Below, one piece after another: positions 1 to 37,983 of a stretch of DNA of 37,983 nt. The position numbers were made by a program, and so were the translations under genes. Numbering within the stretch: the stretch's first letter is position 1; each line of letters opens with the position of its first letter. Origin of the DNA: Ionaspis alba (taxonomy: Eukaryota). The stretch covers positions 1 through 37,983 of the forward strand of contig CAXUUL010000069.1 of NCBI GenBank assembly GCA_964255285.1, in the 5' to 3' direction. Under the pieces are notes generated by a model. The model had not been told where the DNA came from, searched no databases, and saw only the letters and a list, made by a program, of their open reading frames with translations.

Positions 1-455
1 ATCTTTGTAGTAGGATACGGCTTTATTAGTAGTCATCTATTCGCGCCTGTCAATCTCAGCTTCTGCAAGCCGCGCTCAAGTTGCGGAAGCCATATCATTT
101 TTTCCAAATACAATTAAAGCTGTTCTGGCAGTTCCAGGAACCAATCGATGTTTAAGGTAGGCTTTTCCTCACGCCTTACTGTGCAGTAGGGGAAATCACG
201 CGAGCCGGCTATGATCTCAGCTACAACATTGAGCCAAGCGAGCCAAGCAGTACCGTAGTTAGCGATAGGGGTAGCCATTCTACCTTTGGATCCAGCTTTT
301 GAGTCGTTTTGATCGACACAGGTGATCGCCACGAGTCTGCATCAAGTCTTTGACGTTCAGGCACGAATACCGCGTGGTGATGTCCTTGGTCATTGTGTTG
401 CAATGCGGCTGTCAGAGACTGGCATTCCTGGCGCAGCAAGACATTTCCTTGCAAA

Positions 456-2579
456 TCATTTAACAAGCCGGAAGGTCTCCCATTTGTCCTCCAGATCCGG
501 CAACATCTGCAGAAATACGTTTTGTTTGAAACCTGCTAGCAATGCAAACATGATGTGTCGGTCACCTTTCGCGGAAAGAACATGCAGGAAAGTGCCCCCT
601 GGAAAGTAACAGATTCGACATCCGTTCATAATAGGATGGGCGGAATATCCAACGCGACCCTCAGTGGTGATAAAGAAATAACGACTAGCATTCTCAAATC
701 GAAATCGGAAGCATGACTGTAAAAGATCTCGGGCTTTGCCCATCTCGATCTGCATTCGCGTGGCTGTCTCTTCCCACGTCTGGCTGCCAGTTGCATGCGC
801 TGCCTTGAAGAAGTCAAGCCATTGTAAAAAGATATTGTATTTTTGCTCGAAAGGCGTTGGCCTATCGGGATCGTCGTCACGCATGGAACAATTGAGCCAT
901 GCCTCAGAACGAGCAGACCCGCGGCCGGTCTCCAAGATGAAAAACCGATGGAGCTGATCCAGCCACTCGATGTGTTCAGCCTTGCACGTCAACGCAAACA
1001 CTTCGGGCGAGGTCCGCCAGCGCAGGCGCCGGGTGAGGTCATCCAAGTCTAGCCTCTCCGACGCGATCGCAAGACACTTGTGAACAGTGTCAAGCTGGAC
1101 TCCGCGGACGCTCAGAGCACTGAAACTCTCGTTAAAATGAAGGTGCCCACGGTCTCGTGCAGCGCCCACCAAAGTAGGAATCACGGAGCTGTCTTCGGTC
1201 GCCAAGCCGACCAGATTCAAAAGTCGGCGGCTGCTAAAGTCTGGACACCAGGATGGAAGATTTTCCGGTCGAGTCGAGGCAGTAGGATCGCACGACTCCA
1301 TAAGGAGCACCCACATTAAAGGGCCGTCCGGGACTTGACATGCGACTCGTAGGGCATTTGCAAACACAGCAGCCGCTGAGAAACGATAGTCAACAGGGAT
1401 AGCTGCACGAATCGCCTTGTCACATAGACCGAGGACTCCGAAGATCAAGTCCCGCGGGTCTTGTGCCTTGCGAGCGGACGTTTGATATAAGATGTCTCCA
1501 AATGAGTACCGAGGGCCCATGCTAAGCCTGGTGCTGAGCTGGCTGCCTTCAACGGACATAAGGAAATGGTCAATGGAGCCATGCGAGATCACCACTGTTC
1601 TCACAGGATAAAGTACACCAATGTATATGGCTGGAAGGAGCAGATGGAGACAGTCCCTTAGCGTTTCCCATCTCACAGGCGCTGGTGGGCTTCCGCAGAA
1701 CACCAGCGCGTGCTTCGATAGCACGATTTCTTGAAGTGTCCATAGCCTACAGAACCACGGTCGACCGGCAAGTTTCAGAAACGCAATCCAGAAAACATCA
1801 TCCTGCCCAAAGAGATTTCCCTGGAAAGGTGCTTGCGCAACAAGCGCTCTCAGCTCGTTGCCTTCCATTGGCGCATTGGTTCTCTTGTAGTGGTCTCCAA
1901 GCGTGGATAGCAAAGCCTCGAATGCGTCTAGAGTTGGTTGCGTGATATCATATGTTTTTTTGAGAGTCGTTGCTTGTCTCTCACGCTGGCTGAGAAGATC
2001 GGGACGCCGTAACTGTCCTGATGTAGTCTCCGAAGCTCCACTATTGTCCACTGCTTCTGCCCTCGTGATTGGCTCACCACTAGGCAACTTGTGTAGTCTG
2101 GACGAGAGATCCAGCCACATTATCACGGCCATGGCCCTCTTACTGTCATCTGCATGCTCCCCCAGCCAGACTAGAACCTCACTAGCTTGTCTGAATACGC
2201 AGTCCATTTGCTGGACCTGATGCGACTTCTCCTCGTTGTTGCTTTGATCGATGCAGACCGCGTCAATCCACATGGGCTTAGGCTTCAAGCCGCCAGCCTC
2301 CTGAGCTTTGAACCAAGCGTGCAATGCCTTGATTGCAGCTAGAAGGCTGGGAGTAATCCTGAACAACCCACCATTGACATTGATAGGAAGGTCGGGCGGG
2401 TCAGCGCCCCAGCAATATGACAACGCACAATACTCTAGACAGCTTTCCCGGGAAACCGTTCGCAGCGTGCAGTAAGGCAATCCATCATCCGAGATTGAAT
2501 CGATGCTGAGAAGGCGTATCTGCACTGGCTGGAGAGGCTGCCCGTACTGGAACGACTCCACATAGCAATCCGAAGACAT
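456..2579 (-). CDS. HET-domain (heterokaryon incompatibility, HET-6-like) protein, intronless, 707 aa
   Basis: Canonical HET motifs YCALSYCWG, MWIDAVCIDQSNNEEKSHQVQQMDCVFRQASEVLVWLG, RPWFCRLWTLQEIVLS; HET-6-like downstream motifs DPRDLIFGVLGL, LPSWCPDF, RYFFITTEGRVG. Confidence 0.93.
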   Translation of the reverse strand: MSSDCYVESFQYGQPLQPVQIRLLSIDSISDDGLPYCTLRTVSRESCLEYCALSYCWGADPPDLPINVNGGLFRITPSLLAAIKALHAWFKAQEAGGLKPKPMWIDAVCIDQSNNEEKSHQVQQMDCVFRQASEVLVWLGEHADDSKRAMAVIMWLDLSSRLHKLPSGEPITRAEAVDNSGASETTSGQLRRPDLLSQRERQATTLKKTYDITQPTLDAFEALLSTLGDHYKRTNAPMEGNELRALVAQAPFQGNLFGQDDVFWIAFLKLAGRPWFCRLWTLQEIVLSKHALVFCGSPPAPVRWETLRDCLHLLLPAIYIGVLYPVRTVVISHGSIDHFLMSVEGSQLSTRLSMGPRYSFGDILYQTSARKAQDPRDLIFGVLGLCDKAIRAAIPVDYRFSAAAVFANALRVACQVPDGPLMWVLLMESCDPTASTRPENLPSWCPDFSSRRLLNLVGLATEDSSVIPTLVGAARDRGHLHFNESFSALSVRGVQLDTVHKCLAIASERLDLDDLTRRLRWRTSPEVFALTCKAEHIEWLDQLHRFFILETGRGSARSEAWLNCSMRDDDPDRPTPFEQKYNIFLQWLDFFKAAHATGSQTWEETATRMQIEMGKARDLLQSCFRFRFENASRYFFITTEGRVGYSAHPIMNGCRICYFPGGTFLHVLSAKGDRHIMFALLAGFKQNVFLQMLPDLEDKWETFRLVK

Positions 2580-3150
2580 GAATTCTAAGTATTACTCATG
2601 CAGACGTACAGGACATGCTAAAAAAACTGCTAGAGGTCTGTACGTCCTCCCTCGGCCTGTACAGGCTCCTTAAAAGGGGTTAGTTGATTTAAGTAGATTC
2701 GAAGGATCTAAAGCATAAGACAGGACTGCTGCATGGTACAATCAAATCAGACCAGCTGGAAACTTTCCATAGCCTTTACACTGCACTTGAACGTAGATAT
2801 GCATTCACATACACCTATCTAATAAGTTCATTGAAACAATTATCAAACAGATTGAAAGGGTAACATTTGAGTTGACCAATGTCGAGATGGCCTGAAGGAT
2901 AGACAGTGATCAGAAATGCGCGGCCGCGACTTAACCGAGTTTTGGCTAGGCTGCAATTGGTCACATTCGTTGAAAGCCCGATATTAAGTTGCCGGCTAAA
3001 GATGGCGCAATCTCTGCGGAGCAACAGCTGCTGCTGAGAAGGCACACTCCCTATGACTTGACTCGGTGAGAGCATGGATCCGTTATCACCGGAGAACTCC
3101 CATGACTACCACTCCATCTCCAACCGCTTCACCGTGAGAGCAGTCCATAC

Positions 3151-4159
3151 AAAATGTTTTCAGAGTCGCGATTATTCTTCACCCAGCATTTCTTCAGTTG
3201 GTAGATGAGCCTCCATCCGTTAATATCACGGCGTTGCAAAACCAGGTCAATGTCTTTTAAAGATTAACATGCCATCCATAATAAGGCGGGCGCCGTGATT
3301 TGCCCCATAGCGAAGGCCTCCCGCGTAGAAGGTAGCCAACCTTACTCCTATCCAGCAGTAAATTCGGCAAACAGGGAAAACTGCAATCGGTAACGCTTGT
3401 GAACGAAAATGAAGTCGTCCTTAATCCAGAGGGTAAATAGGAGCCGCGTAAGGTCGCGGAGAGTGACAAAATACTTCAGTCGCCGCTTGTTGACCACGAG
3501 ACCTTCCGCGGTTAGGGGTTTTCGTACCCACTAAAAAGCGTAAGACTGGTGATTCCACCACGCCCACCACGAAATACAGTGCAACTCATATTGTACACTT
3601 CGCTTCGTTCCTCAGCGTCCGTCGAGGTTCCTGTGACTCGTGTGAAACCGGCGAAGAACCATTCCGCGAACGTATTAACGGAATCGGCGGTTGGCCTCTC
3701 GACGATCTTGCCTCGGCTCGTGGCGACTTAGAAGCGGAGGAAATCTTTAACAGTGGCCAGGTCCGGAGCATCGAATCCTTCCTCTAAGTAGCATTTTCGA
3801 ATGGCAGTCTCATCCGGTGGCGGTAGCCTTCTCCGAGCGTGGTCTCTCTGCGTCTCGCCGAGATTCCAACTGTTTCCTCCGTGTCAGTTCCGAGCCCTAG
3901 ACCGATCGATCAAGAGAAAGAGATCTTCCTTCCAGAATATAGCGATTCACGGCTGCGTCTTGGTCCTTCCTCGTCTTCTTGACATGCTTATAACGGTCGC
4001 GAGCCTCGTCTTCCTCTCGGTACTCCCCCTCCTGTAGCCGTTGGCTTCGGCCTGAGCCAGGAGATCGTCCGCAGTAGCGCAGGCTCCGCGGTGGCAGCGG
4101 TGGTAATGGTAGAACGGTGGTGGCGATAAAGAGGGCGAGTGCGAGAGAGAGGAGGACAT
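3151..4159 (-). pseudogene. Degenerate DUF3435 tyrosine recombinase (Starship captain-like), 3'-truncated
   Basis: Manual translation across frameshifts and introns gives LLAQAEANGYR/EYREEDEARDRYKHVKKTRKDQDAAVNRYIL, APDLATVKDFLRF*VATSRGKIVERPTADSVNTFAEWFFAGFTRVTGTSTDAEERSEVYN, WVRKPLTAEGLVVNKRR...DLTRLLFTLWIKDDFIFVHKRYRLQF, YCWIGVRLATF...GLRY, DIDLVLQR...WRLIYQLKKCWVKNNRDSENI. These match DUF3435 proteins as I recall them. In-frame TAA at 3728-3730, at least 3 frameshifts (first about 4025-4029), non-canonical donors (GGAAGG, ATGAGT). Confidence 0.82.
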
Positions 4160-4605
4160 TGTGCTATTAGATTCCGCGAGCGCCCTGTCTGCTTCTTGTA
4201 TCCACAGTAGAGAAGCGGCCTTGTCCACCGTATGAGGCGCCAAAAATGGATCCCCTTTCGTGGGAGCCGTATTTTGCAGACAGAATAGGTAGAGACTGTG
4301 TTGCGGGTGACCGTCGCGCGACTCACCCTCGCCCTCACCCTGGCGTCCGAGAAAGAGTAGTTAAGAGCGGCGTCGTGTGGGTGATAGGTCGAGTGAGCTC
4401 GGAGCAGATTTTAGTGATTTTAATCTGCCAAGACATGAGGCTCCCCTACTCAACGGTCTAGTGGGGTCCTGCGTCATGCAAGATTGAAGCTCAATGGGCC
4501 CCGCAACATTATTTCCTCGCGTGTAGTGTACAAATCTCTGCGCACCTCTGTGATATAAATTATAGACAACTCTACCTCTGACACAATAAAAGCTCCAGAA
4601 ACATA

Positions 4606-5695
4606 ATGCAAGCGGCCAATCGATTGCAGAAGGCCTTGAAGACCGGCTCCGGCCTGACCTTTGGCGCATGGCAGATGTTGCCAGGAAGCAACCATTCGAG
4701 AACAATTGCAAGATGCGGGTTTGATTGGGTCGCTGTGGACACAGAGCATGGCAATATTGACGGCAAGCTGAAACATGCAGATCGACGTATTCAAACGGCA
4801 AATCAGGCGGCTAATGTCTGCACTCAATAGACGGTGCTATGCACGAAGCTGTGGCCGCCATCGCGGGATGCGGAGTAAGCCCAATTGTGCGCATAGCGGC
4901 CAACGAGGGTTGGATGGTGAAAAGTAAGATTGCTCTGCGGCTGCAACATGAGGAGCAGGCTAACGCTGCATGCAAATCAGGGGCTCTTGATTCTGGTGCT
5001 CATGGCATAATTGTACCGCTCCTATACACGGCGGATGATGCGAAGAAACTTGTCAATTCTGCAAAGTTTCCGCCCAAAGGCCAGCGAGGATTCGGCTCGC
5101 CGTTTCCGATGGAGAAATTTGGTGGACAGACGACGGCAGAATATTTGCAACAAGCCAATGATGCGCTTCTGACAATTGTGCAAATCGAGACGAAAGAGGC
5201 TCTGCAGAACGTAAGACATCTCTTTCTCTTCTGAGTGAGCGAATCCTATAATTTCAAATTGACGTGCGATAGATTGATGCCATTGCAAAAGTTCCCGGTA
5301 TTGATGTCCTCTTCGTTGGACCTTATGATCTTGGAAACAACATCGGACATCCCATTCTTGATGGTACAATGCACGAGGAATTGAAGCAAGCTATAGCCAC
5401 TATCCTGCGGACGGCCAAGGAGAACAAGAAGAGCACGGGTATATACTGTACATCGGGAGACCAAGCCAGACAATTTGCGGACCAGGGCTTCAATATGGTA
5501 CGTGACTTCCATATGGAGATCTTACGAAGCTGACACTCCTTGCAGATATCGGTAGCTGCCGATATGATAGCATTACCCGCATATTTCACGCAAGCCCTCA
5601 CCAGCGCGAAGGGTTCGTATGTCCACTCAGCGTTGCACCTAGCCAAAGGAGCAGTCTCTGGAGCTGCAAAGATGACGGGGCCGTATGGACGGTGA
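4606..5695 (+). CDS. HpcH/HpaI aldolase family protein (5 exons)
   Basis: GFDWVAVDTEHGNID, ALDSGAHGIIVP, KFPPKGQRGFG, IVQIETKEAL, DVLFVGPYDL motifs. First intron 4763-4830 is GC-AG; stop TGA at 5693-5695. Confidence 0.92.
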
Positions 5696-5719
5696 GAACG
5701 AACGAACAGATATGTGCCA

Positions 5720-6098
5720 TCATGAATGGCCTTCTGCTTCGTTAATAAATGCTTCCACTTCCGCCTCCGTGAAACGGTGCATGAGTTTTCGAGCTTCAGT
5801 CGCAATGTCTGGCTTAGAATATGTATGGAACACGCGCTGGACGTGTAACTAGCAATAGATTAATCAGAGTAGTCAGTCACCAGAGAACTGTAGGATCTAC
5901 CACAGGAGTATCGAATTCGTATATGTCTTTCCATTGCTTTTGTCCTGTGGCCATTACATCCACTTCATTGAATTCAAAACTTCTCCTCTTTCCCAGGCTC
6001 GACAGAACCGACTTTGCACAATCACACAGGGAGCAATTGGCGCGCGTAAAAAGAGTAAGACGAGCACTATGTTGCAACAGCCTTGAAGACGCCTTCAT
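5720..6098 (-). CDS. Glutaredoxin-like protein (DUF836 type), 2 exons, probably mitochondrial
   Basis: LTLFTRANCSLC (CxxC), WKDIYEFDTPV|LHV spliced, KLMHRFTEAEV C-terminus; basic, presequence-like N-terminus. Confidence 0.88.
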
Positions 6099-6384
6099 GG
6101 TATGATGAGTTGGGAATGGCAACGATAGATTGACTGAGAAACAAATATAAGGACGATGAGAAGAGCCGCATTCTCAGCCCTATATCTAACCAGTAAATTC
6201 ACCCGAGGACTCTGGAACTCCCAGGCACTTGAAAGCTCAACCATGCAAATGGCGGCCTTCTTCAAACATTGACAGTAACCTCCCTCCGTTGGAGATGCCT
6301 TAGTCGTTGTCTCAGCACTGCATTATCGCAACTGCCTTGCTTCACAAATTTATCCCTCGTCTCCGCTGCGACCCTCACGCAACA

Positions 6385-6735
6385 ATGTCCCTCCAACCTT
6401 ATATAAACAGTACCTACCTTCCCGCAAACATTTTCTCGTCTCTCTACTAATTCTTCACAACAGAAAAGGTTCTCGTCCTCACCGCCGATGGCCGTACCCT
6501 AATTGGGACGCTCGTTTCCTGCGACCAACTTACGAATCTCGTTCTCGGCCATACGATTGAGCGCGTGATCCGGCCCCCCGAAGACGAAGAACCGAGCTCC
6601 GAAGTCAGTCACGGACTTTATTTGATTAGAGGCGAGAACGTGACTGTATGTGGGCTGGTGGATGAGGAGCTCGATGCGAGCATTGATTGGGAGAAGGTGA
6701 GGGGGAGTGTCGTGGCCGGCGTAAAACATGGTTGA
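6385..6735 (+). CDS. LSM8: U6 snRNA-associated Sm-like protein Lsm8 (2 exons)
   Basis: Spliced MSLQPYIN|KKVLVLTADGRTLIGTLVSCDQLTNLVL...GLYLIRGENVTVCGLVDEELDASIDWEKVRG; missed by the ORF track because of the early intron. Confidence 0.95.
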
Positions 6736-7325
6736 GAAAGGTTATGTTTACTGTGGCTATTGGAAATAAGAGGGTTGGATTTGGAGGAAGAGGGAGAGAC
6801 ATGGAAAGCTCAAATTGCTATCGATGTCACCACGGCCAGAGAGCGGAAAGGCGAGAACGGGGATCACAGGGTCTCGTGGTTCGGAGACGGCAGAAACAAA
6901 CTGAAGTGCGGAAAACAATTGAGTATGTCTCTTGAATGTTTCAATGTGCAGCAGTCAAAGATAACTGTGGTTGTCCGATGAACAGCTTCTCGATGCTTCC
7001 GTTTTCACTCGCAATGTCCCAATTGGATCGCGGAGCCTACTGCAGCGCGTCGCAACGATTGGAGGCCTCCAGGAGGACCTTGAAAGGCAACCAGACTCTT
7101 CGCGAGACATGACATGTGGAAACGTTTCGCGCATGTTCCAAGAAGACGAGCTTGCCTCTCTCGCACTAGATTTACCCAGCAAAGGGTATGACTAGGGACT
7201 ATATCCTGAGTACCTTGTCAATCTTGGGCTGTGAATACCCATACTAGTCTCTGACGCTCCTTGCGCGTCTCTTCATGGCCCTTTCAGAACTCATAACAGC
7301 TCATCGGGGACCATCATCAGGTTTT

Positions 7326-9155
7326 TCAAACAGCTTCTCTAATCTTACCACTGAGGCTGATGTCCCTCTTGCGTTCCTTCTCGGCTTCTACCCGTTGCCG
7401 TGCCCTGGCCTTGATTACCTGAGCACCGAGGAAACCAGAGATATAGCCGCCAAGATGCGCCACATGATCAATTCTTTTGTATCCTCTTAGTATACCAAAG
7501 ACCTCAATACTGACCAAAGCAGCGAAGACAAGACCGGAGGAGAGTACGGGACTGAGCTCTGAGGGGAGAAATCGGAATGTGAAATGTTCTCTAAATGAGA
7601 TATCTCGTCAGCTTATGGAAGCGACCTCAAGAGAGAAACCTTGAGACTTGAGAAGATGTAGACATACCCAGAATGTATAGTACACCAGCAAGCAAGTACC
7701 CCAGTCAAAGCGCCACTAGCTCCGAGAGAGGTCGTGAAGAGATTATTTGTAATCACAAATCGACTCAGAGAGAAGATAGAAGCGAAGACACCACTGCTCA
7801 AATACACCGAGAGGAAGTTGCCGCGACCAATATCATCATGTACTATTTCATCAATAAGCATGTAGCATTGTGATGTAGTACTCGAGCCTGGAAGCTCAAA
7901 GATCGTCGTACTTACAGCGTGTGCCTACAAACCATAACACCGTCATGTTGCCAAAAGCATGCGCCGGACCCTGATGGCTGAAAATGTTACCCAACATAGT
8001 AAAGGCCTTGGGCATGGCCGGAATGATGAGGAAATATTGGTTAAGATAGCGCCACATTGGCGGCACCCTCCAGAGCACCACCACCGCAGCGTTCATCACA
8101 ATAATGCCGATCACTGTGGCCGCAGCCGGCGGCATTTCCGGAAACAAGCGAGCTTTGCGAGGAGGGGGAGTATAGTTCTGCGCGAATAGTATACAGAGGG
8201 ATATAATAGTAATGCAAAATATAGTTGAGGGGAGAAGACGGGCGGTTCTGGACATCACGGGCGGTTCAGCAAGTTTGCTCAACAAGGCCCTTTCCTTGTA
8301 GCGTTTGACCCATTCTGCGGATTCAGATCGGCGGGCCAGGACGGCGCGTCCTACGGGTTTGTGTACCAGCGAGATATCTTTGCTCATTTCAGTAATCTCT
8401 TCCGCCTGAGATTTGTTGGCAGACTGGGATTCGTAGTGTTGGCGGATAGATTCGAGGCCGGATTTGCCATAGAGACCCGTTTGGTCCACATTCTGCTGGG
8501 GATGATATGGAGCATTGAGCTTGGCCTCCGCCTCTTCTTCTTCCACTTCAATCCGTCTGATTATGGCTTCGTCTTCGTCCACGGCATAGTTGGCACGGAG
8601 CCACGAGAGTGCTTTGGCAACGAGGATGATGTTTGAGCCTGGAGTTGTGATCTGCTCGTCTAAAGTCCCAGTAGTCCGTTGTATTTGAAGCGCACGGAAG
8701 AGTTCGTTGCCATGCTTGGTGGATATGGTTGGTCCAAGGATATCGTAGATTTGTTTTGCAGATAAGTCCCTGAATCCAGCTAACTGAGCTTCACGCTCTT
8801 GTCTCTTGATCATCTCATTCCTATCACCATTGCTGGGCGGAAAGCTAGCAGCAGGCTCTGGAGGTATGGCTTCTCGCCATCTTGTTGCTGATATACCAAA
8901 CCAAGTTTTCCCCAGCTCTTTCCATACATATAGAGTGGTTTTCATTGAGCAAAATACCATTGTCGTGCGATGTGTTCGAGTTGGCCGCCATCTCGTGCCG
9001 GACGAGTAATGACAGTATTGAACAGATTGCCATGTGGGGCCGAAGGTGAAAATGGTGGTAGGTCCTAGGAGCCTTGGTGTAATCCCGTGGTGCTTTACAG
9101 TAGCTCGCAGCCCAAGGCTGGAGATGCTCCGTATTATCGTCAAGGCATTGTTCAT
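7326..9155 (-). CDS. PCP1: Mitochondrial rhomboid protease (Pcp1/PARL-like), multi-exon
   Basis: FSHQGPAHAFGNM, SLGASGA (catalytic Ser), HVAHLGG (catalytic His), several TM segments, presequence-like N-terminus; GT-AG introns join the ORF pieces. Confidence 0.9.
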
Positions 9156-9497
9156 TTCTCGTCCCCGAAAGTCAAGAGAAGATCACCTGCAGAGAGAATT
9201 TGGGCAAGAGAATTCGCTGTAAAACCCAGCATCCCAAGCGGTTGCACTGATGAGTATACGGGTTCTGGGACCTTCACAGCTTCTCGACGTCAACTCGGTC
9301 ATCGTCAACATTCACTCGCGTGTTCGCTAATCTAATACAGCCCTACGATCTCCGCGTTGCTTACTCTCCGCGATCGAACTATGCTAGCCTTCAGGAACCA
9401 TGTTTTAGATGTGAGGTTCACCACAGAGGAGATGAACCAGCAGTTCAAGCCACGATCTAAGCGCTGAGTATCGCTACCACTAGTCTTTCAGCGCAGA

Positions 9498-9971
9498 ATG
9501 TCAGCAAACGCAACCCCCATATCTCCCGCCCGCTTCGCCGCTGCCCTCCCAGACCTCCCGCTCTCCTCCATCCATAACAAAGCTGCCGAGCTTCGCAACT
9601 CCATTGCGCATCTCGAGAACTCCAATATTCAATTACAGAGCTTTGCGGACGAGGGTGATGCCGATTGCGCGGAGGCTGTGCGGGAGAATGTGGAGGTGAT
9701 TGGGAGGATGAAAGAGCGGATAGATCTACTCAAGGCGGAAGTTGAAAGAAGGGGTTCTTCGTGGCATGGTGGGGAAGAAAAGGTGGGAGAAGAGGAGAAG
9801 GTTAATGGAGACGTAGATATGGTGGACGACGATGTCGAGGTGGGTAAGGCTGTCAGGAATGGCAATCCCGGAGCGGAGCAGGGAGGGAGGATAGGGGATG
9901 AGGAACTAGCGAGAAGACTGAGAGAGAGATTAGATGCCGAGGATGAAGATGAAGATGGAGTCCATTTGTGA
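9498..9971 (+). CDS. TMA17: Tma17/Adc17-family protein (proteasome assembly chaperone-like)
   Basis: PISPARFAAALPDL, ELRNSIAHLENSNIQL, EAVRENVEVIGRMKERIDLLKAEV resemble yeast Tma17 (EIENSINHLQRSN, VRENEIVL); acidic tail. Confidence 0.75.
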   Translation: MSANATPISPARFAAALPDLPLSSIHNKAAELRNSIAHLENSNIQLQSFADEGDADCAEAVRENVEVIGRMKERIDLLKAEVERRGSSWHGGEEKVGEEEKVNGDVDMVDDDVEVGKAVRNGNPGAEQGGRIGDEELARRLRERLDAEDEDEDGVHL

Positions 9972-10140
9972 TGTTGCAAAATAACGACGATGGTTTGATA
10001 ATGTGGAACTCGGAGATATCCGGTTTGAGGTGAATAATCCAACAGATTGAGGATAGAAGAGGTAAGGTTCATTCTTAATTCCGGATTTGCCTTTGACTAA
10101 TGTCCTTATTAAAGGTTACCTCTAAGCTAAGATATTGTCA

Positions 10141-11306
10141 TTAAGAAATATCGAAGTCTCTTATTGGCATCAGCGGACTCAGGATGACAGGCTCCATTTC
10201 GAGCTGAACGAGCTNNNNNNNNNNNNNNNNNNNNNNNNNNNNNNNNNNNNNNNNNNNNNNNNNNNNNNNNNNNNNNNNNNNNNNNNNNNNNNNNNNNNNN
10301 NNNNNNNNNNNNNNGGCTGATCCGTTGGTCCGGTAGGTCCTGGAAAAGGTTGGTCAACCGGAGGCCCAGATGGGCCTCCACCCACAGGACTTAATTGCTC
10401 AGATGGCAACCACGTTGCTGTATCCTCCCAAGCCTGGAAGCTAGCTGCTGGATTCACTGTCTGAAGATCTGCTACCTGCTGATTCAAGACCTGCATCCCA
10501 AGGTCGACAACTGTATCATTGGTAGCGCCAGCCGGTACCGTGACACCCATGTTCGTGAGCGCTTCGCGAAGCTGAGCATTGTCGGTTGTCAGGAGCTCGT
10601 TGTGGAGATCATCTGAAGGGGTCGTGCCTAGGGAGTCTGTACATCATTTTAGTATCGAGTTTACACCATAAAGTCCAGCATCACCTCGATTGAGGAAGGT
10701 CAGACCCACCCAAAGTACTGCCCGGAGCTGCTAACTTCGATCCGAAGCAAAATCCACAGGCAAAGGTACTGCATCCATTGTTGCAAACCAATAAGAACTT
10801 CACACAAGTCTGCTTGACCGGCACGGTAGGCACACAGTTGGGGTTCGGCCCTCCAGTGTTAGCATCGCACTGGCAATACACCTTATGGCCTCTGAAGCAG
10901 AAACCACCGTCGCCTGAAGAGGAGGTAGCGGTCTGATGATAGCCAGGCGCGCAAGGGCCGCCGTTGCACAGTGGCGCGGTGCCGTCCCAGTAGTCCCTGC
11001 AGGTGTTGGCGGGAGGGCCGTCGCATTGGCAGTAGACTTTGTTGCCGGACCAGCATTTTCGGCCGTCGCCCGTCTTCGAGGTTTGTGTTTGATGCCAGCC
11101 GGGTTTGCAGGGGCCACCGCTGCAGAAGGGAGCGGTACCATCCCAGTAGTCGACGCAGGAGGCGGAAACTGAGATTGAAGGTTAGTGGGCTGATTTGGTA
11201 ACTGGGAGAGAAGGCTTCTCTAGGGGTAGGACTTGAAGGGTGGCTCACCCGTTGCAAAGGTTGCGAACGTGACTAGCAATGCTAGTACCTTGATGACGGG
11301 CTTCAT
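10141..11306 (-). CDS. Secreted cysteine-rich protein with two WDGTAP six-Cys repeats, a third Cys module and a Pro/Gly-rich tail; 3' end uncertain (gap)
   Basis: Signal peptide MKPVIKVLALLVTFATFATVSA after splicing intron 11169-11248 (GTGAGC...CTAAC...CAG). A second intron (GTGGGT...CAG) joins DSLGTTPSDDLHNELL. The ORF runs into N-gap 10215-10314; the stop at 10141-10143 is only the most protein-like frame beyond the gap. Confidence 0.8.
10215..10314. other. Assembly gap (100 N); further 100-N gaps at 12362-12461, 28978-29077, 31262-31361
   Basis: Runs of exactly 100 N. Confidence 0.99.
10864..11157 (-). repeat. Two near-tandem 138-nt (46-aa) coding repeats, 11020-11157 and 10864-11001
   Basis: CVDYWDGTAPFCSGGPCKPGWHQTQTSKTGDGRKCWSGNKVYCQCD vs CRDYWDGTAPLCNGGPCAPGYHQTATSSSGDGGFCFRGHKVYCQCD. 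Confidence 0.92.
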
Positions 11307-13454
11307 AACAAAGGCTTTCGAGCTTCTACTCGAAAAAAGGGAATCGATGGCAAGTTGTTCTGGCTGCTGGCTTGTAAGTGTCTTCTATGGATGTGTCTGA
11401 TGGAAGAACCGTTTGAGCTTGTCCAGAATCTACAAGCAGATGGTCCTGCTTTATATGTCTCTGGACCGCGCTGACTTCCGTCTCCATCTCCTACCATGCC
11501 ATCCAACACGAGGGCTGTACGACATTCATCCACCGTCAACCCCTATCTTTCCTCGAAGCTTGCAACTCTATGCAGATAAAGGTCTGCTGGAAAAAATGCT
11601 CCATCCGGTTCGAACAAGCGAGGACATACAGCTTCTGGTCAAGGTCGCAGGCAACAGAGGATGAGAGTGGTCAAAACCCACGAGAAGAAGCGAATCATAC
11701 AAATGTCCATGTTGGCATGTGGTTTCTACGGTTCGTGTCACCTTGACCATAGGCATCGTCTCGATGGATTGTCCAATGGCCATGAGCGAGTAGACGAACG
11801 TCGTAGCCTCCAGGGATCACAAGGGATCAAATCTCTAAAACCAGATGCTGATCTTTTCGGGGTACCTCGATGTAACCTTCGCTCGTGGCAGCTCGGAGTG
11901 ACAGACCACGTGTATAGTCCCCGATCCAGGCAGCACGAAAGCAAATATCGACATATATGAAATTGGTGTAAAGAATATTGTAACCTCGTACCAGCGTTGC
12001 GGCTCGTGCCTTGCCTTAGCGTACACACTGCATGATGCGGCTAAACGCAAGTAGACGCCAAGCTATATCGATGAACGATTGAAGGAATGTTCTAGACCAC
12101 TCATGCAAGTCAGAAACGAGGTTTTAGCCGTTGAGATGCAGTTTGCAAGCCGAAGTGGTGGAGCAAACAGGAACCGTGCATGGATAGACAATCTCACCTC
12201 ACAGCATTCGACCGAAACCAGAATGGTGTTGCTAATCCTCCACGCTTAGACTCCGCCATTTGTGCTTGTAGACCCTGTGGTTGCTCTCTTGATTTCGCAT
12301 CCAGAAAAACTGGTAGTACCATTGTCAAAATGATGCAGACGCGTTCTTCCCTCCTCGTCAANNNNNNNNNNNNNNNNNNNNNNNNNNNNNNNNNNNNNNN
12401 NNNNNNNNNNNNNNNNNNNNNNNNNNNNNNNNNNNNNNNNNNNNNNNNNNNNNNNNNNNNNAAACTGGTAGTACCATTGTCAAAATGATGCAGACGCGTT
12501 CTTCCCTCCTCGTCAAAAATAAATTGAACTTGCTCAGACCATTATCCACGACAATGATTCCATATAATTGTCGCACAACTGGCGCACAAGCAACCAAACG
12601 ACTGACTTTACAGGTCGACCTCGTATCCATTCCACAAGAATACACATTGTTATACCATTTCTCTTGACCTAATGCAGGATCCGTCACGCGAACCACGTGT
12701 CGCTGCAGTCTGACCGCAGGCTCCGCGTTTCTAGAACGTGGTAGTTGTGCGTGTCTTCCTCCATTCGTGAATCTCCACTCCGCAACAGGGAACTCTCGCT
12801 ATGGCGGCCCCACCCTAGCAAGAGACCAGCAAGGTCCTAGAGTTAGTTTCTTGGGATGTAGACGACTAACCGTTGGCGGATACCACACCGTAACAACCAT
12901 TGGTAAGGACATGTCGGAGGTGAGCGCTTCGACGTACCTTCTGGAAGACTTGGGATGGTCATCTTGCGCCATTCCCCGACAGGGAAAGGAGGTGGGACCT
13001 CAGGAAGGTGTGGGGGCAATGAGTGGACCTCGTCGGTGTCTGTGTATCTCGCACTACTAGAGTATATTCGACCTGGCCACGGACTCTGATTCGATACTCG
13101 CTTTTTGTCTGTGGATCCATGAACATTGATGGTACTTCCAGTGACTCTGGTAAAGCAAATTTCGAGCTCATCATGTCATTTTATAGGTTCCAGATTGCGC
13201 ACCACGACCGAGGATGTATGACTAAGAATTCATGTAATAGCAGACTGGTAATTGATTGCGACGTTGATGCTGAAGAACTACGAAAACGATAAATGTGACT
13301 AAGGGCAAAAAGCCGTGGAAATATTCAAGATGTAAGCTTCGAGGAACAGGATTAAGTTAATCAAACCTTAACAAGATGGTATCTCAACTGTAGATATTAA
13401 AGCGCTACCCAGCGAACTAGAAATAGTAAACCCGAGACTCTCATATTAATCGAA

Positions 13455-15909
13455 TCATCCGACCTTCTCCGAAACGACAAGTGCTGGGACTGCACAATCA
13501 TCAGCATCAATCTTCGTGGGCATAATCTACTACAGTGAATATGAAAGACAAATTAAACTTACTGCTAAATCCATACCCCACCGTCCTCCCCTCGCGATCA
13601 TGCTGATCAACCTCTACCCTGATACAAACATCCAATCCTCCCGGCATCTCGCCACCACGTACTCCACTGGCAGCAATATGTTGTGTGCCGGCTCCCATCT
13701 CACCAGCATGAAGCGGTTCATGACCGTCTTTTGGAGGAGGTCTTGATGATGCCGCGCCGTTGGTAGGGCCTGTGCCATTAACCTGAGCACCAGCCGCGCC
13801 GTCTGTTTCCTGAATGATAGCGTAATTGCGACTGGGCATGGTGACATGGTTCGAATTCGCTGTAATGCTGGTGGCACCAGGGTCCTTGTCGAAGAGTTTC
13901 ATGAGAGTCTCATCCGTCTCATGATCTAGATGATGGATTTTGTTTCTCCTCGCCAATAGATTGGCCACGGCTTTCGGGGGCGGTTTGTTAGTAATGGCGC
14001 TACTGATTACGTTCGCCATATACCGATGGTCTCTATCGGCGGGTATGTTTAACTTAGGTTTGGAGTAGAAGCGGCCGAGAGCGGCGAGATGCACATCTCC
14101 GCCCAAAATCGTAACACGCACACTGTGAGCTTTTGCGACTTTTTGAAGGCGATGGATCAGTTCTTTGCGCTCCTTCTTGTGCTGACGAGCGGTGTAGTGG
14201 TCATCTAGATCGTCTAGAAGATCAACCTGGCCATCGAAGGAGTTGAAGAAGCCACCAGCGAGACCGAAACGTTTGTTGAGGAGGCGGATAGGGGCAATTA
14301 GGGGCGAGGTGAAGAGGTTTTCGAGCCACGCGAGACGGGGATAGGCGATGGGAACACCGAGGAGGACGATGAGGTGCTTGATTGTGCCGGATGAGGTGGA
14401 TAGCTCCCTGTTTACCCTGTCAAAGATCACTTCGTAAGTGTCTTCGTAGTTGACTTGATGTCTTGTTCGTTCGGTTCGTGCGTCTATACCCATGAAGGCA
14501 ACGCGGGCGCCGAGTTGCATGTAGAGACTCCGGCTGCGTTCTTCGACGTAGGGACCCGGTCGTTTGCCGATAATAAATTGTCGATCGGGTTTTTCGGATA
14601 GGACGAACGTGTCTTTGAGTTGGACGGGATCAGCGCCCGGCAATTCATTTCCCTCGTGTCTTGTTGTCTGAGGAGCATCGGTCGTATAGGTGGATTTTGG
14701 AGGTGGTATGTGATGTTGAAAAAGGCCTGGATGAGTCAACAAAAGGAAACATTTATGGATCGGGGTTTATCCATACAGTAATATTTGAAGGATACTCCAC
14801 CGATGCCTCTGAATACAGGGGATTGCATGAAATGGTCGGTATAGGAGCCAAAACCATCAATTATATCTGTGGTAAATGGTTAGCAAGACAAGTTAGACGA
14901 GCTTCCCGAACGTCTCACCATGGTCATCCCAGATATTGACCTGAGGTATTTGTCCATTCGCACTGGCAAAGGATTCCGTCGAGAACCATGTTACATATCG
15001 ATTGAAGTAATAGTCATCACAGTCCTTTCTCAACTGTTCACCAAAGGGATAATCTCTCCGCTTGATAGGATTCCCAATACTTGTCCACGCCTTCAACGGC
15101 CCGTCAACCCTGATACTATCCATGTAGATCTGATCACCACCTCCAATCATGACATGAAATGGCTTCTGCTCATGCATCCTCATTACATCCCCCCATAGTG
15201 CGGGACCGGAGAAGGCATCTTCGTCTGTGCCTACCGAGAAGCCGTTGCAGGAGTGGAACATGATCCGCATTGATTGGGAAGCTGCTGGAACGACAAAGCC
15301 TCGAGTTGAACGCGTTCGGGAGCTTGCACCAGACAGAAACCGCATGTTTGGGACGGTATATTCCCATTGTGACTCGTGCTCTCCCAAAGGTACCCCGAAC
15401 TTGAAGCGCCAAAATGTCTTGGCTGGGTCTGAGTATAATCTTTCACCTTGGAAGACCTGAGTCTGATTCCCTGTCATGCCTGAAGTTCCTCTACCATTCA
15501 AGGCGCCAACATGGTTCAGTCGCAGCTCTGGCTGGTACTGTCCAGGCTTTGCGACAACCAAGATGCTCCCATACCAGGTTGGTCTGCCAGTCTCGATACC
15601 ATCCATGCCTTTGTAGTTCAACAACGGTCCACAAAGGACTTCTAGTCCCAGCGGATTTCCAGCGATATTAGGGCCATCGCCATAACCTTGAGCTGTTTGC
15701 GTGACATGTCCAGCGCCACCTTCAAGTCGTCTTGTATCCATTCCATCGTTTACATCTGGGGATCGACCAGTAACTTTGTCCGCTGCACGGTCCGCCGCGC
15801 GCACCACCATGTTGTCGTGGAACTTGAAGGCGCCGTCCATGGCATGATCGCCTTGAAGTTCGGATGTGCTTTCCTGGTGGTGCCATCGTTCTCTGGAGGA
15901 CTCGTTCAT
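13455..15909 (-). CDS. PhoD-like phosphatase domain protein (4 exons)
   Basis: MFHSCNGFS, HVMIGGGDQIY, NIWDDHDIIDGFGSY, DLLDDLDDH, ILGGDVHLAA metallophosphatase motifs; GT-AG introns; last exon IPALVVSEKVG*. Confidence 0.88.
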
Positions 15910-16600
15910 AGCTTAGCAAGTTGTAAGAATGGGTTGCAAATAACAAGGATGGATCCTGAATAGAGAGGTATCAAAGAATCACATCAATTGTCGCAGTCGA
16001 TACGGTGCGACACAGTGCGACGCAGATAATGTCGTCAACCAACAGAGTTTGCACGTAGACATGATGGGGAGTCTTGGAAGTCAACATTGTCGATGACAAG
16101 TGCACCGCCTCAACAAGGGAGGTCAGGAGATGATCCGCACGCTGTGAGAGGTTCATCTGACCAGCCAAGAAATACCAAGCCCGCCTCTGTGGTTGCAGTG
16201 GACGTTTCGTCACATGGTTTCTTGCGAGGACGCCACACTTATAGATTACGAGTTTGTCGATCACTTCGGAGCGATCGGAAAATGGGGGATTTCAGCCACA
16301 TATGGGTTCCATTTGCCGGGAGTTGACCAGGTTATTGGCTTCACTAGTTGTAATTTTGAGCAATCTCTTCACGCGGTGCAGATAGCCAAGAAAGAAGGCG
16401 TGCTTATGATTAGGACACCAGCAATCTGCAAAAGCGGTTGAGTACTTCAATCAACAGAGGACTGTCAGAGGTACACTATCTGATAGATACATAAATCGCA
16501 GAGTAGCATTCTCATCTACTCCGAGAAGTACCATCAAGACATGACCTGGAACGGTCAAGTGGGTCAACAGACTTCTATGACGATCGAGAAGCCATCTCCA

Positions 16601-18189
16601 TCACTCCTCGTCCTCATCATCGTCCACAACATGGCGGCGTTTGGTCCTTCCTGCTCCTGCAGCATCCTCTCCAGCACCCGAATTCTTCTCCTTCGACTTC
16701 TTAGACTTGGACGCGCGACCACCATCATCGTCATCCAATTCTTCTTCTTCTTCCTCATCATCGTCAGCCACCAGCTCCGGTTCTTCATCGCTCCCCACCA
16801 AAAATCCATCATCCTCATCATACTCATCTTCACGAGTGCGGCCGCGGTTTCTGTAATCCTCCTCATCATCGCTGTACTCACTGTTCCTCCTTCGCGGCTT
16901 CCTGGCGGGCTTGGCTCTGGGTCTCGAAGAAGTCATGCCATCGTCGTCTTCCAGACCTCCAACAGTGAGACCGCCTATGCCTCCAGTACGTAGACCAGAA
17001 CGACCGAGAACACGATTTGCGCGGTCTCGTTCTCGCTCCTCTTGGTTCTGGCGACGACGCTGAGCTCGAACTTTCTCACGCTCCGCCAGCTCCGCCTTCT
17101 TCTTTGCCAATTCTGGATCCTCGGAGATGCTTATGATTGGAACGCTGCCATCAGCTGCGGTCTTGTTGCCCTTCACTGCGGCAGCCATTGATTCCTGGAG
17201 ACGAATGAGTGCATCGTCCTCCTGTTCGCCAGAAGCCTGTACATTCAGAGATGCTGTCACATGGTTCGTAATCTGAAGGAATCCCGTAGATTGGTGGGCC
17301 GATGCCAAGTAGGTGTGCGAATCCATCCGAGCATCATAGACGGTGGACTGGCTCTCACCCTTACCCCGATTCATCGCAGTCGGTGTCGGCTTCAGAGGGT
17401 TTCGCTGGGGAGGGGCTAGTGGCTTTGCAGGCAATTCATATTGCTCCATAGGATTTGTAGCCATTTGCATGGTGAGCGATCCATCGGTCCAGCGGATGAT
17501 GCGTGAATTCGACTGCAGTCTCCTTCGTTTACTCGGCGAATGTCTCCAGCGAATGGTAGTTTTTGACGTCTGCGAAGGCGAGAAGAATGTAGTCGGTGCC
17601 GATTTGCTGTGGTGATGGGTGACTGGGGCTTTCCAGTTTTCGGGCACAAACATCCTCTTCGAAATGCCAATTGTCTGAGGATTCTTGAGAATATAGAGCT
17701 GTGGACGGAGAGGGAGATGTTATTGGCTTGAATAAGTGAGCTATGGACTTCCAGACCTACTTCTTTATCACTACCTCGTGGTGTTGCGTGAGGACAGAGA
17801 CTCATGTCACTGATGGTCACTTGCTGCTGCTCCTGTTCTTCGTCGTCCATACCCTCCATGTCATCTTCGACACGATCTTTTCGACCTTCGTCATCGCCAG
17901 AATCAAGTTCCTTGTCATCCAATTGACGCTGTCTACCATTCACCGGTCTATCGCTGTTAGTTGCGTACATGAAGTGCGGAAGGACAAACAAATGAACGTG
18001 CCGTGAATCTTCGTCATCTGAGCCTGATCCAAAAAGGCCAGCATCATCTTCGTCTTCCATACTGTGTATATCACCATTGACTTGACTAAGGTTGTCTTCA
18101 CTTGAGCCATCTTTCATCTCGGTAGTATCCATGATCTCGTCCGCGGTTGGGTTGGTGTGCATGTGAGCGTCTTCAAGCGAAGCTGCCAT
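16601..18189 (-). CDS. LEO1: Paf1 complex subunit Leo1
   Basis: Acidic N-terminus with LFGSGSDDE and ELDSGDDEGR; Leo1 core TTIRWR...SNSRIIRWTDGSLTMQ; DEYDEDDGFLVGSDEE tail. Confidence 0.92.
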
Positions 18190-18577
18190 GGCAGGAATGT
18201 TCCGGATATTATGTATGGGCAAGATTTGGCGGAGCTAAAGAGTAGTCAGGTTGATCAGCTTCGAGAGTTATTGTTGAAGCATATATGAATAACGTACAGA
18301 TTTAGTGGTAAGCTAATTCTCAAGGGGCTGGCTCGCCTAACGCGTCCAGGCGGCTATGGCGGCAAAGGTCGTACCTGACAGGCGACGCACTAAGATCGAC
18401 AACGCTAAAATAGAGGGCTCGACCATTGAAGCGAACTTGGAGAGCTTCAAACTGTCAACTCTTCTGGTTTGATTTGAACTCCTGTTCCTACGACAGGGAA
18501 TACATGTTGAATTGGGAAATCACCGGAGTGTCTGCGACGCAAGTGATCATCTAGCATCGGTTTCACATACCGTGAAT

Positions 18578-20174
18578 ATGACGCCCTTCTTCAATAGCGT
18601 GTAAGGAAATACTCCCTTTATGTACTTGCTTTCGCGCAAATTGAATTTCACTCCTCAGTATGGCATATGACTGTATTTGCCGCATTGTTTTGATTGCTGT
18701 TGTTTTCTCTTTGGACGTTACTCATGTGTGCTGTTTCATTGAACCCCTCGTCCTCCTGTTCGTCTCTCCACAGAAATCCATCTATATTACCTTTTCCTAA
18801 CGGTTTGAAAATCACGGAACAATGGAAGAGAGTAAATTCGAATGGTCTTCCGATGAAGAAGACTACACTGAAGACCACTATCCTGCTGGATGGTTATTTC
18901 CTGACACCACTTCCAAGCGTTATGCTGTGTATCTCTCACATTTCGATGAGTACAAAGATGTTCTTGGTCCTGACGGCCTTGCATACGAGTTCCCTGACTG
19001 GTTCCTTGATTCGGTGGGAGCGATGTACTAATGCTTACTCTACTTGATACTGCAAAGATGCTCAGAGTGCTGACCGACGGCTTTATAGGCGTCAAGGTTT
19101 CAATCGTCAAAAATCCAACGGCTCACCAGCATCGTCTCCAACAACAGTAGTCCCACCAGCTGCCTCAGCGACCTCGACCGGCCCTCCAATGTATTCCAGA
19201 TCCCCAGCGTCTTCATCAGCGCTTTCTTCGGCCAATCCCGATAATCCTACTCCCGAGTTCACAGAGCCGGAACAAGTCAAATTTTTCTTCAGGGAGAAAT
19301 ACGCAAAACTCGGAGTTCGTGGGAACTTCCTACCTTTAGCAATTCAGCCAAAGCACGTAGATCTTGGGGAATGGTTGGCGCACCAGGGTAAGACGACGGA
19401 AGCTCCGAAAGTGTAGATCATTACTAAAACCTTTCTCTTAGTGCATGAGCAATGGCGGGTTCTAGAGAAAATACTCGAGTGTATCCAGGAACCTGACACT
19501 AATACAAAGATGCCACTTTGTAACCCGAAGACATGCCCTGTCATGACAGGTGGACGGTGAGCCCCTCGAATATGGAATACGAGTACCGCAATCTCACGCG
19601 TAGCAGTACCCACGTCTATACATGGTTGAACAGCAACAAAGAGCCAGTGAGAGTTACAGCACCTCACTATATCAGTATGGTCCAGAAATGGATTCGAGGC
19701 AAAATCTCAGACGAGCGAATCTTCCCCATCATCATCCAACCCGATTCTGTAGCCCTGCGTAACGCGGGTCTCAATTCTCCGGCCGCAGCCAATACGCCTA
19801 CAGGCTCCTCCACTCCGAACACGTCTTCCACCCCTGGCACTCGCGACTGGGTAGGCAAAGCCACTGGCTTCCAAGAGAACTTCCTCAGTGACGTCAAGAC
19901 CATTTTCAGGCAGATGCACCGCATCTACGCCCATGTCTACCACTCCCACTGGGTCGATCCTTTCTGGCATTCCATCAACTCTGAGGCTTTGACCAGTGGG
20001 TGGACGGACTTGAACGCGTGTTTCTGCCATTTCATCACCGTCGCGCGCTTGTTCGGTTTGCTCTCAGAACGTGATATGGAGCCTATGAAGCCGCTGACCG
20101 ATATTTGGGTGGCAAATGGTTCTATTCCTCCTGATGCTGCTGCTGGCGCTTGTACCATTGTACCTCCTCAGTAG
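18578..20174 (+). CDS. MOB2: MOB kinase activator, Mob2/MobB-like
   Basis: FFFREKYAKLGVRGNFLPLAIQPKHVDLGEWLAHQ, CNPKTCPVM, YTWLN, APHYISMVQKWI, IFRQMHRIYAHVYHSH. Exon 1 MTPFFNSV is spliced over long intron 18601-19088. Confidence 0.88.
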
Positions 20175-20500
20175 ACAAAGTTCACCGCTCAGTCATTCGG
20201 AGTAAGTGGATTTCATTATCACCGGGAATTGATAGATGCACTTATTTCAAACTTTTCGAGGGAAGGGCATGACATAGGGTGAAGGGTCTGGCAAATAGAT
20301 CACACGGAGTCTATCGGAACGAGAGTACAATCTGAATAGGGAACATCAGACGTAGGATGCCCGCGTCAAAGTTGATCTACCTCAGCCTGAGAGGTCACTT
20401 CCAAATGCAGATAAAGATCAGATCGTATGCACGCCGCGCACCATCGTGCAAGGTGAATTTTCTCGATACAAACAGAGCTTTCTATTGACAGCCTACCCTC

Positions 20501-21491
<991 letters not shown>

Positions 21492-21597
21492 GATACCGTT
21501 TTAGAATGGAGATGAGGTGCACTAAGTTTCGTGAGGCGAGGATACAAAAACGATGCTGGGCTGAATTCGAATCGAAGGAGCTTAGGACTTGATACTA

Positions 21598-22069
21598 CAA
21601 TCCGCGTAGGGAGAGTCAAGAGTCAGAGTCAAAACTAATCCAAAAGTGGTAACTTACTGGAGCTTACATACAAGCGTGAGAGGATTGGCCAAATATAGAA
21701 ATTATTGGTCATCCAAAAACAAGGGTCAGCCGAAAACGCGAAAAAAGGAGGAGGAAAAGGCGAAGCGAGAGACGAAACAGGCGAGATTCGGCGACGCGAA
21801 CTGCGAGATGGAACGTAGACAACAGCGAGGATAGGGTAGGTTCTTTTAAAAGAGATATCACAGCCTCAATTAGAGGTTTTTCATGTAGGCTAGATAAGTA
21901 GTTAATACAGTTATTTGAAAAGAAAAGGTTTACTTTTGTTGTTTGCCGATAAAACTTCCAAACTTCCGAAACGTCGACGAAATATATATAAATCGTGAAA
22001 TGATTGAAGTATTATATTCTATTTGGGACTAGTTTTGACTCTGACTCTTGACTCTCCCTACGCGGATTG
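21598..22069. mobile_element. Non-autonomous TIR DNA transposon (MITE), 472 bp; 8-bp TSD compatible with hAT or P-like superfamilies
   Basis: TIRs 21598-21645 and 22022-22069 (CAATCCGCGTAGGGAGAGTCAAGAGTCAGAGTCAAAACTA; first 40 bp perfect, 46/48 overall). Exact flanking direct repeat TGATACTA at 21590-21597 and 22070-22077. Partly AT-rich interior with no transposase. Confidence 0.93.
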
Positions 22070-22175
22070 TGATACTATCATAGGGCTGGAGAAAACATCC
22101 CACCTTCTCCCACTTCATTTGACCTTGGATCCACGCTCAAGAAGGTCACAAAGGCTTTGCCGCATCTTTACTACA

Positions 22176-22852
22176 ATGCCAGACCATGGTTCTGGCATTG
22201 TACAGACTGACTTCCAATTTCCCAAACGCTATACCTCCTTTCCGCCTTTCTTCACACTCCAACCTACGCTTTCAACCCGCCATGCCCAATTCCAGCACTG
22301 GTCCGCCCTGATACTCTCGTACTGCCGGCATTACCATCTTTATCGCCTTACCTTAGTCGATGCCCTCAATACGCCTCTCTTCCATAACACAAAATTGAGG
22401 AAGCGACTTACGATGCAAGAGGCGCGAGAGGTACTGGAATGGATGGCTAGTGAGGAGGGAGGGAAACGGGTGGAGTGGATTGGAAGAGAGGGGGAGCGGG
22501 GGAGTTGCTGGATCTATTGGAGAAGGCCGGAGGAATGGGCGGAGCTATTAGCTTCTTGGGTCATAACTGCTGGCGATGTTCATGGGAAGGCAGAGACTGA
22601 TACGGAATTTAGGTCGAAGAGACGGGGCAAAAGAACACGGTATTGACACTTTGGGAGCTGACAGAGGGGGAGGGAACGACAAATCAGGGTATGCTCTTAG
22701 AAGAGGTGCAGGAATGGCGTGAAGCTGATAGAGATGTAGAGTTTCACGGATTGGACCCGGAGGTACTGCAGAAGACGCTCAATGTGTTAGTCAAACGAGG
22801 CAAGGCTCAGGTATTTGGTCAAGAGGATCAGCAGGGAGTCAAATTCTTTTGA
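22176..22852 (+). CDS. VPS25: ESCRT-II subunit Vps25 (3 exons)
   Basis: FQFPKRYTSFPPFFTLQP, WSALILSYCRH, WIYWRRPEEWA, VLTLWELTEGE, EFHGLDPEVLQKTL, GVKFF C-terminus. Confidence 0.96.
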
Positions 22853-23073
22853 ATCACGGTTCCCAATCTGTTCACCGCATAAAAGAGGTCTAGCGCGTCA
22901 GCAATTCTAATCTATATACCAATCCACCTAGGAAGGCCAATCCAGGAATTCGATCTCGGTGTCTAAGCAAGATGTACAACAACGGACCGGAGCCAAACAG
23001 CGCCACAAGTAACCACGCCAAGCAAGACAGCCGCCTTCAATGCAATGCAACCAGACTCCATCGCTTTAGCTGT

Positions 23074-25876
23074 CTAAGCATCCGTCATTATATCGTCGTT
23101 GGTCATTTCATATTCATCGATCCACTGAATCTGCTGTCGCAACGCCAAGTCGAGCATCCAATCCGTCTTAACAACTCGTGGGATCTTACCGATGCTCTGG
23201 ACCATGTTTCGGAACTTTGGCCATAGCTTCGCCTCTCCACGCGATGGACCGCTGATGAGATAAACGTATTCGGGATCCTCGGGCTCATCATCATCGTCGT
23301 CTGCACTTTCGAGTTCTCCAGCTCTAGCAGAGGTAATAGAGCCAGCTCGAGCACGGTAGAGCAGACACCTCCCGCCATTGGCTGTAATGATTGACTTGTA
23401 GGTGTCAAAGCCCCCGAAAACGTCTTCGGTGCAGTAAATGGTTTGACCTTGGAGCAGATGTCCTTTGTTGGCTTTCGCTCTTGAAAGGACTTCGGAAAGC
23501 TCCATGTTGTACCGATCTTCTCCATCGCGATCTTCGAGAAGATAGTCTTCTGGATCGAGCCTTTCGTTCCTAGCGAGTGAGTCATGCAGGAAATCTAGCG
23601 AAACGATGACGGGAGCATAAGCTAGAGCGCGAATGAATTTCGCAGTACGCAGAATTCGTGAAGCTGCAACGTGAGAGCAATTTGCCGCATCTGTTGTGAT
23701 CATAATTCCCAATTCCCGTAAGCGTGCCTGAAAGAGCCGTTAGCGCCAAATAACAGAACAAATACCATTCAGCACGAACCCTGGCTTCCATCTCTGCTTT
23801 AGGGTTTTCATTCCATTCCCTGTGTCCTGTCACGAGCAGGCGTATCGAGGTAGGAGCTTTACCTTTTCTCCCGCGTTTTCCAGGCCGTCCATCAATTCTA
23901 CCAAGCTCATCAGAGTCCTCTGATGAAACAGATCGCTTACGGGATGGCTCTGGTGATTTTGCATCGCCTTTTCTTCGTCCTCCGTGAGTGACTCCTCCGA
24001 CTCTTTTCCTCTCCTTCTCATATAGGGCAATATCTGGAGCCATCTCGTGGAGCTTAGCAGCAGCCCGCGCTTTGGCGCCTCGACTTCCGGATGTTGATGG
24101 TGTTTCATTCTCCTTATTGTCGGGGCGAAGGCGTGAAGGGGCTGGGGTTCGAAGAGTGGCGCCATCGCTGTGACGACGGTCTTGCTTTGGTGCTCGTGGT
24201 GTCAGTCCATCCGATTGCACTAGCCTGGATGTTTGGTTTCTATCATCGGACGAGGTCTGGGGTTGAATCGCACTACTATTTAAAACAGCTGGCTTCGTAG
24301 CATTGTGGTCTTTTTGCTGCATTGGTCTTGGCAATTCTTCAAGGGGCTCCGAAGGTCTTGAGAAGAAGTTGCGTTCGAGAGCATCCCTATCAATTGGCGT
24401 CTGGCCGACCACCTCGCTCAGGTTCGTTCGAGGAGGGAAATGGGTATATCGCGGATTTGTGAGATTTTGAATCTGCCATTTTGCATAGCTTTCCTCGAGC
24501 CAGAGATGGTTGCACATATTGATGTTCCATTCCTTAGCCGCTTCACATTTTTCACTGAGTGTATGAGCGGTAATTAGGTGTGTGTTGTCCATTTTCATGG
24601 TCTTGGTGAATTCGCATCCTGCAGCTTTGGCTAAATTCTCCAAATAGATTCTTGCCTCACCATTGTAATTTGATAGACTAATACGGAATTTCTTGAAACC
24701 CGGCAAGCCTCCACGAACAATTGGGTAGTGCAGTAATCTCCTTAGCGGTGATGTCCACGAATTGTGCGTAATCAGATGATAAAGCCAAGGTAGGTTGCCG
24801 ACGACCTTTCCTTCCAGCGAAGCTGCTTGATAGTCGTCGCCCTCTCGATACTGACAGACTAGGACATCCGCCTGGGAGATGGTGACAGAGACTTTGCCAC
24901 CTCCCTTCCGGATAAGCTGTTCAATTGTCCGCCGAAGATGATCTTGAATATCAAGATCCAGGGACAACATAATTCGCCTACCTTCGAATACATTAAGATC
25001 CTCTCGCGCCGGAGCTGAATACATATAATCAGTTGGGAGACGACCAATCTGAACGGACATAGCACCTTGTAGATCGGGTCTTGCTGTGTCAGGAATACGA
25101 ACGTCGTTCGCAAGCCTTGTAATCTCAGGATCGGGGAGAAGGTATGGACCTTCATCAATACGTTTTCCGAGTCTTAGACAGTCATCAAACCTAGAAAGCC
25201 TGTCAGTATTGGCAGTCGCAAGGACATTTGAGAGGATCTGACCAATGCGGGAGCACTATTTTGCATTTGAGGTTCTTTGATACGGCGGTTTGACATTGGG
25301 GTGGATCCATTGTCAATGCCACTATATGCGTCACAAGCTTGGTGATCGGACTCGAGTAGAGTCCTCCCATTGCTAGTACCCCTCCTACAATGGCGTCCTT
25401 GTCTCCAGGAGGTAGGTCTGCAGGGCATACCACCAGTCCTGAGAAGAACTGACGTGGGTCTGCACTGTGGGAGCGAGGATTTGCCAGTCTCTTCTTCATT
25501 AACGACGAGTCTACCCAACTCGGTGTCACAACTGGAATCAAGGTATCCTCTGCTGCTTCGTACCCTTCAAAATCGATTGTATTCGACACGATGTGGGTGA
25601 GGCCTGCGAGGTCGATCTTGCCATGAGTTGAGGAAGCCGAGTGTTCTTGAGCTCCATTTTCGATTAGAGCTCTGGTCAGCTAGTCTATATCAGCAGTGTA
25701 CAAGGACTCCACCAGAAGTTACGTACTTCTCTCGCAACAGCCGATGTTAAGTTCCTACTCTCGACTATATGGAAATGAACAGCGGAGAAGAGTGGCGCTT
25801 TAGTTGTCTCCGAATCGTTAGGACCTTGAGTGCGCCCGCCTTCTCGTATGACCGTCGCAGCCTCGAGGACATCCAT
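23074..25876 (-). CDS. RTT107: Multi-BRCT DNA-damage scaffold, Rtt107/Esc4/Brc1 family (multi-exon)
   Basis: VVTPSWV, YS/HSADPRQFFSG-type motif, VTHIVAL, IVLPHW, VGNLPWLYHLI, RRLLHYP, ISLSNYNGEARIYLENL, NHLWLEESYAKW, ILRTAKFIRALA. Start codon approximate. Confidence 0.87.
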
Positions 25877-25988
25877 TCGCTTAGTGGATGAGGCTCTAGA
25901 GAATTTTGTTGCTCTATCGACTTGTCGAAGCAAAGTAAGTGATCTTGTGTAAGCAGGCAGGCCATAGTTATCCTGAGCTTCAATCTCT

Positions 25989-26000
25989 ACGCGGACGCGA
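25989..26000. promoter_or_regulatory. Tandem MCB-like (ACGCG) elements upstream of RTT107
   Basis: ACGCGGACGCGA about 110 bp upstream of the predicted ATG. MBF-type control is typical of replication and repair genes, but short motifs can arise by chance. Confidence 0.35.
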
Positions 26001-26292
26001 CTCGTCACGCTAGTACCAGAGTCACGTGCATCAGTCTTGGCACTTTGTATTAGGGATATTTACAGCCGAGGTCTATACCTCCCCCCCGAATTCCCCTCGA
26101 CTGCGGTTAAAATATCTCATCGCCGTCACCGACAATTGCGCATATATAACGTAATCATTGGCTTATGGCCTACCACACTCTTCCTTCAACGTCTGTCATC
26201 CTGATCGTCGATTTTGTATACAAATTCAACTTAACTCCTGTTCGAGTCAAAAGAAGGAGCTGTAGCAAGAGCTCAATTCTCCTACATTAAAA

Positions 26293-27756
26293 ATGTCCCC
26301 TGAGTTCTTCCGTGTACAAGAGCATGTTATTCCAGCACAGCACATTCGTGAGTATGCAGGTGCAACAGCTCATACCCAGGAAGAGGAATTGCAATTGCAT
26401 GTCAAACAGTACACGCCTTTAGATTCTGAGTCACTTTCATCTGATGCAATCACAATCATTGGTGCTCATGCCAATGGCGTTCCAAAGGTATTTCTTTCAG
26501 CAAACAAGCAGCTCCAGAAAGAGCTAATCATGTACAGGAGCTTTATGAGCCTCTATGGGATGAGATCTACCGACGATCCAAAAACTACGGATTCTCTCTC
26601 AGAGCAATATGGATCGCAGATGTTGCCCATCAGGGTATCAGCTCTGTGCTGAATGAGGACAAGCTGAGCAGTGATCGTGAGCACCTTTTCACGCACGCCT
26701 CAAGATCAAGCGATACTGATCTAGCTTCCACATCAAAGCATCGTGGATGGATCACTCGAGGGACATGCTTTTCATGATCAACCACTTCCGAGATCAAATG
26801 CCTCGGCCGTTGGTGGGTATCGGTCATAGCATGGGTGGCTGTCAAATGCAAGTTCTGTCTCAGCTAGAGATTTAGCAGTGGGCTCATACTATACCAGAGT
26901 CAATTTAGCACTCATGCACCCTCGCTTGCTAACCACATTGGTACTGCTCGATCCAGTCATACAAGTTATGCGTGCCGCCGGTCCTCCTACGGAGAAGGTC
27001 ACTGTCGCCCAAGCATCTACCTACCGTCGAGATATATGGCCTTCTCGAAAAGCAGCTACAGACTCATTCGCTAAGAGTCCGTTCTACCAAGCGTGGGACA
27101 AACGAGTACTGAATCTCTGGTTTCGATACGGTCTTAGGGACCTACCGACAGCCATATACCCTGACATAAACGAAAAGGATGGTAGTAGTGACGTCCCAGT
27201 GACCTTGACCACGACAAAACACCAAGAAGTTTGGACCTTCTTGAGACCTAATTACAAAGGGGGCGAACCTAAGGATAATCCTGCCATTGATCGATTCGTG
27301 ACACCCGACTTAGATCCTACTTCGGATGGAGTATATCCTTTCTACCGTCCCGAACCAATCAAATCGTTTCATAATCTTCCTTTCGTCCGACCTTCCGTCC
27401 TCTACATCCATGGCGCAAAGTCTAATCTTTCACCCTTGGTATGGCGAAGTCAGAAGCTGGAATTCACAGGTATAGGTGTCGGTGGCAGTGGTGGCGCCAA
27501 GGAAGGCCGCGTCAAGTCAGTCGTGCTGGAGGACGTCGGTCATTTTGTACCCATGGAGGCAGTGGATGATTCTGCAGAACATGCCGCCAAATGGTTCCAG
27601 CAAGAGATGCAACGGTACAGGGCCGAAGAGGTGCGATGGCACGAGCTACGGAGTCAAAGAGGGAAAATGGACGATAAGATGGTTGATGAAGAGTGGATGA
27701 AACATATAGGGCCACCCCCGACAAGGGAGAGATTGGCTACGGCTGCGAAATTATGA
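26293..27756 (+). CDS. Peroxisomal alpha/beta hydrolase (Lpx1/MpaH-like), 4 exons
   Basis: EHVIPAQHIREY, HANGVPKELYEPLW, SWMDHSRD, nucleophile elbow GHSMGG, LLDPVI, GHFVPME; C-terminal PTS1 AKL. Third intron 26848-26897 is GC-AG. Confidence 0.9.
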
Positions 27757-28049
27757 TTTCACGTTACCTGAGAACAGGATCACGAATGGAAATGGGTATG
27801 ATTGGGTGTGAATTATCAAAACTATCAATAGAACAGTCATATCTCCCTAACTCCAAACTCCGATCCCAATTAATTCCAACGCTGATTCGACCTACCTTTA
27901 GCGCCTCCCGCCTTGGAACACTCTCGTTCGACGGTTGCATTCTTTCTCTCCCCTCGGTACGTTGCTCTCGGTACGCCGGTCGTCTAGTCCAAATCCATCA
28001 TTCGTTCCTCACGGTCTTCCGAGGTGTCTGTATCCTCGCCAGAGTCTGG

Positions 28050-28691
28050 CTACGATTTGGTCCACGAGAAAACGACGTGAATGTAATCGTCTTCAAAAAG
28101 GTCGAACCCAGGATTTATAGGTTCCTCTAGACCGCAACTGATCGCGAGCATCGAGGCCAATGCCGCATTCTTGGGAGCTGTGACGAACTCGAGCGTGTCT
28201 ACCAGATTCTGGATCTCGTCGCATATCTTACACTCGTCATCAGGTTCCCCGCAGAAGTGGAGAGCGAACTGTGAGGTAAGGCAAGCGAAAGATCGCCAAG
28301 GCGTGGGGATATGTGGGTCGGACGGGATGCGGTAGCGCACGGGTGGACCCTCTAATTCCGGTCTCCTAAGTGCTGAATCGCAGAAAAAAGTTAAGTTCAA
28401 AAGACAAGTCCTCAGCTCCTCAGTGTAGAAGGTGATATCGGTGGACAGCGGGTGTCCTGAAAAGTCGAACTCGTATTCTGGAAAGAGAGCTGCGTGGACA
28501 TCCTCATACGAGGGCGGGGCAGGACTGGTCATTCGATCGTTAGCAAGACCAAGCCGGATTGGCCTTCGATCATCAGACGAGCCATGGATGATGAAGACTC
28601 TTCTGGCTTCCCCATCTGCCACGCTGATGGCGATGTCCAACGATGCGGTGATGTTACTCACCTGATTTCTATTGTTGCTCTCCGTCGTCAT
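28050..28691 (-). CDS. Hypothetical intronless protein, 213 aa
   Basis: Open frame with protein-like composition; TATA-like AATATAAG about 165 bp upstream on the minus strand; no recognised family. Confidence 0.6.
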   Translation of the reverse strand: MTTESNNRNQVSNITASLDIAISVADGEARRVFIIHGSSDDRRPIRLGLANDRMTSPAPPSYEDVHAALFPEYEFDFSGHPLSTDITFYTEELRTCLLNLTFFCDSALRRPELEGPPVRYRIPSDPHIPTPWRSFACLTSQFALHFCGEPDDECKICDEIQNLVDTLEFVTAPKNAALASMLAISCGLEEPINPGFDLFEDDYIHVVFSWTKS

Positions 28692-29553
28692 GTTGATGGG
28701 GCAGTGTTTGTCTTGAAAGAAAGTTTAGGTTTCGAGAGAGTCCAAGATCTGTCCTGATGCTCCTGCTGGGTCAAAGCTTTCGGGTCTTTCTCTCCTTTTG
28801 AGGGTTGTGAGATCGGATGAAGAAGAAGAATAGGAGATGGAGAAGGGAGCTTCTTATATTCTTGCATCTAGCTTGCCCCTTTTTCTTGAAGACCAGCCTA
28901 GTCGATACAATGCCATTCTTGCCCTTTGAATCGTTACCGTTATTGTACTAAGACGGTCTCCTTAGAAATGAAATGGANNNNNNNNNNNNNNNNNNNNNNN
29001 NNNNNNNNNNNNNNNNNNNNNNNNNNNNNNNNNNNNNNNNNNNNNNNNNNNNNNNNNNNNNNNNNNNNNNNNNNNNNCCTTTGAATCGTTACCGTTATTG
29101 TACTAAGACGGTCTCCTTAGAAATGAAATGGATTGTTCTGTAAGCTATTCTTTGTTGGGTTAGTCTTCTTTGTTCTAATATGATGTAGATCTTGAAAGAG
29201 CGTTATTGTTCGACTCATTTTCTATTAGAGCTCGCTGCATAAGATCGCTATTTCAGGAAAAGATAGCCTGTTCACAATGTCAGCTGTCGGCCGCTACGCC
29301 CGAATTGGTGATTGTTACCGTCCTTTGACTCAAGTAGTCACTCCTAAAAGGCAAGTTGTCTGAGTGGTTGAATCATTGTCACGTCACAGTGGAAGCACTT
29401 CTTTGGGATTCTCGAGATTCTTGAGTACTGTCTAGCCTCTCCGTTCTCTGCTTGAGGCCGTTCCGTTAGCCTGTGGGCTGATCTGACTCACCTCTCGTTT
29501 CTGTCACTTTTGAACTTTGCCTTCGCAGTTACCCTCCGGTCGTTGCCTTCGGT

Positions 29554-30432
29554 CTACACGTAGATGTGGATTTCATCTTCCTCGTCCTCGCTTGCGTCGA
29601 TTGGCAAGTGGCCCTCGTATTCGGCGATGAGAGTACCGTCGTCGTCAAAGAGTCCCCACTCGACCCACGTACCCTCGGGGCTTCTGACGTCTGCGAAGTC
29701 GTAGGCCAAGTTGCCCTCGGCATCCTGATCCCATTCGACCCAGATTCTATCGGCGCTTGATGATGCATGGCTAATGCAGACCTGGACACTGCTCCTGTGC
29801 CTATAGGAGGAGGAGTCTGTCAGCTTTTCAACATAGCTCAGCCCAAGGGCTTCTGCCATGGTCTTACTATTGCAAGCGAAGGCCAGAAGGGTGAGCAGTA
29901 AAACTGACCCCTTGTTGACAGGACTGAACCTCTCCGAACTGTTCTCTGGGGCGAGGATGGAGAAGTAGGTTTCGGAAGAAAGCTCAGACTGGCGAAAAGG
30001 TGTGAAGTGAGGCCAGACGGTGGCATCGGAAGACACCATTCGGAGAGTTGAAGCGATCAAGGATCTTATGAGTATGGAGAGGACAGCAGCGATCACTCTG
30101 CGAGGGCGCCCGGTCAGCAGCGTTTTGATGTTGTTAACAATGAGCTCAGCCACACTAAAAGGCTTGGCCCTGCCTGAAAAGTTAACCAGTGGGACTGCGA
30201 TGCGCATGATGGGCTTAGCAAGCTCCCAGGCGGGAGAGTCCTTGAGGTGTGGGATATCCAGGTCATCAATGACATCGATTAACTCGGGGGCACCCTCAGA
30301 TGGGATCGAAGCTGGGTCTTGAGGCGGGGCCGAGATGGTGACCTCTGTAGTATCGAACTCTCCAGTACCAGTGAGGTCTGGTATGGTGAGAACGATCTGG
30401 AAAGCCTTAGTAATATGACTGCTGATCGACAT
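29554..30432 (-). CDS. Hypothetical intronless protein, 292 aa
   Basis: Long ORF, good start context (CATAAAATG), acidic C-terminus; no recognised family. Confidence 0.65.
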   Translation of the reverse strand: MSISSHITKAFQIVLTIPDLTGTGEFDTTEVTISAPPQDPASIPSEGAPELIDVIDDLDIPHLKDSPAWELAKPIMRIAVPLVNFSGRAKPFSVAELIVNNIKTLLTGRPRRVIAAVLSILIRSLIASTLRMVSSDATVWPHFTPFRQSELSSETYFSILAPENSSERFSPVNKGSVLLLTLLAFACNSKTMAEALGLSYVEKLTDSSSYRHRSSVQVCISHASSSADRIWVEWDQDAEGNLAYDFADVRSPEGTWVEWGLFDDDGTLIAEYEGHLPIDASEDEEDEIHIYV

Positions 30433-31708
30433 TTTATGGTAGGGTATCTGGCTTGCTTGACTCTGCTGAAGTGAAACGCACTATATTCAATGCTGATTTG
30501 GCTCGTCAGATCTCTGTTGTTCGTCGATGTTATGGGACTGGACAAACAACATGAAGCGGACCGCCGAAATACCTTTCTATAGTTCAGGGCCTAGTATCCC
30601 GTTCTTTGTGTTGCAGCACAATGTGGTTGTTCGGCTCATTGTTCATAAATGGTGGAACAGCTGAAGATAATGTTCATTGTTGAAGACACTTCGAATTTTG
30701 GGACACAACGGTCTTTTGTTGAAGAAAGTCGGATAGATTGATACTGAAGCTCTTTACTAGGGACAATGGCCAGTGTCAGAGGGCAGCGACTATTTCCAAC
30801 CCTTGTCTCGCTAGACGAGCTGGCATCTACATCTTGAACAGCTCAACATAGTCCACATCCGGAATTGGATTCAGGAAAGCTTGTTGACAAGATTGGACGA
30901 AGTTCCTTAGATACTATTTACCTTTCAGAGACTTAAGAATAGAGTCTACAACAAACAACACCGGTCGAAGTATTACGTATCAGAGTTTTCGGGATGCCAG
31001 GCATTGCAACACATCAACTCTTGTACCCTTTTTCTCGTAATTCATACCTACAAGTTATACCGCCCACGAAGGAAGCAGAGCTTATATAGAACACCGACGC
31101 ATCGCCCCAGGCCAGTTGCCAAGGGTTCATTCACATCACGTGCAGAAGTTCGTATGAGGTTCAAAGAAATAAAGATCGTTATTGGACGGGCATCAACCGT
31201 GTTCTATCCCGCATTGCCAGTTCCAGCTATACTTTGTGAAGCCGTTCATACAGTGGCATCANNNNNNNNNNNNNNNNNNNNNNNNNNNNNNNNNNNNNNN
31301 NNNNNNNNNNNNNNNNNNNNNNNNNNNNNNNNNNNNNNNNNNNNNNNNNNNNNNNNNNNNNCACACAAGGGAGACACATGCATCCTCAATCGGCGCCTCT
31401 AACTCCATTGAATCCAGGAGTTCGAGTACATCGCGTACATACCATATTGCGTGGAGCTCGAATCTGATGCTGCCACAAAGCCAAATGTGTACTTACTAAT
31501 CGCTGCTTCTTGCACCCCCGATCGCATGCTCCAAATCCATTCTATACATGTGTCAGAACCCGTTGGGTAGATTGAGCCAATTCAGTAACTTCTTATGTCA
31601 AGCCGTTGCGCTCAAAACAAGTTGAGCACGCAGCAGTTGCAGTCACAATGTATTTCATCCTCGCGCTCACCCTAGCTCTTACCATTGCTCTCGTCCTTAC
31701 TCTCATTC

Positions 31709-32230
31709 TCAGTCTCCCTTTGTAGCCTCGGACTGCTTGACCTCTTCGGGTTCAAAGTAAGCTCCACTGATCTCACCAGCCAAACGAGCTTCTGCGTGGG
31801 GAGTACCAGGTGTGCCATTGCGTTCGAAAAGATTGCAGAAGTAAGTGCAGGATGCGACTAGTCTGATAATGGCTTTGAGAGTGTCCGCCAATTTACATAG
31901 GAGCCGCAAGGTGGTTACAATGCGGTATTCAGACTTGGAATGGGCTGGACTTGCACCAATGATCTCGACAATCATGTGAACGAGGGCCGGGTTAGTTCCG
32001 CCGGTGACCTCCGTGAGGACAGCAACGAAGAGGTTGATGATCATGGTCCCAACAATCTAAAGGATAATCATTTGGGTTAGCCACAATCGTAAGTCGATTG
32101 CTCTCCGTGTTAGAGCTGATGCCTTTCGGACCTCTCTCGCTGATGGGCCCATGACTCCTACCGGTATCTCCGGAACCGTGGAAATAGGGATGACGCGACT
32201 GGTTCCATGACGTCGTCTTCTATTCGACAT
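31709..32230 (-). CDS. Hypothetical two-exon protein (about 148 aa)
   Basis: ATG 32230, in-frame 75-nt intron 32057-32131 (GTCCGA...GCTAAC...TAG) joining ORF 31709-32044; donor is weak. Confidence 0.4.
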
Positions 32231-32612
32231 CGTGGGTGACAGTCGGTTGCTCTGTTGGTCCTTTTGAGATGAGAATCGCTCGATTGAGGATCTGGTACCC
32301 TGAGAGTAACGGAAGCTTGAAGCCTTTCGTGTTCCCGACATGTTCAAAGATCAAACATTTGTTGCACCACAATGACCATTGTATGGCACAATCTTCATTG
32401 TACCACAGACAAGGACCGCTATCAAGAGACAAGGTGGTTCTAGGTTCTTTGTTGGCGACATCCGAGTAGTTAGTCTGCCAATTTCATTGAAGCATTGTTC
32501 CTCTTGCTATGTATTATTTAGACACTCGCAGAATCTTTACCCCGTCAGAACCATAACTTGAATTTTCGCCTTTCCATCAAAAATCAAAACACTCTGTTCA
32601 ACAAAACACAAC

Positions 32613-33563
32613 ATGTGCGTACCAGTACGGCAATACAAACTTTGTTCCCACGTCTCTCAGCCGCTTGAATATAACGGTAACATACCTTGCGAATCATATG
32701 GGCAAGTCGTCAGCTGCGCTCGGCTGACCATAATTGGCGCCGATCCTAATCCTCTCTGTCCACATTGCACGTCCTCTGAAATAGATCTCCTAGACAAGGA
32801 GACAGCTAGTCTCATTCAGAGACACGCCACTCGAATCGCCCTCTATGAGCGAGCAGCAGCAAATGGCTTCAACACACCAGTGCTTTCCCAATGGATACAT
32901 ACGCTTCAGACTATAAACGAGGGTCTATTCAGTGCGACTCGCACGTTCATGAACGACTTGACCATCAACCTTGGGACAGACGTACAGCAAGTCAGATTCG
33001 GACAGTCTCTGGCGCCCCTTCAGCCTGAGAAAAATCCCCCGTCGGCTCGGGAAAGTGTTTCGGTGAATCCATCGTCGTCGGTTGGCAAGGTGGAATCGTT
33101 CGACAAGGTGACATCGTTCCTCGAATCTCTCTGCGATGTTAAACAGCATTCATTGAAAGAGAAAAACCCTTTTGGCCTTCCAAGCAAACTCTTCAGGTTG
33201 GACGATGAAATGGAGCTGGATGAGGATGAGCTTGTGAATGCTAGAGCACAGGAAGGCCTGGCGCGCCTTCCAATCGTGGAAGAGAAATTTGACAAGCTGA
33301 TCGAGACTCTAGCGAATAGCAAACCCGGAAAAGCGAAGAACGGGAAAAGCAATGATGGGAACTGGAAACCACAACCCAAGGGCCGGCGTCAGTGGCAGAA
33401 CCAAAATCAGAGCCAGAACAAATTCCACGGCCAGAATCGACATCGGGGTCAAAACAAATATCAGGGTCAGAACCAGTATCACGCGCAGGCGCAGAACCAA
33501 CAGGGAAATAACGGGTGGGGCGGTAATGGAAATCAGCGGAATCGAAAGCGCCAACGTCGCTAG
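32613..33563 (+). CDS. Hypothetical 316-aa protein with N-terminal Cys/His motif and Q/N/G-rich C-terminus
   Basis: Strong start context CACAACATG; MC...CSH...C...C...CPHC; terminal low-complexity GQN repeats followed by RNRKRQRR. Confidence 0.75.
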   Translation: MCVPVRQYKLCSHVSQPLEYNGNIPCESYGQVVSCARLTIIGADPNPLCPHCTSSEIDLLDKETASLIQRHATRIALYERAAANGFNTPVLSQWIHTLQTINEGLFSATRTFMNDLTINLGTDVQQVRFGQSLAPLQPEKNPPSARESVSVNPSSSVGKVESFDKVTSFLESLCDVKQHSLKEKNPFGLPSKLFRLDDEMELDEDELVNARAQEGLARLPIVEEKFDKLIETLANSKPGKAKNGKSNDGNWKPQPKGRRQWQNQNQSQNKFHGQNRHRGQNKYQGQNQYHAQAQNQQGNNGWGGNGNQRNRKRQRR

Positions 33564-33998
33564 ACTGCTCGAAATACCCCCCCAGGATATGCATTGTCTG
33601 GTCTCGACGTTGGCACAAGAAAAGGTACGTATTAACAAACCTAAAAGTGGTTTCGCGTATAGCGCGTACTCCATAATAATCTCGAGTCTGGTACTCGATG
33701 AAGAATGAACTCATTTTCATGACCTAAACATCGTTCCTTGCGCATAGCATTGGTAATGCTTGGCGTAGGTTTGACATAGAACATAAGGTGAACTGTGTGA
33801 TAGTCTCTGCTCGGGTTAGGTCTTCCTCAGTCCAAGTTGTCTAGAGATTCTTAGAACATGTATGCACCCACTATTTCTCTGTTTCGGTATAACCTAGCAG
33901 ACCTGGTTCAGTCAACCTTGATGACTTGAGCGAGGGCTGTTTCCATATTATTCTTGCTCTCGATTTCTTATCCACCTACAAGCCATGCTGCCCATCTC

Positions 33999-36092
33999 CT
34001 AGACCCGTTGGCTTTTCAGTCGCCTCATCAGATAATTCCACAGACCACCACTGTACATCTCGCAAACGTATGGCGGACGTTCTTCGGGCTCTCCGTCATC
34101 CACATCCCCACGGACGAAAACCCTCTCCAGGAAGACCCCAAAGCGGCCGTCCCTATCTTCATGACTCTGTACTGACCACGAGGATCCGGGTAGCACTGCC
34201 TCGATAAAATCGGTGTCGTTGCGCGGATACAGCACCTTTGGTACGAGTACCTTGAATCTCCTGATGTTGGGGAAAATCTTGTGCAGATCAGTCCAGATTG
34301 GGTACATCTTGACAGCCTCGGTGAAGAGACATGTGTTGCGGTCTTCCGCTGGTACTGGCCTATCAGTCTCGCCGATTTCGCCGTCAAGGATAAAAGGAGC
34401 CTGCAAGCCCCATTCAATACGAAGATCCGAAACGTCTGGGCCGATGCTGTTCAGATGCCAGACGCCCGTACGCTCAAGCACGTCAATCATGGTGCCGGAA
34501 TAGCAATCGCCAGGAACGAGAAGCTTGATATTCCTGCCGAGAAAGCGGAGCCTTGCGAAAAGATCCTGGACTTCTCCTACGCAGCGCTGACGCGTTCTGT
34601 CGTCCATCTTACAGAAACGTTCGTCCGAAATCTTCTCGCCGTCGATAGCTATGTGCTCGTTGGCATATCGGACTTTGTGCATGTACTTTTCCCAGGAGAA
34701 CACCGGGGACCAATTGAAGGTCTCGCAGAGCCATTCCAAAAGTTCCGCGCCATCTTCTTCTGATGCTGTTCTGATGAGTGGACGTGGGTTTAAGGGATAG
34801 TCTTCGCTATCGTTGGCGGCCTGGATGATCCAAGTCCTGCTGGGAAGGTGATTGTCCGAAGATACATTGTCGTAGTAGGTCCGGTCAATAACACTTCTCA
34901 ACATGCGCAAATATTGAATCTGAGTCCTGAGAGTTCTTTCCAGAAGGTCATCCTCCTCGTTCAGCTGGGCTTGACTTTTGCTATCAGCAATCTCCTCATT
35001 TAGCATATTCTCTTGAAGCCCCTCCAAGAAAGCTAAGTCCGCGTTGATTGAGATTACTATGGTTGTGAGATTCTCTAGCACTTCAAGAGGCTTCAAGAAG
35101 AACTTCAGATGACGGACAAATCCGTACACATTGATCAACTTGAGCGTTTTCAGGTGACGACCAAGGTATTGGGCCATCGCTCCCTGCATGTCAAGACAAG
35201 TGTCAGGCGAAATCCACCTACCCACGCCATGCAGCTCCAGCGTCTCTAGCAAAGGTACTTGGTTGAGGAGGAGAACGAACCTCTGGTATGCAAGAGCGCG
35301 TCCGTGTGGACCGGGATGACGGTAAAGAGGAATTGGATGCCTGACTGTGCCAGTGGCTTGCAGATCGTCTTTCTCGACAACAGGCATCCGAGAAAACGGC
35401 TGCAGCTTAAGAGTCTGCAACAGCTTGAATGTCTGCGGAAAGTTGGAAAGCAGATCTTCCCAGCCGAAGCAAATTTGGCTCGAGATTTCTCCTCGTTCGA
35501 GTATGCGAGCCTCAATAGTCTCCAAGTCCTCGTCGTATGCATCAACATTGGTTATGTCTTCCGCGAGGGGCGGTCCTCTGTGGACTGTCCAAGTTTCATC
35601 ATCACAAGTGCGGCCGTTTAGCCTCGTCACAATTCCCGTGTCGGACCCTGAGATGCGTAGAATATCAGGACCTTGACGATCGATTGCGTGACCCAAAGCT
35701 GTTAGATCTAAGCCTTTTAGTCTGGTGCACATCTGTAATAAGGGTCCGACGAGTTTGTGAGAAAATATATTCGGAATACTCAAATACCTGACATACTGCC
35801 CTCTGGTTTGCTTGGGAGCGTTCAGGAAGGCCTCGACTCGACGGACTGCGCGACGGCTATCGGACGTGTATACCGGATAGCGAGATCCCATCTCGTCCGG
35901 TAGGTCCTCCTTAGTGAAAGGCTTTTCATACATGGTCTCCAATATGATGGCATGGGCAGCTGAACCTCTTCCGCCTGCTTGGAGAAGTGCTAGTGCTTGA
36001 CTTGGATGTAAGTGTCGCACAATCATCCTCAAAAGCTCCAAAGGGAGATCATAGAGACGCATTCTCACGTGCGATGTTCGAAATCTTCGCAT
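33999..36092 (-). CDS. F-box protein with LRR/RNI-like segments, intronless
   Basis: LYDLPLELLRMIVRHL (F-box start); LxxLxL repeats (LKGLDL, LQTLKL, LETLEL, LKTLKL). ATG at 36092 or 36062; the ORF-track extension to 36350 is probably not coding. Confidence 0.72.
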   Translation of the reverse strand: MRRFRTSHVRMRLYDLPLELLRMIVRHLHPSQALALLQAGGRGSAAHAIILETMYEKPFTKEDLPDEMGSRYPVYTSDSRRAVRRVEAFLNAPKQTRGQYVRYLSIPNIFSHKLVGPLLQMCTRLKGLDLTALGHAIDRQGPDILRISGSDTGIVTRLNGRTCDDETWTVHRGPPLAEDITNVDAYDEDLETIEARILERGEISSQICFGWEDLLSNFPQTFKLLQTLKLQPFSRMPVVEKDDLQATGTVRHPIPLYRHPGPHGRALAYQRFVLLLNQVPLLETLELHGVGRWISPDTCLDMQGAMAQYLGRHLKTLKLINVYGFVRHLKFFLKPLEVLENLTTIVISINADLAFLEGLQENMLNEEIADSKSQAQLNEEDDLLERTLRTQIQYLRMLRSVIDRTYYDNVSSDNHLPSRTWIIQAANDSEDYPLNPRPLIRTASEEDGAELLEWLCETFNWSPVFSWEKYMHKVRYANEHIAIDGEKISDERFCKMDDRTRQRCVGEVQDLFARLRFLGRNIKLLVPGDCYSGTMIDVLERTGVWHLNSIGPDVSDLRIEWGLQAPFILDGEIGETDRPVPAEDRNTCLFTEAVKMYPIWTDLHKIFPNIRRFKVLVPKVLYPRNDTDFIEAVLPGSSWSVQSHEDRDGRFGVFLERVFVRGDVDDGEPEERPPYVCEMYSGGLWNYLMRRLKSQRV

Positions 36093-36599
36093 GTTGAATT
36101 CGTGACCTCTTATCCAGCTGATGCGCTCGCAACTCGCAAGGACTCTGCTAGACTTAGTTATAAAACCGCTCCATAAGACGCTGCGATCAGGACTTTGAAT
36201 AATCACCAAACCATCCCAATGTTCATAGTGCAACTTGCCACACAAAGGAACAAGCCAGGACAAAGAACAAAAAAATGAAGCGTTACCGCACACGGGTTCA
36301 ACACATGGAAGATCGCGTAGCAACAACGCGAAGAGTGAACAAGCATACACAACGCAAGAAGAAAAAGCTGTTAGCTATGAAGGCATTGTGCACAGCTAAT
36401 AGCTCCCAACGAAACATGGTATTGTGATCGATACGCTGACGTCGAGCAGTAACAAAGGACAGAGTTGACGAGCGGCGAGCCCGGAAAATACCACAATCAG
36501 ACACAGAAAACTGACATGTACAACTCAAATGTAATTGGAAGAAGTGGCATCATGGTTTTACAACTTTAACGACAGAGCAGGATGTGATTGAAATATCGT

Positions 36600-37776
36600 T
36601 TAAGACCTCTTTAGAGTATCTGACTTAGCGAACCCATTCGCTCCGCCGTTTGCGGAGCCATGTCTAACATCCTTTCTGACGATCTCCGGCATGGAGAAAA
36701 CCCGAGGCCAAAGCAGCTCATAGTCCTCTTGCCGTCCGTTCAAGCAATGGCGTAGCCAGATGCCCCAAGTAATCTGGAAATACGCTCCGATACCCGTCAT
36801 CAGATGCCTAGTTGTTCTCGGTTAGCTATACACTGGGGAATGTCGCAGTCTTGGCATGCATAGAGCTTACCACCACCCATGTCCTTCTAAAAGTATACCC
36901 CACGGCAAGCCAATCTCCCTTCTCCATCTACGCAGTTGAGAACAGTGATCATTGTCTATTGACCATATCGCGAAGCCAGCAAGGAATATGGATAGTCCGC
37001 AGCCTATCAGCATCCACATTGTGGTCAAAATCTTTTGATCGCGGCGACCTTCCGACCTGGAGACTGTCTTCTGCGCCGCGGTCATCGATCTTTTCCTTTG
37101 GAGCTTGTATTCTTCTTCTGCTTTTCTCAACGAAGGTCGAAGACTTGTTTCCATGATATACATCGCTCGGAGTAGGACAATGACGGTAAGGATTGCGAAT
37201 GCATTCTGGTGGAAGACCGGATCTTGCAGATAGTGGTAGTAGAGAGTGATAAATATCGCGAGTGACACCAAGGCAATGCCCAGGAAGATAGAGAAGCGCC
37301 GAGGTTTCGAGAAGGAAAAGGTTGCGTAGCACATCAGGCAGGTGGTGTAGATCATGGAGAGCTCGTCGACCAGTTGCATGGGATCTACGAACAGGCGTTC
37401 TGCATTAGCAGGTGCTACTGAACATACGGGCATTGAATGTACATTTCAAAGTCATATGGAAGAGAAAGCTCCCCGTCCCCACCAGCATATAGCCCACGAA
37501 AGTGACCAGGAAGATATCATCGTGGCCATTTTTCCTGCAGCTGATAATTCCCTTCATGGCCAGCCACATAAAAAGTAGATTCGTAAGCGTGTTGACAATT
37601 TCGGCAGAGTAGATGGTCGCATAGTAGTCCTTGAATGGCTCAATATTTCGCTGACTGAAGGATTGGGGACGTGAAGTATAACGCACCTCTTCACACCAAT
37701 TCAAGGTGGATGTCACAGGATCCCAATAACCCTTCTGCGATGGCGGATAGGGAAATGAGGGGAGCCATGAAAGCAT
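36600..37776 (-). CDS. Alkaline ceramidase (Ypc1/Ydc1 family), 4 exons
   Basis: GYWDPVTSTLNWCEE|DY, AEIVNTLTN, GSFLFHMTLKYPMQLVDELSMIY, LLEGHGWWHLMTGIG. Confidence 0.96.
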
Positions 37777-37983
37777 GGCTGTATTTGGGACTTTCTCGCA
37801 AAGGTATTGTGTAGGAAGAGCTCCATAAATTCTGCATTCAAGGTTTTGATGGATTCAATGTGACGAAAGCTTGGTTTCTTATTTTTAGCCTTTCACGTGG
37901 AGATCAGGGTCTCCTGCCGCTAGTAGCCGCCGACTTCCGCTTGCCGATCAGCGTCAACAATCGTAGCGCTGGCCGAGTTTCAT

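Follow-up and report, generated by a model that had tools for sequence, protein, structure and literature searches.

Probable remains of a Starship-type captain gene between a HET-domain gene and a block of housekeeping genes in Ionaspis alba

The locus described here raises two questions: whether the left end of a 37,983-bp stretch of Ionaspis alba DNA (the window, apparently an entire contig) holds the head of a dead Starship-type element and, if it does, whether the adjacent HET-domain gene was once carried by that element. The original prediction, made from the sequence alone, placed a broken DUF3435 captain gene at 3151-4159 (minus strand), an intact intronless HET gene about 570 bp downstream on the same strand, and the return of housekeeping genes at 4606. 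This layout was recovered. From left to right the window carries the HET gene (-), a gap measured at 565 nt, the recombinase relic (-) and an aldolase gene (+) from 4606 onwards (Table 1). The 5' side of the relic faces the housekeeping flank and its 3' side faces the HET gene, on whose strand it lies, an arrangement that would suit a captain placed at the 5' end of an element. The start of the aldolase gene agrees with its Pfam match (PF03328) and with contigs of organism B found in the sequencing-run search, which match exons 4606-4728, 5146-5213 and 5308-5355. With it begins a series of housekeeping genes identified with Pfam, which continues rightwards with PhoD_2, Leo1, BRCT, tRNA methyltransferase and ESCRT-II genes. 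At the other end, 455 bp of DNA are visible beyond the HET open reading frame.

Table 1. Features of the left part of the window, by position
Feature	Position	Strand	Evidence
HET-domain gene, 707 aa, uninterrupted, no intron needed	456..2579	-	ORF and Pfam PF06985
Spacer between HET gene and relic, presumably with the HET promoter	2580..3133	.	
Probable DUF3435 (Starship-type) tyrosine recombinase pseudogene; possible original ATG at 4159	3134..4075	-	tblastn, profile HMM, DNA similarity
Intron 3 donor GTATGG, still intact	3145..3150	-	alignment with L054, L064, L071
WVKNNRDSENI, most conserved motif of the family, last exon-3 sequence ahead of intron 3, Lys box	3153..3185	-	three-frame translation
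Probable intron 2, about 48-52 nt, exact ends uncertain	3254..3305	-	segment missing from full-length relatives
YCWIGVRL, counterpart of CWTGARI/L in relatives, first Arg box, Arg kept	3337..3360	-	three-frame translation
1-nt deletion that truly shifts the frame, close upstream of the Arg box	3367..3368	-	reading against P0001
Intron 1, 59 nt, donor mutated to AT (ATGAGT)	3531..3589	-	gap in full-length proteins of alignment A1
In-frame TAA replacing Tyr of the (F/Y)Y motif	3728..3730	-	alignment of relatives
Intergenic stretch, 446 bp, between the possible ATG of the relic and the aldolase ATG	4160..4605	.	
HpcH/HpaI-type aldolase gene, introns present	4606..5533	+	Pfam PF03328, E 5e-10 on exon 4818-5234

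The captain call was borne out by homology. All 151 related proteins compared with the window by tblastn gave matches confined to 3120-4075, for example with P0001 (E 2e-64) and P0004 (E 3e-35), well past what chance would give; the rest of the 38-kb window yielded only values above 0.07. Eleven long relatives match the relic at E 1e-17 to 1e-35, and 13 of the 15 longest pass the PF11917 cut-off. At the DNA level, similarity of 65-76% links the relic to 33 metagenome loci and is restricted to 3134-4081. A profile built from 12 full-length relatives matches the relic (i-E 3e-32 and 2e-28) at states 21-250 of 579 only, and states 251-579 found no match anywhere in 2300-4300 in an HMM search with --max and E<=100. 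The relic consists of an N-terminal core-binding-like part followed by ~100 positions from the start of the catalytic domain, amounting to ~43% of the gene. Its membership of DUF3435 is transitive, since both the relic pieces and the closest relative with an intact reading frame fall under the Pfam threshold. None of the 14 stop-free pieces of the relic, which keeps only about the first 100 of the 418 PF11917 profile positions, reached the gathering score in the Pfam scan, and P0001, at 13.7 bits, stays below the cut-off of 25.8. Judged from these comparisons, 3134-4075 (-) is very probably the derelict 5' part of a DUF3435 captain gene, the head of a Starship-type element.

The conserved boxes fit this picture. 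YCWIGVRL, predicted to be the retained Arg box, lies at 3360-3337 and aligns with the corresponding motif of the relatives, in whose alignment A1 the positions A148 and R149 of this box are nearly invariant; we take its Arg to be the catalytic one, from what is generally known of tyrosine recombinases. WVKNNRDSENI (3185-3153) is read in a separate frame from the Arg box, and K203, N205 and P208 of its region are nearly invariant in the relatives. Similarity had been said to be lost after this motif, and it does end just past ...ENILYG: resemblance to the relatives runs ~15 nt into intron 3, the lowest blastn coordinates being 3134-3136. Neither the HxxR box nor the catalytic Tyr (IHxIRRG and a C-terminal SY in the relatives) was found in the relic with the 151 proteins in tblastn or with the profile.

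The gene had further been described as frameshifted, stop-containing and damaged at its splice sites. The last two points hold. At the position of the TAA many relatives have TAC and others CAC, CAT or CAG, with a stop in none of the 25 aligned loci, and the intron-1 donor at 3589 reads AT in the relic against GT in all five aligned relatives. The frameshifts held up in part: the 1-nt deletion at 3367/3368 is real (P0001 reads QFTLIFRMYCW where the relic reads QFSLF-x-RIYCW, and the HMM match shifts frame at 3372-3307), whereas two other apparent ones are introns, of 59 and about 52 nt. Intron 2 probably also lacks GT at its expected donor (TAT, GGGGCA after the putative junction). At least two further frame changes fall between about 4045 and 3868, and the N-terminus is scrambled. 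With these lesions in its sequence, the relic is unable to make a protein or to move anything. For annotation the case is of some value, as lists of open reading frames miss relics such as 3134-4075 and two seeming frameshifts in it are introns.

Over 264 well-conserved aligned positions the window shows 23 changes of its own, 15 of them C:G>T:A and 2 T:A>C:G. The TpA/ApT index of the relic is 0.90 and its (CpA+TpG)/(ApC+GpT) index 0.89, both on the RIP side of the thresholds in use. We do not claim RIP for the relic: its GC content (0.527) is not depressed, and a CpA context accounts for just 3 of the 11 C>T changes.

What kind of element the captain would have headed was approached through its relatives. 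Eighty metagenome loci were fetched, and the downstream open reading frames were scanned in 15 with near-full-length and 7 with truncated captains. Within 10 kb downstream, DUF3723 occurs in two of the 15 near-full-length loci (L008, L037) and a ferric-reductase FAD domain in one (L036). In another (L074) HeLo, NB-ARC and HET lie within 8 kb of a full-length captain; L024 is followed by P-type ATPase and Nramp metal transporters and L053 by an NRPS. In 8 of the 15 (for example L006, L027 and L060) the 10 kb scanned showed neither a recognisable auxiliary gene nor a cargo gene that could be named. The NRPS apart, the genes seen at the intact relatives are those named for Starships in PMC9156397 and PMC11162782. 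Given the DUF3723, ferric-reductase, NLR-type and metal-transporter genes downstream of its full-length members, the captain family of the relic is of Starship type; environmental fungal contigs contain it in abundance, in the company of these typical genes as well as in the form of truncated stubs.

If a boundary of the element survives, it must lie in 4160-4605, between the possible ATG of the relic and the aldolase gene. No boundary feature was seen in that interval, nor did it match the relatives' upstream DNA in blastn. Neither an empty site nor a second end of the element was seen. Comparison of the flanks of the relic with the 80 related loci (blastn, tblastx) returned no shared upstream or downstream DNA and no orthologous locus. 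Direct or inverted repeats were not found in 1-6000, and a tRNA scan and an Rfam search, 5S included, were also empty. The spacer 2580-3133 matched neither the 151 captain-related proteins in tblastn nor the captain profile HMM, tblastx against the 80 loci was empty at E<=0.1, and its 96-aa open reading frame has no Pfam match. DUF3723, FRE, PLP and NLR genes are absent from 1-4600, where the sole gene is the one for the HET-only protein.

The predicted protein of that gene matches PF06985 over residues 50-284 with 88.1 bits (cut-off 22.5, E 9e-25), and its alignments with full-length homologues, themselves HET proteins of 600-720 aa, cover 95-100% of it. These are distant: identity to the best non-self homologue is 33% across 95% of the protein, and to the best short fragment 37%. 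PF26639, precomputed for many distant HET homologues, is not listed for the window protein. No NACHT/NB-ARC or repeat domain was detected in its 707 aa (Pfam, E<=0.01), so it falls outside the NLR type that counts among the auxiliary genes of Starships. Its GC3 (0.56) lies among those of 11 other open reading frames of the window (0.44-0.62). Whatever its origin, the HET gene is today an ordinary gene, maintained in its own right. There is close to an even chance that it was cargo of the element and is the first such gene to survive; that it is the host gene on the far side of the deletion is a real possibility on which we would put somewhat less than even weight.

We propose that an element of the captain family of the relic would have inserted on the upstream side of the aldolase gene, no more than ~450 bp from it and with the captain oriented away from that gene. 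Point mutations biased towards C:G>T:A would then have eroded the captain, and a deletion or rearrangement that began inside intron 3 would have taken away at least 57% of the captain gene, the catalytic part. What else was lost with it separates two readings. The original prediction in its full form has the HET gene as the first surviving cargo of a large Starship running leftwards, with its 5' boundary in 4160-4605 and its cargo kept by the host; we regard it as possible, at somewhat less than an even chance. The HET gene is adjacent to the relic at 565 nt and on the same strand, its low identity (<=37%) to homologues among the searched proteins is what would be expected of an accessory gene, and the end of the contig 455 bp beyond it is compatible with a region that is hard to assemble. 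HET and NLR genes are recurrent companions of Starships (PMC9156397), and derelict Starship regions with retained cargo have been described (10.64898/2026.05.11.723792). Among the relatives, a truncated captain is followed by a HET gene on the same strand at L054=L069 and by a HeLo-like/TPR/ankyrin gene at L055, which together with L074 places HET or HeLo-like genes beside captains. However, HET-like genes near a captain amount to 4 of 80 loci (3 distinct), not clearly above the background for so abundant a gene family, and the HET protein of L054 is only ~25% identical to that of the window, which leaves no conserved pairing of captain and HET gene. A GC3 equal to that of resident genes, the lack of NACHT and the failure to find further auxiliary genes in 1-4600, repeats in 1-6000 or an empty site also speak against former cargo.

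On the second reading the relic is all that remains, a deletion or aberrant excision from intron 3 having taken the rest of the captain and all of the cargo, and the HET gene is a resident beyond the 3' end; we regard this as a serious possibility, still short of even. Internally truncated captains occur in 24 of the 80 related loci. Two of the seven truncated loci that were scanned continue within ~3.5 kb with plainly core-looking genes, L009 with MFS, CTLH/LisH and Pumilio genes and L012 with Mis14. At L010 an ABC-transporter open reading frame begins right where the captain relic of that locus ends and is accompanied by a ZIP transporter, and at L073 there is an SMC-like open reading frame; these may be cargo or DUF3723-like, leaving two of seven as clear cases. 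As truncated relatives often abut core genes (L009 and L012, with L010 less clear), a relic free of cargo is an equally natural outcome. The composition of the HET gene, like that of residents, agrees with this, and HET-domain genes are abundant outside Starships. Against it stands the enrichment of HET and NLR genes on Starships reported in the literature.

The last alternative, that the fragment was at no time part of an element with cargo at this site and is a piece of a solo DUF3435 gene or a copy made by ectopic repair or segmental duplication, is improbable: solo YR genes do outnumber bounded Starships by 10,212 to 559 in the figures given in PMC11162782, where many solo ones may be pseudogenes and 'few YRs are associated with cargo' is listed as one possible reason, and 8 of the 15 near-full-length loci have no recognisable companion, but homology from the very N-terminus, introns included, points to a genomic copy that began at or before the gene start, as expected of the head of an element. 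A second version of 3611-3859 in sequencing run X1, differing by 16 letters (6%) and present at ~1/3 of the depth, could be cited in favour of a duplicate; the extra depth in X1 extends over the aldolase bins as well, a pattern that a second strain would explain better than a paralogue.

Among known systems the relic is closest to solo, pseudogenised or derelict Starship captains. It shares with them its homology to PF11917-positive proteins, the Starship genes downstream of its relatives and its place at the edge of a housekeeping block, reading away. It differs in that only 43% of the gene is left, HxxR and Tyr are gone, and direct repeats, TIRs and auxiliary genes are unseen. Pseudogenised captains (that of Wallaby, for example) and derelict elements have already been described in PMC11162782 and PMC9156397. 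The relic is therefore of an ordinary and common kind. The Starship-like region of Gluck-Thaler et al. (2022; PMC9156397) is defined by colocalisation of DUF3723, FRE, PLP or NLR genes with DUF3435; the window is like it in having DUF3435 beside a HET-domain gene and lacking TSDs, and unlike it in that no such colocalisation is seen in 1-4600, whereas it is at the relatives L008, L036, L037 and L074. A Crypton (CryptonF) is likewise a eukaryotic DNA element that uses a tyrosine recombinase, but the relatives of the relic are PF11917-positive and carry Starship auxiliary genes, and DUF3435 captains form a clade separate from Crypton recombinases (PMC9156397). The HET protein agrees with PF06985 proteins in its clear domain and full-length alignment, although as a predicted member it is very divergent, at most 33% identical to any full-length protein found. 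It differs from a fungal NLR in having neither a central NACHT/NB-ARC domain nor C-terminal repeats (Pfam, E<=0.01).

The relic marks the site of a former Starship-type element, as we read it, beside a core gene block. Were the HET gene proven to be former cargo, the locus would illustrate, on a small scale, how a host can hold on to an allorecognition-type gene once the vehicle of that gene has died; such retention has already been described for other cargo, and the general significance is low.

The truncation point itself recurs. Besides the window, 9 of the 24 truncated loci (~6 distinct) stop at one residue, 241-242 of P0009, and their downstream DNA is mutually unrelated, L009 having core-looking genes within ~3 kb. 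The locus with the best DNA match to the relic (L034, 66.6% over 950 nt) has the identical truncation point; it shows no match to the window HET gene and its flanks are dissimilar. Captains of this family could conceivably break preferentially at intron 3, right after WVKNNRDPEN, an idea we rate as quite unlikely. Read boldly, such stubs may record excision that was aberrant and partial, or recombination, at a cryptic site within the captain gene, and every such event may leave an N-terminal stub at the old insertion site. If this were true, intron-3 stubs would mark former Starship sites genome-wide.

The stretch is present in two sequencing runs only, X1 (share 0.96), possibly the source sample, and X2 (organism B). 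In X2 organism B has no cover over 1-4600 and is too distant to bear on an empty site, its matches being limited to housekeeping exons at ~75-80% identity and depth 16-49. X2 also contains a few identical pieces at depth 2-4, which look like carry-over from organism A.

Three-frame translation of 4620-2580, upstream of the HET ORF, yields recognisable peptide pieces in differing frames. None of 14 stop-free pieces of this relic gene matched the Pfam model of DUF3435. One 60-aa piece (3351-3530) led, in a collection of 5.8 billion proteins, to a longer protein, P0001 (225 aa, 72% identity, E 1e-15), the sole match among 12 candidates for that piece and colinear with all pieces of the relic. On its own P0001 scores 13.7 bits on PF11917, below the cut-off of 25.8. 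An exhaustive phmmer search with P0001 returned 659 proteins, mostly short fragments, at E<=1e-3, and 294 of them reached E<=1e-10; the 15 longest relatives scanned all matched PF11917 at E<=0.01, 13 of them above the cut-off, with a maximum of 111.9 bits.

The original prediction described a broken DUF3435 gene beside an intact HET gene, with a conserved flank resuming at 4606, and this was confirmed. All 151 relatives matched the window by tblastn, only within 3120-4075. With 12 long relatives (E<=10, word size 2), nothing better than E 0.07 was obtained elsewhere in the 38-kb window. A profile of 12 full-length relatives (579 states) matched the relic at states 21-54, 53-132 and 127-250, plus 186-208 in a shifted frame; states 251-579 remained unmatched in 2300-4300 when --max and E<=100 were applied. 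Transitive homology, without a direct Pfam hit, establishes the relic as the N-terminal ~43% of a DUF3435 protein.

Two stretches that P0001 reads through are missing from the full-length proteins of A1, an alignment of such relatives, and are therefore introns, with window counterparts at 3589-3531 (59 nt) and about 3305-3254. Two of the frameshifts originally proposed are thus introns, while the 1-nt deletion is a true frameshift. The expected donor of intron 2 would be GG instead of GT, the exact ends of this intron being uncertain. Where the relic carries its nonsense codon, TAC stands in many relatives, and the 25 loci aligned there are all free of a stop. At least two further frame changes are required in the N-terminal 100 codons (about 4045-3868). 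In most relatives intron 3 comes after ...PENI, and the similarity of the relic to them ends wholly at 3134-3136. The absent ~330 codons would take up >1 kb, and the HET start codon lies only 565 nt from this point, which makes the truncation genuine rather than a failure of detection. The relic retains the Arg that corresponds to R149 of P0001 and hardly varies among relatives, as well as the Lys of WVKNN, and it is without the IHxIRRG box and C-terminal SY of the relatives in A1; the catalytic roles of these residues are presumed from tyrosine recombinases in general.

Features of the window and of metagenome loci with related captains
Feature	Position or loci	Strand	Remark
HET ORF, 707 aa, uninterrupted	2579-456	-	ORF listing
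WVKNNRDSENI	3185-3153	-	three-frame translation
YCWIGVRL	3360-3337	-	three-frame translation
Intron 3 donor GTATGG, intact	3150-3145	-	similarity runs ~15 nt into intron
1-nt deletion, true frameshift	3367/3368	-	just ahead of Arg box
Intron 1 donor		-	AT in window vs GT in 5/5 aligned relatives
TAA replacing Tyr codon	3728-3730	-	nonsense codon
HpcH/HpaI aldolase gene	start 4606		right of relic
Near-full-length captain	35/80 loci
Captain cut by contig end	21/80 loci
Internally truncated captain	24/80 loci
DUF3723	L008, L037		downstream of near-full-length captain
Ferric-reductase FAD-binding domain	L036		downstream of near-full-length captain
NB-ARC + HeLo	L074		downstream of near-full-length captain; also HET-like match
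P-type heavy-metal ATPase + Nramp	L024		downstream of near-full-length captain
NRPS	L053		downstream of near-full-length captain
Deaminase	L031		downstream of near-full-length captain
ORFs without Pfam match	L006:2618-3883, L008:2912-4180, L027:11819-13081, L036:11792-13033, L037:11778-13076, L060:11962-13077
Exon-3/intron-3 breakpoint	L009, L010/L011/L028, L021, L034, L066, L072/L073

Decay was counted over 264 positions at which 5 or more related loci show >=70% agreement. The relic (3144-4159) has 23 window-specific changes at these positions, 15 of them C:G>T:A and 2 the reverse, and its decay is C>T-biased. Its dinucleotide indices are 0.90 and 0.89, versus 0.65 and 1.26 for the rest of the window. 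Because the GC content of the relic is not lowered and CpA is not favoured (3 of 11 C>T changes, with no context preference), classical RIP is not claimed as the cause.

An A1-based scan of JGI metagenome contigs gave 80 loci, whose completeness was measured against the related protein P0009. For the downstream survey 24 loci with long downstream flanks were chosen by eye, obvious duplicates being omitted, and the stop-to-stop ORFs of at least 140 aa that 21 of them contained, 129 in all, were scanned. Passages of PMC9156397 name DUF3723, FRE and NLR genes as auxiliary genes of Starships; since relatives of the relic have such genes downstream, calling it a Starship-type captain remnant is justified at family level. 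At L024:14601-20573 an Nramp transporter and a PCA1-like heavy-metal P-type ATPase lie downstream of a full-length captain and look like metal-resistance cargo. In six near-full-length loci an ORF of 370-430 aa without a Pfam match lies on the same strand directly 3' of the captain. This ORF might extend the captain at its C-terminus or represent a companion gene; no counterpart was seen in the window.

In nine of the 24 truncated loci, about 6 of which are distinct, homology is lost at residue 241-242 of P0009; the window (3134-3150) breaks off at this very exon-3/intron-3 point. The DNA beyond it is mutually unrelated among loci, and the actual breakpoints vary by tens of nucleotides. Because the loci were retrieved with a pattern just upstream of the breakpoint, and the exon after it is less conserved, ascertainment bias, which is likely, and detection bias could together explain much of this clustering.

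The window is eukaryotic, with fungal-type genes and short introns. To the right of the aldolase gene follow a PhoD-like phosphatase, Leo1, BRCT, a tRNA methyltransferase and ESCRT-II. The HET protein has its PF06985 domain at residues 50-284 (88.1 bits, E 9e-25), the only domain found in its 707 aa by a Pfam scan at E<=0.01. It is an outlier among 5.8 billion clustered proteins, the best full-length homologue being merely 33% identical (37% for fragments). Named distant homologues come from lichen-forming and rock-inhabiting ascomycetes, as well as many further ascomycete groups.

The HET gene may be former cargo of the captain's element, a reading only slightly likelier than its main rival. 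It adjoins the relic on the same strand, and it has no closer homologue than those just described; HET and NLR genes are tied to Starships in parts of PMC9156397. A truncated captain is likewise followed by a same-strand HET gene in one metagenome locus (L054, identical to L069), and by a same-strand HeLo-like/TPR/ankyrin gene in another (L055). However, the HET gene of L054 is just ~25% identical to that of the window, and of 80 loci just 4, representing 3 distinct ones, have a HET-like gene close to the captain. Also against a cargo origin, or neutral to it, the HET protein is not an NLR, the GC3 of its gene (0.56) is like that of 11 resident ORFs (0.44-0.62), no further auxiliary gene is present, and scans for repeats, tRNAs and Rfam families found no repeat and neither a tRNA nor a 5S gene. 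Core-looking genes often stand directly after truncated relatives (CTLH/LisH and Pumilio in L009, Mis14 in L012), and in L010 an ABC-transporter ORF begins where the truncated captain of that locus ends. Almost as probable as cargo is that the HET gene is instead a host gene lying beyond a deletion which took out the whole element. It is improbable that the fragment was never the head of a cargo-carrying element at this site. The dead Starship-type captain of the original prediction stands, whereas HET as retained cargo, an element boundary at 4160-4600 and a leftward extent are unproven. The HET protein's own record gives 37,983 bp as the longest contig, the length of the window, so the sequence left of the window appears to be absent from the assembly.

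Solo and pseudogenised copies are the rule and not the exception among Starship captains, as far as sections of PMC11162782 describe them. The same sections count 10,212 solo YRs, of which 'many may be pseudogenes', and 559 bounded elements, give the Wallaby captain as an example of a pseudogene, and recommend the terms 'derelict' and 'degraded' for dead copies. Regions that stem from derelict Starships and have kept useful cargo are described by 10.64898/2026.05.11.723792. The locus is thus a fresh example of something known and an ordinary finding. Neither 'truncated captain' nor 'captain fragment' occurs as an exact phrase in any of the 10 papers that the literature search listed.

In X1, a sequencing run of a possible source sample, another version of a stretch of the relic (3611-3859) differs at 16 of 249 nt and carries a deletion of 1 nt at 3873, at a depth of ~31 versus ~91. 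A second version or extra depth is also seen near position 61 and in bins 1801-2100 and 5101-6000 (parts of HET and aldolase). This suggests a second strain or haplotype, about 6% divergent and with the same features; paralogues are possible. The run of organism B, X2, the sole further run in which the region occurs, matches housekeeping exons only, and this organism is too distant to inform on an empty site. Short pieces identical to the window (547-2162 and elsewhere) occur in X2 at 2-4x, beside the divergent orthologues of organism B at 16-49, and look as if they had been carried over from one library to another within a study.
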